A stretch of 64,000 bases of DNA from a virus (taxonomy: Duplodnaviria > Caudoviricetes): IMG/VR virus record IMGVR_UViG_3300034069_002177, positions 96,001 through 160,000 of that record; one strand, written 5' to 3'. Of this stretch, positions 1 through 64,000 are shown piece after piece; within the stretch, counting starts at the first letter, position 1; every line of letters starts with the position of its first letter. A model generated the notes under the pieces. That model had not been told where the DNA came from. It did not search any database and saw nothing but the letters and a program-made list of their open reading frames with translations. A program made the position numbers and the translations under genes.

Positions 1-2
1 GT

Positions 3-80
3 GGCGCAATCGTAAAGTCGAATGGCAAGCCTTGTGTTCTTCGTGCAGGGCACGGAGGTAATCACCGATCTCGTATCTAG
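3..80 (+). CDS. 3' end of a truncated CDS ending in a C-x7-GxPC-x-L-x2-GH-x-GNHR motif
   Basis: The frame starting at base 3 reads GAIVKSNGKPCVLRAGHGGNHRSRI*, which matches the C-terminus of ORF 5146-5580. Confidence 0.7.
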   Translation, partial: GAIVKSNGKPCVLRAGHGGNHRSRI

Positions 81-1438
81 GCGGCTACAGGCTGCGCCGT
101 AACGCCATTAGCATGGTTAGACACCCACGAGTCCATAGCGTCTTTCAAAGCCGTCCTGATTGATTCCTCGGTACTCTCAGAGGGTTTGATGGCTAGTGCT
201 GCTGTATTGAGGAACATCATTAGCTCATCGACGCTACTACGAGCTTCGACCCATTTCTGCAAGTCGTGGGGGATGGTAATAACGATTCGGTTATCGTCTA
301 CGGGCTTTTTCAAAGACTCCCGCGCAATCTCCGTTACTCGTTCCCAGAAACTTTCATTCTGACGAGTGGAACCGGAAGGTGCCTTGGTGAATGAGACCAT
401 CGTCTTGTTTTTGAGAGCGGTTTCATAGTCAAGCCAATGACGAATTACTTTGGGCAGCTTCTCTATTTCTTCGACCTCGCCTGTCTTCTTGTCTTGGATG
501 CCGAACTCCAAATTTCCCAATCGAACGATTTCTTGATTCTTAGCCAATGGTATGAAGAACTTAGACAGCTTGGGGTTGGCATTGATGAGCCGAAGGATGT
601 CATGAGGGTTACGAACGTTGCCGTTGCCATCATCGTCGAGGTCACCATTTTCCTTGAACCACCCATTGTTGAACAGCGAACGAGGGAAACCGTGTTTGTA
701 GGACTTGGTGAGGTAGCCGCTGACGACATTAGGGTCAAAAATTTCTTGCGCGGATATACCATTCTTACGGGTGGGGCGGGGGAGCTTTTCTGCTACGTGT
801 GTGTCAATCCAGCATCTTGCAAAGATATCTTCGACCTTCTTCATAGTGATTGCGGGGACACGAGCGCTGTACAGAATTACGATATTGCTGTGTGGGTTGA
901 TACCAGATTCGGTGTAGCTGATTTCTGGCATGTGGATAACGCCCGCAATGCTCAGGCGCGTCTTCTCGGCTTGGTTGAGCTTAGAAAGGAACTTAGAGTA
1001 TGCCTTGCCTTGTACCTTGATGAGTTCTTCATGGTCGAGGCGAGCGGCGCTACGGCTGGTAGCGACGATGAGTTGTGCTCGACCACCTTCCGCTTGCGTA
1101 TTCCTGATTAGAGCCTCTACCTGTCGCTCAGCGCGCATACCGTGCATCTGACCACAGTTGGGGCATGAAGAACGACCACACACGGACAGCTTGGAAAAGT
1201 TGGAACTGATGATCTCGCCGGAGGCAGAAAGTGTCACGGTCTGGTCCGAAGTGTTGCCGTTTGAATAACGCTGACAATTACGAATGCGGGTAGAGCTACT
1301 GATTCGTCTCAGAACTTTTCTGGACGCGCTAATCTCGCGCCTGTAATCGGCAAAGGCTACTTTTGGTAGCGAAAGTTGAATGCTCTCGTCCTGAGAATCC
1401 TCGGGTGTGGATGAAGATGTCATCGTTCTGTCGAGCAC
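77..1438 (-). CDS. Rolling-circle Rep-like HUH protein with an altered HUH motif
   Basis: RIRNCQ...CGRSSCPNC Cys cluster, EISYTESGINPHSNIVI (motif-2-like) and SGYLTK (motif-3 YxxK), in the order found in pC194/pIJ101-type Rep proteins. Confidence 0.6.
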   Translation of the reverse strand: MLDRTMTSSSTPEDSQDESIQLSLPKVAFADYRREISASRKVLRRISSSTRIRNCQRYSNGNTSDQTVTLSASGEIISSNFSKLSVCGRSSCPNCGQMHGMRAERQVEALIRNTQAEGGRAQLIVATSRSAARLDHEELIKVQGKAYSKFLSKLNQAEKTRLSIAGVIHMPEISYTESGINPHSNIVILYSARVPAITMKKVEDIFARCWIDTHVAEKLPRPTRKNGISAQEIFDPNVVSGYLTKSYKHGFPRSLFNNGWFKENGDLDDDGNGNVRNPHDILRLINANPKLSKFFIPLAKNQEIVRLGNLEFGIQDKKTGEVEEIEKLPKVIRHWLDYETALKNKTMVSFTKAPSGSTRQNESFWERVTEIARESLKKPVDDNRIVITIPHDLQKWVEARSSVDELMMFLNTAALAIKPSESTEESIRTALKDAMDSWVSNHANGVTAQPVAA

Positions 1439-1582
1439 TCCCTTCGTAATCTGGTGTCGAAAACTAACCGTGGTTGGCGCTCTAAGCGACCTGTAACACG
1501 TTCGCCTTACGGTATCACCGAGAAGTCATTTCCGCTAGTTGATTTTCGTCCGAGTTTGGATGATTTTTCGGTCGTACCTGTG

Positions 1583-3103
1583 CTACGAAGACTGCTTTGT
1601 GAGACGGGTCTGAGCGAACTCGCGTTTTTCTTCGATGCTTTCCAGATCATCGAACGATTTAAGAACCGCTTGCTTGTCTTCTTGGCTCATTTCGGGAGTG
1701 AGAGACTCTTGGACCATCGACCACACCTTCCATTCAGGGGCTTTACCGGCAGATTCTACGTTCTTAACAGTGGGGCGAATGATAGAGGTCTGCTTGTCAT
1801 CATTGTAGGTACTGTGCTCTTTGATGGTGAGCTTGCTGATGTCGATAACTCCGCCTTCCCACACCTCCGGGGGATTGCTGGCACCCCATTTAATCAGATG
1901 GTTGTCTTCGTCTCGGAAAATCATTGTCGTTTTGTCACCGTAGTCGGTGGGATACGTTGCTCGGAACTCCAAAGTAAGCTTCATAGGCTTGATTATTTTG
2001 TCTCCCGGAGTACCAATCCATTCCTGATTGACTGGCGGCTTGCCTTCCTTGGCAATATCGGATGGCTTGTTGTTCTCGCGGTACCATGCAGAAACTGCGG
2101 AGGCAGCTATACCGACATGGCGTGCCTTTACCAACTCCATGTCCGTGTTGTTACCAGAACCAAAGACTGATTTGAGATTATCGATGTAGTCGCTACCGTT
2201 GTTTGAAGTGCTACGGACGTAAGCGATAACATCATCGACCTTTGCGGCGTCATACTTTTTGTCTTTTTCGCTCAGGGCGAGACTGACCTCATCAGCGGTC
2301 GCTTTGGTTGCCATCGTGCTGTTGGCGCGACTGATGTAATTGGCTCCATCATTGGTGAGGTTTAGAGCGACCCCGACAACATCACGAAGAGAGTAAGAAA
2401 CTCCCGAATTGCTTCCAAGTGAGGAAGATTCTAGGTCCGAAAGACTGTCTTCAATTTTAGTGTCATTGAGAGTCCAGAGACCTTCGGGTCGAACACCCAT
2501 GAACAATTGCAAGCAGTTGGATCCGATTTGCTTGGTATCACCCTCAGGGTTGGTCACGGTGTAGATCCGTTCGCGGCGGCGGTTGGTGTGGCATTGGTCG
2601 CAGTGTGCGTCTTCAGGAACTTCGAAGTCTGCACCCTTGCCGTAGTAGCTGAGCACATCACCAGCAGGAGTGAATTCGTGTGTAGCGGTGAAGGTCCACT
2701 CGCCGTTGGAAATCGTTGGCTTATTGAGAGTGGCTACGATAACCTCTCGCGAGGTACCATCATTCTCATTGTGAATCACTTTGGATTCGAAACCGTACTC
2801 GAATCGATCTTCGACACCAGCACGTTCAAGTCGATTATTTGCCATCTTGATAATGTGCTCGAACTTAGCCGAGTTATCTGCGGTGATCGTGTACTCCTGT
2901 ACAGGAAGACTTGCTCTATCAAGGTTTTCACCATCCGCGTCAAATGTTTGTTCTAGAACAGCTTCGGCAGCGCGGGGAGGGGTGGCGCTTTTGATACGGT
3001 TCTTGATGTCTTTCATGTTTGGCTTATCCGTGCTGCGGTGCACGGTGGTTGCCTTACCGTTTTTGTCAACGATAGGTGTGGGAACACGATTGGCGATAGA
3101 CAT
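1583..3103 (-). CDS. DKNG-tag protein with a Zn-binding module and a probable C-terminal OB fold
   Basis: N-terminus PTPIVDKNGKATTVHR; CDQCHTNRRR...QIGSNCL; C-terminal WIGTPGDK...YG...FRDE...WGAS. Confidence 0.75.
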   Translation of the reverse strand: MSIANRVPTPIVDKNGKATTVHRSTDKPNMKDIKNRIKSATPPRAAEAVLEQTFDADGENLDRASLPVQEYTITADNSAKFEHIIKMANNRLERAGVEDRFEYGFESKVIHNENDGTSREVIVATLNKPTISNGEWTFTATHEFTPAGDVLSYYGKGADFEVPEDAHCDQCHTNRRRERIYTVTNPEGDTKQIGSNCLQLFMGVRPEGLWTLNDTKIEDSLSDLESSSLGSNSGVSYSLRDVVGVALNLTNDGANYISRANSTMATKATADEVSLALSEKDKKYDAAKVDDVIAYVRSTSNNGSDYIDNLKSVFGSGNNTDMELVKARHVGIAASAVSAWYRENNKPSDIAKEGKPPVNQEWIGTPGDKIIKPMKLTLEFRATYPTDYGDKTTMIFRDEDNHLIKWGASNPPEVWEGGVIDISKLTIKEHSTYNDDKQTSIIRPTVKNVESAGKAPEWKVWSMVQESLTPEMSQEDKQAVLKSFDDLESIEEKREFAQTRLTKQSS

Positions 3104-3151
3104 AAGTGAGTCCTCCTAGGAATACCTCTAGGTTACTCCGTACTAGCGACA

Positions 3152-3757
3152 TCAGACCGCGTTGGATGCAAGACCGTTGAGTTCTGTTTTCAAAGTCAAA
3201 GTAATGTCGCTGAGCGCCACGTTCTGGCAATTCGCTGATGCGGCAATGAGAGCTAGGGAGGTAGTAGTGATGACTACCGCGTATTCGTATTCAGTAGATC
3301 CTAGTATGGTCGGATTGGCGAATTCTTTCACTTCTGTACCGACGAGGAAGGGAAGAACGCTTCCATTGATGAATGATTGAATATAGCGGGCGAAAGGCTC
3401 TGGTTCGATATCAGCAAGTCTTGCTATTGCTGGTGCGTTATGAACAATGAGACGTTTCGTTTCGTTCCAGACATCCATCTTGAAGTCATTGTGGGATTCA
3501 AAAGAACCGACAATACGTGTGCATAGCTTCACGCATGATGCGGCTAATACTCCCCACGGCATGACTTTGGTAACGAGACCGATGTTTGTTTGCACCATGT
3601 CGGAATAGCCCATGACATCGTATTCGATGTGCCCTTTGTCATCAGCGCAATGCAATACCAACTCGGCTAGACCCACAGCGGTACCATACGTCAACTCATT
3701 GACGGGGATACCCTCGGGCTTGGCGGACGGTGTGCCCGTGCCGGTTACCTGCTGCAT
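3152..3757 (-). CDS. Hypothetical protein
   Basis: 201-aa ORF co-oriented with its neighbours; no motif recognised. Confidence 0.65.
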   Translation of the reverse strand: MQQVTGTGTPSAKPEGIPVNELTYGTAVGLAELVLHCADDKGHIEYDVMGYSDMVQTNIGLVTKVMPWGVLAASCVKLCTRIVGSFESHNDFKMDVWNETKRLIVHNAPAIARLADIEPEPFARYIQSFINGSVLPFLVGTEVKEFANPTILGSTEYEYAVVITTTSLALIAASANCQNVALSDITLTLKTELNGLASNAV

Positions 3758-3860
3758 ATATGGAGGCTACACGAAACGGGCGGCGGCTGTCACAAAACAC
3801 AAAATCACCCAATGCGAGGAGAGAGCGCATTGGGTGATTTTGAGTATTCAGTTGTTAAAT

Positions 3861-4982
3861 TTATGCGGCGAGCTTCGGACGACCGACGCTACCACGACGC
3901 CAGTTCGGGAGTGCCTTGTCGAGCTTTGCCACCTTGTCAGACGACAGCTTGCCGTCCTTCAGGTACTTGCGGTTGCGAGTGATCCAGAATCCCATACGAC
4001 GAACGTCAGGGTCTTCCGAGGTCGTGGCGGGGAATGAACCGTTCTGCTTGTAGTATTCGGCAGAAGACACCAGAGTGTCTTCCCACGAAGAAACGTTCGT
4101 CGGAGCCTTGATGTCCGCCCAGTTGGGGAGCGTCGAGGTGAATTCCTCCGTACGGCTTTCGAGTTCGCCTGCCGCAGCCTTGCGCTTCTGCTCGAAGAAC
4201 CAGCGGGCGAGACGACGCTCGTCATCCTTTTCGGAGTTGACGGACGGAGCGTACTCGTTCTTCTCGAAGAATGCCTTGACGGCGGCGAGGTTGCGGCTCC
4301 ACTTGCCGTCGTTACGAGACAGGTCGTTCCATGCAGGAACAGCCTTGTTGAGGCTGGCGGCACGTTCCTCGGTCATCTGACCCTTTCGGAACATACGACG
4401 CTGGTTGTTGAGCCAAGCAGCGAGGCGACGCTCTTCGTCGGACTCACACTCGAAGACCGGCTTGAAGCCGTTGTTATCGAGGAACTTGACGAGAAGTGCG
4501 AGGTTCTCGTCCCATGTCGGGTAGTGCGAGGCACGCGTCTGCTTCTCACGCTGCCACTCGTTCCAGCCCGGAATCTTTTCGTCGAGGATGGCAATGGAAT
4601 CGAGAGAGGCTTCGCCGCGACGAGCCTGCGCCTTCTGGTTCGACATCCAGATGGCGAGTTTTCGCTCATCGTCATCATCAGACGATGAGACCGGAGTGCG
4701 GTCGCTCTTGGCGACGAATTCGAGATAGGCGGCGAGGTTGGTTCCGAAGCGGTCCGTCCGGCTACTCGTCTCGCGCCAGTGGGGAAGCTTTGCGTCGAGA
4801 AGGGCTGCACGGTCATCACGCATGTTGCCGGAGCGAAGTCGAACTCGCTGCATCGTGAACCACGACGCCAGGGTTGCTTCCTCGGGAATGGTGGATGACG
4901 GGTTGCGCCCGTTCTTATTGTAGAAATCGCTAACCTCAGCAAGACGATCCTGCCAAAGGTTTTCGCGCTCTTCGTTGTTCAT
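3861..4982 (-). CDS. Stand-alone protein of five helicase-associated (HA)-like repeats
   Basis: Five repeats of about 62 aa each, of the form W..nL....F....g..P......Er.La.W...Qr.....G.m...r...Ld...P.W; no helicase motifs. Confidence 0.85.
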   Translation of the reverse strand: MNNEERENLWQDRLAEVSDFYNKNGRNPSSTIPEEATLASWFTMQRVRLRSGNMRDDRAALLDAKLPHWRETSSRTDRFGTNLAAYLEFVAKSDRTPVSSSDDDDERKLAIWMSNQKAQARRGEASLDSIAILDEKIPGWNEWQREKQTRASHYPTWDENLALLVKFLDNNGFKPVFECESDEERRLAAWLNNQRRMFRKGQMTEERAASLNKAVPAWNDLSRNDGKWSRNLAAVKAFFEKNEYAPSVNSEKDDERRLARWFFEQKRKAAAGELESRTEEFTSTLPNWADIKAPTNVSSWEDTLVSSAEYYKQNGSFPATTSEDPDVRRMGFWITRNRKYLKDGKLSSDKVAKLDKALPNWRRGSVGRPKLAA

Positions 4983-5091
4983 GTGGTTTCTCCTATTTTT
5001 GTGTAGCTTGCGACTGAGCCTACACTAAAAGTGTGAGATGCGCAAGTTATCAGAAAGGTGGCGTTTATGACAAGTTTCTGACGTAGGAGCT

Positions 5092-5121
5092 ACGATACAA
5101 GAAGAATCGCGGTTTTGTCAA
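5092..5121 (-). promoter_or_regulatory. SigA-like promoter for the HA-repeat gene
   Basis: Minus strand reads TTGACA-18 nt-TATCGT. Confidence 0.55.
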
Positions 5122-5145
5122 GTCCCCTATTTCTGGGGACACAAA

Positions 5146-5580
5146 TTAACGAGTTCTGTGGTTGCCCGAGTGACCGCTTTTGAGGATGCAAGGGGCACCA
5201 ACACTGTCTACCATAGTGTTGCAGACAGACTTCTCAGTCGCAACGCCCCTGGTAGAGAAGGTAGGAAGCACAGTCTTGATATCAGGCTGCAAGAACTCAG
5301 GGGTTTCCATTGCCGCTTCAAGGCTATCGAAACTTTCTGAGTTGAATTCCCCCGAAGAATTCAAGCGACCCGACTGGTACTTGGCATTGAATTCGGAGGG
5401 GTGACGCGTTACAACGACATTGTACTGCATATCAGGAGAGTAGCTGAGACCAACTACCCGGTCGTCAACAACATCAGCCGTCTCGTAGAGGTACCGCTGT
5501 AACGCGGACCTTCTATTAGCAGGACAAGTGGTGCGGAGGTAGAATTCGGTATCGACATCGGTAAGAGTTGCGGTGGACAT
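5146..5580 (-). CDS. Hypothetical protein with a C-terminal CCHH motif
   Basis: Ends CNTMVDSVGAPCILKSGHSGNHRTR*. Confidence 0.75.
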   Translation of the reverse strand: MSTATLTDVDTEFYLRTTCPANRRSALQRYLYETADVVDDRVVGLSYSPDMQYNVVVTRHPSEFNAKYQSGRLNSSGEFNSESFDSLEAAMETPEFLQPDIKTVLPTFSTRGVATEKSVCNTMVDSVGAPCILKSGHSGNHRTR

Positions 5581-5697
5581 GTTTGCATTCCTTCCCTATT
5601 GGGGTATGGACAACTACCGTATTAGGATAACACTCTTAAAGGCTGAAATTGCGCAATCCGCTATTTGCTGGTAGGGTTGAGATGAATCGAGGTTGAG

Positions 5698-6468
5698 ATG
5701 ACAACGCATTATGACACCCTAGGCGTTAGCCGTATGGCTACCAGCGCCGAGATTCGTAGCGCCTACCGTCACGAAATGCGTCTTCACCACCCCGACATGT
5801 CCAACAGCAATGGTGACCGCGCTGCTCAGATTACTCTTGCCTATGCTGTTCTTTCGGATGCAGCTAAGAAACGTTCTTACGATTACGATTTAGAGCGAAC
5901 ATCCCCCTACGCGCCCACCGTGTCAAATGCCAAGGCACCAGCTAGCCACCAGTACACAAGCGCCTCTACTAGCACAGCTAGTGCACCAAAGCGCACCGAT
6001 CCCGTCACTAATGTCGCGCCGCCGATGGAGTTTCATGATGCTACTCCGCCCAGTAAGCGCAAAAACAACAAGCGGGCTTCATTCTTTACTCGTGCATGGT
6101 CAACTATCGGCGGCAAGATAGCGTTGTCACTGACAATAGCTGGATTTATCACTTGGGTTGCATCTGCAAGTATCAGCCTCAGTTCACTTGCAGGCACTCC
6201 TGTCGGGTTATCTGGTCTCGTCTCCGGCATTCTCATTCTGACCGTACTGGTTTTCATCATCAACCCAGTACGACACCCGTGGCTATCAATAGTGATTTTC
6301 GCTCTTGCGTTGGCTATCCCAATCGATCACATTAACAAAAGTGATGTCCTGCCCAACTTCCTTGAAGGACTCAGTGACAAGACGACAATCGCAATTACCA
6401 TCACATATCTCGCAGCCCTGGGGACCAGGCTGTTCTTCGGACAGACTCGCCAAATCGCCAAGCGATAG
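5698..6468 (+). CDS. J-domain (DnaJ-like) membrane protein
   Basis: THYDTLGV...EIRSAYR......HHPD (HPD motif); four hydrophobic helices in the C-terminal half. Confidence 0.9.
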   Translation: MTTHYDTLGVSRMATSAEIRSAYRHEMRLHHPDMSNSNGDRAAQITLAYAVLSDAAKKRSYDYDLERTSPYAPTVSNAKAPASHQYTSASTSTASAPKRTDPVTNVAPPMEFHDATPPSKRKNNKRASFFTRAWSTIGGKIALSLTIAGFITWVASASISLSSLAGTPVGLSGLVSGILILTVLVFIINPVRHPWLSIVIFALALAIPIDHINKSDVLPNFLEGLSDKTTIAITITYLAALGTRLFFGQTRQIAKR

Positions 6469-6511
6469 AAGTTACTTGCCCTAGAATGGTCTTCCACAGG
6501 AAGGCTATGGC

Positions 6512-7060
6512 TTGTCAAAATCAAGGCACATAACCATCAACAACGTCTCCTTTGTAGTTGGTAGGACCATCGTCATTGCCTTCTTAGTGGGCGCATTTAC
6601 GTTATTCGCAGCTACATTTTTCGTACCCCGTTTCATTTTTCACGCCCAGAACTATGTTGTCGTATCCGGGTCAATGGTTCCTGAAATCAATATCGGTGAT
6701 ATCGTGATATCGGATACACATTACGATCCAGCGACCATCAAAGATGGCGACGTGGTGACCTATCTGACGAACGACCCCGATAACCCTTATGCTAATTCCA
6801 CTATTGTCCATCGAGTGATTAGCGCCCAGCATAACCAAGACGGAACGAAATACAAGTTCGTCACCAAGGGTGATGCAAACCTATCCTCAGATATACCGAT
6901 TACAGAACTCGATATCACAGGGAAAGTGCTGTACAAAGTTCCGTACATTGGACTCGTGACAAATTCAGCCTACTCCGGTGACATCCTGCTATTCATCGGG
7001 CTACTAATGGTAATGTTCGGGATAAGGCACGCTGAGCAAAGGAAAAGGCGCAAGAAATGA
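6512..7060 (+). CDS. Signal peptidase I, SipW/archaeal-ER type (S26)
   Basis: VVSGSMVP (catalytic Ser), IVHRV (His) and TKGDAN; N- and C-terminal TM helices. Confidence 0.9.
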   Translation: MSKSRHITINNVSFVVGRTIVIAFLVGAFTLFAATFFVPRFIFHAQNYVVVSGSMVPEINIGDIVISDTHYDPATIKDGDVVTYLTNDPDNPYANSTIVHRVISAQHNQDGTKYKFVTKGDANLSSDIPITELDITGKVLYKVPYIGLVTNSAYSGDILLFIGLLMVMFGIRHAEQRKRRKK

Positions 7061-7158
7061 GAATGAGCAACAGGAAAAGACGAATCTTGGTAGGTGTCGT
7101 CGCAGCTATTGCAGGTGCCACGATGCTCGCCGGTACTTTGTCAACTTTTGTCCAATAG
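7057..7158 (+). CDS. 33-aa signal-peptide-like micropeptide, not in the ORF track
   Basis: ATG overlaps the peptidase TGA (ATGA at 7057-7060); MRMSNRKRRILVGVVAAIAGATMLAGTLSTFVQ*. Confidence 0.6.
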   Translation: MRMSNRKRRILVGVVAAIAGATMLAGTLSTFVQ

Positions 7159-7210
7159 CGAATCTTTCGCCACAATCGGCTGATAGGCTGCCATCAACAC
7201 AAGGAGAATC

Positions 7211-7720
7211 ATGACCAACGATTGGTATGCACTAGACACTATCTCGGAGACCGGATTTTATGCCGTCGTCGTCACTGCGCCTGAGGCTCTCGTACCCATC
7301 GCTTCCGGTTATGCCAAGACTATCTCGGCGGGGCTGCATAGTAGGTTCTCCGACCGTATTTACCTTGGAGTGAGGCTGGCTCAGGAAGGTAGCGGAGCGG
7401 AGGGCGAGATTACCCCTGCCGAAGCTGATATCGTGACCAACTGGGTTGAAGGTGTCAAGCGACCACGTAGGTCTGGTAACAAGCCTCCCAAAAGCGCCAT
7501 CATCTACGTTGAACGTTTCGACAGACTCCCGGAAGAACTGGTAACTCTACTTACTCAGGAAAGTGGTGGCGATTTGAATGTTATCCTTGTAGGAGCAGTA
7601 GACGTATCCACCCCTCCTAGCCCTGATTCACTTGCTCCTTTTGACGCGGTGCGCATCATCAATATTCCTTCCGAAGATGGCGACATCATTTCCACTGCTG
7701 AGGTTCAGCGAAAGGCTTAA
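7211..7720 (+). CDS. Hypothetical protein, possibly a degenerate P-loop fold
   Basis: AAGGAG RBS; AIIYVERFD resembles a Walker B motif, but there is no Walker A. Confidence 0.6.
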   Translation: MTNDWYALDTISETGFYAVVVTAPEALVPIASGYAKTISAGLHSRFSDRIYLGVRLAQEGSGAEGEITPAEADIVTNWVEGVKRPRRSGNKPPKSAIIYVERFDRLPEELVTLLTQESGGDLNVILVGAVDVSTPPSPDSLAPFDAVRIINIPSEDGDIISTAEVQRKA

Positions 7721-7757
7721 TCGCTACATCTAGCAAGAACTAAAGAAGGGCAAGGCG

Positions 7758-8027
7758 TTGAATACAGTCACTGACAGTGCCGCCGATGCCACCGTTTGGT
7801 CGGAGTCGGCAGGAATGATGGTGGACTTAGGTGGTCTACTCATCATTATGCTAGGTATCTATCTGCTAGCCAAGGGCGCGTTTCTCTTTTCCGCCGAGAA
7901 ACGTCATGACAAGAATTTCATTGAAGAATACGGGTCTAAGAAGCGAACACCGTTCTTCTTTTTGACGTTTGGCGTAGCGCTTATCGTGTCAGGAATCATC
8001 GTCGTTTTCGTTCCTTTTACAAGCTAA
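7758..8027 (+). CDS. Small two-TM membrane protein
   Basis: Two hydrophobic stretches separated by a basic loop. Confidence 0.7.
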   Translation: MNTVTDSAADATVWSESAGMMVDLGGLLIIMLGIYLLAKGAFLFSAEKRHDKNFIEEYGSKKRTPFFFLTFGVALIVSGIIVVFVPFTS

Positions 8028-8177
8028 CCAGCTAACTACCAAACTAGCAGATTGTGACTTTTTAGCAATACATCGCAAACCGTTTACGGTGTCATTTGGT
8101 TGTGACAAGATAGACCTCACAACAAAGCCGAGGGGTAATACCGCTCTCGGCTCCCACGAAAGTTCTAAGGAGAGTTT

Positions 8178-8447
8178 ATGAGTTTGGTACTAGATAAGAT
8201 TGCAGAAGTTAAGGTGATTACTCGTCCGAGTTGCCAGCCTTGTAAAGCGACTATTCGTAAGTTCGGCTCATATGATCTCACCATCATCGACAGCGCAATC
8301 GAACGTGAAGAAGCCCTCGCTCTCGCCGCCGAGGTTGGTTACTTGGCAGCACCTATCGTAGTCGTTTACGCCGAGGATGGAACGATCATTGATCACTGGA
8401 CAGGATTCAACCCTGACCGTATCAATGCCGTTGTCGGTGCTAACTAG
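8178..8447 (+). CDS. nrdH: NrdH-like glutaredoxin
   Basis: TRPSCQPCKAT (CxxC), APIVVV and DHWTGFNPDRI; AAGGAG RBS. Confidence 0.9.
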   Translation: MSLVLDKIAEVKVITRPSCQPCKATIRKFGSYDLTIIDSAIEREEALALAAEVGYLAAPIVVVYAEDGTIIDHWTGFNPDRINAVVGAN

Positions 8448-8543
8448 GAGGTGATCCCTGTATCTCGGTTGCGGGTTTAGTAGTACCTGCGATAAACAGG
8501 GAAGCACAGCTAGACCCGCAACTGTCAGGGTTCACCTTCTAGT
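8443..8543 (+). ncRNA. Candidate rod-shaped structured RNA of about 100 nt
   Basis: 8443-8460 pairs with 8526-8543 (one G-U, one mismatch); 8468-8480 pairs with 8510-8522 (one G-U); apical CCTG/CAGG hairpin. Strand assumed. Confidence 0.55.
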
Positions 8544-8574
8544 CCACGATTCACCACTCATATAGGAGTAATAA

Positions 8575-9054
8575 TTGCCAAGACGACCAATTGCACAACC
8601 ACATTCCGTATCGCGCCGCGAACATCTGAAAATGGAACAGATAGGACTGAAAAGGTCTTTCCAATCAGGCGGGCGAAATCTGACGGAGGTTGAGTATGTC
8701 GGCTTGCACACTTTCCGCAAAATGCTTGCCAACCGTAACAAGAACCTCGGTGTTGCTGGTAGGCAGGTTTTGCGTGAACAAGCGGAGAGAAGCCGCAGTT
8801 TTGGAATTACGGAATTCGATTGCGCTGCTTGGTATGTTCTTTTCGGCGGTAATGAAACTCGCTACGAGAACGTACTTAATTCCGATATCGCGTTGATTCC
8901 TTTCGTAAAGTACCAGTCTGCTGGCGTCATGGATGACGACATCATTATCGAGTCACTCATCATCGGTCGTTCTGTTGAAGATGCCATTGCTGAGTTCAAA
9001 AAGCAGCACAACATCGTTCAGGATGAAGATTTCCTTTACGCCGAAACTGCTTGA
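8575..9054 (+). CDS. Hypothetical protein
   Basis: AGGAG RBS before a TTG start; 159 aa. Confidence 0.7.
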   Translation: MPRRPIAQPHSVSRREHLKMEQIGLKRSFQSGGRNLTEVEYVGLHTFRKMLANRNKNLGVAGRQVLREQAERSRSFGITEFDCAAWYVLFGGNETRYENVLNSDIALIPFVKYQSAGVMDDDIIIESLIIGRSVEDAIAEFKKQHNIVQDEDFLYAETA

Positions 9055-9419
9055 TGTCTGCATCAGAGATGCCCTCCCAAAAAGTATCCACTTTATTGCT
9101 CACCAAGGCTCTAAGCTCGGCGTTCCTATTCGTTGGTGTGGGTGCATTCGTACTCGCCTCGATGGCTTCTGCGTTCGTCGCTTCTTCGCTTGGAATTGGC
9201 GCTATAGGAATATTCCTACGCACTTATACGGCAGTGGAAGTATCAGCGGTTCCGCTTTTGCTTATCGTCGCTCTACTTGCAGCAGCCTTGAACACGGGTA
9301 GAAAAGATTCGAAGGGCTTCAAGCAAAATTTTGGGACAATGACCGAATCCACCCTTAGTTCGTTGTTCTGCGCCCCTCTCGTAGCCGCACTTGTAATCTA
9401 TTTGGTACTTAGCCGCTGA
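9051..9419 (+). CDS. Membrane protein (3-4 TM)
   Basis: Predominantly hydrophobic; overlaps the upstream stop codon. Confidence 0.7.
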   Translation: MMSASEMPSQKVSTLLLTKALSSAFLFVGVGAFVLASMASAFVASSLGIGAIGIFLRTYTAVEVSAVPLLLIVALLAAALNTGRKDSKGFKQNFGTMTESTLSSLFCAPLVAALVIYLVLSR

Positions 9420-9482
9420 TTTTCTTTTGCACAAAGTCGGACGGATGTGCTAATGTATCCCAAAGTACAGGAAGGTACGAAG

Positions 9483-9905
9483 ATGACTCTGCTAGTCAAT
9501 ACCAATGAACCGACCGGTCAGGCGGATGTTCTCCACCAAAGCCGTGAAAACGATGAAACATCAGTAATGGTGCGAGTCATGGTCCCCGTCAGGCGCGCAA
9601 GCCGCTTCTGGCAGATGCTTCGCGATGAGTCGCTAAGCCAGTTCGCCCCATTCGGAACCTATGAGTCAGAGGATTTCCCCTCGCACCGACTCATGGTTGT
9701 TGAATTCACCGGCAAGCCTCAGGCGGTGAACACCGACCTCGACATGTTCACGAAGTACCACTTCACACCTAAGGTCGTCAGTAATGACTCCGATGCCGTC
9801 GCAATTCCGTCCATCAGCTTCTCCAAAACAAACAAGCTCGACTTCTCGGACCCTGAGTTGGATTTCAACAAGAAAACCAAAGGCTCTTCGAGCGCATTTA
9901 GCTAA
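9483..9905 (+). CDS. Hypothetical protein, paralogue of 25921-26325
   Basis: Shared blocks RFWQM[LI]RDE, P.GTY and F.KY.F..KVVS.DS.A. Confidence 0.8.
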   Translation: MTLLVNTNEPTGQADVLHQSRENDETSVMVRVMVPVRRASRFWQMLRDESLSQFAPFGTYESEDFPSHRLMVVEFTGKPQAVNTDLDMFTKYHFTPKVVSNDSDAVAIPSISFSKTNKLDFSDPELDFNKKTKGSSSAFS

Positions 9906-9910
9906 GTAGC

Positions 9911-9956
9911 AAGAAAACAGCCCTCGGTGTATCAGCGCCGAGGGCTGTTTTCTTTT
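9911..9956. terminator. Intrinsic terminator
   Basis: AAGAAAACAGCCCTCGGTG / CGCCGAGGGCTGTTTTCTT inverted repeat with A and T tails. Confidence 0.85.
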
Positions 9957-10034
9957 AACCAGAAATTTCGCATTACGTTCTGAGCGTCGTGAGGTGTGGC
10001 TAGGATTGTCTATAAGCACCGAAAGGCAATCTTG

Positions 10035-10493
10035 ATGTCCGTTGTACAACCAGTTGAAATCATCGATAAGAATGGCAAACGAAACACTGTTCGCAAAAGA
10101 CTGGACTCGTCAACCTCCGGTAGCAAAAGAAATACCACTGTTACTAGCTCTACCAGGGAGGAAGAAAGCTTCGACCACCCCTTCTTCCCCGATGCGGAGG
10201 ACAAGAAAACCGTCAAGCTCATTCGCAAAGTTTTCAAAGGAGCATCTGAGTTTCGATTCGAGTTCGAAGTAGAACGCGGCTCGCTGTATGTCATGAATAG
10301 GTCGGTTGTTTTAGAAAGCGGCGACGTGCATTCGGATGATGACAATGACGAAAGCAATCTTTCGCGACTTGATGAGGTTTCGGATCGCTTAGCGGAAATG
10401 TACTACTCATTGGGTGCATTCGGTTCACAACGTCGCGTACGGGTTGTGAACCAAGAAAGCGAGAGCAGATACATCGCCATCAGACTTGACTGA
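10035..10493 (+). CDS. DKNG-tag hypothetical protein
   Basis: GAAAGG RBS; MSVVQPVEIIDKNGKRNTVRK. Confidence 0.75.
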   Translation: MSVVQPVEIIDKNGKRNTVRKRLDSSTSGSKRNTTVTSSTREEESFDHPFFPDAEDKKTVKLIRKVFKGASEFRFEFEVERGSLYVMNRSVVLESGDVHSDDDNDESNLSRLDEVSDRLAEMYYSLGAFGSQRRVRVVNQESESRYIAIRLD

Positions 10494-10503
10494 TGGCATA
10501 GAG

Positions 10504-10536
10504 AAAGGGCGACGGAAAATGTATCCGTCGCCCTTT
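10504..10536. terminator. Bidirectional terminator between convergent genes
   Basis: AAAGGGCGACGGA / TCCGTCGCCCTTT perfect 13-bp stem. Confidence 0.85.
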
Positions 10537-10545
10537 CCTTGCCGC

Positions 10546-11262
10546 TTAGAGGAACACGTCCGAGTCTGGCTTCTCCGGGTCGATGGTTCCCACCTCAGGT
10601 ACGTGAGGCTTGATAGCTCCGCGCCAGGTGTCACCAATCTGCGCCAAGTAAATCTTGGCAGCGTGGTCACCACGGTAAAGGCGCAGGAACTGCTTGCGTC
10701 GCTTAGCGACTGCGAGAACCTGCCCAAGGGCAGGAGTCCATACCGTAAGCGCTCCATCTTCCGCCTCGACACTGTTCTTGTCCTTGGGCGTATTACGTGA
10801 CGTTTCTCCGGTGACCCACTTCTTCAGTCCTTCGAGAGGAAAGTCATTTTCTTCGACCGGGAACAGGAACTCGGTTGGCTCATCAGCGGTCTCTTCGACA
10901 ATGGTGACAAATCCGTCCTTGACGACAATGGTGATGTGGTGCGGGTCGTCAGCCTTTTCCTTGTCGTGCTTTTTCGCAAGTGGGGTGAAGACGTACTTGA
11001 TGTTTTTGACGTTCACGGTGGACCAGAAGCCCGCCTCGACCTCACCGATACCAGGAACCCATGTATTGCCTACTACCTCGCCGTTGGCAGAGATACCGAC
11101 AAGCAGGTCTACATCGCCTGGTTCTTCATTCCACGGTCCGCGAGACGAACTGACATGAATACCGTTGAAGGTGGTGTCATCGGGCAGCGAGCCTGCGGTG
11201 ATGAGAAGATCGTCAAGGAAGCCGAGGAACTTCCTCGTTTGGATGGTGAAGCGACTAGACAT
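10546..11262 (-). CDS. Beta-sliding-clamp (DnaN)-like protein of actinophage type
   Basis: F.I.T..F...LDDLL.TA.....D...NGIHV...LVGISANG...G.TW and C-terminal YLAQIGDTWRGAIKP resemble DnaN-like phage proteins; about two-thirds of DnaN length. Confidence 0.45.
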   Translation of the reverse strand: MSSRFTIQTRKFLGFLDDLLITAGSLPDDTTFNGIHVSSSRGPWNEEPGDVDLLVGISANGEVVGNTWVPGIGEVEAGFWSTVNVKNIKYVFTPLAKKHDKEKADDPHHITIVVKDGFVTIVEETADEPTEFLFPVEENDFPLEGLKKWVTGETSRNTPKDKNSVEAEDGALTVWTPALGQVLAVAKRRKQFLRLYRGDHAAKIYLAQIGDTWRGAIKPHVPEVGTIDPEKPDSDVFL

Positions 11263-11372
11263 AGGCAAACCTTTCATGTGTGATTTGTCGTCATGCTAGC
11301 ACGGGATTTCTACCTAAACGGAACATCGAGAATCTCCGAGTGCTATCGTTCCGAAACGAGAAGCAAGGGTGA

Positions 11373-12605
11373 ATGGTGATGACTGAGTTCTATCGAGATG
11401 ACAGGTCTATTGTCCTGCACGGCACTGCATTAGAAGCCTTAAAAGGTATGCCAGATAACTCCGTTGATGCCGTTGTTACAGACCCTCCATACGCCTTGAC
11501 TGATTTGGATAGCAAGAAAGTCGTTGCGGCACTGACTTCGTGGACAGTCGGAGATAGGTCGTACGTTCCTGATTCCGGTAAAGGTTTCCGAGGAATGGAC
11601 TGGGATAAGTTCGTACCTCCGCCCAGTCTTTGGGATGAATGCATTCGCGTTTTGAAGCCAGGGGGATACTTGCTTGCCTTCGCTGGTGCACGGACACAGG
11701 ATCTCATGGGTATATCCATCCGCATCTCGGGGTTTGACATCAAAGATGGTATCGGCTGGGTATCCAGTCAGGGATTCCCGAAATCATTGGATGTAGGGAA
11801 GGCGGTTGATAAACATGTAAGCTCTGTGAGCCCATCTGAGGCGTTAGATGTTGTTGGCTCATCAGAGGAAGCAGTAATAGCCTCAGAGCCGCAGGTAGCG
11901 TCCTGGGATGGTTACGGTACGGCTATGAAGCCTAGCTTCGAGCCAATTATTGTTGCTCAGAAACCAATTGGTGAACGTAGTATCGTTGCCAATGTTCTTC
12001 GACATGGAACTGGTGCCTTGAACATTAACGCCACCCGAGTCGGCGGTTCTACAAAAGAAGACGCAGTGAGTCATCTCGGTAGATGGACCCCTAATTTTGT
12101 TCTTTCGCATTCTGAAGAATGCTTCCAGTCAGGGGCAGCGCCCGATTTCTTCGTCCGCAATAAGACGGAACAGTGGACGGGTTTTGGTCAGAAAGAAAGA
12201 CCCGGTTACAGTAGTGAATCAATCAGCTTCTCGACACCGACATACCATTGTGTCGAAGGATGTCCTGTGAGACTCCTTGCCGAAGAATCAAATAGTCATG
12301 CAGCTAAGGTTCCTGGTGAGGGTGTTACGTCCAAATACTTCCCCGCCTTCCTTTATCACAAGAAAGCTTCGAAGCAAGAAAAGCCAGTGTCCGCCGATGG
12401 GAAAACACACGTATCTGTCAAGCCGCTCGAACTGATGCAATGGCTCGTTCGACTCGTCACGCCCCAGGGTGGGGTTGTTCTAGATCCCTTCCTGGGATCG
12501 GGAACAACAGTCGAGGCAGCACGTCGAGAAGGTATTCTTTCCATAGGTGTTGAAGGGCATCAGCCCTACCTCGAACTAATTTCACAAAGACTCCAAAGGT
12601 CTTGA
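11373..12605 (+). CDS. Orphan beta-class amino (N6A/N4C) DNA methyltransferase
   Basis: VVTDPPY near the N-terminus, H.SVKP.ELM.WLVRL and DPFLGSGTT near the C-terminus; no restriction endonuclease adjacent. Confidence 0.92.
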   Translation: MVMTEFYRDDRSIVLHGTALEALKGMPDNSVDAVVTDPPYALTDLDSKKVVAALTSWTVGDRSYVPDSGKGFRGMDWDKFVPPPSLWDECIRVLKPGGYLLAFAGARTQDLMGISIRISGFDIKDGIGWVSSQGFPKSLDVGKAVDKHVSSVSPSEALDVVGSSEEAVIASEPQVASWDGYGTAMKPSFEPIIVAQKPIGERSIVANVLRHGTGALNINATRVGGSTKEDAVSHLGRWTPNFVLSHSEECFQSGAAPDFFVRNKTEQWTGFGQKERPGYSSESISFSTPTYHCVEGCPVRLLAEESNSHAAKVPGEGVTSKYFPAFLYHKKASKQEKPVSADGKTHVSVKPLELMQWLVRLVTPQGGVVLDPFLGSGTTVEAARREGILSIGVEGHQPYLELISQRLQRS

Positions 12606-12672
12606 CAACAGCGTCCAAATAAGGTCTAATTCGTGGTACGTTACCTCGACAGATAGAAACTGAAAGAAGACA

Positions 12673-13029
12673 ATGGCTACTCCTGACAACATCATCGCCG
12701 CAATCGACTTGTTCGTGTGCTCACAGATTCCCGAGGCGTCAGAGGCGACCTTCTCGTATCAGCCAACTTTAGATCCTACAGGGGTTCCGTACAAGGTGCA
12801 GCTTCTCTTTGTCTACGACAACGCATCTGTCGATGCTGTAGCGACTCGTAACGAGCTTCACACGGGCGGTGTAGCCAAGATGGAGGATTACCTCAGCAGT
12901 AATCTTTCCGACGTGCTAAAAAGTCAATTCGTTGAAAATCTTCGTCTTGATGATGGCGCGGGAAAGTTCGGCGTAGCTCTACGCAACTCCCAAGACCGTA
13001 TCGAGCGCGAGCAGCCTTCTTACTACTGA
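12673..13029 (+). CDS. Hypothetical protein
   Basis: GAAAGAAG RBS-like sequence; followed by a terminator. Confidence 0.7.
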   Translation: MATPDNIIAAIDLFVCSQIPEASEATFSYQPTLDPTGVPYKVQLLFVYDNASVDAVATRNELHTGGVAKMEDYLSSNLSDVLKSQFVENLRLDDGAGKFGVALRNSQDRIEREQPSYY

Positions 13030-13040
13030 GCAACACCAAT

Positions 13041-13078
13041 AAGAACGCCCCCGCTATTGATTTAGCGGGGGCGTTCTT
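13041..13078. terminator. Bidirectional terminator
   Basis: AAGAACGCCCCCGCTA / TAGCGGGGGCGTTCTT perfect 16-bp stem between convergent genes. Confidence 0.85.
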
Positions 13079-13087
13079 CGTATCAAC

Positions 13088-13768
13088 TCATGTCATCTTT
13101 TGAAGCAGTTCTAACTTCGCAATGAGGTACTTTTCTCGTTCGATAGCTCCATCAGCAAACTGCGCATCTAGCGCAACGACCTGATCGGCAAGAATGTCAT
13201 TTGCCCTGATTTGATACTCGGGCTTGGGAAGGTTTTGAATGAGCAAGCTCATCTCATACTGATCTCGGGTGACGTTGTTCATCCTGCTGGTGATTCTTGT
13301 AACCGCCTCCACGAACGCTTTGCCTACAGGGCTCCACACTCCAGTGAATTTGACACTTGCTGTTGTGCCATAGATGTAGATCCTCATGCGTCCTTGAACG
13401 ATTCCGCCTAACCAGCGCATTTTCGATATGAGGCGGTAGTCGTAAATCAGTGTTGTTTTGTTGACCCAGCCGTGAAAGATGAACAAGATACGAGAGTTGG
13501 TGGCAACCAACAGACCTCGCTCATCTTTATGTGTAGTCGGTACCATTGCAAGCACGCGCTCATCAGGCATCAGATGGGTTTCGAGTTCACGAATTTCACG
13601 TTTGACGCGGAAAATTATTCCTGCCTGATCGGCAGCATCTTGAATGTCCGGGCGGTATTTAGCTCGTGAAATTTCCCTTTTTGCTTCGGATACGGGCACA
13701 ACGGTATAAGGTCCGTTGCTGCCTGACCAAATCAATACTTCTTGGTCTTTCTCGTTCTTGGTCCACAT
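13088..13768 (-). CDS. Bacterial PH-domain protein with a C-terminal SHOCT-like helix pair
   Basis: LMPDERVLAM...RGLLVATNSRILF is bPH-like; LDAQFADGAIEREKYLIAKLELL is SHOCT-like. Confidence 0.7.
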   Translation of the reverse strand: MWTKNEKDQEVLIWSGSNGPYTVVPVSEAKREISRAKYRPDIQDAADQAGIIFRVKREIRELETHLMPDERVLAMVPTTHKDERGLLVATNSRILFIFHGWVNKTTLIYDYRLISKMRWLGGIVQGRMRIYIYGTTASVKFTGVWSPVGKAFVEAVTRITSRMNNVTRDQYEMSLLIQNLPKPEYQIRANDILADQVVALDAQFADGAIEREKYLIAKLELLQKMT

Positions 13769-13832
13769 GCCGTCTATCTACCCCTGGTTCACGGTTAGCC
13801 TACACAACTCACCTGATGAAAAGCTGTGTATC

Positions 13833-15047
13833 TCACTGATTGTCGCAGAGGCTAAATAGACCCTCACAATTAGAGCTTTTAGGTGTGTCGGAAGTGGGTG
13901 GCGTAGTTGCTACAGGTGCTTCAGAGGTAGCGGTAGGATTGGGTTCTGCCGTAGCGGGCGTGCTAGGGGTAGCAGAGGGACTCACTGTGGGCTCGCTTGC
14001 TACCTTGACAACAATAGGAGAGCCGCCATTTCCAAAAGTAGCCATCTTGATGTCGGTAACAACGGTGTTGACTGGTACGTCGAAGTAAACCGTTCCAGTG
14101 ACTGATTCATCCGCAGCCAACTTGGAAATGACGTTGGAACCGCCCACGTCACCATACTGAGAATTTCCGTTATAGCTCTTGTTTGCTTCCGAGATGATGG
14201 AAAACCGCTGTGTTGATAGCGTCAAGATGGAACCAGAAACATTTTTGGCGGTGAAGTCGAGTTGGCACCATGCGCCATTAGAAGCCTTGACAGATGCACC
14301 ATTCATATCCTTTGCCGCGACATCACACTTGATGCTTTGTGCTGTCATTTGCATCCCGTCCACTGTCGTTCCAAATTTGCCTACACTAGTTGTCAGCAGC
14401 GGGGTCCAGTCTGCTGCGACCGTGGATTTAGAAGGTTTAGGAGCGCTACTTTTAGATGGCTGAGAGGTCGTTACCGTGGGCTTGTCAGGTGCCTTATCTT
14501 TGGAACCGCCTGTGATGGAACCAATGACGCTGACGATAATAATGATGACAATGATGAGGAGTGCGATGGAGGCACCGCCAACAAGAATCTTTTTCTTCTT
14601 GTCCAGTTCCATGAACTGTGTTTTCAGGGCATTGAACTGATACTTCTCGGGTAACGAGAAACGAGATTTTGGCTTATCGCCGCTATCGTCCATAACATCA
14701 TCGTCATCAAGCATTTCTTCGTCACTATCGACTTCATCGAAGGTAGGCTCGGGTCTTCCACCTCGACGCCTGTCGCGAGGATCGGGGTTGCGGGAATCAT
14801 CTTCGCCCCTATCCATCCGATTTTGCTGTGGACGCCGAGGTCGTTCTTCTACCGGTTCTTGATTAGCATAGTTATCTCTCCTGTTTCGATTAGGAACCTC
14901 GGTGGCATTCAAATCCCATTCAGGATCCTCTGGACCACTTTCCGCCTCGGGCGCGTTTTTGGGCAGCGAACTAAGGTCTATCTCGTATTGATTAGACTTA
15001 CCTTTACCCACGGCGGGATCCGCGAATAGATCTTCATCTCTTGCCAT
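13833..15047 (-). CDS. Single-pass membrane protein with a DUF4352-like Ig domain
   Basis: Acidic/Arg-rich disordered N-terminus, one TM helix, then LDFTAKNVS...F.I......Y...L....SVTGTVYFDVP and a P/T/S-rich tail. Confidence 0.75.
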   Translation of the reverse strand: MARDEDLFADPAVGKGKSNQYEIDLSSLPKNAPEAESGPEDPEWDLNATEVPNRNRRDNYANQEPVEERPRRPQQNRMDRGEDDSRNPDPRDRRRGGRPEPTFDEVDSDEEMLDDDDVMDDSGDKPKSRFSLPEKYQFNALKTQFMELDKKKKILVGGASIALLIIVIIIIVSVIGSITGGSKDKAPDKPTVTTSQPSKSSAPKPSKSTVAADWTPLLTTSVGKFGTTVDGMQMTAQSIKCDVAAKDMNGASVKASNGAWCQLDFTAKNVSGSILTLSTQRFSIISEANKSYNGNSQYGDVGGSNVISKLAADESVTGTVYFDVPVNTVVTDIKMATFGNGGSPIVVKVASEPTVSPSATPSTPATAEPNPTATSEAPVATTPPTSDTPKSSNCEGLFSLCDNQ

Positions 15048-15137
15048 TAACCTTCTCGATTCTTACCTGCGGAGTATATCCAGTCGCAACAATACAGTGC
15101 GATTTTATCGAAATGACACTAATCGGGTTGTACTATC

Positions 15138-15641
15138 ATGGATATGAATGCAGTAGCCAAGTTCAACACCAGGGTGTCCATCGAATCGAAGGTGCCCGCT
15201 ACTGCTCTGTTCAGCAAACTCCGAGAAATTCTCAGAATCAACCCTGCACTAGAAGCCGTTACTTACGCGACTGAACTCTATTTCGATCCAGATGATGATT
15301 TCATTGTTCAAGTGAACATGGAATTCGGTGAAGAAGATGGTCGCAAGCCGTTATTCGAAGATGGCGAAGACGAAGACTACGTTGACGAACATACACCCTA
15401 TGCTGAGATTACCCTTTCGACAGATACCGACTACAAAACCAAGTTGGGCGGAGCACCGAAAGACCTTCATTCTCTTGTTTTGTCGGAACTTTCCGAGTGG
15501 CTCGATGATCACAGCATTGAATGGGGATACTATTCCGACGCTGACAAAATGGGTCGCTGGATTTCTGGCGAGTTCCCTGTCAGATTTGGAAATCCAGACA
15601 AGGCTGACCTTGACGAGCTAGCTGTCGGCGGCATCAGTTAG
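15138..15641 (+). CDS. Acidic hypothetical protein
   Basis: 167-aa ORF rich in D/E. Confidence 0.7.
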   Translation: MDMNAVAKFNTRVSIESKVPATALFSKLREILRINPALEAVTYATELYFDPDDDFIVQVNMEFGEEDGRKPLFEDGEDEDYVDEHTPYAEITLSTDTDYKTKLGGAPKDLHSLVLSELSEWLDDHSIEWGYYSDADKMGRWISGEFPVRFGNPDKADLDELAVGGIS

Positions 15642-15663
15642 TATTTAGAGTAGGAGGTCGTCA

Positions 15664-16578
15664 ATGAACGCCAAAGTACCTACCCCTATTGTCGATAAGA
15701 ACGGCAAGCGCACTACCGTCCACAAACGCACAGATGATGGCAAAAGTGGTCAAGGTCGCGCCGGTTCTGTAGCTGCTCCAAAACAGACTGTCGTAGAGCC
15801 AGAACGCAGTGAGTATGTAGCGCCGAACAGGGCTTCCTTGCAGAAACTCATTCGCTACAAAGGTGAAGTGATGACCTGGGGACAGCTTCTCGAAGAGCTT
15901 CAGCCTGTTGGTATCAGAAGGACTTTGGTTGGCGATGAGGCGCGACCTTCATGGGGTGCTGTACATTCCGATGACGAGAGCATCAGCACGGGAATCACCG
16001 CTCAGATAGCCAAGGATAGTGGTCTCGAAGATATCACCGAGCCCATAGATAGAGTGCGTGACGATCTCGCTGTTGCTCAGCGCAAGCTAGACAACGCGAC
16101 ATACGGCTTCAACATAAGGCGAACTCCTGACGAAATCAAGTACCGCGAACAAGTCAACAATTTGACTGCCGAACTTTTGGTTTTTGAACGTGATTCGGCA
16201 AAGGACAAGCTTGAAGGTATGGACTCTTCTGAGAAGATCGGCTACATGCTGAATTCCATTTGGGCGCAATCAAATTCGATGGCTCAGGTACTTGCTGAAG
16301 ATGAAGACATCGAAGTAGTAAGGGCACTAGCAGCATCAGATGCACGTAATTACCTTGATGTCGATTACCGCAAAAACCTCATCAACCACCCAGATGAGAA
16401 GGTACGGGAGAACTACATGACGGGTAATAACGGTCTTCCTGTAAACAAAATCTTCGACGTTGTTGAAAAAGACTCATCCCAGCTAGTTCGTGACGCTGCT
16501 CAGCAGCAGATTACCAGCAGAGGCTATGAAGTATACCGCGACGAGGGCGGCATGCTTCATATGAACACTCTGAAGTAA
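15664..16578 (+). CDS. DKNG-tag protein with C-terminal HEAT/LRV-like repeats
   Basis: AGGAGG RBS; MNAKVPTPIVDKNGKRTTVHK; LAEDEDIEVVRALA, HPDEKVRE and KDSSQLVRDAA repeats. Confidence 0.8.
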   Translation: MNAKVPTPIVDKNGKRTTVHKRTDDGKSGQGRAGSVAAPKQTVVEPERSEYVAPNRASLQKLIRYKGEVMTWGQLLEELQPVGIRRTLVGDEARPSWGAVHSDDESISTGITAQIAKDSGLEDITEPIDRVRDDLAVAQRKLDNATYGFNIRRTPDEIKYREQVNNLTAELLVFERDSAKDKLEGMDSSEKIGYMLNSIWAQSNSMAQVLAEDEDIEVVRALAASDARNYLDVDYRKNLINHPDEKVRENYMTGNNGLPVNKIFDVVEKDSSQLVRDAAQQQITSRGYEVYRDEGGMLHMNTLK

Positions 16579-16580
16579 CC

Positions 16581-17297
16581 CTACAGAAGACCTTGCAGTG
16601 CAGAGTTGGCACGTGTGAGGTCTTCTTGGAAGTCCACTTCCATAGCCCCGATACCCATACGGGAGATATCCAACGGTAGGTAGTTGGAATCTCCTGTTTC
16701 GATAGCAAGTTCAATGCCTCGCTCGAAGTAGTCATTATCATCAACGACTTTCAGCTTCTGCATCAATGTCACCTTATTTCGCGGTGACACATAGTTGATT
16801 CCGACAGCTTCCCCCAGAGCCTGATTGATGCGTACCTTTTTGGATAGTTTGTGGATAAAACCGTATTCGTCTACCGTGTACTTTACTTCTTCGTCAGAAA
16901 CACTAGACGTATTGACGGCGACAAAAGATTGCTCTTCCATGATGAGGTGCCGAATGCGACTAAGTAGCGTCTCATCGAATACCACGTCGCCATTTAACCA
17001 AAGAACACCATTCTTGCGAGGGATAGCCTGAAGGGCACGGAAAAGAGACTTGGACGTGTTCGTCTGATCGTAACGCTCGTTGTAGATGAAACGCTCGGTC
17101 GGGAATGTTTCGACAATTTTTTCAAACTGGAAGCCGACTACGACATCAACCGCTTTCGGACCGAATTCGTCGTGAATGTTCTTCAGAGCACGACCCATGA
17201 TAGTGCTGCCATCTACTAATGGAGTAAGGGGTTTGGGAAATGGCATACCAAGACGTGTGCCATTGCCTGCCGCGAGAATAACGATTGATGTGCTCAT
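16581..17297 (-). CDS. Sugar/choline-phosphate nucleotidyltransferase (LicC-like)
   Basis: IVILAAGNGTRLG...PKPL, LWLNGDVVFD and EVDFQEDL..A. Confidence 0.88.
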   Translation of the reverse strand: MSTSIVILAAGNGTRLGMPFPKPLTPLVDGSTIMGRALKNIHDEFGPKAVDVVVGFQFEKIVETFPTERFIYNERYDQTNTSKSLFRALQAIPRKNGVLWLNGDVVFDETLLSRIRHLIMEEQSFVAVNTSSVSDEEVKYTVDEYGFIHKLSKKVRINQALGEAVGINYVSPRNKVTLMQKLKVVDDNDYFERGIELAIETGDSNYLPLDISRMGIGAMEVDFQEDLTRANSALQGLL

Positions 17298-17409
17298 GCC
17301 TCATCTTAGCAAGAAAACAATGGTCATGCTAGGCGGTAGTGTAGAGTGATACAAAACTGTGACCGTTACGAAAACAGACCTTATATGTAACGGTACGAGG
17401 GTGAAATTG

Positions 17410-18231
17410 ATGGCTAGCTGGCTCAAAAGATTCAAGTTCTCGATGCGGAGCGACCGTGCCGAGAACTCGATCATGCAAACAATCACTGTTGCTGTATCCG
17501 CAATTCTCATTGCAGCAGGTACATTGACCGCTCCTGGGCTCATTAACGGTCAGAAGGAAAACAACCTTCGCACCGAACTTGGCGACATGGCATTTGCCCA
17601 AACCGCTTGGGTTGCCGCGAAAGGTTCAGTCAACCAGAACTTCATTCCTAGCAATGGCGGCTCTGACAACTTAGCTCGCTGGAAGTACCCTTACGACTTC
17701 GATAAGACCGCCTTTAAGGAAAATCCTACGGTTCAATGGTGTTACAAAAACGAGTATGTAGTCAAGGCTACGACTAAAACCGGCAAGCAGTACGCAATCA
17801 CGTCTTCTAAGCCAGAAGCAGTACCGATCTCTCAGCTTGTGTTGCCCACAACTTGTAAGCCGGGTTACGTACCACCGGCTGATGTCACCCCGTCCGTACC
17901 TGACAAGATTACCGCTCCTACAGCTATTGCCAAAAACCTCGCCTTCTACAACGGCATTCAAAATCTTACGTGGACTGGTGTAGCATGCACTACTAATGTC
18001 ACCACTCCTGCCTACCAGATTCGCGTCAAGTTTGGAACCAACACCACTCTCGTAACGAACGCGTGGTCGAGCGCTACTAATCAGTCATTGGATTTCCTTG
18101 ATGACAACAACACTGTCTCGAACACAAAGACAACCTACTATGTTGCCTCAAAGTGCCGTTCTAACGATACTGGTGATCTTTCGGACAAGGAAACTGTCAG
18201 CACTCAGGTACTCACCTATACCGCTCCTTGA
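17410..18231 (+). CDS. Pilin-like exported protein with a beta-rich (Fn3-like) C-terminal domain
   Basis: Basic leader, then RSDRAENSIMQ, a hydrophobic helix and an amphipathic helix (class III signal-like); Thr/Cys-rich C-terminus. Confidence 0.5.
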   Translation: MASWLKRFKFSMRSDRAENSIMQTITVAVSAILIAAGTLTAPGLINGQKENNLRTELGDMAFAQTAWVAAKGSVNQNFIPSNGGSDNLARWKYPYDFDKTAFKENPTVQWCYKNEYVVKATTKTGKQYAITSSKPEAVPISQLVLPTTCKPGYVPPADVTPSVPDKITAPTAIAKNLAFYNGIQNLTWTGVACTTNVTTPAYQIRVKFGTNTTLVTNAWSSATNQSLDFLDDNNTVSNTKTTYYVASKCRSNDTGDLSDKETVSTQVLTYTAP

Positions 18232-18238
18232 CCAGGAA

Positions 18239-18267
18239 TTGCTTTTTGACTCGAATGGGTTTACTAT
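18239..18267 (+). promoter_or_regulatory. Promoter for cas3, possibly giving a leaderless transcript
   Basis: TTGCTT-17 nt-TACTAT, 9 nt before ATG 18277; no RBS. Confidence 0.6.
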
Positions 18268-18276
18268 TGTCACCTG

Positions 18277-21210
18277 ATGATGGTATCCACACACGAGAAG
18301 CACGCTCTCCGAGTTGCGCGTAAGGCAGAAGACCTGTCTTACGCCGCGCGTTCGGTTTGGGGTAAGACCCAGCGTGGTAAAGATACGACCTTCTGGATGC
18401 CTCTTTACCGGCACTTGGCTGATACTGCACTCGTATCTGCGCGCCTTTACGATGAATACCTGCCGGATGCCGCCAAGCGAGATATTGCTCTTGCTCTGAA
18501 CAGCGAAGATGATGCGCGGACACTAGCTATTTTCCTTGCTGGAATTCACGACCTCGGTAAGTCATCGCCTGTTTTCCTTGCATCAGAAGATGATTACGTC
18601 AATGAACTCAATGATGCATTCATGGGCAAAAATGGTCTTCACGTGCCACGAGGTCTTGATAGATCTCTAATTCGACATGAAGTAATCTCAGCTATTCTCA
18701 TCAAGCGCTTCCTTCTCGAAGAAGGTGTCTCTGAGGCTGTAGCTGATTCTTGCGCAATCGTAGTCGGTAGTCATCACGGCAACCCCCTCTCTCACGAGCT
18801 TCTTGCGTCTTGTATCGGTCGAGAAGACATCATCGGAACTTCTGACCCAGCCTGGCTCGCCGTTCAGCGCGAAATCTTTGACTATGCCGCTGTCATCTCC
18901 GGGGCTAACAAGAGCTTCATTAATTGGCGAGACATGGAGATGTCACGTTCAGCAGAAACCATTCTTATGGGTTTCGTTGTAGCTGCTGACTGGGGTGCCT
19001 CTCAGGGTTTTGGCTGCAATATGTCTTTGAAATCCAAGACCCTCGACATCGACGTAAAGAAAGACACCAGCCGAGCGGTGGTTGCGCTCAACGCACTGCC
19101 TATTCCATCCAAGTGGACACCCTCTGTACCGCCCAACGCAGGGAGTGAATTCTTCCATACGAGATTTGGCTTCCCACCACGACCTGTACAGAAGGCTGCG
19201 CTTGATGCTGTTCGTCCAATGACAGACAGTGGGCTAATAATCATCGAAGCCCCAATGGGTGAAGGCAAAACGGAAGCCGCGCTCGCTGTTGCTGAGGTAA
19301 TGGCTCAGCAAACTGGTGCGTCAGGAGTATTTGTTGCACTACCCACCATTGCTACCTCAGACGCCATATTCAGCCGCGCCCGAAGCTGGGTTAGCAACCT
19401 TCCCGGAAGCCGCAGTGGCATGTCGATGTATCTTTCGCATTCCCGTTCCGGTCTCAACGGTAACTTCGCTGAACTACTAGATGCGGCTCGTGAAGAAGGC
19501 GTCGATGGTGGACACGTCAATAGGTGGCTGTCACAGGGAACCAAGCTGGGTCCGCTATCGAACTTCGTAGTCGGGACTATCGACCAAGTGCTTGTTTCGG
19601 CATTGGCATCAAGGCATGTCACGTTGCGACATCTAGCGCTCGCCAACAAGGTTGTAATTCTCGATGAGGTGCATGCATATGATGCGTATATGAACGTATT
19701 CCTGGCACGAGCGTTGCAATGGTTGGGTTATTACGGCGTTCCCGTCGTGCTTCTTTCGGCTACTTTGCCGACCGATATCCGCAAGGATCTGGTGGTGGCA
19801 TATAACGACGGCTTGAATTCGCGTCGGACGATGAGTGCACCTGTCAAGGAACTTCCTCTTACTTTGGACATCACTAAGATTGCAAAGTCCAAGCAGTCAC
19901 GTAATGACATTGGCGGTATTGACCTGAAGCCGTTGACAACTATTCGGTACCCTTTGATTTCCGTTCTGGACAAGAAAGGTGTGCATGTTCATCACACCGA
20001 AGGTGCATCGAGCAAGAATCCGCTCGCTCTGAATGTGCTTCCTGGCGGTGGTAACGACGAGACGCTCGCGAAGCGTCTTTCTGACCGACTCATCCACGGC
20101 GGGTGTATCGGAATCTTCCGTAATACGGTCGCTCGTTCTCAGCAGACCTATGACGCCATGAAGGCATACTTTGCGGAGCAAGAAATTCCTGTCGAGGTTC
20201 TTCTACTCCACTCGCGATTCATCGGGCTTGATCGCGCCGTCAAAGAACAGCGGCTCAACAACTATCTCGGCAAGGAATTTGCCAAACGACCTAAGCGGCT
20301 CATTGTAGTCGGAACACAGGTGATGGAACAGTCGCTTGATATCGATTTCGATGAAAGCATTTCGGACATTGCTCCTATTGACTCGCTGTTGCAGCGCGCG
20401 GGACGAACCCATCGCCACAACATCCCCAATCGTCCGCGCGTATTCACGGAACCAAGACTTTACATCGCTGGAGTCTCTAACTGGGATGAAGAAGAAGGTG
20501 GGGTGCCTGGTGTCAACCATGCCGCAGAAGCGATTTATCCACTCAAAACACTGTACCGAGCCGTTCACGCCCTGCGCCCTTACGCCCTAGATGACGAGAA
20601 GCGACTACAACTCCCTCGTGATATTTCTGCCTTGGTACGTCGTGGTTATGGCGACCGTGTTCGTCCGCCTGAAAGCTGGAAGGACGAATGGAAGGTAGCC
20701 GAGAAAGAATGGCGCGATCTCATCAAGGATAAACGGGATAAGGCTGACAGTAACTATCTCCTTCCCGCGCCTGAGACCGACATCCTTGACTGGCAAAGCC
20801 ATATCAGCAAGGGTGTTGGAGATAGCGAATCCAAAGCACTCGCGTCTGTCCGAGACATCGATGATGAGGAAGAGATCATCTTGCTCAAGTCGAATGGAAA
20901 GGGTCAGATCCAAACTCTCGATGGAGAGTTTGCTGGTGCTGGTCTCGCAGTTGATTTCGAGAGTAAACCTAATCACGAAACTGCACTTGCTATTGCGGCA
21001 AGCATGTTGCGTCTCCGGGCAAAAGAATTTGCTGCCCTTGACGCTGAGTCGGTTCTATTCGACACCGATCTGATTGGTGAATGGAAAGCGATTCCGATTC
21101 TACGTCACAAGAAAATTCTGGTGCTGCGAGAGAACATGGTTATCAACGGCAAGGGTTTTGCTGTGCAGTACAGCCATGACCGGGGTTTGGAAATGAAGGT
21201 GGTTAAGTGA
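18277..21210 (+). CDS. cas3: Cas3 HD nuclease-helicase (type I-E)
   Basis: WGK...PL..HL.DT, IHDLGK, HHG, EAPMGEGKTEAA, LDEVHAY, LLSATL, HSRF, TQVMEQSLDIDFD and QRAGRTHRH. Confidence 0.97.
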   Translation: MMVSTHEKHALRVARKAEDLSYAARSVWGKTQRGKDTTFWMPLYRHLADTALVSARLYDEYLPDAAKRDIALALNSEDDARTLAIFLAGIHDLGKSSPVFLASEDDYVNELNDAFMGKNGLHVPRGLDRSLIRHEVISAILIKRFLLEEGVSEAVADSCAIVVGSHHGNPLSHELLASCIGREDIIGTSDPAWLAVQREIFDYAAVISGANKSFINWRDMEMSRSAETILMGFVVAADWGASQGFGCNMSLKSKTLDIDVKKDTSRAVVALNALPIPSKWTPSVPPNAGSEFFHTRFGFPPRPVQKAALDAVRPMTDSGLIIIEAPMGEGKTEAALAVAEVMAQQTGASGVFVALPTIATSDAIFSRARSWVSNLPGSRSGMSMYLSHSRSGLNGNFAELLDAAREEGVDGGHVNRWLSQGTKLGPLSNFVVGTIDQVLVSALASRHVTLRHLALANKVVILDEVHAYDAYMNVFLARALQWLGYYGVPVVLLSATLPTDIRKDLVVAYNDGLNSRRTMSAPVKELPLTLDITKIAKSKQSRNDIGGIDLKPLTTIRYPLISVLDKKGVHVHHTEGASSKNPLALNVLPGGGNDETLAKRLSDRLIHGGCIGIFRNTVARSQQTYDAMKAYFAEQEIPVEVLLLHSRFIGLDRAVKEQRLNNYLGKEFAKRPKRLIVVGTQVMEQSLDIDFDESISDIAPIDSLLQRAGRTHRHNIPNRPRVFTEPRLYIAGVSNWDEEEGGVPGVNHAAEAIYPLKTLYRAVHALRPYALDDEKRLQLPRDISALVRRGYGDRVRPPESWKDEWKVAEKEWRDLIKDKRDKADSNYLLPAPETDILDWQSHISKGVGDSESKALASVRDIDDEEEIILLKSNGKGQIQTLDGEFAGAGLAVDFESKPNHETALAIAASMLRLRAKEFAALDAESVLFDTDLIGEWKAIPILRHKKILVLRENMVINGKGFAVQYSHDRGLEMKVVK

Positions 21211-23261
21211 CATCGTTCAACCTTGTTGATGAGCCTTGGATTCCAGTCAATCTGATTAGCGGTGAGGGTGTTGACGTTTCACTAAGAGATCTCTTTGCCC
21301 GCTCTCGTGATATTCGCTCTATCGAGTGTGACAACCCGATGCAGACCGCAGCGGTGGTGAGACTGGTACTTGCTGTAATGTACCGGGCTCTTACGCCTTT
21401 GTTTCTGGCGCAGAAGAATCACGCTAAAAACGCCGATGTCACTCTCTGGAAAATGCTGTGGGACGACGAGACGGGCACACTTGCCAACACAATCGACAGC
21501 TATCTCGAAACATGGAAGAATCGCTTCGATCTATTCGATGCCAAGCGCCCTTTCTACCAAATCGCTGACTTGGAATACAGCAGCGCCGATGAAAGCAATC
21601 GAGGCGAAATCAAGCGCAGCCTTGGAAAGATGATGCCTGACGGTGACATCATCAGCGTTTTCAAGAACAGCGATTTTGCTGCTAAGGTGAGTTATGCAGA
21701 AGCGGCGCGTATTCTCATTGGCTACCATTCGTGGTCAACTCTCGCTCCACTCAGTCCTGTGGTGGGTATTTACCCGGATGACGAGCTAGCTATTTCACGA
21801 CTGTATCCCAAAGGTCATCGCGGTTGGTGTTCTTCAATCGGGATCACCCTCATGGTAGGTCGCAATTTCTATGAGACGGCGATGCTCAACTTCGTCCCCA
21901 GCCAACTCAATTTCAAAGATGTACCTTTCTGGGAAGAGGCTAAGGCTCGAAAAGTGCCGATCCTCTATGAAATGCCAGATGGTCTCGCCAAGCCCATCCT
22001 CAAATCTCGCAATGCCAAACCTGTTGGTCAGGTACAGCTTTTCGTTTGGTTCGCTAAGAGCGTTCGACTAATTCCCGAAAACGGTAAAGTCGTTGCGGCT
22101 ATTTCATCCGAGCACGATTCACTGAGTTCCCGAAGCTCCAATGTACACATGGCTCGACACCATGAAACTCAAACTGCTTGGCGCGAAACGGAGAAAGGTG
22201 AGATGGCGGCGTATCACTTTGTCAGCGACTCGGTTTGGCAGAACATTCCCGCAGTGCTTCCCAAGACTCGTGATGGATTCCTTGCCCCACTCAACGTTAC
22301 ATGGTCGGCAAAGGTCGTCAACTTACTCGGTATTCGGCTACCCGCACGAATTCGCATTATCGGAGCGAGTACCGATGATCGTGCGCAAACATTTCGAGGC
22401 GTTATTGACAAGAGCGTTACCATCTCGTCTTTGTCCAAACTGGATAATCCCGTTGTCACAGCCCGTATTGCAGATACTGCCGAAACGTTGACGAAAATGG
22501 TTAGGACTTACTACTACGGCTTTGCACGCGATGTCCTCTCTACCAAGTACGGGGAGGTGTCCAGCATCCTTTTAGATGCCCTTATGTCGCCAGCTAACGT
22601 TGTCTTGGACAAGTCCTTCGTCTCTTTGTTCCGGCTCGCTACAGACCCGAATGAGCCGAACGTTGATACTGTTATCGATGGCTTGGTCGAACACTTGATC
22701 GAGCTATCTCAGGAAGTAGCCAATGATTCAAACGGAACTGACTTGCTGGGAAAATGGCACCACATCAACGGAGAAAACAAGCTTCTTTCGATTGCTGCCT
22801 CACGCGCAAGATTGTTACGGGGAATTCAGCCCGAACGCAAGAAATCGTTTGGAAAACTGACCGAAGATGCTGGGTTTGTAAGGTGGGCGATCAATAAGAA
22901 CCTCGCCAGCAAAAAGCTGAGCCCCGAAGAGTCCGACTTGGATGAGTTCGTGTTGGGGTTCTGGTCTGGGCGGAAAAATCTACCCAGCGGTGCTCCCGTC
23001 CATATCGTCGAGAAGACTCCTTATGACTCTTTTTCGGTATTGCGCAAGAGTGATGGCGCAGCCTTCGATGAGAGAGTTTCTGACCTTTTCGATGCCAAAG
23101 ATGATGCAACCATCAAGGAGTCCTTACGTCGTCTGGCGGGTGTGGCTAATTCGCAGGGTTATCCGATGGATTTCGGAACTCTCGCGGCTATTGGGAAGTC
23201 GATTCACAATCCCGAACTACGTCTAGAAATCGCGCAAGATATAGCAGACCGCCGTAAGTGA
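21207..23261 (+). CDS. cas8e: Cas8e/Cse1 with an apparently fused C-terminal Cas11/Cse2
   Basis: SFNLVDEPWIPV and GW...G.....GRNFYETAMLNF mark Cse1. The 684-aa ORF ends in FDERVSDLFDAKD...LRRL......G.PMDFGTLA...RLEIAQD, which is Cse2-like. No separate cse2 ORF. Confidence 0.85.
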   Translation: MTSFNLVDEPWIPVNLISGEGVDVSLRDLFARSRDIRSIECDNPMQTAAVVRLVLAVMYRALTPLFLAQKNHAKNADVTLWKMLWDDETGTLANTIDSYLETWKNRFDLFDAKRPFYQIADLEYSSADESNRGEIKRSLGKMMPDGDIISVFKNSDFAAKVSYAEAARILIGYHSWSTLAPLSPVVGIYPDDELAISRLYPKGHRGWCSSIGITLMVGRNFYETAMLNFVPSQLNFKDVPFWEEAKARKVPILYEMPDGLAKPILKSRNAKPVGQVQLFVWFAKSVRLIPENGKVVAAISSEHDSLSSRSSNVHMARHHETQTAWRETEKGEMAAYHFVSDSVWQNIPAVLPKTRDGFLAPLNVTWSAKVVNLLGIRLPARIRIIGASTDDRAQTFRGVIDKSVTISSLSKLDNPVVTARIADTAETLTKMVRTYYYGFARDVLSTKYGEVSSILLDALMSPANVVLDKSFVSLFRLATDPNEPNVDTVIDGLVEHLIELSQEVANDSNGTDLLGKWHHINGENKLLSIAASRARLLRGIQPERKKSFGKLTEDAGFVRWAINKNLASKKLSPEESDLDEFVLGFWSGRKNLPSGAPVHIVEKTPYDSFSVLRKSDGAAFDERVSDLFDAKDDATIKESLRRLAGVANSQGYPMDFGTLAAIGKSIHNPELRLEIAQDIADRRK

Positions 23262-23262
23262 T

Positions 23263-23291
23263 TTGACACGACGACTACACTCAGATACCCT
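23263..23291 (+). promoter_or_regulatory. Internal promoter upstream of cas7
   Basis: TTGACA-17 nt-TACCCT in the cas8e-cas7 gap, followed by an AGGAGA RBS. Confidence 0.65.
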
Positions 23292-23310
23292 TCCGTCAGG
23301 AGAACCATCA

Positions 23311-24381
23311 ATGACAACTTTCATCAACATCCACGCCATTCAAAGCCTTCCTCCATCGTCGCTTAACCGTGATGACAGCGGAGTTCCTAAGAAGGCACTG
23401 TTCGGCGGTACAGAACGCGTTCGGGTTTCTTCTCAGTCATGGAAGTTCGCTATTCGAAAGTTCTTTTCTGATAACTACGACTCCAGCTATATTGGGTGTC
23501 GGACGACTCAGCTTCCTGTGGAGTTCGAAAAGGCTCTACGGTCAATCCGACCCGAAGCCGATGATGCACTGGTGAAAAAGCTGACGAAGACAGTTTTGGG
23601 AGTAGCCGAGAAAACCGAAGAAGACGGGGCGGGATTCGAGCCTGGTTCGGTTGCGGGTTCTAAGATGATTGTCTTCTATAGCCCCGCGCAGTTAGAGGCG
23701 CTCGTTACCATCGCCATCGAGGTGGTTGACGGAAAACGAAAAGGTGTCACTGTTTCTGAGATCAAAGAAGCATTGGTTGGCAAGAACACTGTCGATATCG
23801 CCCTGTTTGGGAGAATGATGACGGCTCAGGCGGAACTAAGTGTTGATGCTGCGGCAAATGTTGCTCACGTCATCGGAGTTGATAAATATGAGTCGCAACG
23901 TGACTCCTTTGTGGGTTTAGACGACAACCTCGGTAAGGCAAAAATCCTGGGCTCCATTGACTTCGTATCTTCGGTCGTCTACCGATACGCATGTATCGAT
24001 GCTGATTCACTCACCAAGAACCTTGATGGTGACAAGACGTTCTCGGCGGAGGCGGCTGGTGCATTTATCAATGCATTCATTCGGTCCATGCCATCGGGTA
24101 AGCAGTCTAGCTTCGCGGCTCATACCCTCCCCAGTTTCGTTCTCGTAACACTTTCAGATAATCAGCCACTCTCGCTTGCTAGTGCCTTCACTCGGGTAAT
24201 TAGCGGCGACGACATTGAAAACGACGCTATTGACGCCCTGGTGGAGAATGCGATGATGATCTCCGATAACTATGGGGAACCGATTGCTGCATTCACGTTG
24301 CATGATGGAACGCATGATATTCCTTTTGCGAAGAAGGTTTCGCTGCCCGACCTAGTTGACTCTGTGAAGAAAGCTTACTAA
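23311..24381 (+). CDS. cas7: Cas7/Cse4
   Basis: FINIHAIQSLPPSSLNRDDSG.PK...FGG..RVRVSSQSWK, DIALFGRM and YRYA. Confidence 0.96.
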   Translation: MTTFINIHAIQSLPPSSLNRDDSGVPKKALFGGTERVRVSSQSWKFAIRKFFSDNYDSSYIGCRTTQLPVEFEKALRSIRPEADDALVKKLTKTVLGVAEKTEEDGAGFEPGSVAGSKMIVFYSPAQLEALVTIAIEVVDGKRKGVTVSEIKEALVGKNTVDIALFGRMMTAQAELSVDAAANVAHVIGVDKYESQRDSFVGLDDNLGKAKILGSIDFVSSVVYRYACIDADSLTKNLDGDKTFSAEAAGAFINAFIRSMPSGKQSSFAAHTLPSFVLVTLSDNQPLSLASAFTRVISGDDIENDAIDALVENAMMISDNYGEPIAAFTLHDGTHDIPFAKKVSLPDLVDSVKKAY

Positions 24382-24384
24382 GTC

Positions 24385-25128
24385 ATGTCATCCGTCGTTC
24401 TTGTCCTTTCTGGTGTACTCCAATCATGGGGTACTACCACTATCGGTCATGCCCGAGCAACAAACAGCTACCCAACCAAGAGCGCCATCGTTGGTCTTGT
24501 TGCAAATGCGCTCGGTAGAGAACGCACTGATACCATTTCGGATTTGGCGAAACTTTCGTTCGGAGTTCGTATCGATATGGCGGGCGTAGTGCAACGTGAT
24601 TATCACACGGTCAGCATTATCACTCAGCCGACTAAAGGTGACAGAGTGAATCGCATCACTGAACGCTATTACTTAGCCGATGCTGTTTTCGTGGTCGTGC
24701 TTAGTGGTACTGATAATGAGCTAATCAAGCAAATCGGAGAAGCATTACAGCGCCCCGCACGACCTTTGTTCCTGGGACGCAAGTCATGCCCTCCTATCAG
24801 ACCAACTTTTCATAGCTACTCAGATCTTGGCGTTCAAGAAACACTGGCTGCTGTTGCTTGGCAGGCTGATATTGCTACGCAGGAATCATTCATCGGTTCT
24901 CATCTCGAATTAGATGTTTACCGAGACCCTACCGATGACATCGAGGGTTTTGACTCTGATGTCATCAATGACCAGCCGAAGAGTTTTGATCCTCATGCTC
25001 GTAGGTATGCATCACGAGGCGTTTACCGCGATGTCGTAAAGATCGAGTTTCCTATTCAGCAGTCAAGAACGACTCCTATTTCTGGTTTCTTTGCGCTGGC
25101 ACAAAAGGTTGCGGAGGCAGCATCATGA
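24385..25128 (+). CDS. cas5: Cas5e
   Basis: L.L.G.LQSWG, PTKSAIVGLVANALGRER, ERYYLADA and LFLGRKSCPP. Confidence 0.96.
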   Translation: MSSVVLVLSGVLQSWGTTTIGHARATNSYPTKSAIVGLVANALGRERTDTISDLAKLSFGVRIDMAGVVQRDYHTVSIITQPTKGDRVNRITERYYLADAVFVVVLSGTDNELIKQIGEALQRPARPLFLGRKSCPPIRPTFHSYSDLGVQETLAAVAWQADIATQESFIGSHLELDVYRDPTDDIEGFDSDVINDQPKSFDPHARRYASRGVYRDVVKIEFPIQQSRTTPISGFFALAQKVAEAAS

Positions 25129-25760
25129 CGTATCTCACCGTCGTTCCTCTGAATGCTTACAGGGCGTCCACTAAGAAGATGCTGTCTTCTCGTCAAGTTG
25201 CTCACGCAACAGTGATGCAGTCATTCGCGCCCAATCAAAATCTCAATGACGCCGATTCAAGAGTTCTTTGGTCGCTTGATGTTTCGGGTCGAGACGTGCA
25301 ACTGACCATTCTGAGTCCAGAGCGGGCTTCTGTAGAGCACATTGTGGAGACCTGCGGATGGACAGCAGCGGGAGATTCTAGCTTCCAGCAAGTTGAATAC
25401 ACCCCGTTGGTTTCGAGTGTTGCAACAGGAAGTCAGTATTCATTTTCTGTCACAGTCAATCCTGTTATTTCGGTCACAGGAAGTTCCAAACGCATAGCGG
25501 TTTCCGAGAAAGACGTAGCTGCATGGGTTGCTTCTAAATTCGGGCGGGAAGGTATGAGAATTATCACCTCAGAAGTAATCTCGTATCGTATTGAATCCTT
25601 CAAACGAGGAAACGGCAAGGTCACTCTGGCGTTGGCTACCGTCACTGGGACATTCCGGGTTGAGGATGCATCAGCCACGCAAAAAGCTCTCGTTGCTGGG
25701 ATTGGTCGTGCCAAAGGATATGGCTGTGGTCTCATCTCACTCAACGAGCAATTAGTCTGA
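25125..25760 (+). CDS. cas6e: Cas6e/Cse3 crRNA endonuclease
   Basis: YLT..PLN, H..VM..F, RVLW.LD and the C-terminal Gly loop GIGRAKGYGCGL. Confidence 0.96.
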   Translation: MTYLTVVPLNAYRASTKKMLSSRQVAHATVMQSFAPNQNLNDADSRVLWSLDVSGRDVQLTILSPERASVEHIVETCGWTAAGDSSFQQVEYTPLVSSVATGSQYSFSVTVNPVISVTGSSKRIAVSEKDVAAWVASKFGREGMRIITSEVISYRIESFKRGNGKVTLALATVTGTFRVEDASATQKALVAGIGRAKGYGCGLISLNEQLV

Positions 25761-25765
25761 TTGGG

Positions 25766-25839
25766 GTGCTCCCAGTGATGGGATGTTCCTCCGTGATACC
25801 GACGTGACAAGAATTCCCCGGCACGCCGGGGTTGCACTC
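25766..25839 (+). CRISPR. Mini-array: divergent I-E repeat (25766-25790), 20-nt spacer (25791-25810), I-E repeat (25811-25839)
   Basis: R1 GTGCTCCCAGTGATGGGATGTTCCT (TCCCA/TGGGA stem); spacer CCGTGATACCGACGTGACAA; R2 GAATTCCCCGGCACGCCGGGGTTGCACTC (29 nt, CCCCGG/CCGGGG stem). Starts 5 nt after the cas6e stop. Confidence 0.8.
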
Positions 25840-25857
25840 CAATCAGATTCACTCAGT

Positions 25858-25886
25858 TTGACTTTCGGGCATAATTGAACTACCGT
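25858..25886 (+). promoter_or_regulatory. Promoter for 25921
   Basis: TTGACT-17 nt-TACCGT. Confidence 0.6.
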
Positions 25887-25920
25887 AGATGTTGTAGTAA
25901 GAACCAGAAAGGACTACAAC

Positions 25921-26325
25921 ATGGCTGTCACTCTAGATTCAATGCCGAACGAGGTCAATGTCAAGGACGCACCTCCCGCTCCTAATCTCGTCAAGGTCGC
26001 AACTCTCCGAGCGGTCACCACTCGCCGTCGTCTGGATCGTTTCTGGCAGATGATTCGCGATGAGGCTCCCACCAGCTATCCCGTTGGCACCTACAGCATC
26101 CCTGGTGAAGAGGATCTGAAGCTCGTGGTGGTCGATGTCATGAAGCCCGCATCAAGCGCAGAGCTTACCGATGACGACACAGCAGTCTTCCCGAAATACC
26201 GTTTCGGTGCAAAGGTCGTCTCTGCCGATTCGATTGCTACCGATCTCGGTGAAATCGGAGTTGCCACTCCTTACGACTACGTAGCTCCCAAGCCCAAGAA
26301 CACTCCCGGTGACGGATTCGTTTGA
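25921..26325 (+). CDS. Hypothetical protein, paralogue of 9483-9905
   Basis: GAAAGGA RBS; RFWQMIRDE...PVGTY...FPKYRFGAKVVSADS. Confidence 0.8.
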   Translation: MAVTLDSMPNEVNVKDAPPAPNLVKVATLRAVTTRRRLDRFWQMIRDEAPTSYPVGTYSIPGEEDLKLVVVDVMKPASSAELTDDDTAVFPKYRFGAKVVSADSIATDLGEIGVATPYDYVAPKPKNTPGDGFV

Positions 26326-26675
26326 TGTATTCCTGCGAACCAGATGAGGTAAATCCGAGCGTCCAGATGCCGGATATCGCTCATGAGATTCTTCGGCTCC
26401 AAAGCGAGCTTGGGGATCTTTGGCAGGAATACATCGAGGTAGCGGAACTCAGCGGTTTTGTTGACTCAGAAAAGCCTCATGAAGAAAATTTCGCCATCTT
26501 GGAATCGACAATGATGGCTGTGGCAGAACGTGGTCCTTATAGTGCCCTCCGTACGCAATCAGAAGGTGTGAACTGGGCAGATGAAAATGGTCTTCCTCAA
26601 CGAATGCATTACCGGAAAGATGGTGTTGTCGAGTACACTTACGATTCGGGCGAGACCTTTCTTTCAAACGAGTGA
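26322..26675 (+). CDS. Acidic hypothetical protein
   Basis: Start overlaps the upstream stop; 117 aa. Confidence 0.65.
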   Translation: MMYSCEPDEVNPSVQMPDIAHEILRLQSELGDLWQEYIEVAELSGFVDSEKPHEENFAILESTMMAVAERGPYSALRTQSEGVNWADENGLPQRMHYRKDGVVEYTYDSGETFLSNE

Positions 26676-26706
26676 GAGGGTTCGTTGTTTGCGTTACGAT
26701 GAACCA

Positions 26707-27012
26707 ATGAACGTACAGCCGCCAAAACCAGATTTGCTCGTCACCTTCCCTGATGGAGCAATAGCTGGATGGCATGACGGTTATTTCTTCGGTGACGATT
26801 CCAAAGCTGCTATGGCTATTCTGAGATGTGAAGCACTGTTCTTTTTTGAATCGGAGCTTGGGCTGTCTGTAGCCAACCAATACTCTATCGAAGGAGCACT
26901 TGTCGCTCTTATTGGTAGTAAGCCCCGAAGTCAATTCATCATCGTACCGGAACAACCAATCAACAACGTCCCAATGGTTTTAGCAGCCGGAATAGGTGCT
27001 TGGCATGAGTGA
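26707..27012 (+). CDS. Hypothetical protein
   Basis: In-frame ATG 26707 chosen to avoid a long overlap; stop overlaps the next gene. Confidence 0.55.
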   Translation: MNVQPPKPDLLVTFPDGAIAGWHDGYFFGDDSKAAMAILRCEALFFFESELGLSVANQYSIEGALVALIGSKPRSQFIIVPEQPINNVPMVLAAGIGAWHE

Positions 27013-27430
27013 TACTTTTATCACCAAAGAAATCTTGGACAAAAACGGCAACCCTAAAACCATTCAAGTCAAGGTCGCAGGTGATGCGTACCGTCCCAAC
27101 CCTAGTTGGCGCGGCATCGAGTACGGCTGGACAATTGATGACGTAGCACCTGAGTCCATTGATGGGAATTGGCGTCAGGACATTGCTGACTGGGTGGTAT
27201 CACACGGTGGCGTTGTGGTTGCTAGACGAGTTGATATCGACAACGAAGAAGTTCCTTTGGTTTATACAGCAAACCACAGCCTGTTATTCGTTGTATTTGA
27301 CAAAGAACCCGAGCCAAAACATTGGCAGCAATGGAGTCAAGACTCTGGCATTGATAAAGAGCAAGTGCTGCTTCACAGAGTCATTCACGACGGCAATTCG
27401 GTTCGCCATAAGTTTTCGTTGATGTCGTAA
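27005..27430 (+). CDS. DKNG-tag (variant) hypothetical protein
   Basis: MSDTFITKEILDKNGNPKTIQVK. Confidence 0.7.
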   Translation: MSDTFITKEILDKNGNPKTIQVKVAGDAYRPNPSWRGIEYGWTIDDVAPESIDGNWRQDIADWVVSHGGVVVARRVDIDNEEVPLVYTANHSLLFVVFDKEPEPKHWQQWSQDSGIDKEQVLLHRVIHDGNSVRHKFSLMS

Positions 27431-27479
27431 CCAGTTGCTAAGATGAGTACATCAGCAATCATCTCTCAAAGGACATGAC

Positions 27480-28523
27480 GTGAGTGAACTCATCGCAACA
27501 CCAGTCACAGACAAGAACGGCAAGCAGACCACCGTTCATAAAAAGCCCGTTACTTCGGGTACCGGTGCCAAGCGTGCATCGAAGGTAGCTCCTAAGAGCG
27601 CCGCCGTCAAAAAGACCTACGAGAAAAAGGGTCCAACTCTTACGGAAAAGCTGGAAGGCTACAAGGAGGAACTCAAGAGCCGCGTTACGGCACTTGCTGA
27701 TGACGCCAATTGGAATCATTACCTCACTTCGATGAGTAAGTTCCATAACTACTCATGGAACAATCAGATCCTCATTGATATCCAAACCAAAGGGCAGGCA
27801 ACTCATGTTGCAGGCTACAAGACATGGCAGTCCTTGGGTCGCACGGTTAATGGCGGCGAGAAGGCTATCGCTATCATTGGATTTCGAAAGATCAAAGTAG
27901 ATGCTACCGACCGTAATGGCAACAAGATTATGGGAGCGGATGGCAAGCCCGAGAAAAAGGAGATTCCCAACTTCTTCGGCACAGGTGTTTTCGACATTGC
28001 ACAGACTTCCGGTGACGCACTACCCGAGGCACACGCCAAGATGACAGCAGAACCCCCTGTTGGTCTCACTAACGACCTTGAAGCAACCATTAAGGCAAAA
28101 GGCTTCTCAGTTGAATACGTAGACAACTTACGTGGAGCTAAGGGCAGCACTTCCACCGATCCGAATCGCAAGGTTGTGCAGATTCTCAGCAGCTTGAACG
28201 ATGGCGAACGAGCCAAGACTCTTGCACACGAACTGTTCCATATCGCCTCTGGTCACATCGAACGTGCCGATGAGTACCACACCGGTCATGGTGGGCAACG
28301 TAACGCTATGGAAGTGGAAGCGGAGTCCGGTGCATACGTTCTTCTGCGTGCTAACGGTATGGACGAGCATGCAGATACCTCAGCGACCTATGTTGCCGGA
28401 TGGGCTGGCGTTCGTGGCGGTAACGACCGTGAGAAAATGGTTGCTAATGCCGCAGAAAATGTTGCCAAAACAACTCGTTCACTTCTTACCGATTTCGAGT
28501 GGCAAAACTCCGACTTAGTGTAG
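27480..28523 (+). CDS. DKNG-tag ArdC-like anti-restriction protein (ssDNA-binding N-domain plus zincin-like domain)
   Basis: W..YL..MSKFHNYSWNNQILI..Q...AT.VAGYKTWQ.LGR.V..GEKAI.I; TLAHELFH and EVEAES.AY. Confidence 0.88.
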   Translation: MSELIATPVTDKNGKQTTVHKKPVTSGTGAKRASKVAPKSAAVKKTYEKKGPTLTEKLEGYKEELKSRVTALADDANWNHYLTSMSKFHNYSWNNQILIDIQTKGQATHVAGYKTWQSLGRTVNGGEKAIAIIGFRKIKVDATDRNGNKIMGADGKPEKKEIPNFFGTGVFDIAQTSGDALPEAHAKMTAEPPVGLTNDLEATIKAKGFSVEYVDNLRGAKGSTSTDPNRKVVQILSSLNDGERAKTLAHELFHIASGHIERADEYHTGHGGQRNAMEVEAESGAYVLLRANGMDEHADTSATYVAGWAGVRGGNDREKMVANAAENVAKTTRSLLTDFEWQNSDLV

Positions 28524-28553
28524 CCTGTACAAAATTTCCACCCGGAGGCTCTC

Positions 28554-28718
28554 ATGGCTACAGCAATCATCGAAATCGTAGACGAAGGTAACGACCTTGT
28601 TTATGTGTTCACTCACGAAGACGACCTGCAAGCAGCACTTGACGAATCTGATGGTGATGTAGCTAACTTTGCTGACATCGAGTGGGTAGAAAGCCGCCCT
28701 CGCACCACAAACGATTGA
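28554..28718 (+). CDS. 54-aa highly acidic protein, not in the ORF track
   Basis: GGAGG RBS; MATAIIEIVDEGNDLVYVFTHEDDLQAALDESDGDVANFADIEWVESRPRTTND*. Confidence 0.75.
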   Translation: MATAIIEIVDEGNDLVYVFTHEDDLQAALDESDGDVANFADIEWVESRPRTTND

Positions 28719-28785
28719 TCTAAACTGACTGTAGCCAGAATGATTGGTGATAGTGTTATGTCAATCTTTAGGCGGGTCGTGACAG

Positions 28786-29829
28786 ATGATGACGGACATT
28801 CCTTTCGGCATTGCTGAAATCGAAGGCGAAGCGGTAACCATAGCGGAATTGAATTTCGCGGAAGTCGCCGCCTTTACCGCGTTCATCCCTAACCACGAAC
28901 TTCTTTTTGCCCTGATTCGCTCGCTTGACTTCTCGGGTCACACCCCGCCAATTCTTGCGCAAACGGATGAAGAACGGCAGTTTGTCGAGCATACAATGCA
29001 GGGGAACTACATTCCTACTTCGGAAGATGTTGGGATGGCGAGCGAAGTATTCGGAAGATGGGTGAACGACGTAGCTCCCCTAGGCATTCAGTCTCTCGTG
29101 GAAAAGGGTCTGCTTATCCCCGCTGAGAACAACAGCTTCAAAACGCATCGGTCGCTCGACAACATCATTCGTACGTTACGGATGCCTGTGGAGCATATGT
29201 CTTACCGCACCACTCAGGTACCAACAAAAGATCCTTTAGGAGCACCAATTCTGCGATCTGCACTTTACGGAGTACAGAGCTATGCGGGGGATTGGGTTAT
29301 CGCTGAACACTTCCAGTCTCACGAGTACATCAGGTTCGTTGGTATTGCGGGAGGCACTCAGTTGGCTTCTAAGGTCGGAGAAGTCCTCAGCGCAGGTGTG
29401 GCTCATTCCATCTCGAATCCGCTTGTGTCGGGCAATGGGTCGGAGTTCAGACCATACTCAGTAATCATCTCGCGCACCAACGAGCATGGTGCGAGCATAA
29501 TCACATCAGCCCAAGCAACAGGGGTGGGAAAAGATGCGTTGTGGTATACACCGTATCCTGAGGCGGGCGACAACAAACTGCTCGGGAGTCACGTCAAAAA
29601 GTTCGGTAATGTCTTCTCGTCTGAGCCGGGAGTTGCCCAAATGGCTTCGGCACCGTATACTCAGATGGATATAAGGAATGGTATCGAAGGATGGTCTCTA
29701 ATTGGAGACAATGATCAGTTCGTTCGTGAAGTCTCGCACCTCACCGAATTGACGTTGCACTCACAAGCCGACCATCTACCAGACACGATACCTGAATACT
29801 TCTTCGACGAAAACAAGGGAAACGATTGA
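28786..29829 (+). CDS. Hypothetical protein, possibly EspG-like (1 of 3)
   Basis: N-terminal L.F.EV motif and SLVEKGLL...L.MP. Confidence 0.55.
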   Translation: MMTDIPFGIAEIEGEAVTIAELNFAEVAAFTAFIPNHELLFALIRSLDFSGHTPPILAQTDEERQFVEHTMQGNYIPTSEDVGMASEVFGRWVNDVAPLGIQSLVEKGLLIPAENNSFKTHRSLDNIIRTLRMPVEHMSYRTTQVPTKDPLGAPILRSALYGVQSYAGDWVIAEHFQSHEYIRFVGIAGGTQLASKVGEVLSAGVAHSISNPLVSGNGSEFRPYSVIISRTNEHGASIITSAQATGVGKDALWYTPYPEAGDNKLLGSHVKKFGNVFSSEPGVAQMASAPYTQMDIRNGIEGWSLIGDNDQFVREVSHLTELTLHSQADHLPDTIPEYFFDENKGND

Positions 29830-30809
29830 GCACGCACGCATCAGTAATTGATTTGGATATCACCGAATTAGCAGCCATTCTGCTTACTAAGGGTGGACCC
29901 GGAACAGCGGCAGCCATCAGCATCATCGATGAGTCATTATCTGCGCTTGGACCGGTGGCTAACGTCCTCGTGCAGAATGCAATGACGTACGATGAGCGCA
30001 CAAGCGATTACACACTCCCTCGCAACTACACTGGAAAGATTCTTGCCAACAAGCTCATTGCTGAGAAAGTGACTCGGCTTGGTCTAGAAATCCTCTCAGA
30101 CCGAGGTCTTGTTGATGACGCCGGATTCACTAATCCTGTCATCGAACCTATCATGCAGATTCTGACTAATCCCAACCGTGTCATTCACAACTTCACGATG
30201 CTTGCGGAGTACGACCGTCGTGAGTTCGTAGCTCGCTTGGGTCAGCGACTAGGTAAGGATGCCGCTGAGAACGCCGTGCCTCAGACTCCGCCCAACGGAA
30301 TCTCCTACCCCGTCACCGCTTATGCCGCCACCATCATCTCGACTGAGCATGGTGGGGTTGTTATCGCCCCGAATGATTTCAACTCGATGCTGTTCGATTT
30401 GCAGTTGATCGCTTCCGGCTCTGTTTCCGGTTTCATCAAGGAACTCTCAGTGGTTGCGGAAGATGTGACACCTAAGTCTATCCCCCGAACAATTGTCTAC
30501 GGCATCAAGATTCCAGGTGGAACCGAAATTAATTCTGCCGTATTCGCAGACGAAAAGGGTAATTGGAGCGCTGCCTTCTCGACTCCCGAAGACGACATTC
30601 AGTACCTCCCTCTTTCTAACGCCGATGGCTCAGTGGTCTCTAACGAGTTCGTTGTCGCGTCGAACAAGACAGACCTTCTTGTCGCAAGCGCACTTCGGGA
30701 CAGTGTATCGCTCGCAAATCTTGATTCTGCTGGCGATTACATCGCTAAACTTTCAGATGTACCTCTCGCCAAGCGCAACGAGACGACCAAAGAGAACCTA
30801 GAGGACTAA
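29826..30809 (+). CDS. Hypothetical protein, possibly EspG-like (2 of 3)
   Basis: LDITELAAIL...ILSDRGLV...ILTNP. Confidence 0.55.
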   Translation: MSTHASVIDLDITELAAILLTKGGPGTAAAISIIDESLSALGPVANVLVQNAMTYDERTSDYTLPRNYTGKILANKLIAEKVTRLGLEILSDRGLVDDAGFTNPVIEPIMQILTNPNRVIHNFTMLAEYDRREFVARLGQRLGKDAAENAVPQTPPNGISYPVTAYAATIISTEHGGVVIAPNDFNSMLFDLQLIASGSVSGFIKELSVVAEDVTPKSIPRTIVYGIKIPGGTEINSAVFADEKGNWSAAFSTPEDDIQYLPLSNADGSVVSNEFVVASNKTDLLVASALRDSVSLANLDSAGDYIAKLSDVPLAKRNETTKENLED

Positions 30810-30811
30810 AC

Positions 30812-31606
30812 GTGAGCGTCACCCCATTTAGACTGAGCGGTAATGAGCTTGTTGCTCTCCTTGTCAGCATCGTGCCCGAGAAGACTCTATGGTCATCATT
30901 GCGCATCATGGGTCTACTGAGTGATGTCGAGGGCTACGAGAAAATCTCAGACAGCTACCCGCCCTCTGAAGAAGTTGTTATTAGGGGAACGCAGTCACTC
31001 ATCGACAGAGGGCTGCTTCACTTTGTAGAAGGTGTAGCTCACGCCAATACGGAAATTGAAGCTATAGGACTCGCATTCGCCCAGCCTGAAGCTGTCTTGA
31101 CGTACCAGTCGATCTCCGAAGAAGTTGAATTCACGTCGGTCATTGTTGACACCAGTAGTGGCTATCGAGTTGTTCTGGACTTTGCAACAGGTTCTAGTTA
31201 CGAAGCCACTTTGGTCCATAAAGAAGATTCTGATATCACTACATTCTTTTCCACTATTGCGGCAGCTATCGCAACAGCGTTCAAGAGCTATCTCTTTGAC
31301 ATTGCTTACTACACCAATTCGGATGATGTGCTTACTGCTTACGTTGTGTGCACTCCTGAAGCTCCCGACGAAGCGCTATCTTCTATGTCTTTGGAACGAG
31401 GCGGGTACTGGGTTGTTAGCGCTGATGTTCCCTATACCGGTGATGACATCAAGGTCTATCAGATTAACGGAGAAAGCGAAGAGATCCCGATTTTCCGTCG
31501 AGAATTCTCTTCGCTTCCTGATGCTCTCAGCAACCTAAAGGATAGGCTCCTTGCAGAGGCTACCGAGAGTGAAGACGATTATGATGAATCGTCTGTACTA
31601 ATTTAG
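30812..31606 (+). CDS. Hypothetical protein, possibly EspG-like (3 of 3)
   Basis: LSGNELVALL...SLIDRGLL...AFAQP. Confidence 0.55.
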   Translation: MSVTPFRLSGNELVALLVSIVPEKTLWSSLRIMGLLSDVEGYEKISDSYPPSEEVVIRGTQSLIDRGLLHFVEGVAHANTEIEAIGLAFAQPEAVLTYQSISEEVEFTSVIVDTSSGYRVVLDFATGSSYEATLVHKEDSDITTFFSTIAAAIATAFKSYLFDIAYYTNSDDVLTAYVVCTPEAPDEALSSMSLERGGYWVVSADVPYTGDDIKVYQINGESEEIPIFRREFSSLPDALSNLKDRLLAEATESEDDYDESSVLI

Positions 31607-31926
31607 GCGACCTGATATCCGCGTGCGTTGCGCACGGTGAAGATACTGGGCGCGAGCTTGATGACAGGCTCGTCATCGGAATCGTAAGACCGAGTGACAT
31701 TTCCCGAACCGGTGATAGTGTCGTTTGCCTGCACCTTGGCGAATCGCGACGGAATCATGTGCACGATGGTGCTCACGAATCCATCATTGTCGGGCATCTC
31801 TACACGAATGAGCACGGAACTACCATCGTCCAGCTTCTGGACGATTTTACCCGTGAAACGAACTCCCTTAGCGGAGCCCATCATTGCCCGAATACTCGGG
31901 TCTGAGGCATACTTTCGAAGTGTCAT
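31603..31926 (-). CDS. Small beta-rich protein, possibly an OB fold
   Basis: AGAAAGGA RBS; VRFTGKIV...VQANDTITGSGNV pattern. Confidence 0.6.
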   Translation of the reverse strand: MTLRKYASDPSIRAMMGSAKGVRFTGKIVQKLDDGSSVLIRVEMPDNDGFVSTIVHMIPSRFAKVQANDTITGSGNVTRSYDSDDEPVIKLAPSIFTVRNARGYQVA

Positions 31927-32047
31927 GATTGGTCCTTTCTTTCCTAAGTTCACTTTATCAGAGGTATCAAAATTTGTCAAACATCTCTTTAGGAACACAC
32001 TTCCAATGTAGCCAGTAACTTCTTTTTATCAATGTGATCGGAACCTA

Positions 32048-32145
32048 TTGCGTTGTCCGCGAGGGGTTGTACACTTGACAAACACAAGGTTCCGCAAGGA
32101 ACTTTAGCCAAGCCAAACATGCAAAATCTGGCTTGGCTTTTGTGT
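32048..32145 (+). promoter_or_regulatory. nrdIEF promoter and structured leader
   Basis: TTGCGT-16 nt-TACACT, then a GCAA-loop hairpin (32086-32105) and a perfect 10-bp hairpin (32106-32138) followed by TTT. Confidence 0.55.
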
Positions 32146-32170
32146 CCTTACGGATGAATTGGGAGTACGA

Positions 32171-32629
32171 ATGTCTAACGCTATCAACGCTTTAGACGTT
32201 CCTGTATCTCCCAATCTCGTTTACTTTTCCTCCGTGTCAGAGAACACCAAAAGGTTCGTTGACAAACTAGGAATTGAAGCAGCACGCATCCCTCTGACCA
32301 GAAATGAAGCACCACTAATCGTGGATGCTCCTTATGTCCTGGTCGTCCCTACCTATGGTGGGGAAGTAAATCCAGAGACGGGCAAGATTGATAACGCTGT
32401 TCCGAAACAAGTCATCAAGTTCCTCAATGAGGAAAAGAACAGAGGACTGATTCGTGGCGTCATCTCAGCAGGAAACAGAAACTTCGGTGAAGCCTACTGT
32501 GCAGCAGGCAGCATCATTGGCGGTAAGTGCAAGGTACCCGTACTTTACCGTTTTGAACTAATGGGTACTATCGACGATGTAGAGCAAGTCCAAGAAGGGT
32601 TAAAAGAATTTTGGCAAACACAGCAGTAG
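32171..32629 (+). CDS. nrdI: NrdI flavodoxin
   Basis: [35 protein letters not shown] and FELMGT. Confidence 0.97.
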
Positions 32630-34830
32630 ACAGTAAGAACGACGGAGCTTCATTCAAGAGAACGCAAGTAGATATTGCGGATATTGACGAGCGGGCAGAA
32701 GAGATCGCTCGCGTGACGGAGGGCTTGGATTACCACGCCATCAACGCGATGCTCAATCTCTATGACAAGGACGGCAAGATTCAGTTCGACATGGACAAGG
32801 TGGCAGTTAAACGCTACTTCCTTGACAATGTGAACAAGAACACGGTCTTCTTCCACGATCTTCGCGAGAAGATCGATTATCTAATCGAGAACGAGTATTA
32901 CGAGGCGGCAGTCATCGAGCAGTATGATTTCTCCTTCGTGAAGGGTCTGTTCAAGCAGGCTTACGCACACAAGTTCCGTTTCCCCACCTTCTTGGGTGCG
33001 CTCAAGTATTACACCTCCTACACCCTGAAGACGTTCGAGGGCGACAAGTTCCTAGAGCGTTTCGAAGACCGAGTTTGTGTCACCGCTCTCTACCTCGCAC
33101 GCGGCGACGAGAAGCTTGCTTCCGCACTTGTTGACGAGATTATCGGCGGACGATTCCAGCCTGCAACCCCCACCTTCTTGAATGCTGGTAAGGCTCAGCG
33201 CGGTGAACTCGTATCGTGCTTCCTTCTTCGCATCGAAGACAACATGGAGTCCATCAGCCGCGCCATTACGTCCTCACTTCAGCTTTCCAAGCGCGGCGGT
33301 GGTGTTGCCCTTAATCTTTCGAACCTTCGTGAGACCGGTGCGCCCATCAAGAAGATCGCTAACCAGTCGAGTGGTCTCATCCCCGTCATGAAGATGCTCG
33401 AAGACGCATTCTCCTACGCCAACCAGCTTGGTGCTCGTCAGGGTGCAGGTGCCGTCTACCTCAATGTTCACCACCCTGACATTCTGCGCTTCCTCGACAC
33501 CAAGCGTGAAAACGCCGACGAGAAGATCCGAATCAAGACCCTTTCACTCGGAGTTGTCATTCCCGACATCACTTTCGAGCTTGCAAAGAAGGGTGAAGAC
33601 ATGTACCTCTTCTCGCCCTACGATGTCGAGCGCGTCTACGGCATACCTTTCGGTGATATCTCCATCAGTGAGAAGTACGACGAAATGGTGGATAACTCAC
33701 ACATCAAGAAGTACAAGATCAATGCTCGTGAGCTTTTCCAGACCCTCGCTGAGCTTCAGTTCGAGTCCGGTTACCCGTACGTTATGTTCGAAGACACCGT
33801 GAACCGTGCCAACCCCGTCAAGGGTCGCATCAACATGTCCAACCTTTGTTCTGAGATCCTTCAGGTCAACACGCCTACCACGTACAACGCTGATGGCAGC
33901 TACGACGTAACGGGTAAGGATATTTCTTGCAACCTCGGTTCGTTGAACATCGCTATGGCGATGGACTCGCCCGACTTCGCAAAGACCATCGAGACTTCCG
34001 TTCGTGCACTCAGCGCTGTTTCGGACATGAGCGACATCGGTTCCGTACCCTCCATCGAGTACGGAAACCAGTCATCTCACGCCATTGGTCTCGGTCAGAT
34101 GAACCTTCACGGTTACCTCGCTCGCGAGCGTATCTACTACGGTTCTGAAGAAGGTATTGACTTCACCAACATCTACTTCTACACCGTTGCTTATCACGCT
34201 ATCCGCGCGTCCAACATCATCGCCAAGGAGACCGGCGAGAAGTTCGGTGGCTTCGAGGACTCGAAGTACGCTACTGGTGAATACTTCACCAAGTACATCG
34301 AAACTGAGTGGAAGCCCGCCACGGCTCACGTTGCAGAACTGTTCGCTACTTCTGGTATTCAGATTCCTACCCAGGAAGACTGGAAGAAGCTTTCGAAGTC
34401 TGTTCAGAAGCACGGTATCTACAACCAGAACCTCCAGGCTGTACCGCCTACTGGTTCCATCTCATACATCAACAACGCAACCGCATCGATTCACCCCATT
34501 GCGGCTCCCATCGAAATTCGTAAGGAGGGTAAGCTCGGTCGCGTCTACTTCCCCGCTCCCCACATGACGAATGATAATGTCGAGTTCTACCAGGATGCTT
34601 ACGAAATCGGCTACGAGAAGATCGTTGACACCTACGCAGCAGCAACCCAGCACGTCGATCAGGGTCTCTCGCTTACCTTGTTCTTCATGGATACTGCTAC
34701 AACACGTGACATCAACAAGGCTCAGATTTACGCATGGAAAAAGGGCATCAAGACCCTTTATTACATCCGTCTTCGCCAGCTTGCGCTAGAAGGCACTGAG
34801 GTTGACGGTTGCGTTTCCTGCACCCTCTAA
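32611..34830 (+). CDS. nrdE: Class Ib ribonucleotide reductase alpha subunit
   Basis: [37 protein letters not shown] and TLYYIR; exact start codon uncertain. Confidence 0.97.
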
Positions 34831-34835
34831 TCTAG

Positions 34836-35909
<1,074 letters not shown>

Positions 35910-35918
35910 CCCAGCAAT

Positions 35919-35957
35919 AAAAGAAGCCCCGGAGAGAAAATCTCCGGGGCTTCTTTT
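35919..35957. terminator. Bidirectional terminator
   Basis: AAAAGAAGCCCCGGAGA / TCTCCGGGGCTTCTTTT. Confidence 0.9.
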
Positions 35958-35965
35958 GCGTGGTC

Positions 35966-36700
35966 TTACTTAGTCGGCAGTGACGTGAACCCGATAGGTG
36001 CTGCCCCATCGATGAGGCGATCATCGTATTCGGGGAAACGCTGCGTAAGCTCGATGATATTCATGGCGTGATGTGTGATGAAAGTGCTGTGCAGATGCCC
36101 TGATACAGCATCGAGGTTCTCGCCCGCCCAGAATTTCACAGAATGCTCTTGTAGCTTGGCATATTCATCGCTCCATGCGCGTCCATCAGTTGTGACGGGT
36201 TCGGCGTGGTTCTCACCGTAGAACCGTGCAAGTTCGGCAAGCGGTCGCAACGGAAGTAGATCGAAACGAGGCTCGACCTCAGCACCCGAACGGCGAATAA
36301 GATCTTGATGCTTGGCGGGATATTCCTTGCTCTCAATAACGCCGACTTCGAAATCATGCTCAACAGCATCCGGTGCAACGGGGCGGTCGTCGAACTTCTG
36401 GAAGGTGTAGAAGAATTCCGTCAGAGCGAAGCCGTGCCAAGCAACAGAAGCCATATGACTGACATTCATTTCGAGGTCAATGTCCTCGCCGGACCAGAAC
36501 AGGTTTGCGTGGCGTTGCAGGCTGGCGTACGACTTCCGCCATTCATAACCTCTACGGAAGTTGTGATCGGCGTATTTACGCGCACCAACTCCATACAACC
36601 GAGCCAACTCGGTCAATGCATTCGGAGGAATCTTGTCATAGGCTTGAACCTTGACGCCTTTTTCTCCACCAGTGGATGAGACTGAACGAACTTCTGCCAT
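35966..36700 (-). CDS. dATP/dGTP diphosphohydrolase-like (DUF5664-type) protein with a tandem second domain
   Basis: GGEKG.K...YD.IP..AL.ELA..YG.GA.KY..HN.RRG..W...Y..LQRH...FWSGED.D.E....H...VAWH; repeated in degenerate form from RFDLLP. Confidence 0.8.
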   Translation of the reverse strand: MAEVRSVSSTGGEKGVKVQAYDKIPPNALTELARLYGVGARKYADHNFRRGYEWRKSYASLQRHANLFWSGEDIDLEMNVSHMASVAWHGFALTEFFYTFQKFDDRPVAPDAVEHDFEVGVIESKEYPAKHQDLIRRSGAEVEPRFDLLPLRPLAELARFYGENHAEPVTTDGRAWSDEYAKLQEHSVKFWAGENLDAVSGHLHSTFITHHAMNIIELTQRFPEYDDRLIDGAAPIGFTSLPTK

Positions 36701-36825
36701 GTGCTACACACTCCTAAATCTGTGGAAGTCTACAACGGCATTAGTCAACAAGCAATAGGCACTAGTGAGAAGTTTGGCGGGTGTCGGTCCTCCGTGAGAT
36801 AGTAGTGTTACGAAAGGTAATCGTC

Positions 36826-37899
36826 ATGCAGAAAACAGCCCCATCGCCATCGACTACACGCGCCGGATTGGTGCTTGTACCAAAGGTGGATAAGAATGGT
36901 CGTCAGACACGCGTATGGGTTCGCAAGGATGATCTTTCGGGTGCTCAGCTAAGTCGTGTTGTCTTCCGCCCTAGCACTGTTGCTAGCAATCGTCTTTACT
37001 CGGCAGGATTTGACAGCAGAGAAATCAAGACAAGTCCTTGGGGTAAGGTAAACAAGGTCGAAGAAATCCACGCAGGTATCTACTCGGTTGACGCCGATGA
37101 GGGCAAAGGGGTATTCCTTTCACCAGCACGCCAGGATGAAATTGATGAGGCGTGGAAATTGGGTGAGGGCGATGGGTGGTACTCAGCGGACGGTATGGAA
37201 TGGTCAGTTATTCCCTACACATTTCCAGAAGAATTTGGAGAAGAAGCGTCTGAGCAGGCTGCTGAAAATCTCCGCGACTACTACCCTCACGAATACACCG
37301 AAGTAACCGGAGAAATTGTTTACGAAGAAGAGTCTTACGTTCTTTCCGCCGAGGCATTCGATCAAGCTCATGAAGGTGAATACGCAGCAACCTCTATGGA
37401 GGATGGCGTCAACGAAGATGAAGTAATCATCACTGCTAGTCGTATTGGTGAAGAAGGAGATGACGCGGAGTTCATCGTTTCCAAGGAAGAGCTAAAAGAC
37501 GATGGTGAACTTCCCAAGGGGCACCGTAAGCTCATTGACGAAGAGAAGCACCCTCGCACAAATCCAGAAATCGAAGCGCTCAAGCGAGAACTAAAGGATG
37601 CCATCAAGGGTGCACTTATCGCCAAGTTCCCTCGGTCGAAGTATGTCATTTCGACCTACTATGTCACTAAGGCGACGATGCAGGGTATCAATAAGAAACG
37701 CTCTGCTGACGACGAAGATGAGTACATCAGCAAAGACTGGGGACTTAGAGGTATGCAGAAGGGCTTTATGAGCCAACTGATTGTGGAACTGAAAAATCAC
37801 TCCCAGCCTCGGACAGCAGACGAAGAATACGCCCGACAGATGCGTAAATATCGCCGTCAGCAGCGTAACCGCAGATGGATGCAAAGAATTATTGGATAA
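36826..37899 (+). CDS. DKNG-tag protein with a DUF7007-like domain
   Basis: GAAAGG RBS; LVPKVDKNGRQTRVWVRK; SPWG......GIYSV...GWY...EW.VI..TFPE.F...A...LRDYYP..Y...TGE. Confidence 0.7.
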   Translation: MQKTAPSPSTTRAGLVLVPKVDKNGRQTRVWVRKDDLSGAQLSRVVFRPSTVASNRLYSAGFDSREIKTSPWGKVNKVEEIHAGIYSVDADEGKGVFLSPARQDEIDEAWKLGEGDGWYSADGMEWSVIPYTFPEEFGEEASEQAAENLRDYYPHEYTEVTGEIVYEEESYVLSAEAFDQAHEGEYAATSMEDGVNEDEVIITASRIGEEGDDAEFIVSKEELKDDGELPKGHRKLIDEEKHPRTNPEIEALKRELKDAIKGALIAKFPRSKYVISTYYVTKATMQGINKKRSADDEDEYISKDWGLRGMQKGFMSQLIVELKNHSQPRTADEEYARQMRKYRRQQRNRRWMQRIIG

Positions 37900-37903
37900 T
37901 GAT

Positions 37904-37933
37904 TTGACATCGCTCTGAGTTCCGTGGTACCTT
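37904..37933 (+). promoter_or_regulatory. Promoter for the vWA/metallopeptidase gene
   Basis: TTGACA-18 nt-TACCTT with an extended TGn. Confidence 0.65.
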
Positions 37934-37971
37934 TCTTATGTCAGCCAGTCCAGAACGGGAAAGAGTAAATC

Positions 37972-39441
37972 ATGGGTAGCATCATTGCAGGTGGTAGTAG
38001 CAACTACCGTAAGCTCACCAACGAGCAGCGCGACTTCTTCGACACCATCGCCATTCGCGCCATGTCGAACAACGTCGGCGCTCCGTACCTGCGTTCGCAG
38101 ATCGTTTCGCTCTACCCCATTGCCGTTGGTGATGAGATGGGCGAGCACTTCACTTTCGCCGTTGACAAGCGCGGTCGCGTCTACATCAACTTCGAGCGTG
38201 TCATGGAACTCGGAATCGTCTGGGCTGCCGGTGGACTCATTCACGAGTGCTGGCACGTTCTGCTTCAGCACTTCGACCGTCGTCAGCCCGAGCACAAGGT
38301 CGAGGACTTCTGGGCGTGGGCTACCGACATGGAGATCAACCAGAACCTTCCTGCCGACGCCAAGGCTGTCATGAAGCAGATCTACTACCCCAGCAGCTTC
38401 GGTTTCCAGGATGGTCTCCGCGCCGAGGAATACTACGACCTGCTCGTGGAGAAGTTCAAGGACCAGCAGAAGAAGCAGAAGCAGGGCAAGCAGGGACAGC
38501 CTCAGCAGGGTCAGGGCGGTGGTCAGGGTCAGGGACAGCCTCAGCAGGGCGATGGTCAGCCTCAGCAGGGTCAGGGCGGTGGCAGTGGTCAGCCTCAGCA
38601 GGGTCAGCCTGGTACCGGTCGGGGTAAGAGCGGTATGGACACTCCGTTCCAGTCCGACATGGATGACTGCGGTTCCGCTCAGCACGGTCATGGTGACCCT
38701 CGCGAAGCCGGTCGTGGTGACGCTCCCGAGCGTAGCGAAATGGACCACCAGTACACCCGCAACGAGGTTGCTAACAGCATCCAGCGTGCCGCTGACAGCG
38801 CCAACGACCCCAACCGTCGTAGCAAGGGTATCGGTACCGTTCCCGACTTCGTGAAGGCGTGGGCGGCTGAAATTCTGACGCCGCCGAAGGTTCGCTGGCA
38901 GAGTGTTCTGCGTGGCGAGTACGCCATGACTCAGCGGCGTGCCAAGATGGGTCGTACGCACACCAACCCGCGTATGCCTGGTCGTGTTCAGCCTGTCGAG
39001 GACATCATGTTCCCGAAGCGTAAGGCTCACCGCATCAACGTTGGTATCGCGTTCGATTCGTCGGGCTCGAACTTCGACAACCTCCAGTACGTTCTCACGG
39101 AGGTCAACGAGATCATTCGCCGTGGCGGTGTGGATAACGTCTACATCTTCTCGGTGGACGCTGACGTAAAGGATGTCAAGCGCATCCGCCGCGTGTCGGA
39201 GATCGAGTTCGTGGGTGGCGGCGGAACCGACATGCGTGTTGCCTTCACCAAGCTCGCTGAAATGAAGGTCGATGTCGGTATCGTCCTGACGGACAACGAG
39301 ACCCCCTGGCCCGCCGAGAAGCCGGAGGGAAAGACCCACTTCATCGTGGGTGGAATCGTTAGCTACGCTGGTGCTGAGCAGTATTACGACCAGATTCCTG
39401 ACTTCCTCCGCAAGGTCAAGATCGACCTCACCGACAAGTAA
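37972..39441 (+). CDS. DUF2201-like metallopeptidase plus vWA domain protein
   Basis: TFAVD...RVYIN, HECWH (HExxH), WAWATDMEINQ, a Gln/Gly linker, vWA MIDAS-like FDSSGS and GGGGTDM. Confidence 0.9.
   Translation: MGSIIAGGSSNYRKLTNEQRDFFDTIAIRAMSNNVGAPYLRSQIVSLYPIAVGDEMGEHFTFAVDKRGRVYINFERVMELGIVWAAGGLIHECWHVLLQHFDRRQPEHKVEDFWAWATDMEINQNLPADAKAVMKQIYYPSSFGFQDGLRAEEYYDLLVEKFKDQQKKQKQGKQGQPQQGQGGGQGQGQPQQGDGQPQQGQGGGSGQPQQGQPGTGRGKSGMDTPFQSDMDDCGSAQHGHGDPREAGRGDAPERSEMDHQYTRNEVANSIQRAADSANDPNRRSKGIGTVPDFVKAWAAEILTPPKVRWQSVLRGEYAMTQRRAKMGRTHTNPRMPGRVQPVEDIMFPKRKAHRINVGIAFDSSGSNFDNLQYVLTEVNEIIRRGGVDNVYIFSVDADVKDVKRIRRVSEIEFVGGGGTDMRVAFTKLAEMKVDVGIVLTDNETPWPAEKPEGKTHFIVGGIVSYAGAEQYYDQIPDFLRKVKIDLTDK
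38497..38603 (+). repeat. Four CAGCCTCAGCAGGG (QPQQG) copies in the linker
   Basis: Copies start at 38497, 38536, 38557 and 38590. Confidence 0.9.
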
Positions 39442-39474
39442 TCCAAGAAATTTCGAAAAAGTTCCAAAATCAAC

Positions 39475-39503
39475 TTGACAAGTGGTTTGAAAACCCCTAG
39501 TCT
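39475..39503 (+). promoter_or_regulatory. Promoter for the AAA ATPase gene
   Basis: TTGACA-17 nt-TAGTCT. Confidence 0.75.
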
Positions 39504-39544
39504 ATAAATGTCAGTCAAAACAAATACACGAAAGAGAGACACAA

Positions 39545-40744
39545 ATGTCCGACGCAATTGCACTCACCAAGGCTACCGAGACCGCCACGGTCATCCCCGC
39601 CACCTTCGCCGGTCCTAGCTGGTTCGCCACGTCCGATGAGGGTGTTGCCCAGCAGGCATTCATCGAGACCATGCTCCGCGCTGGTATCCCTCCCATCCTC
39701 TGGGGTCCGCCCGGTTCCGGTAAGACCCAGACCGTCTTCGCCATTGCTCACAAGCTCGGCTATGACGTGCAGGTCGTCATCGGTGCCCGCAAGGAGCCCA
39801 CCTTCCTCGAAGGTATCCCGATTGTCGTCCGTCCCGAGGGCAAGCGCGCCACCACGGTCAACGCTCTCCCCGAGTGGTTCGAGTACGCGATGGCTCACCC
39901 TCGTACCATCATCTTCTTCGATGAGATCGGTTCCATCAGCGAGGACGTGCAGGCTTCGATGCTCTCCGTCATCGAGGAGCGCGAGATCGATGGAGTCAAG
40001 CTGCCCGACGAGGTTCGCTTCATCGCTGCTGGTAACGACATCGACCAGGCGGCGAACGGTCAGTACCTCGCTCCGCCGTTCGCGAACCGTTTCGCGCACC
40101 ACAACTTCAACCTCCCCGACATGGACTGGGTGGACGGTTTCCGCCAGAACTTCGGCAAGCCTGCCGATGACCGCCTCAAGGCTGAGCTTGCTCGACTCAG
40201 CGGTTACCTGTACACCAACAGCACCGCTATCTCGCCCAAGGTGGACACGAACCCCGAGAAGTCGGGCAAGGCGTGGGCTTCGCGTCGCACGTGGACCAAG
40301 CTCGCTCAGGCTCTCGCTCACACCGCACCCGAGGACCGCATCGTCCGCGACATGACAATTGCTTCGCTCGTCGGTCTCGACCAGGGTGCCGCCTTCAAGA
40401 CGTGGGATGCCGCGCTCAACTTCCCCGAGATCGACGAACTGCTCGCTCTCGCCAAGGACGAGAAGCACGACTGGGGTTCCTACGACACCGACAAGGTGTA
40501 CTCGATGCTCGCCTACGCTCTCAACTTCCTCAAGAAGGAGAACTTCGAGCAGGTCGTGGACTTCTTCGTCGCTGTCGGTGACAAGCACCAGGCTGTCGGC
40601 TTCGTCATGTCGGGTCAGCTTGCCTCGCGCATTCTCCCCCTGTTCGGTGTTTCCGAGAGCGAACTCCCCAAGGAGGTGTACGTCCAGCTTGGTAAGCTGA
40701 GCAAGTCGTACAAGCGCACTCAGGAAGCCGCTGGCGGTCGCTGA
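39545..40744 (+). CDS. MoxR/dynein-related AAA+ ATPase
   Basis: LWGPPGSGKT, IFFDEI, FIAAGN and PFANRF.H. Confidence 0.92.
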   Translation: MSDAIALTKATETATVIPATFAGPSWFATSDEGVAQQAFIETMLRAGIPPILWGPPGSGKTQTVFAIAHKLGYDVQVVIGARKEPTFLEGIPIVVRPEGKRATTVNALPEWFEYAMAHPRTIIFFDEIGSISEDVQASMLSVIEEREIDGVKLPDEVRFIAAGNDIDQAANGQYLAPPFANRFAHHNFNLPDMDWVDGFRQNFGKPADDRLKAELARLSGYLYTNSTAISPKVDTNPEKSGKAWASRRTWTKLAQALAHTAPEDRIVRDMTIASLVGLDQGAAFKTWDAALNFPEIDELLALAKDEKHDWGSYDTDKVYSMLAYALNFLKKENFEQVVDFFVAVGDKHQAVGFVMSGQLASRILPLFGVSESELPKEVYVQLGKLSKSYKRTQEAAGGR

Positions 40745-40749
40745 AAGAA

Positions 40750-40783
40750 TTCGGACCGCCGACCTCTTTCTCGGCGGTCCGAA
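40750..40783 (+). terminator. Hairpin after the AAA gene
   Basis: TTCGGACCGCCGA / TCGGCGGTCCGAA 13-bp stem; no U tract. Confidence 0.65.
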
Positions 40784-40887
40784 GAGTGGGCGACCACTGA
40801 CTGACATCTGAATGTCGCCCCAAGGTGGGATGCACAACTAACTATTTGAAGTTATGTGCATCCCACCCCTCGTTAACAGGAGAAATC

Positions 40888-41715
40888 ATGATCACCGTTC
40901 GTAATGGATATGTCAGAATCCCCATGCCGAGCCTCGAAGCCGTTTGTCGAGTCATTCGCGCAATCCGAACTACGAATAGCGAAACCTCTCTTGAAATGAA
41001 GTTTCGCAAGAGCAACTTGTATGACTTGCTCAAGGGCAAGAACGCTGCCTCTGGCTCTACTTATGATGACGCGGTATTGCTTGTGAACCTATGGCTGAAC
41101 AAGCCCGGTTATCTTTCAGCGGTCATTGGCATGAATGCCGAAAATTCTAGGGAGATAGTCTTCTATTCCGACACAAACACTGTCGATGGTGCCGCCAATT
41201 TTGCTCACCATTTCCTTTCTCAGAACATCGATACTTTTCGCGCCAACGAGAACATTGTCGCCTTTCTGGTCGATGTCTACCGTATCCCAATGGCACGAGC
41301 AGCCTATTTTGGTGCATTCGTTGATGGTATCTCAGGCAAAGACCTCACTGCCTTCAAGACTCTTGAACTTAGCCCCGAGGAAGTATTCGTCTACAAGACC
41401 AAAGGAATGATTATCACCAATCCTCAGGGAATCAAAGACGATTACCTTGCTATCAAAACCGCTACGGGTTCGGCTGAGTCAGTTCTTTTTGCCTCCATTG
41501 GATTCAATACGAAACTCAGTATCGAAGTAATCAACCACGAAATTAGTTTCATGAGCTTCATGGATATTCTTCGTCGAGGCGATTCCATGCGTGAGTTGTC
41601 AATCATGTTCGAGTACACAATCGATCCGTTCCTCATGAAGGCTTTGAACGACGCTGAGAGCCTCGGATACGCCACAGAGGGCTTCGTTCTCATGGGGCTT
41701 TCCAACGCTGCGTAG
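40888..41715 (+). CDS. Hypothetical protein
   Basis: AGGAGA RBS before ATG 40888. Confidence 0.7.
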   Translation: MITVRNGYVRIPMPSLEAVCRVIRAIRTTNSETSLEMKFRKSNLYDLLKGKNAASGSTYDDAVLLVNLWLNKPGYLSAVIGMNAENSREIVFYSDTNTVDGAANFAHHFLSQNIDTFRANENIVAFLVDVYRIPMARAAYFGAFVDGISGKDLTAFKTLELSPEEVFVYKTKGMIITNPQGIKDDYLAIKTATGSAESVLFASIGFNTKLSIEVINHEISFMSFMDILRRGDSMRELSIMFEYTIDPFLMKALNDAESLGYATEGFVLMGLSNAA

Positions 41716-41791
41716 CCGATTCTGTCGGTGGTGGGTGCCATCATAGAGGTACGCGGCAAAGTCTTCGCGTTCAATTAGAGGAAGCCACATC

Positions 41792-42355
41792 GTGAACGCG
41801 GTAGCTATCAAATGCAGAAAATGCAACAGAACCACACTCGATCCTAGTGGACTTTGTTTCTACCACAAGAACTCAACGAACACAGCTAAGGCTACTCGCT
41901 CGGTACCAGCACTAAAGTCCTCATCGAGCAACGGAGAAGACTTCCCAAAGTCGCAAGGATGGTTGGCTCATGAAACGGGGATTAGCGTAGCTGACTACGC
42001 ACAAGGCGTTTCGATGCTAGATCTGCCCGAAGATGAACAGTTCGTTCACTGGATGAAGGCACGCGTATCTATCAGGGCAATAGAGTCTGTTTATGCTCGC
42101 AAGGGTGTGGATGGCGCAAAGGATTACGCAAATAGCTGTGATGACACATCTTTAGCGCTCATTTGGGAGAGGCTAAACGGAAGCACGATGTCCGAGTTCA
42201 CAAGTGACGGACTCCGCGAAGGTTTCGTATCCGTAGTACGCGACCAAGTGGAACAGCGTGTCGAAAATGGCACCTTTGCGCCACTTCCTATTGATGGATA
42301 TATCCAAGCTTTCGGTGCATCTGATGAGCCGAGCAGCGCTTCTAGCTTCTTCTGA
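41792..42355 (+). CDS. Protein with an N-terminal CxxC-x10-CxxH tag
   Basis: AIKCRKCNRTTLDPSGLCFYH. Confidence 0.75.
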   Translation: MNAVAIKCRKCNRTTLDPSGLCFYHKNSTNTAKATRSVPALKSSSSNGEDFPKSQGWLAHETGISVADYAQGVSMLDLPEDEQFVHWMKARVSIRAIESVYARKGVDGAKDYANSCDDTSLALIWERLNGSTMSEFTSDGLREGFVSVVRDQVEQRVENGTFAPLPIDGYIQAFGASDEPSSASSFF

Positions 42356-42449
42356 AAATCGACTCGTTTGGGGTGGTCGTAAACAGCATTGTCGCCGTTT
42401 CGCTCTGATAGCATGAACCCGCTTAATAGGGATCGCTTGAAGAATTGGA

Positions 42450-43019
42450 ATGACGATGACTGCTACAACGGCACATGTGTTGCCAGATGAAGTGAGCAAC
42501 TTCCTACGGGACGTTCATCTCCACGGCAAGCCCGAATGCGCTAACTACTATTTCAAGGTTGCTGCCAAAAGTGGATGGTCCTTGCGCAAAATTGGCGGTG
42601 CTGTCGGGTTCTCTGCCGAAGCAATCAGAAACCGCATCAAGAATCTTGAACTAAATGAGGCTCATGCACTGGAGAGCGCACCTGTCATCCCCGAGTATCA
42701 ACCCGCACCCAAAAAGGTTCCTGAACCCAAGCAGAAAGAACTGCGGTACGTCATTCCCAAGTCGGTAGCGAAGAAGCTCCAAGACTTGAAAATTCTCGCC
42801 GCGCAAGTGAGTAGAAATACCCCCGAAGATGCACCTTCGAGACTAGCTAGCGCCGAGTTGGCTAGGTTGATGTTCGTTGAAAAGAGCAATGGAGCTACCT
42901 ATCAAGAAATAGCCGAAGCTACCGGTTTGTCATCGTGGGCTTCTGTAAAGTTCCGCCTGGGTCGTCACGGCTATATCAATCTCCCGCCGTCAATGGCGCA
43001 CGAACGTATTCTCAGTTAG
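42450..43019 (+). CDS. Protein with two helix-turn-helix motifs
   Basis: GWSLRKIGGAVGFSAEAIRNRI and GATYQEIAEATGLSSWASVKFRL. Confidence 0.8.
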   Translation: MTMTATTAHVLPDEVSNFLRDVHLHGKPECANYYFKVAAKSGWSLRKIGGAVGFSAEAIRNRIKNLELNEAHALESAPVIPEYQPAPKKVPEPKQKELRYVIPKSVAKKLQDLKILAAQVSRNTPEDAPSRLASAELARLMFVEKSNGATYQEIAEATGLSSWASVKFRLGRHGYINLPPSMAHERILS

Positions 43020-43120
43020 GAAGCTTTGATAGGGTGTGGCAAATTTCCATGTCAGTGGGTTTGTAGTACACTTGAATGCAGTAGGAAAGAAGCATCCTAG
43101 CGCAAATTGGAGGTGGCGAA

Positions 43121-43543
43121 ATGGCTCAAATGAAATTCGCTGTCAAGTGCCAAATGTGCAAAAACACTACTAAAGATCCTAGCGGTCTTTGCCAGCACCA
43201 CCGCAATCTCAGTGGTAGCGCGGTTCGCAAGCTGACATTCGGCTCGGGTTTGACCCCCAAGCAGGAAACGCTGAAAAGTGCCGTGGTAAGTAACACCGAA
43301 GACCAGAATCTTTATCTGAGCGCAGCGAGCATCCAAAACGAGATTGTCAAGGGCATCGCTTACGAATTAGATCTCACAGACGGATACGGCGAAGAATTCG
43401 ACACTCTGCAATCCGTAGAGGAAGCGGGCAAACCTAATGAAGGTCTTCTTGCATTCACAACTGTGGGCGGCGTGACAATGTACTTCTCCCCTGAGGAATT
43501 CGTAGATGTTCGTCTCGGTGATTCAGCCGTCAACGCCGCTTAG
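43121..43543 (+). CDS. Protein with an N-terminal CxxC-x10-CxxH tag
   Basis: GGAGG RBS; AVKCQMCKNTTKDPSGLCQHH. Confidence 0.8.
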   Translation: MAQMKFAVKCQMCKNTTKDPSGLCQHHRNLSGSAVRKLTFGSGLTPKQETLKSAVVSNTEDQNLYLSAASIQNEIVKGIAYELDLTDGYGEEFDTLQSVEEAGKPNEGLLAFTTVGGVTMYFSPEEFVDVRLGDSAVNAA

Positions 43544-44217
43544 AGACCGCTAACGGCAATCGAGAAGATAGCCAATACGGGGATGATGATAAGAGCCGCG
43601 CCGAAGTACGTCATGTAGCGTCTACCAAATCGACGCGGGGGCTTGCCTGCACCATTGTCAACTATCTTGACGACGCTACCGGTACGCATGAGTCGGAATT
43701 TCTCTACTTCGTTGATACCCTGTGGCTTGTATCCCAAGAGTTTGTCTGAGCGATAATCATTTTCCAAATCAAATGTGTCGATGACCGGGAATTGGTTCGG
43801 GAACCACCGGAAGAACCCTTTGACTAGCGCTACAAAATCAGATGCAGTGTCTCGACTGTTGTCTACGAGACTCCGTACTTCGTCTTCAAACGTCTGACCA
43901 TCTTCACGGGACAGAAGCATCTCCTTGACGGACTTAGGCGTCCCGTCTGGGTGAAGCGTAAGCTGTTCTTTCCACGTCCTACCCGAGACATCTTGCTTCG
44001 GTTTGCGAACGGTAGGCTCATCCCGCTGCGTTTCTAGAATAATGGAATGACCACTCCAGTGAATCTGACCTATCGTGTCGATGAAGAATGGCTGATTGGC
44101 GTAGTCGAGCTTGCCTGCCCCATTGGATGAGACAGTGACTGTCGTGACGTTACCATCAGAGTTGTTCCTGATGGTGACTCGATCATTGGGCTGTAGTTCT
44201 GGGATGCTGAGCGGCAC
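43540..44217 (-). CDS. Hypothetical protein with a C-terminal membrane anchor
   Basis: Hydrophobic C-terminal helix after a basic patch. Confidence 0.7.
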   Translation of the reverse strand: MPLSIPELQPNDRVTIRNNSDGNVTTVTVSSNGAGKLDYANQPFFIDTIGQIHWSGHSIILETQRDEPTVRKPKQDVSGRTWKEQLTLHPDGTPKSVKEMLLSREDGQTFEDEVRSLVDNSRDTASDFVALVKGFFRWFPNQFPVIDTFDLENDYRSDKLLGYKPQGINEVEKFRLMRTGSVVKIVDNGAGKPPRRFGRRYMTYFGAALIIIPVLAIFSIAVSGL

Positions 44218-44232
44218 TGTTCGTCCTTCGAC

Positions 44233-46206
44233 TTAATCAAACAACGCACTGAGCGTGTTATCCGTATTGACTACACTATCATTTGTGTTCGGCTTAGACA
44301 CCAACTCGCGAGCGGTTGCCTCAAAATCAGCGGCATCCATCACTTTGATGCCAAGCGATGCAGCCTTCTGCAATTTAGAACCGGCATCTTCACCAGCAAC
44401 TACGAGGTCCGTGGTCTTGCTGACGCTTGACTGAACATTGGCACCCAGTTTCTTAGCCTCGTCCGCAGCCTGCGTGCGACCGAACGTAGGAAACTTTCCC
44501 GTCATGACGAGGTTGAGTCCAATGAAAGGACTTGCGTTAGGTACCACAACACGCTCTGCTTCTACAGGCTTGTACCCGTATCGGACATACAGTTCACGCT
44601 CGGTACGCTCGATTCGCTCCTGAGCAGCAATGACACTCTTTGCCTTGGTACCCCCAAAGCGGGGAATTGCCAGAAGATCTTCTTCGCTTGCCTGAGCGAT
44701 ACCGCCGAGAGTGTGAAACCTTTCCGCAAGCTGGGTAGCAGTCGAAAGAGATGCGCGAGCAATTCCCAATGCAGCGAACCATTTGGCAACCGTTGCGCCC
44801 TTGATGGCATCCTGAATAGCCTTGACAGCCTTATTGGCGGAAACGGTACCCTGCCGGTCCAGTTCCGTAATCTGAGCAGGTGTGACACCAAGCATGTCCA
44901 CGAGGTCTTTGACGATGCCTGCGGCAACAAGCTTACCTACGAGAACGGATGAAACTCCCAGAACCCCAAGCTGTCCAAGCCCATAGGTGATGATCGTGAC
45001 AGGGTCGCAGCCACCTACAGAGCAAACAATGTCTTTGTTCTTGAAATAGATGGGCGATCCACAGGTGGGGCAGGCATCGGGAATGGCAATATCTACCGCA
45101 TCGGGGGAGTGGTCGCCGTTTCGACCAATGACATAAGGAATAACTTCGTTGCTGCGCTGAACATCAATCGTGTCATTGATTTTGATATCCATTTCCTGAA
45201 GGAAAGTTGCATTGTGAAGTGTAGCGCGAGCTACATCAACGCCAAGCTTGATGGGTTCGAAAACTGCCACCGGAACGATGCGTCCAGTACGCCCAGTGCT
45301 CCACTCGACAGCGTGAAGAACAGTCTGCTTGACTTCGGACTTGAACTTGAAAGCGACAGCCCAGTTAGGAGACGTGGATGATTCACCGAGGGCATCCCTC
45401 GTGGGCTGATCTCCTACCTTAATGACTACACCATCGGAATCAAATCCAAAGTCCTTACGCTCTGTTTCAAGGCGGGTGATGAGAGCCATGATGGAAGCAG
45501 CATGGTCTTCCTTGACCGTTTCGAAGAAGTGTTCGATAGAAGTGAGAAATCCCTCTTCTTCTAGCTGCCAAGTGGGCAGGTCGCCGCCGTAGGTTACGAA
45601 GTCAACGAACTCACCAATACCGGTAACGTTTTTGCGACGAATGATTCCGGTGGCAGTGTTTCGCGGGTTCGAGTAGTCGCCACCCAGGGGCGAGTTGTTC
45701 AGCTTCTCAAAATTCTCATGAGTGACGATGACTTCACCTCGAACTTCCGTCCGAACACGACCGGTGTCGATAGAGTCAGGCAGTTTTCCAGCGGAAATGA
45801 GTTCACGAATAGCGGGGGTGATGTCCTCCCCATAGATGCCGTTCCCTCGCGTAACGGCGCGCTCGAAGTATCCATCGACACCATAGATGACCGATGCTGC
45901 GCCACCGTCGTACTTCAATTCAACGGTGTATTTACGAGCCTCAGAGTTCTTGACGAATTCCTCGATATCTTCGGCGGCAAAAACTTTACGAAGAGAGAGC
46001 ATGCGCTCCTTATGGGCAATCTTGCCTTCAGGAACATACCCGTGACCGACGCCCGCTTCTTCCTCGTCCACGCCAAGTGAATCCAACTCAGCAACGATGA
46101 GATCGAACTCGTCATCTGAGATGACGGACTCGCCGGAGTAATAAGCCTGAGAGGCTTCATCTCGCTTGGCGCTCAGCGCGGCGATGCGTTCTTCTTTGTT
46201 AGTCAC
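44233..46206 (-). CDS. ligA: NAD-dependent DNA ligase
   Basis: ELKYDG, TRGNG..GEDIT, EVRGE, DGVVIK, GRTGRI.P, ATLHN, a C4 zinc finger, HhH repeats and a C-terminal BRCT domain. Confidence 0.96.
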   Translation of the reverse strand: MTNKEERIAALSAKRDEASQAYYSGESVISDDEFDLIVAELDSLGVDEEEAGVGHGYVPEGKIAHKERMLSLRKVFAAEDIEEFVKNSEARKYTVELKYDGGAASVIYGVDGYFERAVTRGNGIYGEDITPAIRELISAGKLPDSIDTGRVRTEVRGEVIVTHENFEKLNNSPLGGDYSNPRNTATGIIRRKNVTGIGEFVDFVTYGGDLPTWQLEEEGFLTSIEHFFETVKEDHAASIMALITRLETERKDFGFDSDGVVIKVGDQPTRDALGESSTSPNWAVAFKFKSEVKQTVLHAVEWSTGRTGRIVPVAVFEPIKLGVDVARATLHNATFLQEMDIKINDTIDVQRSNEVIPYVIGRNGDHSPDAVDIAIPDACPTCGSPIYFKNKDIVCSVGGCDPVTIITYGLGQLGVLGVSSVLVGKLVAAGIVKDLVDMLGVTPAQITELDRQGTVSANKAVKAIQDAIKGATVAKWFAALGIARASLSTATQLAERFHTLGGIAQASEEDLLAIPRFGGTKAKSVIAAQERIERTERELYVRYGYKPVEAERVVVPNASPFIGLNLVMTGKFPTFGRTQAADEAKKLGANVQSSVSKTTDLVVAGEDAGSKLQKAASLGIKVMDAADFEATARELVSKPNTNDSVVNTDNTLSALFD

Positions 46207-46353
46207 GATTTCTTCTTTCTTCGATACGTCAATCTACCACATTGAAAGGGATACCGCAATGCAACTTAGGAAGGGTCCAGACGGACAAGTTTTCGTATTC
46301 GGAATGAGTATGCACGTTGTCGTATAGGATGAACCACGAATACAGGAGCGTTC

Positions 46354-47133
46354 ATGAAAAGACTTGTCGGACTGGCAGCCATTACGGTTGCAACCGTTGC
46401 CTTGCTGACGGGTTGTACCGCCATTCAAAGCAAGCCCGAAGTCATCCACTACCCCACTTACCCAGAACAGAATGTTTCTGCTCCCAAGTATGACACAAAA
46501 GCCGGTAAGGCAACGAAGCAAATTAGCTACAACAGCGAGTCGGTGCAGACAAGCACGCTCATTCCTAATACCACCATCAGCCCAGATTCCATTCCTCAGG
46601 ATTTGCAAGATTCCAAGGTATTTGATATCACCCCACCGGTAGAAAACCAACCATTTATTGTCAAGATCACTTACAGGAGCAACAAGGCTGGATACTTCAC
46701 AGGGGTGTCATCAACAGGTGATTACACGGACACTATCAATTCATTCGATTCTCCTGGTACAAAATACGCCATTATTGGCGTGTACGGTAAGTCTCAGACT
46801 GAGGGCGTCAAGGTGTTCGGTGACGGGCAATGGACATTAGACATCACCCCTATTTCACAGTTGCCTGTTTTCAATGGCAAGAAAATTAGTGGCACAGGAG
46901 CTAAGGCGTTTCTTGTCAACGGCAAAACCGTCAACGTCCTCATCGCGGACGATGGTGCCGGTTTCAATCTTTACTCTTATGGGTACCAGAACCGAGTTCT
47001 CGAAAGCAACAACAGCGGGTCGCAGAATCTCAATACGGCACTACCCGGTAACGGCACAATTGTGATAGTCGATTACGACAAGCCCTGGTCCATCACCAAA
47101 GCTAAGAAGGTCGTCAGTGAAGAAGCTAAGTAA
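46354..47133 (+). CDS. Lipoprotein, paralogue of 47117-47869
   Basis: Lipobox LLTGC; two beta-rich repeats (GQWTL.I, SGTG). Confidence 0.8.
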   Translation: MKRLVGLAAITVATVALLTGCTAIQSKPEVIHYPTYPEQNVSAPKYDTKAGKATKQISYNSESVQTSTLIPNTTISPDSIPQDLQDSKVFDITPPVENQPFIVKITYRSNKAGYFTGVSSTGDYTDTINSFDSPGTKYAIIGVYGKSQTEGVKVFGDGQWTLDITPISQLPVFNGKKISGTGAKAFLVNGKTVNVLIADDGAGFNLYSYGYQNRVLESNNSGSQNLNTALPGNGTIVIVDYDKPWSITKAKKVVSEEAK

Positions 47134-47869
47134 AGCCATCGCGGCAATGATTGCCGTGTCATTTCTACTCACCGCCTGTTCAAGTAGCAAGCCGGAGCCA
47201 GTACCGACTGCCACCAAAACAGAGGCGGCAGTCGTGCGCCCCAATTACGACACTAGTGATAAAGCTTCGATTCCTTTCACCATCAATGGAACTGGCTCAC
47301 GAGACATCAAAATCAACTTCCCTACTGGCTACAAGGAACCGTCTCTAGTGACCCTAAGTAGTAATGGCGCTGTCGATGTAACAGAGCTAAACTATGACGG
47401 TGACAGTGTTGCGGATACCGTCAGTATTGATTCCGACGAGGGTGGCTCCCAAACAGTCGCCAAATACCCCACAGCAGATACCCCCGCTCGAACTTCCAAC
47501 TTCCACGTCGATGCCAAGGATGGAGTTGCATGGGCTATCAGTGCGCAGTCATTGGGTTCCGTTCAGAAATTGTCCAGCCTCAGCGTTTCAGGTACCGAAT
47601 CGCAAATCTTTATGCTCGATTCAAAGGCTAACGTTCTGGACTTCAAAACCATCGGTGATGGTTCGGCAACGGTCTACATCATTCCTCTTAAAGGCGATTC
47701 ACCGGTATCGCTCGGTGGAGGTCAGGACACGGGCAACTACAGAACGCCAGCCTCTTCATCTAACGCCAATCTTAAGAACTATGAAGGCTCGGTATTCGAG
47801 ATTGTAGCGAACAACCCGGATACGCAGAGCTACCAATTGATTTTCACACAGCAAAATCTTGACAACTAG
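47117..47869 (+). CDS. Lipoprotein, paralogue of 46354-47133
   Basis: Lipobox LLTAC; NGTG, GVAWAI and SGTE blocks. Confidence 0.8.
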   Translation: MKKLSKAIAAMIAVSFLLTACSSSKPEPVPTATKTEAAVVRPNYDTSDKASIPFTINGTGSRDIKINFPTGYKEPSLVTLSSNGAVDVTELNYDGDSVADTVSIDSDEGGSQTVAKYPTADTPARTSNFHVDAKDGVAWAISAQSLGSVQKLSSLSVSGTESQIFMLDSKANVLDFKTIGDGSATVYIIPLKGDSPVSLGGGQDTGNYRTPASSSNANLKNYEGSVFEIVANNPDTQSYQLIFTQQNLDN

Positions 47870-47937
47870 CACACAATTGAAGCGATTGCGTAAGAATGTC
47901 AGAGGTGTTCGTTATTCTTTAAACACGAACACAAGGA

Positions 47938-48936
47938 GTGACAATCGTGCCTAGCAACAAGATCGCTTGCCTCAACCCCGAGGCTCACCACACTCAGACT
48001 CATATCGCTGGTTCTGCCGCAGCTATTGCCTGCCAGCAGACCAACGGACGCAGTACGAAGATGGCTCACATCGTTGTCCCTCCGCGTCAAGTGCATAAGG
48101 GTAACAACATCGGAAACGTTTCCGTACTCACCAACATCTCCGAGGAAGCCCTGGAGTTCTCTAAGGCGAATATCAAGCGCGAAACCCCTCGTAACGTCGC
48201 TTCTCTTATCGAGGTAGCATCAACAAGCTCTGCTCTTCGTGAACAGTTCAAAGATTTCACCCGTCCTTTCGTCAACTTGGTTCATGACGAAGACTATGCG
48301 GATGCTTACGGCGAGAACGCACTACTTCCCAACCCCCACGATGTAGGTTTCACCTATACCGAGCCTAACGACCAGACTCAGAAGATCATTGACGCTCAAA
48401 AGGCACCTGGGTTCAACGGATTTGTTCAAGCGCTGGCTACGGAGATGGATACCGACTTCGACCAGGCAGCTTCCGCCTACAAGGTAATTGCCGGTTACTT
48501 GGGTGATGAAGACATCGCTAAGGTATATGCCGTTGGTTGCCTTCGTTCCGAATACCTTGACCGCAAGGACGAGGTTGCAGAGATCAATAAGGGCATCAAA
48601 GAACTTGAAGCTCTTTTCAATGAAGAGGTGGACGACGGAACTAAGGTCGGCAAGCACGGTATCGGTTTTGCTGACGGTGACGGCGTTCAGTTCACCCCTG
48701 CTCGTCAGTTCAACTACGATGACGCCGCTCCGCTTCCCTTGGATGACCTCGAAGGCGATGAGCGTGCTGAGGCTGTCGAATACAACAAGAATCGACTTTC
48801 TCAGGACGCCTATAAGAGCATCATTAAGTCTTGGGAGCCCAAGTATGAGCCCCTAGCTAAGATCGAGAAGACCCTAGAAAAAGAAGACTTTGACAAGTTC
48901 GTCACCTTTGGCTCGACCAAATTGACTGTCAAGTAA
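47938..48936 (+). CDS. Hypothetical protein with an N-terminal Cys/His cluster
   Basis: AAGGAG RBS; IACLNPEAHHTQTHIAGSAAAIAC. Confidence 0.75.
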   Translation: MTIVPSNKIACLNPEAHHTQTHIAGSAAAIACQQTNGRSTKMAHIVVPPRQVHKGNNIGNVSVLTNISEEALEFSKANIKRETPRNVASLIEVASTSSALREQFKDFTRPFVNLVHDEDYADAYGENALLPNPHDVGFTYTEPNDQTQKIIDAQKAPGFNGFVQALATEMDTDFDQAASAYKVIAGYLGDEDIAKVYAVGCLRSEYLDRKDEVAEINKGIKELEALFNEEVDDGTKVGKHGIGFADGDGVQFTPARQFNYDDAAPLPLDDLEGDERAEAVEYNKNRLSQDAYKSIIKSWEPKYEPLAKIEKTLEKEDFDKFVTFGSTKLTVK

Positions 48937-48944
48937 GACCCTTC

Positions 48945-48984
48945 AACTAAATGGTCCCTGTAGAGATACAGGGACCATTTAGTT
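48945..48984 (+). terminator. Intrinsic terminator
   Basis: Perfect 18-bp stem AACTAAATGGTCCCTGTA / TACAGGGACCATTTAGTT with a GAGA loop and T tail. Confidence 0.88.
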
Positions 48985-49048
48985 TTTCCTTGTGTTACCT
49001 GAGCGAAGTGCTACGATGTGCATTCAACACAAGCTGCTGAGGAAATTG

Positions 49049-50305
49049 ATGGCACAGAGAGATAACCGCGACTTTGGCGAACTCCGCGAAACCGCACCAA
49101 CAGATCAAGATTTTTACCGTGCTCTAGGTGAAAAGATGGGTCGTAGTCGATCCACTACCGGCAAGAGAGTTGCTGCTATCGGCGTGTGGGTGGTCGTCAT
49201 TGCATTCTTGGCTTTAACGGTTCTGAGCGCATTCCAAGTGAATACCAACCGCAACGGAACAGTCAAGCTTCAGGGGATGATTACGACTCAGTACAACCCT
49301 TCGTTTAAAACGCGCTATTCTGATCTTGGTAAAGAAATCATCAATAGCTGGTATGACACCAACGTCTCTCCTGCGCCAGTGCAGCTTGCTGATGGAGTAT
49401 CCTGGCCGCACACGGGTACGAGCGACCTCACTGATATCGAAGCCAACAATCAGGCAATCGCGAGCAAAGCGGACTACACCCCTTCCATCACTGTGCGTAA
49501 CGTCACTTACATTGGCGGTCGTCAAGAAAAGTCGCCCACTGTTGATGGTCAGTTCTATGAAATCGACATGTACTCGGCTTATGTCGATGGAACGCTCAGT
49601 AACATTTCCGTTACTCTTACCATCCCAAGCCTAGACGACTACACAACCCTTCCCACTTTGATGAACGAGCCGTCTATTCTTCCTAGCACCGCTTCTGTCG
49701 GCAAGCCGACCACTAGCGATGCGCCCAACTGGCGTGGAGTTTCGGCTACTGACAATTTCACCACGCAGCTAGAGTCATGGGCTGCCGCTTACACCGCAAA
49801 TGATTCATCTGCACTCAAGCAGATTACCGGTGATAACAGTGGAAGCTTCTACGTAGGTGCTGTATCCGACAAGACGTGGCAGTACATCAAAGACTCCGCA
49901 AAGGTTGTCTGGATCAAGGAAAACAACGGAAACACCAATGAAGCTGTTGCTCAGGTTACCTGGCAGATGAAGCTTCCCGACACTACCGTTGATGACCCCA
50001 ACAGCGACGACAGCAGCGATACTATCACCCAGACTGGCGCTACTCAGACGCAGCGTCTTGAGATCCTCATCAAGAGCCCCGGTAGTGGTCTTCCGCTTAT
50101 TGTTGCCTGGGGTCCAGTTGGAAGCTACGCAACTCTTACCGAGGACACCAACAAGTTGACCCAGGACGAGTACAACGCGATCACTGGATCTGTCACTTCC
50201 GATGGCGGCTCAGACTCTGGGAGCGGTACCGATAGTGGAACTACCAGTGATAATGGAAGTACACCTGCACCGACCGATTCAAGTACCGGAAAACCTTCGG
50301 ACTAA
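49049..50305 (+). CDS. TcpC/VirB8-like bitopic conjugation protein
   Basis: N-terminal TM helix and two alpha/beta extracytoplasmic lobes (W..AY...D...L..I); first gene of the VirB4 cluster. Confidence 0.55.
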   Translation: MAQRDNRDFGELRETAPTDQDFYRALGEKMGRSRSTTGKRVAAIGVWVVVIAFLALTVLSAFQVNTNRNGTVKLQGMITTQYNPSFKTRYSDLGKEIINSWYDTNVSPAPVQLADGVSWPHTGTSDLTDIEANNQAIASKADYTPSITVRNVTYIGGRQEKSPTVDGQFYEIDMYSAYVDGTLSNISVTLTIPSLDDYTTLPTLMNEPSILPSTASVGKPTTSDAPNWRGVSATDNFTTQLESWAAAYTANDSSALKQITGDNSGSFYVGAVSDKTWQYIKDSAKVVWIKENNGNTNEAVAQVTWQMKLPDTTVDDPNSDDSSDTITQTGATQTQRLEILIKSPGSGLPLIVAWGPVGSYATLTEDTNKLTQDEYNAITGSVTSDGGSDSGSGTDSGTTSDNGSTPAPTDSSTGKPSD

Positions 50306-50394
50306 CAAAACCATCCCCGCCCCGGCTATTGAAAGATAGCCGGGGCACAAGAACCAACACAGCGAACTGCAATTAGGGTAGGATACGAGCAATT

Positions 50395-53157
50395 ATGGCA
50401 AACGACGAAGAAGAAAAGAAGAAGAGCCTTGCGAGAGGCTTCATCGACTACGTAATCAAGAGCAACGAAGAATCATTAGGGCATGGTCCTTATGGTGCCG
50501 AGTCCGACAGTCACGTTGACGCGAAACCGTATGTCGAGTATTACCAGAATGGCATCTTCGAGGGCTATGACGGTTCTATCTGGAAGTATTACAAGTTCCC
50601 CGCTGACGTTCAGACGGAGTGGCTGAAGAACCCAGAGAACATCATCTACAACCAGAAGTTCTTCACTCAGGCAATCACGGAGTTCGGTACGTTCTTGAAT
50701 GCTCAGTTGGAAAAGACCCGTAATGACATCCGGCGTCCCTTCCACATCCAAATCACGCAATCCGAGTCAACTGGAATTCGTATCCCCAGTGAGCAGGATG
50801 ACCGTGAGGGCAAGGTAACCCAGAAGACTCGCGATTACCTCAAGCGTATGACGGACGGATACACCCGACCAATCTGGCATCAGTACATGGGAGTTCGCCT
50901 TATCCCCGGAACCTTGTTCGGTGACGCATTCGGCATTACCGAAAAGGTCCGTCGATACATCGAAATTATGACCAATCCAGGTGAGATCGACCTCGCTTCT
51001 ATGAGCCGTGACCTTCATGATGTGGACAACATTATGTATGGTGCTGGTTTTAGCGAACTGGACTTCATCGCAAACCCCGAAGACTTCGAGCAGCTTACCG
51101 CTTGGTATGGCGTCTCGGACTCTCAGTTCAACCTTTCTCGCTCGCTACAGACGACGCGTATGAAAGAACCTCTGTCAGGTATGTCTGTCATTACTCCCAA
51201 GTACCAAGAAATCCAGCTATTTGCGTTGAAGCCCCGCGAAGGTGTCAACTTGAAGGATCCCCTAGATCCCGATGCAGCATGGGCTAAGCCTTTATACCGA
51301 CCGACTTCTGAAGTTGTCATGATCAGTATTCGCGGTCAGATTCGTGCCCCGAAGATTGCTGAGAACCTTCTTGAACTGAAAAACATTCGCAAAAATGAAG
51401 CCGGTCGTAAGCTTGGTGACACGTCACGACACGAGGTTGCAGGAATGATTTCTGACCTTGATGCCATCGAGAGGGCTCGATACGTCATCAATGAATACAA
51501 GCTTCCAATGCTCGATAACCTCGAAATTGTTATGGCTGCTAAGGTTAAGGGCGACGGCATTACGAACCAATTGTTCAATAGCCTAAAGAGCTATGACATG
51601 GAGGCTAATCTCCTCGTTGGTCGTCAGCCATTGGGTATTATGGCGTCACTTCCGACATATCCTCGTCAGACTCTGCGTGTTCCTCGTGGCAACACTAAGC
51701 GTCCAGAACTTTCCAACGTCATGCTTCCAGGAATGCTCGCTATGAGCGGACTTTTCCGCAGCACCAAGCCTTGTGCCAACTTTGGTATTCTTGTGGGACT
51801 TGCAACTGCTGGGCACTCGTATGAGGAAATCATGACCGAGGTTGATGGCGCAGCTAAAAATAACCGCGTTCCTGGTATGCTCATCACTGGTCGTCCTGGT
51901 GCCGGTAAGACGCAGCAGCTTCTCCAAATGTCAATTCAAATTGCCAACATGGGTCTCCCTGTTGCCTTCTTCAACCCGAAGAAGGAGAGTACGTTGAAGC
52001 CGACATTTGATCACATTCACGGAATCACGATTTCGATGGAAACCGCTTATCTTGACCAGAACCCCGGTCTTCTTGACCCGGTATTCTTCCTTAAGAACCG
52101 TGGTGACGTTGCTGACCTCGTTTCCGATGCCATTCTTACGGCTAACCGCATGTATGAAGACCGTGGAGCTTCCGCTTCTCAGCGTCGTACCAAGGTTTCA
52201 TCTGAAATTCGTGACCGTGCTCTCGACAAGAGAAACAGAACAACTTTCGACATTTTGTTCGGAAATAAGGCTGTAGGAACCACGGCGATTACTGACACTG
52301 ACATTCTCGACTTCGTTCGCAGCAAGATCAGCATTAGTGCGTTCTGGAAGGCATTCATTGCTCCTACCGCAACAAGCTCGGAATTGCAAAAGCAGATTAC
52401 CAGTGGTCGCTCATTCCTTATGGAATGGGGTAGCTCAATGAAGCTTCCTGACGCGTCCAAGGTTCCCAACGACTACACAGACCCCGAGATTGACACCGTT
52501 CTTTCTATCAACGTTACATTCAAGTACGCCGCCGAGGTTGTTGGAGGCGGTCAGGGTGGCGCGATTGTGGTTGACGAGTCGTGGGTATTGAAGCAGTCTC
52601 GTGAAGCTATGGCTATCCTCACCAAGGGTGGTCGTGAATGGCGTCAGGCTAACATCATGCTTATTATGGGTACACAGCGAATCATTGACTGGATCGATGC
52701 TCGGTCTGAGAAATCAAGCGGCAGTGGTGGAGGCGCAAGCAACATGTCTTCATATTTCGACCGTTACCTCTTCATGGCTATCAACGAAGCTGACGAGAAC
52801 GAATTGTCGGCGTACTTCGAGTTGACGGGTCTTCCCGACACCGATGCGAACCGACGCTGGATTATCGAAGCTGGTCCTCGTAAGGATGGAAAACTTCCTA
52901 ACGGTTACTACATCGACAACATTTACAACTGGGCTGGCGGACTCGTTTGTGGACCCTGGCCGCAATATGAACTCGACTTGGGTCGTACTGACAAGGAGGG
53001 TCTTGCCATGAAACAAAGAGGCGCGGCTACAAAGGCTCAACAGTCTTTCGCCAAGGCAGCGTCTTCGGGCGGTTATGGCGGCGCTTTACTTGATGTTATG
53101 AGCAATGACAACGATTTGGTTTCTGAGTTCGAAGAAAAAGAAGACGTAAACGCGTGA
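50395..53157 (+). CDS. VirB4-like (TcpF/ConE-type) conjugation ATPase
   Basis: LITGRPGAGKT, FFNPK, IVVDESW and GREWR; 920 aa. Confidence 0.85.
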   Translation: MANDEEEKKKSLARGFIDYVIKSNEESLGHGPYGAESDSHVDAKPYVEYYQNGIFEGYDGSIWKYYKFPADVQTEWLKNPENIIYNQKFFTQAITEFGTFLNAQLEKTRNDIRRPFHIQITQSESTGIRIPSEQDDREGKVTQKTRDYLKRMTDGYTRPIWHQYMGVRLIPGTLFGDAFGITEKVRRYIEIMTNPGEIDLASMSRDLHDVDNIMYGAGFSELDFIANPEDFEQLTAWYGVSDSQFNLSRSLQTTRMKEPLSGMSVITPKYQEIQLFALKPREGVNLKDPLDPDAAWAKPLYRPTSEVVMISIRGQIRAPKIAENLLELKNIRKNEAGRKLGDTSRHEVAGMISDLDAIERARYVINEYKLPMLDNLEIVMAAKVKGDGITNQLFNSLKSYDMEANLLVGRQPLGIMASLPTYPRQTLRVPRGNTKRPELSNVMLPGMLAMSGLFRSTKPCANFGILVGLATAGHSYEEIMTEVDGAAKNNRVPGMLITGRPGAGKTQQLLQMSIQIANMGLPVAFFNPKKESTLKPTFDHIHGITISMETAYLDQNPGLLDPVFFLKNRGDVADLVSDAILTANRMYEDRGASASQRRTKVSSEIRDRALDKRNRTTFDILFGNKAVGTTAITDTDILDFVRSKISISAFWKAFIAPTATSSELQKQITSGRSFLMEWGSSMKLPDASKVPNDYTDPEIDTVLSINVTFKYAAEVVGGGQGGAIVVDESWVLKQSREAMAILTKGGREWRQANIMLIMGTQRIIDWIDARSEKSSGSGGGASNMSSYFDRYLFMAINEADENELSAYFELTGLPDTDANRRWIIEAGPRKDGKLPNGYYIDNIYNWAGGLVCGPWPQYELDLGRTDKEGLAMKQRGAATKAQQSFAKAASSGGYGGALLDVMSNDNDLVSEFEEKEDVNA

Positions 53158-53243
53158 TAGGTTTACGCCCAAAATGTCTTAGAGGGGTCAAGCGTTTGCT
53201 AAGCTTCCGAAAGATGAACGAGAGAATTGGCTAGGTAAGGGTA

Positions 53244-55511
53244 GTGGCAAAGAAAGTAGCCTTTGTTGGATTTGGGGCAGTACAAGGTACTGACGCCCAG
53301 AGAGTGGCGAATGCATTAGGTGTTGAACCTGTTCAGCAGCTTGGATTCTTCGACTCAATCAACGATGCTGCACAATTCGTTGTAACCAAGGTGGACGGTA
53401 AAGTTACCGCCATCACTGGTTCCGAAGTGTATGTATCGGCTGAAGCTAGCGATGACACCATCTCTAAAGCACGACGTATTCGTTCTGTCGGAGTTGCTGT
53501 AAATTTGGACTGGGAGCCATTCAAGAATTCTCCTTACTCCGAGAACGCATTGCGTTCATGGATTGATGATGGCGAATGGTCTGATGATTCTGCCAATGTA
53601 GACGCTAACACGCAGTTCGTCATGCCTTCGTACGTTGATGATTCCGAAGAGCCAGAAAGTTACGTAGATACTCAGTATGCTCCGGTACCTGCTTCGGTTC
53701 CCCAAGCAGACCAGAATTACGGTTACGATACCAACGGCGAAGGTGCTTATGCCGAGCAGGCTGCACCTCAGTTCGAGGCACCTTCTGATGTCGCACCTCT
53801 CCCAATCATTCCTGTAGATCAGGGTGGATACACCTCTCCTGATTATTCACAGGACGGTTATGTTCAGGATGGATATGCCAATCAGAACGAAGAGCCGCAG
53901 TTTGACGCTGGAAACTATGTACCTGACTACGCAACCAATGAAGTTGCTGCTCCTGATGCTCCCGTTTACGAAGAAGTGCCTATTTTCGATGGTGGGGTTC
54001 CTACCCCGGCTGAGGAACCGCGTTATGAACTAGAGGATTCGCAGGAGCAAAGTGCCGCACCTGTTCCTATGGCGAGCTTCCTTACTGCTGGTCCGATTCC
54101 GGTACAGGAAGAAACGCCATATGAGTCTAATGACGGCTACTCCAATGACGGCTATGCTCAGCAGCCGGTTCCAGAATACAATCCTGGCAATGAGTACGCT
54201 TCGCAGGATTATGCTCAGCAAGAAACTCCTGACTACAATCAGTACACTGCTGTCCCTGAAGAGCCCAGCTATGACGCTCCGCAGTATGGTAATGACGGTT
54301 ATGCTGATGCTAACTCCTATCCTCAGGAGCCTCAGGAATACGTTGACTACAATCAACTTCCAGAGCCTTCCTACGAACAGCAGCAGGAACCTCAAAGCTA
54401 CACCACTCCTGAGCCGACTCCTGTGCCTCAGTACGTACCGGAAGAGCGACCCGCATCTGCTCCTTCTGTAGGTGGATACACAGCGCCCACTCCTGGCTCG
54501 TCATTCATCCAGCAGTCTCCTACGCCAGCGCCGCCTACTTCTCAGTACCAGCGTGAGCGTTCGATGTTTGATCAGGTTCCTGCTGGGGCAAACAATGACT
54601 TCGAAAGCCGCACTGGCGGAAAGATTGTCTACGTCACCGGCTCGCACGGTGGTGCAGGTAAGACGACCACGGCTTGGACTTTGGCTTCGCTTGTTGCCGT
54701 TTCCATGAAGAAAGCTGGCAACGAAGACATCTCGGTATGGCTCATCGAGTCTGATTACCGTAACTCGAAGCTCGCGCAGCGTCACAACATCGACCCCAAC
54801 CGTACTTCCGGGCACCTCGCGTCGATGCTTGAATGGTTGAACGACCAGTCCGGTATCGTTGATGATCTTCCTGCGAAAAAGGCTCACGCTATTGCTCAGT
54901 CCACTCACCGCTTGGAAAATGGACTGAACATCATTGCCTGTCCTTACGACACAACGAAGCGTGATACCAAGTACATTCAGCAGGCTGTTTTCCAGGCTGC
55001 TCAGTACGCAAAGATGCAGGGTGGAATCGTCTTCATCGACGCCGACACCATCAGCAACGATGACATCATGGATTCTAAGCTTGCTAAGGCTGCCGACCGA
55101 GTTGTCATCGTCTCTGACGCTGGTACCGAGCACATTGACGACCTCAAGAGGGCTGCACGCATTCTCACTACGCCCGTTATCAACGGCGGTCTTGGCGTAT
55201 CGATGCCTGCAATTACTGTTCTTCTGAACAAGACCGGTCCTACCGAGTTCAAAAACGTCGAAGACAGTGGAATTTTGGCACCTTTGGCGCTAGGTGGATA
55301 CCTACCGTTCATCCCAGAATGGGCAACTGGCTGGGTTGGTTCTTTGACAAATACTGAGACCTTCCAGAATGCTGTTGTTCTGTTCGCTCGCTTCTTCAAT
55401 GGAATTGTTCCTTTGCAGGAACTCCACCAATGGCAGAACTACCGCGCTACTGGAACCAGCAAGAAGGGCGGCGGAGGTTGGATTCGTCGCATCTTCTCTG
55501 GAAGAAAGTGA
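53244..55511 (+). CDS. CpaE/TadZ/MinD-like P-loop protein with a long acidic Pro/Tyr/Gln linker
   Basis: VTGSHGGAGKTT, WLIESD and IDAD; about 350-aa low-complexity middle region. Confidence 0.75.
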   Translation: MAKKVAFVGFGAVQGTDAQRVANALGVEPVQQLGFFDSINDAAQFVVTKVDGKVTAITGSEVYVSAEASDDTISKARRIRSVGVAVNLDWEPFKNSPYSENALRSWIDDGEWSDDSANVDANTQFVMPSYVDDSEEPESYVDTQYAPVPASVPQADQNYGYDTNGEGAYAEQAAPQFEAPSDVAPLPIIPVDQGGYTSPDYSQDGYVQDGYANQNEEPQFDAGNYVPDYATNEVAAPDAPVYEEVPIFDGGVPTPAEEPRYELEDSQEQSAAPVPMASFLTAGPIPVQEETPYESNDGYSNDGYAQQPVPEYNPGNEYASQDYAQQETPDYNQYTAVPEEPSYDAPQYGNDGYADANSYPQEPQEYVDYNQLPEPSYEQQQEPQSYTTPEPTPVPQYVPEERPASAPSVGGYTAPTPGSSFIQQSPTPAPPTSQYQRERSMFDQVPAGANNDFESRTGGKIVYVTGSHGGAGKTTTAWTLASLVAVSMKKAGNEDISVWLIESDYRNSKLAQRHNIDPNRTSGHLASMLEWLNDQSGIVDDLPAKKAHAIAQSTHRLENGLNIIACPYDTTKRDTKYIQQAVFQAAQYAKMQGGIVFIDADTISNDDIMDSKLAKAADRVVIVSDAGTEHIDDLKRAARILTTPVINGGLGVSMPAITVLLNKTGPTEFKNVEDSGILAPLALGGYLPFIPEWATGWVGSLTNTETFQNAVVLFARFFNGIVPLQELHQWQNYRATGTSKKGGGGWIRRIFSGRK

Positions 55512-55611
55512 AAATAATTTCACGAGTTTCTCGATAATGAGATTCTAACCTGTGAATTTGCCTATAATTATGAATAGTCGTCCTATTGGTCTATTGAAAG
55601 GTGTATGACTC

Positions 55612-55947
55612 ATGTCAAATCTACTCGCTGCCGCTAATTCTAGCGTAACCTCGTTTGCTGCTACGATCCCCACGTTCACGTGGACCCCTCCCCAGGGTCT
55701 CGTTGACGCATGTACAAAGGTTGGCTTCGTGCTTGCTGTTATTTGGGTGTTGTTCATCCTGTTCCAGTTCGCACTTCCTTCCAAGCAGGGTGGTGGACGT
55801 AAGCTTAGCCGTATCGGTGTCATGGGATTCTTGGGTGCTGGCGCACTCATCCTCTTGCTCTTCAACATTGCTTCTCTGCCAGCAATCATTAACTGGATCA
55901 TCCAGGTAATCAACTACATCGCTGGTCTGTTCTCTACTATTAAGTAA
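55612..55947 (+). CDS. Small hydrophobic VirB2/pilin-like protein
   Basis: 111 aa with two to three hydrophobic helices; located between the ATPase and VirB3-like genes and followed by a hairpin. Confidence 0.55.
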   Translation: MSNLLAAANSSVTSFAATIPTFTWTPPQGLVDACTKVGFVLAVIWVLFILFQFALPSKQGGGRKLSRIGVMGFLGAGALILLLFNIASLPAIINWIIQVINYIAGLFSTIK

Positions 55948-55980
55948 GCCCTACCCAATTCGCCAATAGTAGAACGAACG

Positions 55981-56019
55981 GAAGGCGGCAATCGGTCAAT
56001 TCGGCTGGTTGCCGCCTTC
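55981..56019 (+). terminator. Hairpin after the pilin-like gene
   Basis: GAAGGCGGCAATC / GGTTGCCGCCTTC. Confidence 0.65.
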
Positions 56020-56059
56020 TGGTGTTCTACAATGAACCAATCACGAGACGAAAGACACA

Positions 56060-56686
56060 ATGGCATCATCATCTTCAACTCCAGAGTCTAGAGCACTCGC
56101 AAATGGCGTAATGAGTCTCAACTCTGTATTCGTTGTACGCAACAAGAAAAGACGACTCTTCAAACGCTCTACCATCCGGCTCTCGCTTGCTGAAATGGTA
56201 TGGATTGCCATTTCCACGCTCGGTCTCGGACTCATCATCTTCGGTGTTATTCGGGGTGTATCGGGCATCCCTGGTCTTCGATCCGTCATCTCGTATTATC
56301 TGATGATCCTTGCACCTATCGGTGGTTTCATTATCGGTCGTCAAATTGCTCGCACAAGTCCCTACCGGCGATACAGCGGTGAGGGTCTCAACGAATACCT
56401 TTGGGTACAGCGTGACAAGATTGGTAAAGAAGTTGGGCGTGTATTCGGTCGAGGCGTCTCTATCACTCGATCAATGGCAACAGTTGACGGTAGAAAAATT
56501 CCCGTGAACTGTGTAGAGTGGCTCGGTACCTCCCGAGCGACATCTATGCCAAGACCCGTAAACAAGTTTTATTCGCCTTCTAGGAACGAGAAGGCTGACT
56601 TCGTGTACCTTAGTCTAGTACCGCGCACCGAGGCAACAAATTGGTCTAAGCGTTACCAGCAAAAGCGCGCAAGAAACTGGGAGTGA
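56060..56686 (+). CDS. TcpE/VirB3-like membrane protein
   Basis: Two TM helices followed by G..L.EYL and a basic tail; position within the T4SS cluster. Confidence 0.5.
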   Translation: MASSSSTPESRALANGVMSLNSVFVVRNKKRRLFKRSTIRLSLAEMVWIAISTLGLGLIIFGVIRGVSGIPGLRSVISYYLMILAPIGGFIIGRQIARTSPYRRYSGEGLNEYLWVQRDKIGKEVGRVFGRGVSITRSMATVDGRKIPVNCVEWLGTSRATSMPRPVNKFYSPSRNEKADFVYLSLVPRTEATNWSKRYQQKRARNWE

Positions 56687-56689
56687 TTC

Positions 56690-59600
56690 GTGATTCGTAA
56701 GGTCTTAAGCGGAATCAGGCGTCACCGTCTTTTCGTTTACATGTTCGTGGCAGTAGCCGTTTTGGGTGTTGCCGTATCCGCCAGTCTTACCAGCGATCCC
56801 AGTCAATCAATGGCTGTCAACACGCCTGCGACAGTAACTTCCGTGAACCATGTTGCCGCTGACTACTACCACAACTCGGTTGCTAATGCTGTTCAAAATG
56901 TGCAAGAAACTAGTGCATCCAGCTACAAGCAAGCGGCGGCATCTGATGGTCAATACAGCAGCGTACCGGCTCTTAAATCTCACCTACAGGGCGCAAACGC
57001 AACCAAATTGGACTCGCTCAATTACTTTGCGTTTTCTCGGTGGGCTACCGTCACGTTACTACCTGTTCCAGCCGTAGGTTTTGCCAATATCGGCTCACTA
57101 GTAGTCGCAGCATTTGTCTCTTTGGCTAATCTACTTTTCACTATCGGAGCTATCGTTCTCCTTGGTGTAGGTCTTTTGATGCTTCTGATTACCAGCATCA
57201 ATCTTCTTACGGCATTTTTGCCTACCATCGACTGGTTCTTTGCTCAACTGGGAGGTCAGTGGCTTACCAACCCTAGCGGCGGTGGCGGAACCGGAACCAT
57301 AGCCAGCAGCTTCCAGGGCGCTTCTCCATTTTTCATTGCCATATTCCTGATGGTCATTGCCGTCGCAATTCGGCTATCTCCATTAGCTAATAAGGACAGA
57401 TCTCTTTTAGGTGACATCGTTATCTCTGCTGTAGCAATTGCCGCACTCATGACGATTTCTACCGCATCTACAAAAGACTGGAACAACTCAAACAGCAATA
57501 AGGTAGACGCTATCAATGGGAATACAGGCTCCTCCATCCCACTAGGATCCAATGTCGCCGCCTCACTTTCTGTCGATGGCGGAGATCCGTCTAATTATCA
57601 AAAAGCGTCCTTCGGCTGGTTCCTGGCTAATGGAAGCGATATTGTCGATGGCGCAGTCAACTTCGCTGGTGGTCTTATTACTTCCATTACCTCCGGTTTG
57701 GGCGCTATCTCCAATAGCGGCACTACCACCGCGCCTGCTGGTTCAAGCTGCTACAACTACCTCAACACTGGTATGCATGGCATCGCTTCAGATGTGCTTG
57801 AAAACAAAAAGGGTATTGCGTTCATTGGAAAGACCAGCACTCAATCGATTCTCTCCTTTGATAGCCTCGTTTACACCGTACTTTATCGACCAGCCGCTGA
57901 GGCTTCTTACGGAGCGAATGCCTCCGGCGATGCTACATGGTGTCGTATGTGGGAATCTGCTCGTGGGTCGGACCCGGTAGATCAAGCTTATATCGCTCGA
58001 ACTGCAAATATGTACTCAGACGCATTGAGTAACAATACTGATGCCAAAGACGGCGGAGATGGCATTCTAAAGGTAGACGGCGGTTGGGCAGATTCTGACG
58101 GTGGAAACAATGCCGTGAATGGTCATGCCAAGCTCGCGGGATTCTTTGGAAACACCCTTTCTACGTCTAAGGGTACGACAGCGTTTAAGTTCTACTGGGC
58201 TGCATGTTCGTTTGAAGGCAATGGACGGGTAAAGGTTTCTTCCGCATTCACTAATGCCCTTGGTACAGCCAAGAAAGATGACGATTCACCAGATGGTAGC
58301 AAGGGCGACAAGCTGAGTGATGGTGACTGCCAAACTGTGCTTCAAACTGCGGATAGCAGCAGCGGCTACATTTTCGGTGCCAAAAACAAAGATAACGACT
58401 CCATGAAAAATCTGAGCCCCTTCGCTTGGACTCAGGACGACAAATTGTTCACATTGTTCTTTATTGGATTCTCTGTTCCGGCAGATACCAGCACAGAACT
58501 CGCAAATGCTGACATGAATGGCTCGGAAGCCATCAACTTCTTCAAGATGGTCTACGGTTCAAGCGCAGGAAACGTTTGGCCAGCCGCCATCGTTGCTGTT
58601 GTGGGTACCATTATGATGTCTATTGGTCTTCTTCCGATGCAGGTTGGTGCATTGATCTTGCAGATGATTTCTGTTCTTTCTCTTATCGCCTTCCCCATTG
58701 TTCTGTTGGTGATGATTGTTCCTATCAGAGCGGGAAGAAAAGCATTCTTTACGATTCTCAAGCTATTCATTTCATCCAAGCTCGTACAGCTAATCTTCGT
58801 AACCTTCATCGCTATTGCTATCGCGATCATCAACCTTTTGACGATTGCGTTCGGTACCGTTCTCAATGTATCTCTCATCGGAGGAAACGCATTTACGGGA
58901 GATGGCACGCCACTCGGAACCTTCATTAAGGCTATTTTGAACGCAGTCGCCATCGGAATCGCTTTCTACGGAACCAAGAAGCTGCTTAGAGATGTCTTTA
59001 AGGCTGATGTCACGACCATCAAGGGTGCTATGTCCGTTGGTCAGAACATGGCTAGTACCGCCGTCAACGGTGGAGGCTTGCGCGAGATGGGTCTTGGGCA
59101 ACTTAAGTCGCCAGTACGTGGTGGTGCCGCTGGTACGGGTGGTTTCGGAAATGCTAACCTTCCTGAAGGATTGGGCAAGAACACTGGTGCTGACAACGAG
59201 CCGCGTCAGCCTGAAATGCCCAAGCGTCAGGACGAAAAGCAGGCTCCTGAAGATCCCAAGCAGAAGCCCAATGAAACCGCAGAGGGTGCTGCTGGCTTGG
59301 CAGGTGGCATCGCTGGTGTTGCTGGTGGTGCATCAGGCGGAGCAGGAGGTAGTGCGCTTGGTGATGTCGCTGGTGGCGCAGTGGCTGGCGGGTTTGCAGG
59401 CGGCGCTCCTGGCGCTCTCGCGGGCGGTTCTATCGAGGTTCCTGCCGCCGCATCGAAGTCGATTCAAGGCACCGTTGGTGATGGCATGAAGAACGCTCCT
59501 ACCGAGGGTCCGAATTCCAGAAACCCTGAAGCTCCCGTACCTAACGATCAGATGCTCACGGAAGAACAGCGTAAGGAAGCTGCCGAGAAGACTGAGGGTA

Positions 59601-60583
59601 TCCGTAGCGTTTCTGGTATCAAATCCGAGGATGTGTCCAACGAGATTGGTAACCGCTCACGCAACACTGCTGCTCTCGAAAGTCAGTTGGATGATGGTGA
59701 ACTCAACGGTGACGAAGAGCAGGTCCGTGATGCAGTCAACAAGCTTGGTGGAAGTTCTCACCTTGAAGGTTCGGCTGAGGAAGCCAAGGATTCGCCTGCT
59801 ATTGAAGCAAGCCGTCGTGATTACTTCGATAACAACGTGGACAATGAAGAACGTCCCGTTGATCGTGGTGAGAAGGCTGGTGAAGGTAACGTTCATGCTG
59901 CAACTCTCGAACGTATTGCTCGGGCTACCGAAGAGCAGAACGAACGTGATGACAACACCGTTACGCCTGAGGGTTCCGTGCAGGTTGTTCCTGGTGAAGA
60001 GGATGGTCAGAATGCTCGCGACCAAGAAGTCCAAGGCAACAACATTCCCGGACTCGAAAGTACCGACGATGGTCGTGGCAACTCGCAACGCGGCGGTCAG
60101 CAGAACAATCAGCAGACCATTATTGCCGGGGCAGAGAGCGTACAGCCCACTGACACCAATGCAAACAACATTGGTCAGGTGGACAATAACGCCGCTCGTG
60201 CTGACAACTACAAGGCTGCAATTGGCTCCGAGTTCGAAGCTCCCGGAATGGCAGAAGATTCTTCTACCGCCAACTCTGGTAGCGCTGGACTTGGTAGTGA
60301 AGGTCTGAACCGCAGGCTGGACAGCCTTCCTGGTGAAATTAGCCGTTCCATGCAAAACGTCATGGAGCCCGCCTTCGACCGATTCGATGCACTTGGTCGA
60401 ACGGTACGCGAGTCGGCTGAGGTTCAAGAGGATGCGCTTCAGCGCAATACCGAGTCGAACGAACGTATCTCCGAGGCTCAGATTGCAAGCATGGAGAATC
60501 TTCAGCAGACAATTGCTAATTGGTTCCCTGACAGGGGTTCAGATAACAGCCCGAATAACAGCGCTGGTCCTACCTGGCGTTAG
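56690..60583 (+). CDS. Large polytopic VirB6/TcpH-like conjugation protein
   Basis: Two TM clusters around a large exported domain, then a Gly/Ala-rich and acidic disordered tail; 1297 aa. Confidence 0.65.
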   Translation: MIRKVLSGIRRHRLFVYMFVAVAVLGVAVSASLTSDPSQSMAVNTPATVTSVNHVAADYYHNSVANAVQNVQETSASSYKQAAASDGQYSSVPALKSHLQGANATKLDSLNYFAFSRWATVTLLPVPAVGFANIGSLVVAAFVSLANLLFTIGAIVLLGVGLLMLLITSINLLTAFLPTIDWFFAQLGGQWLTNPSGGGGTGTIASSFQGASPFFIAIFLMVIAVAIRLSPLANKDRSLLGDIVISAVAIAALMTISTASTKDWNNSNSNKVDAINGNTGSSIPLGSNVAASLSVDGGDPSNYQKASFGWFLANGSDIVDGAVNFAGGLITSITSGLGAISNSGTTTAPAGSSCYNYLNTGMHGIASDVLENKKGIAFIGKTSTQSILSFDSLVYTVLYRPAAEASYGANASGDATWCRMWESARGSDPVDQAYIARTANMYSDALSNNTDAKDGGDGILKVDGGWADSDGGNNAVNGHAKLAGFFGNTLSTSKGTTAFKFYWAACSFEGNGRVKVSSAFTNALGTAKKDDDSPDGSKGDKLSDGDCQTVLQTADSSSGYIFGAKNKDNDSMKNLSPFAWTQDDKLFTLFFIGFSVPADTSTELANADMNGSEAINFFKMVYGSSAGNVWPAAIVAVVGTIMMSIGLLPMQVGALILQMISVLSLIAFPIVLLVMIVPIRAGRKAFFTILKLFISSKLVQLIFVTFIAIAIAIINLLTIAFGTVLNVSLIGGNAFTGDGTPLGTFIKAILNAVAIGIAFYGTKKLLRDVFKADVTTIKGAMSVGQNMASTAVNGGGLREMGLGQLKSPVRGGAAGTGGFGNANLPEGLGKNTGADNEPRQPEMPKRQDEKQAPEDPKQKPNETAEGAAGLAGGIAGVAGGASGGAGGSALGDVAGGAVAGGFAGGAPGALAGGSIEVPAAASKSIQGTVGDGMKNAPTEGPNSRNPEAPVPNDQMLTEEQRKEAAEKTEGIRSVSGIKSEDVSNEIGNRSRNTAALESQLDDGELNGDEEQVRDAVNKLGGSSHLEGSAEEAKDSPAIEASRRDYFDNNVDNEERPVDRGEKAGEGNVHAATLERIARATEEQNERDDNTVTPEGSVQVVPGEEDGQNARDQEVQGNNIPGLESTDDGRGNSQRGGQQNNQQTIIAGAESVQPTDTNANNIGQVDNNAARADNYKAAIGSEFEAPGMAEDSSTANSGSAGLGSEGLNRRLDSLPGEISRSMQNVMEPAFDRFDALGRTVRESAEVQEDALQRNTESNERISEAQIASMENLQQTIANWFPDRGSDNSPNNSAGPTWR

Positions 60584-60591
60584 TAAGTCGG

Positions 60592-60645
60592 TTGCAAGTT
60601 CTCCTTCGTTGGTGTACCATCAGGTCGCAACGAAGGAGAACTTGC
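60592..60645 (+). promoter_or_regulatory. 18-bp hairpin hiding the dnaX RBS, with an embedded promoter
   Basis: 60594-60611 pairs perfectly with 60628-60645, which contains AAGGAG; TTGCAA (60592) - 17 nt - TACCAT (60615) spans the left arm and loop. Confidence 0.75.
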
Positions 60646-60646
60646 T

Positions 60647-62380
60647 TTGACCAAATTCGCACTTGACGAAGAATCGCTCGATATCGACGATCAGGATGTC
60701 AACGAAAACGATTACGATGACACCACTAACGCTGATGGCACCACCGCTGTCGATGAGTCTGATTACGATGATGGTGATGACGCCGCTACCCAGAACGTAA
60801 ATGAAGTAGTGGTAGAAATCAAGCCTAAGGTTGTAGAAGTCAAGAATCCTGTCGATACCGTAAAGGCAACCGAACCAGACTCCCCCTACGTCGTACTCTA
60901 CCGCCGATTCCGCCCGCACAAGTTCTCTGAAATCATTGGTCAGGACAGCACGGTAAAGGCACTTCGTTCGGCAGTAATCAATCACAAGGCGGCGAACGTC
61001 TACCTGTTCTCAGGTGAGCGGGGCACGGGAAAGACCACGACCGCCCGCGTTCTAGCTTCGGCATTGAACTGCCCCTTTGTACGCCCCGATGGCGAGCCTT
61101 GCGGGGTATGTGACCTCTGTGTCAATGTTCATGCTGGTAACGGCTCAGACGGCGTTACAGAGCTTGATGCGGCTAGCAATAGCTCGGTGGATGATGCCCG
61201 CCGCATCATCAATGAAATCCAGTTCGCTCATGGCTCCAAGAAGAACATCTACATCATTGATGAGGTACACCTTCTTTCCAAGCAGGCGAACGGAACGCTG
61301 CTGAAGACCCTCGAAGAGCCTCCTGCTAATGTCATCTTCATCCTGTGCACAACAAACCCCGAGCGTCTCGAACCGGCTGTTCGTTCCCGTGCTACCGCGT
61401 TCTCCTTCCACGAACTCGATGACACAACCATGCAGGGTCTCATCAAAGAGGTTGCTGCGGAAGCTGGCATCGAGGTAACGGACGAACAGATTGCGGGAGT
61501 TGTTCGTCGTGGACGAGGTTCGGCACGTGATGCCCTGAGTGCACTCGAAAGTCTTTCTCTGAACACCGATGTAGTCGTCGAGTACGACAACCATGCTTCG
61601 GCAATCACCAAGGCTGTCGGAGACAAGAGCGTATCTGACATCATCATCGCAGTAGCCAAGGCAATCGATGGCGGTCTTAGCGTCAGTGAGATCGCTACCT
61701 CTCTGCTTGCTTATTGGCGTTCGATGATTCTTGTTCTGAATGCGCCCGAGATTGTCAAGCTGACCGATGCAGAGTTCGATTCGGTTCTCGACGTTGCTGA
61801 GAAAATGGGTACTGACAAAACAATCCACATGCTTCGTAAGTTAGGTGAAGCTCATGGCTCTTTGCTACAAGGAGATCCGCGAGTCATGATCGAAACCACG
61901 CTGATTCAGTTTGTTCTTCCGCACAATGATGCCGCCGCACTGCGCGACTTGAACCAGAAACTTGATTCGGTTGCTGGCGATGTGAGCGAGTTGCGTAAAC
62001 GTCCCGCTAGTTCACCTTTCAATTCTGAGCCAGGTACGAAAAAAGACAATTGGCTTGATGATTCGGAACCTAAAAAGGACACCAAGAAGGCAGATTCGGT
62101 AGTAGAGAATCCAGCAACTAAACCAGAAGAAAAGACGGCGGTAGCTGCGAGTTCTATCGAAATCATTTCTGACCCAGATGACCTTATCGATGCAATCTTC
62201 GAGAACGTTCCTAAGAAGGTACAGCTTTCACTTTCTGAGTTGGAAGTCGATACGAAGAATACGACTAGGAAACTTCTTGTTCTGAAGAGTCACAAGGGAA
62301 TTACGGATGACGAATTTGAACTACTTGAAAAGGCAGTCGCCAAGGTTGATCCCCGCGAATTTGATTTGGATGAAGACTAG
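60647..62380 (+). CDS. dnaX: DNA polymerase III gamma/tau clamp-loader subunit with an acidic N-terminal extension
   Basis: LYRRFRP..F.EIIGQ, GERGTGKTT, PCG.C..C, ELDAASN, IIDEVH.LS, LLKTLEEPP and GSARDALS.LE. Confidence 0.93.
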   Translation: MTKFALDEESLDIDDQDVNENDYDDTTNADGTTAVDESDYDDGDDAATQNVNEVVVEIKPKVVEVKNPVDTVKATEPDSPYVVLYRRFRPHKFSEIIGQDSTVKALRSAVINHKAANVYLFSGERGTGKTTTARVLASALNCPFVRPDGEPCGVCDLCVNVHAGNGSDGVTELDAASNSSVDDARRIINEIQFAHGSKKNIYIIDEVHLLSKQANGTLLKTLEEPPANVIFILCTTNPERLEPAVRSRATAFSFHELDDTTMQGLIKEVAAEAGIEVTDEQIAGVVRRGRGSARDALSALESLSLNTDVVVEYDNHASAITKAVGDKSVSDIIIAVAKAIDGGLSVSEIATSLLAYWRSMILVLNAPEIVKLTDAEFDSVLDVAEKMGTDKTIHMLRKLGEAHGSLLQGDPRVMIETTLIQFVLPHNDAAALRDLNQKLDSVAGDVSELRKRPASSPFNSEPGTKKDNWLDDSEPKKDTKKADSVVENPATKPEEKTAVAASSIEIISDPDDLIDAIFENVPKKVQLSLSELEVDTKNTTRKLLVLKSHKGITDDEFELLEKAVAKVDPREFDLDED

Positions 62381-62463
62381 GGCGATACGAACCTCCGATA
62401 ATGGGGTTCAAGTTAGTCTAACGAAGTATGATGGTCGCAAGAACAAACATTTGAGGGGTTTCA

Positions 62464-63603
62464 TTGGTTACGTCGCTTTCCCGTGAGGACAGAATTCTTG
62501 GCAGCGTTAAGCCATTCCGGTTGTCTAGCGCTACAGAGATAGCAACACTTAGACGAGTATTCTCGCGTATTTCCGGTCTGAGCGTTGGTCAGTTCTCTGA
62601 GAACGGTTTTGGATTCCCATTCATTCCGTTCCCTGAGATTGATCCAACCAACCCCGACAAGACGAAGCTATCTCCAGCTAACACCGCCGAGCGTTTCCTC
62701 TTCCACCCCATTTATTGGATTGACCCTCGCCTCACCGCGCCAACGCAGACGGAACTTACCGATCCTGCTCGGTGGTCGATTCGAATGTTCTACGAGCTTC
62801 TTTCGTTTGGGCTTCTCAACCCTGAGACCCTACAGTGGCTAAACCCCGCTGTGGTCAAGGGTGTTAGCTGGACTCCTGCCGACATTAATAGCCTTCTGAA
62901 TGATGCCCCTTCTATCTTGGATGATGTCATTTTCCGCGACGGCGATAGACTTCCCGGCTACTCGTCATCTGATGTTCTTGAGGCATCTGATACTGCATTC
63001 GAGCGAATTCGCGCCATTCAGCAGCGTGAGATTACGCGCATCCGCTCGCTTCGTAAGGTGGCAATGGATGATTCAAACTTGATTCTTAGTGGTCAGGATA
63101 TTTGGACTCGTTTGTTCCCCCGTTTCGAGAAAGTTGCTCGTGAGATTGATGAGGCTCGCCAACAAGGTATGCCTCTATCCAGCTTCCTCGATGAGATCTA
63201 CTCAGTAAAGACCGACATTGCTCGATACCTCGCTTCTGCTGATGACGCGATTATGGGTTTGACTTACGACATCGCTGATCAGGTTTCGTTCTCCAACGAC
63301 GCGGTAATGCGCTTCGCTGCGATCTCGGCACTCGTGAAGCGCGGTCGTGGACTCATCTCTCGCGCCGAAGCAGAAATGGATGAGCAACTAAACGCTATCT
63401 TCAGCGGCACCAACGTATCCGCCATGAGAATGGTTGAGATGGTTTCGAGAATGTACGCCGATATGATTGATAGACTATCGCTCGCGTACCGTAACAACGA
63501 ACTTGCCACACGCGGCGAGCGAGTCATTCGAAGTATTGATGAACAGATGTTCGACGAGACGCAGAGGACTCAGCAGGCAAGCGATAGCGATTTCCAGTTC
63601 TAG
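62464..63603 (+). CDS. Hypothetical protein with a coiled-coil C-terminal half
   Basis: 379-aa ORF; GAGGGG RBS-like sequence before a TTG start. Confidence 0.7.
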   Translation: MVTSLSREDRILGSVKPFRLSSATEIATLRRVFSRISGLSVGQFSENGFGFPFIPFPEIDPTNPDKTKLSPANTAERFLFHPIYWIDPRLTAPTQTELTDPARWSIRMFYELLSFGLLNPETLQWLNPAVVKGVSWTPADINSLLNDAPSILDDVIFRDGDRLPGYSSSDVLEASDTAFERIRAIQQREITRIRSLRKVAMDDSNLILSGQDIWTRLFPRFEKVAREIDEARQQGMPLSSFLDEIYSVKTDIARYLASADDAIMGLTYDIADQVSFSNDAVMRFAAISALVKRGRGLISRAEAEMDEQLNAIFSGTNVSAMRMVEMVSRMYADMIDRLSLAYRNNELATRGERVIRSIDEQMFDETQRTQQASDSDFQF

Positions 63604-63636
63604 CATTCGTAGCGGTTTCCTCTATAACAAGGAGGA

Positions 63637-64000
63637 ATGTTGAACTACTTTCTAATCGCCCTGGTGGCTATTATTGTCCTGCCCTTGCTCATCGGAGCGA
63701 TTGCAACCAGCGGTAAGTATGTCATTCGCGAACACGCGCGTGTCAGGCGTGGTCACATCGTCGGAGACCTCATCTGGAATGAAATCGAGTATGAAGGCAA
63801 CTTCCGTAAATTCGAGGGTGCGAATGATTCTATTCACACGGGAGATCTCGTCGGTCTGGTTACATTGGCTGAATCCATTCGTTCTTCTTTTCCGCATAAA
63901 GACCGTGGAGTCATCTCTTACGTTTGGTCACGTTCATCTGACACGTCCATTCACCTCTACTTGGGAGTGACAACTGAGCACTATGGTGATGGCTCACAGG
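63637..64000 (+). CDS. 5' part of a membrane-anchored protein that runs off the window
   Basis: AAGGAGG RBS; MLNYFLIALVAIIVLPLLIGAIATSGKY...; open to the end of the window. Confidence 0.75.
   Translation, partial: MLNYFLIALVAIIVLPLLIGAIATSGKYVIREHARVRRGHIVGDLIWNEIEYEGNFRKFEGANDSIHTGDLVGLVTLAESIRSSFPHKDRGVISYVWSRSSDTSIHLYLGVTTEHYGDGSQ

Follow-up and report, generated by a model that had tools for sequence, protein, structure and literature searches.

A promoter-embedded hairpin as a probable translational insulator of dnaX in an actinobacterial mobile element

Insertion sequences and phages have both been described as keeping genes silent on transcripts that enter from outside. IS10/Tn10 (and IS50) are reportedly shielded from external promoters by fold-back inhibition, an account that goes back to Davis, Simons and Kleckner in 1985: transcripts from outside carry a segment, lying upstream of the native start site, that pairs with the transposase RBS, and native transcripts lack that segment. 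In phage T4, a late promoter lies within an RBS-hiding hairpin at e (lysozyme), soc, 49, I-TevI/II/III and segB, as it does at mobE of Aeh1, and the gene e hairpin is missing in several T4-type phages (PMC3014915 section 29; PMC2988022 section 12). The T4 precedent had been invoked in an initial annotation of the locus described here, in terms that agree with both of these sources (PMC3014915 section 29; PMC2988022 section 12).

The locus is the start of a dnaX-like gene in a 64,000-nt stretch (the window; positions 96,001 to 160,000 of the 203-kb virus record IMGVR_UViG_3300034069_002177); all coordinates below are window positions on the + strand. As in T4, long read-through transcripts are predicted to fold a hairpin over the Shine-Dalgarno sequence and start codon, the promoter is predicted to lie in the DNA of the 5' strand so that its own transcripts would start without that strand and be open to translation, and only some of the relatives have the structure. 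The dnaX promoter is of the housekeeping type TTGnnn-17-TAnnnT, whereas that of T4 is the gp55 late promoter TATAAATA. Further differences from T4 are the actinobacterial host, the function of the gene (a replisome subunit), the setting in a 203-kb element with transfer-type genes and the lack of a known early/late temporal programme; the dnaX lock is, moreover, a prediction from sequence. In IS10/IS50 the 5' arm is the element's terminal sequence and guards against fortuitous host promoters, whereas locks of the dnaX type stand at internal junctions of one element, at several of them and with different stems.

The gene (60647–62380) encodes a clamp-loader ATPase of 577 aa with an acidic N-terminal extension of ~80 aa, and begins with a TTG codon that is kept in 6/6 relatives. 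Its product scores 284.4 bits against TIGR02397 (dnaX_nterm; cut-off 250) and 112 bits against PF13177 (3.7e-32), and also matches phrog_5846 (clamp loader); the score against the full-length equivalog PRK05563 is 312, under the cut-off of 400, and PF12169 has no match in the product. Judged by these profile matches, the gene is a true member of the DnaX family. It is preceded by a 1297-aa membrane-protein ORF (56690–60583; stop codon TAG at 60581–60583), which has no Pfam, PHROG or NCBIfam match and is the final gene of a co-directional cluster; a large syntenic ORF precedes dnaX in all relatives. The cluster includes an AAA_10 ATPase, found in a 920-aa neighbour of the 1297-aa ORF, and this is the only identity verified in it. 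The gap between the membrane-protein gene and dnaX measures 63 nt and holds no canonical terminator. On the 3' side of dnaX the genes include a DnaC-like gene, DnaE and a weak match to Replic_Relax, and as no terminator-like fold was found after dnaX, its promoter probably drives these downstream genes as well.

The 63-nt gap contains a perfect inverted repeat, as the initial annotation had claimed: the left (anti-RBS) arm GCAAGTTCTCCTTCGTTG (60594–60611) and the right arm CAACGAAGGAGAACTTGC (60628–60645) form 18 bp with zero mismatches, both by reading of the sequence and in an exhaustive inverted-repeat scan. The left arm covers the end of a -35 element (4 nt) and the adjoining 14 nt of the promoter spacer; it sits upstream of the predicted transcription start. 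The right arm makes up almost the whole 20-nt 5' UTR. It does include the Shine-Dalgarno sequence AAGGAG (60633–60638) and end one base short of the start codon, two further points of that annotation: position 60645 is followed by T60646 and then by TTG at 60647–60649. In the 16-nt loop (60612–60627) lie the remaining 3 bases of the spacer, then the -10 element, then 7 nt up to the predicted start. Both the MFE and the centroid structure add an outer 5-bp helix, in which GUCGG (60587–60591) pairs with UUGAC (60647–60651) at the start codon. Folded, the 106-nt segment reaches -45.4 kcal/mol (z = -6.1), a stability that 0/200 shuffles equalled. GC content of the stem is 50%, and the stem is directly followed by UUU (tail TTTGACCA). 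A dispersed repeat or MITE as the origin of the hairpin is ruled out, because its arms are found nowhere else in the 203-kb record. Rfam 15 covariance models gave only chance microRNA-hairpin matches to the hairpin (E 0.5–0.8, far under gathering scores). A Gram-positive SOS box (GAAC-N4-GTTC) was rejected by eye, the arms reading GTTC-N4-TCG and CGA-N4-GAAC, in the wrong order.

The promoter within this hairpin is very probably real. Its TTGCAA -35 element (60592–60597) and TACCAT -10 element (60615–60620; TAnnnT type), proposed at first from the window only and present as then stated, recur as TTG[C/A]nn-17-TAC[C/T]AT in 6/6 relatives, among which the DnaX proteins are 50–66% identical. TTG is invariant, the fourth base is C in 5/6, the other five relatives have TACTAT, and the -10 element always follows TTGnnn by 17 nt. 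In the boxes 8/12 columns are invariant, against 3/17 in the spacer. From promoter geometry, transcription is predicted to start at G60627, the 7th nt past the -10 element, with C at -1 and immediately before the right arm; a purine occupies the seventh base past the -10 element in 6/6 relatives, and the distance from the -10 element to the start codon is 26 nt in 5/6. Within this element, TTGnnn-17-TAnnnT is 10-fold enriched 12–45 nt upstream of starts (18 observed vs 1.8 expected). The actinobacterial consensus is TANNNT for the -10 and TTGAC for the -35 element (PMC6614810). The dnaX promoter shows the marks of a housekeeping sigma-70/sigma-A promoter (TTGnnn, a 16–18-nt spacer, TAnnnT and a purine 6–8 nt further on), but it matches the E. 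coli consensus, which may not be that of the host, at 8/12 positions, below the 9/12 criterion. As only these 8/12 positions match, a generic sigma-70 scan does not list it; it has no TGn extended -10 element. The promoter is backed by its conservation and by the enrichment of the motif rather than by the strength of its consensus match. A PafBC/RecA-NDp-type promoter (TGTCRG-N10-TAnnnT) is absent at dnaX, where GGTG directly adjoins the -10 element.

To quantify how far the hairpin hides the initiation region, the energy needed to open positions -16 to +3 was computed and compared across 212 genes of the 203-kb element. On read-through RNA the dnaX value is extreme, at 29.1 kcal/mol (rank 1/212; median 7.8, 99th percentile 19.5), and when the upstream segment was shuffled 0/300 sequences matched the observed occlusion. 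In the predicted fold, AAGGAG is hidden by the 18-bp stem and the TTG start codon by the outer helix, so that the RBS is locked as first proposed, together with the start codon. On RNA that begins at the predicted start G60627 the opening energy is only ~3.7–3.9 kcal/mol and the short RNA is unstructured, a computed gap of ~25 kcal/mol between long and short RNA. The earlier expectation that a transcript lacking the left arm, starting at ~60627, would be free is borne out by this calculation.

Comparison across related elements, which rests on six lineages, shows that the 18-bp lock is restricted to two of them, the window and L004. Their arms are identical at 36/36 positions (left arm 18/18), set against 9/16 in the loop (mostly -10 bases), 66% in dnaX and 55% in the tail of the upstream ORF; the path length between the two DnaX proteins is ~1 substitution per site. 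The L004 duplex extends to 21 bp, and its gap sequence recurs unchanged in L005 and L006, which come from two other samples. A different stem is found in L002, where the -35 region pairs with a stretch 5' of the Shine-Dalgarno sequence (14.8 kcal/mol, falling to ~2; 1/300 shuffles match). The remaining three lineages, L007, L008 and L009, keep the promoter but have no lock, with opening energies of 9.4, 3.7 and 5.7 kcal/mol that lie inside the shuffle range, which shows that the lock is dispensable. The right arm is mostly kept even where the left arm is missing. The 18-bp helix as a family-wide RNA structure is ruled out: the consensus fold of the six gaps has an energy of -0.26 kcal/mol, and no covariation for the helix was seen over them (59% of cells paired vs 58% in shuffles), as expected when a third relative has a different stem and three have none. 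As the arms are identical in both lineages carrying the 18-bp helix, no compensatory change backs it. The DnaX tree does not resolve within the family, so shared ancestry and independent gain of the lock cannot be separated. Wider searches did not enlarge the set: DnaX-alignment scans of metagenome and genome contigs gave only distant cellular or other DnaX (<=41% identity), a search for shorter DnaX fragments gave cellular DnaX pieces only, and exact-pattern scans of viral contigs returned the L002 contig or nothing.

The same layout is seen at other genes. At sbcD in the window's element, with its junction at L055:4710–4773, the opening energy falls from 16.7 to 1.2 kcal/mol (0/300 shuffles match), and at sbcD in L058 the spacer pairs with the start codon (14.8 kcal/mol; 0/300), the two sbcD stems being different ones. 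At a DsbA-like gene it falls from 19.9 to 5.2 kcal/mol (2/300 shuffles match); no relatives of this gene were found in viral contigs. Stem lengths are 10–13 bp for sbcD, L002 and the DsbA-like gene. Genome-wide, three of the four top opening energies belong to the 25 genes with such a promoter motif. Counted as different solutions, dnaX and sbcD have two each and the DsbA-like gene has one.

From these observations we consider the dnaX hairpin to be, on balance, a probable translational insulator of the T4 gene e / IS10 type. The 63-nt gap would carry a housekeeping-type (sigma-A-like) promoter with its start at G60627, and the -35/spacer DNA would have evolved in this lineage into the exact complement of the 20-nt 5' UTR. 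Any RNA entering from the upstream operon would have both arms and form the 18-bp helix and the 5-bp outer helix, burying the Shine-Dalgarno sequence and TTG start, so that ribosomes would not initiate on dnaX from read-through RNA. RNA from the internal promoter would begin at the base that adjoins the right arm, without the left arm, and would be unstructured and translatable. As only the short RNA would be translatable, DnaX synthesis would hinge on the gene's own promoter, whether or not the upstream cluster is transcribed. Opening of the lock by translational coupling to a ribosome that terminates upstream is unlikely given the size of the ribosome footprint and a stop codon 10 nt before the main stem: a ribosome ending there should get to the outer helix only, and with nothing else in reach it could not open the lock.

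The alternative that fares best, although we regard it as rather unlikely, is that the hairpin works chiefly as an intrinsic terminator or 3'-end stabiliser of the upstream operon, its overlap with promoter and RBS following from shortage of space in 63 nt. The stem does stand 10 nt past the stop of a long operon, is very stable, ends in GC before UUU and has no other terminator beside it between the membrane-protein gene and dnaX. U-poor terminators have been proposed for actinobacteria, and the UUU is compatible with partial termination. Long perfect hairpins also serve as terminators many times in this element; like the dnaX hairpin, those at 48945–48984 and 35919–35957 are long perfect stems between co-directional genes. 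These canonical terminators, however, have A-tract/T-tract flanks, GC cores, 4–10-nt loops and no RBS, while the dnaX stem lacks such flanks, has a -10 element in its 16-nt loop, is followed by UUU only (3 T in 8 nt) and has a 3' arm that is the 5' UTR. It does not have the form of an intrinsic terminator (GC-rich stem, 3–8-nt loop, at least 5 T in 8 nt), and a terminator scan does not list it. The analogues also speak against termination: the stems at sbcD (tail AGGCAAGA), L002 and L058 have no U tract at all, the 3' arm in L058 enters the coding sequence, and the DsbA-like gene has a canonical terminator besides its separate promoter-embedded stem. The trait common to all five stems is a 3' arm over the initiation region, not a U tract.

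It is less probable still that the helix is an RNase III-type double-strand processing site, at which cleavage would part the upstream mRNA from that of dnaX and activate or destroy the initiation region. Hairpins at which transcripts are processed are familiar from junctions between phage genes, and 18 perfect pairs, or 21 bp in L004, come with the 5-bp outer helix to about two helical turns. Against this, stems as short as the 10–13 bp at sbcD, L002 and the DsbA-like gene would make poor substrates although their layout is the same, and the conserved promoter can be explained without cleavage. Either partial termination or RNase III cutting at the helix would reinforce the insulation that we propose. 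A role of the inverted repeat as DNA, whether as the operator of a dimeric regulator around the -10 element or by folding into a hairpin when transfer DNA is single-stranded, could account for a perfect palindrome that flanks the -10 and for arms that the window shares with L004 despite a varying loop; but 18-bp arms 16 bp apart differ from known operators, the arms occur only once in the element, DNA binding leaves unexplained why one arm coincides exactly with the 5' UTR and its Shine-Dalgarno sequence, and unrelated sequences do the occluding in L002 and L058, where pairing with the initiation region recurs and no motif does, all of which makes this reading very improbable. That the hairpin is a functionless by-product of chance or of a recent local duplication-inversion would fit its absence in 3/6 relatives and the lack of covariation, but is very unlikely in the face of an occlusion that 0/300 shuffles reach and that ranks 1/212, of arms 36/36 identical to those of L004 next to a diverged loop and flanks, and of independent analogues at other junctions.

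Returning to the translational insulator, the initial annotation had assigned it a purpose, namely to uncouple transfer from replication. This is too simple for a junction with AAA_10 as the only verified identity upstream and a DnaC-like gene, DnaE and a weak Replic_Relax match downstream, and such uncoupling as the purpose of the lock is speculation. More tentatively than for dnaX itself, we suggest that, among these related giant elements of actinobacteria, promoter-embedded anti-RBS arms might be a general, evolutionarily labile insulator that replaces terminators at tight operon junctions. The pairing would be re-invented in each lineage, the first gene would be translated from its own promoter only, and replisome and repair proteins would thereby have their dosage or timing set independently of the flanking transfer-type operons.

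The dnaX lock would add a case to a device already familiar from phage T4 and insertion sequences, and its class of mechanism is not new. If confirmed, it would extend the T4/IS10 read-through lock to a replisome gene and to a giant mobile element of actinobacteria, and would show a lock design re-invented with unrelated sequences at several junctions of related elements. For annotation it carries a warning, in that the polycistronic RNA of an apparent operon may leave one of its genes translationally silent. A promoter with an anti-RBS spacer, ~55 nt in all, could also offer a compact, portable insulator for actinobacterial synthetic biology.

The junction lies in a 202,737-bp record (IMG/VR class provirus, completeness estimate 96%; the window is bases 96001-160000) and consists of a 63-nt gap. 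On its 5' side is a 1297-aa membrane-protein ORF (56690-60583), and on its 3' side a 577-aa ORF with a TTG start at 60647. The latter matches PF13177 in Pfam (3.7e-32), TIGR02397 dnaX_nterm (284 bits, cut-off 250) and the PHROG 'clamp loader'; judged from its sequence, it is a true DnaX-family clamp-loader ATPase. This DnaX-like protein and its relatives carry an acidic N-terminal extension of ~80 aa (window 60647-60890), and a domain search of the family gave no match to PF12169 (domain III). The closest cellular DnaX proteins, ~45-53% identical across the AAA core, come from Acidimicrobiales MAGs, a hint at the lineage of the host. The cluster 5' of dnaX, which runs from gene 48992 to 60583, is co-directional with it and includes an AAA_10 (VirB4/TraC-type) ATPase; family-profile searches found no family match for its remaining proteins. 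Just 5' of gene 48992, an 18-bp perfect terminator-type hairpin followed by TTTTCC (48945-48984) probably marks the start of this upstream transcription unit.

The initial annotation had described a perfect 18-bp pairing that hides AAGGAG and ends one base before the TTG, and this was confirmed: 60594-60611 is fully complementary to 60628-60645 across a 16-nt loop, AAGGAG (60633-60638) lies within the 3' arm, and a single base separates that arm from the start codon. An outer 5-bp helix (60587-60591/60647-60651) pairs the start codon too. The 106-nt fold has an energy of -45.4 kcal/mol (z = -6.1 against dinucleotide shuffles); there are no further copies of the arms elsewhere in the record, and an Rfam search of the region gave no family match. 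For the 213 genes called in the record, opening energy was taken as the cost of unfolding positions -16 to +3 within RNA spanning -90 to +30. The dnaX value of 29.1 kcal/mol was the highest of 212 genes (median 7.8; 99th percentile 19.5), and when only the DNA 5' of the predicted start was shuffled, none of 300 sequences reached it (maximum 18.0). With the RNA 5' end placed at 60626-60630, opening -16 to +3 costs 3.7-3.9 kcal/mol, and this short RNA has no significant fold.

The promoter claimed within the hairpin, TTGCAA-17-TACCAT with a start at ~60627, has 8/12 matches to the E. coli consensus and was absent from the listing of a generic promoter scan. Over the whole record, TTGnnn-17-TAnnnT was observed 18 times at 12-45 nt 5' of called starts, with 1.8 expected from the genome-wide rate, so housekeeping-type promoters can be predicted in this record from sequence alone. 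The enrichment fits the actinobacterial consensus (-10 TANNNT, -35 TTGAC; PMC6614810). We compared the window with five lineages sharing its gene order (contigs L002, L004, L007, L008 and L009; L005 and L006 are identical copies of L004), whose DnaX proteins are 50-66% identical. All six keep the TTG start of dnaX as well as TTG[C/A]nn, exactly 17 nt and TAC[C/T]AT; the spacer sequence diverges, with 3/17 invariant columns against 8/12 in the boxes. In five of these lineages 26 nt separate the -10 element from the start codon, and in all six the seventh base after this element is a purine, mostly preceded by C. Enrichment and conservation are thus two independent lines of support for the proposed promoter. 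From its geometry and this purine, the start is predicted to be G60627, the last base of the loop, which would leave a 20-nt 5' UTR corresponding approximately to the right arm.

The 18-bp lock over the RBS occurs only in the window and L004 (21 bp in the latter) among the six lineages. Their arms are identical at 36/36 positions and their loops at 9/16, chiefly the -10 bases; identity is 66% in dnaX and 55% in the tail of the upstream ORF, with about one substitution per site between their proteins. Because the right arm is largely conserved even in lock-free relatives, we regard the left arm, sitting in a spacer otherwise free to vary, as the informative part. L002 has a different stem, formed between the -35 region and the bases immediately 5' of the Shine-Dalgarno, plus an outer CUCU:GGAG helix (14.8 kcal/mol for the long RNA and ~2 for the short; 1/300 shuffles reach it), and L007, L008 and L009 show no occlusion exceeding shuffles. 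The six gaps therefore yield no family-wide consensus structure or covariation for the helix. The DnaX tree did not resolve within the family, and gains and losses of the lock cannot be ordered from it. L008, which is the most distant of the relatives and has no RBS lock, carries in its dnaX promoter spacer a small GC hairpin (CCCCGAG..TTTGGGG; L008:3949-4000) that may be another way of stopping read-through.

Of the 25 genes of the element with such a promoter motif, three cost at least 14.7 kcal/mol more to open on the long RNA than on the short one. Besides dnaX, these are an SbcD-like gene (genome 180771) and a DsbA-like gene (genome 49836), and all three rank among the top four genes of the genome by opening energy. 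The sbcD junction, a 61-nt gap after an FtsK/SpoIIIE-like gene, lies past the window end (L055:4710-4773, genome 180710-180773); here TTGTGA-17-TATTGT overlaps a ~13-bp stem reaching into the RBS (16.7 kcal/mol long, 1.2 short). Four relatives that share this gene order (L058:1448-1515; L057, L059 and L060 around position 1501) all keep TTGnnn-17-TAnnnT and a TGn extended -10, 19-21 nt from the start. In L058 an unrelated stem pairs the spacer with the start codon and the codons right after it (14.8 kcal/mol; 0/300 shuffles); L057, L059 and L060 have no lock at this junction. At the DsbA/thioredoxin-like gene (L056:3730-3840, genome 49730-49840), the promoter TTGCTG-17-TACGAT comes after a canonical bidirectional terminator and base-pairs, through its -35 region, with the nucleotides immediately 5' of the GGAGG Shine-Dalgarno (19.9 versus 5.2 kcal/mol); a search of viral contigs found no relatives of this gene. 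The five independent stems share a layout: a 5' arm located before the predicted start, and a 3' arm that overlies part of the initiation region. Two further hairpins were also seen. One, 21.2 kb before the window start (genome 74730-74762; 10 bp, CCTCCTTTGT/ACAAAGGAGG), hides AAGGAGG 5 nt 5' of an ATG (15.7 kcal/mol), with no TTGnnn-17-TAnnnT detected there; the other (window 25889-25922; 10 bp) places the Shine-Dalgarno AGAAAGG in the loop, and its 3' arm includes the ATG of gene 25921.

Could the dnaX stem instead be a U-poor terminator? It is the only one of the five followed by U residues, but the 16-nt loop, the TTTGACCA tail, the contrast with canonical terminators of the same element and the lack of U tracts at the analogous stems make this unlikely. 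That the helix is an RNase III site is more doubtful still, and termination or cleavage at the helix would not contradict insulation. A DNA-level palindrome or a hairpin without function is very improbable.

The reading favoured here, with moderate confidence, is a translational insulator like those of T4 genes e, soc and I-TevI. IS10 is protected from external promoters by the same logic. Read-through RNA from the upstream cluster would not permit initiation at dnaX, and RNA from the embedded promoter could. With the stop codon of the upstream ORF 10 nt 5' of the main stem, a terminating ribosome, judging by its footprint, should reach the outer helix alone. Of the T4-like switch put forward in the initial annotation, the structure, promoter and energetic logic (29.1 versus 3.7-3.9 kcal/mol) hold up, and the regulation of transcription and translation is predicted; the hairpin is confirmed and its interpretation partly supported. 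The purpose suggested there, uncoupling transfer from replication, is probably too simple, since the genes 3' of dnaX mix transfer-like and replication functions (a weak Replic_Relax match, a DnaC/IstB-like ATPase, DnaE and DnaB) and no terminator was found 3' of dnaX. This kind of system is already known, the T4 genes being the precedent for such insulation (PMC3014915 section 29; PMC2988022 section 12); what is added is that the design appears to recur with different sequences in this element family.
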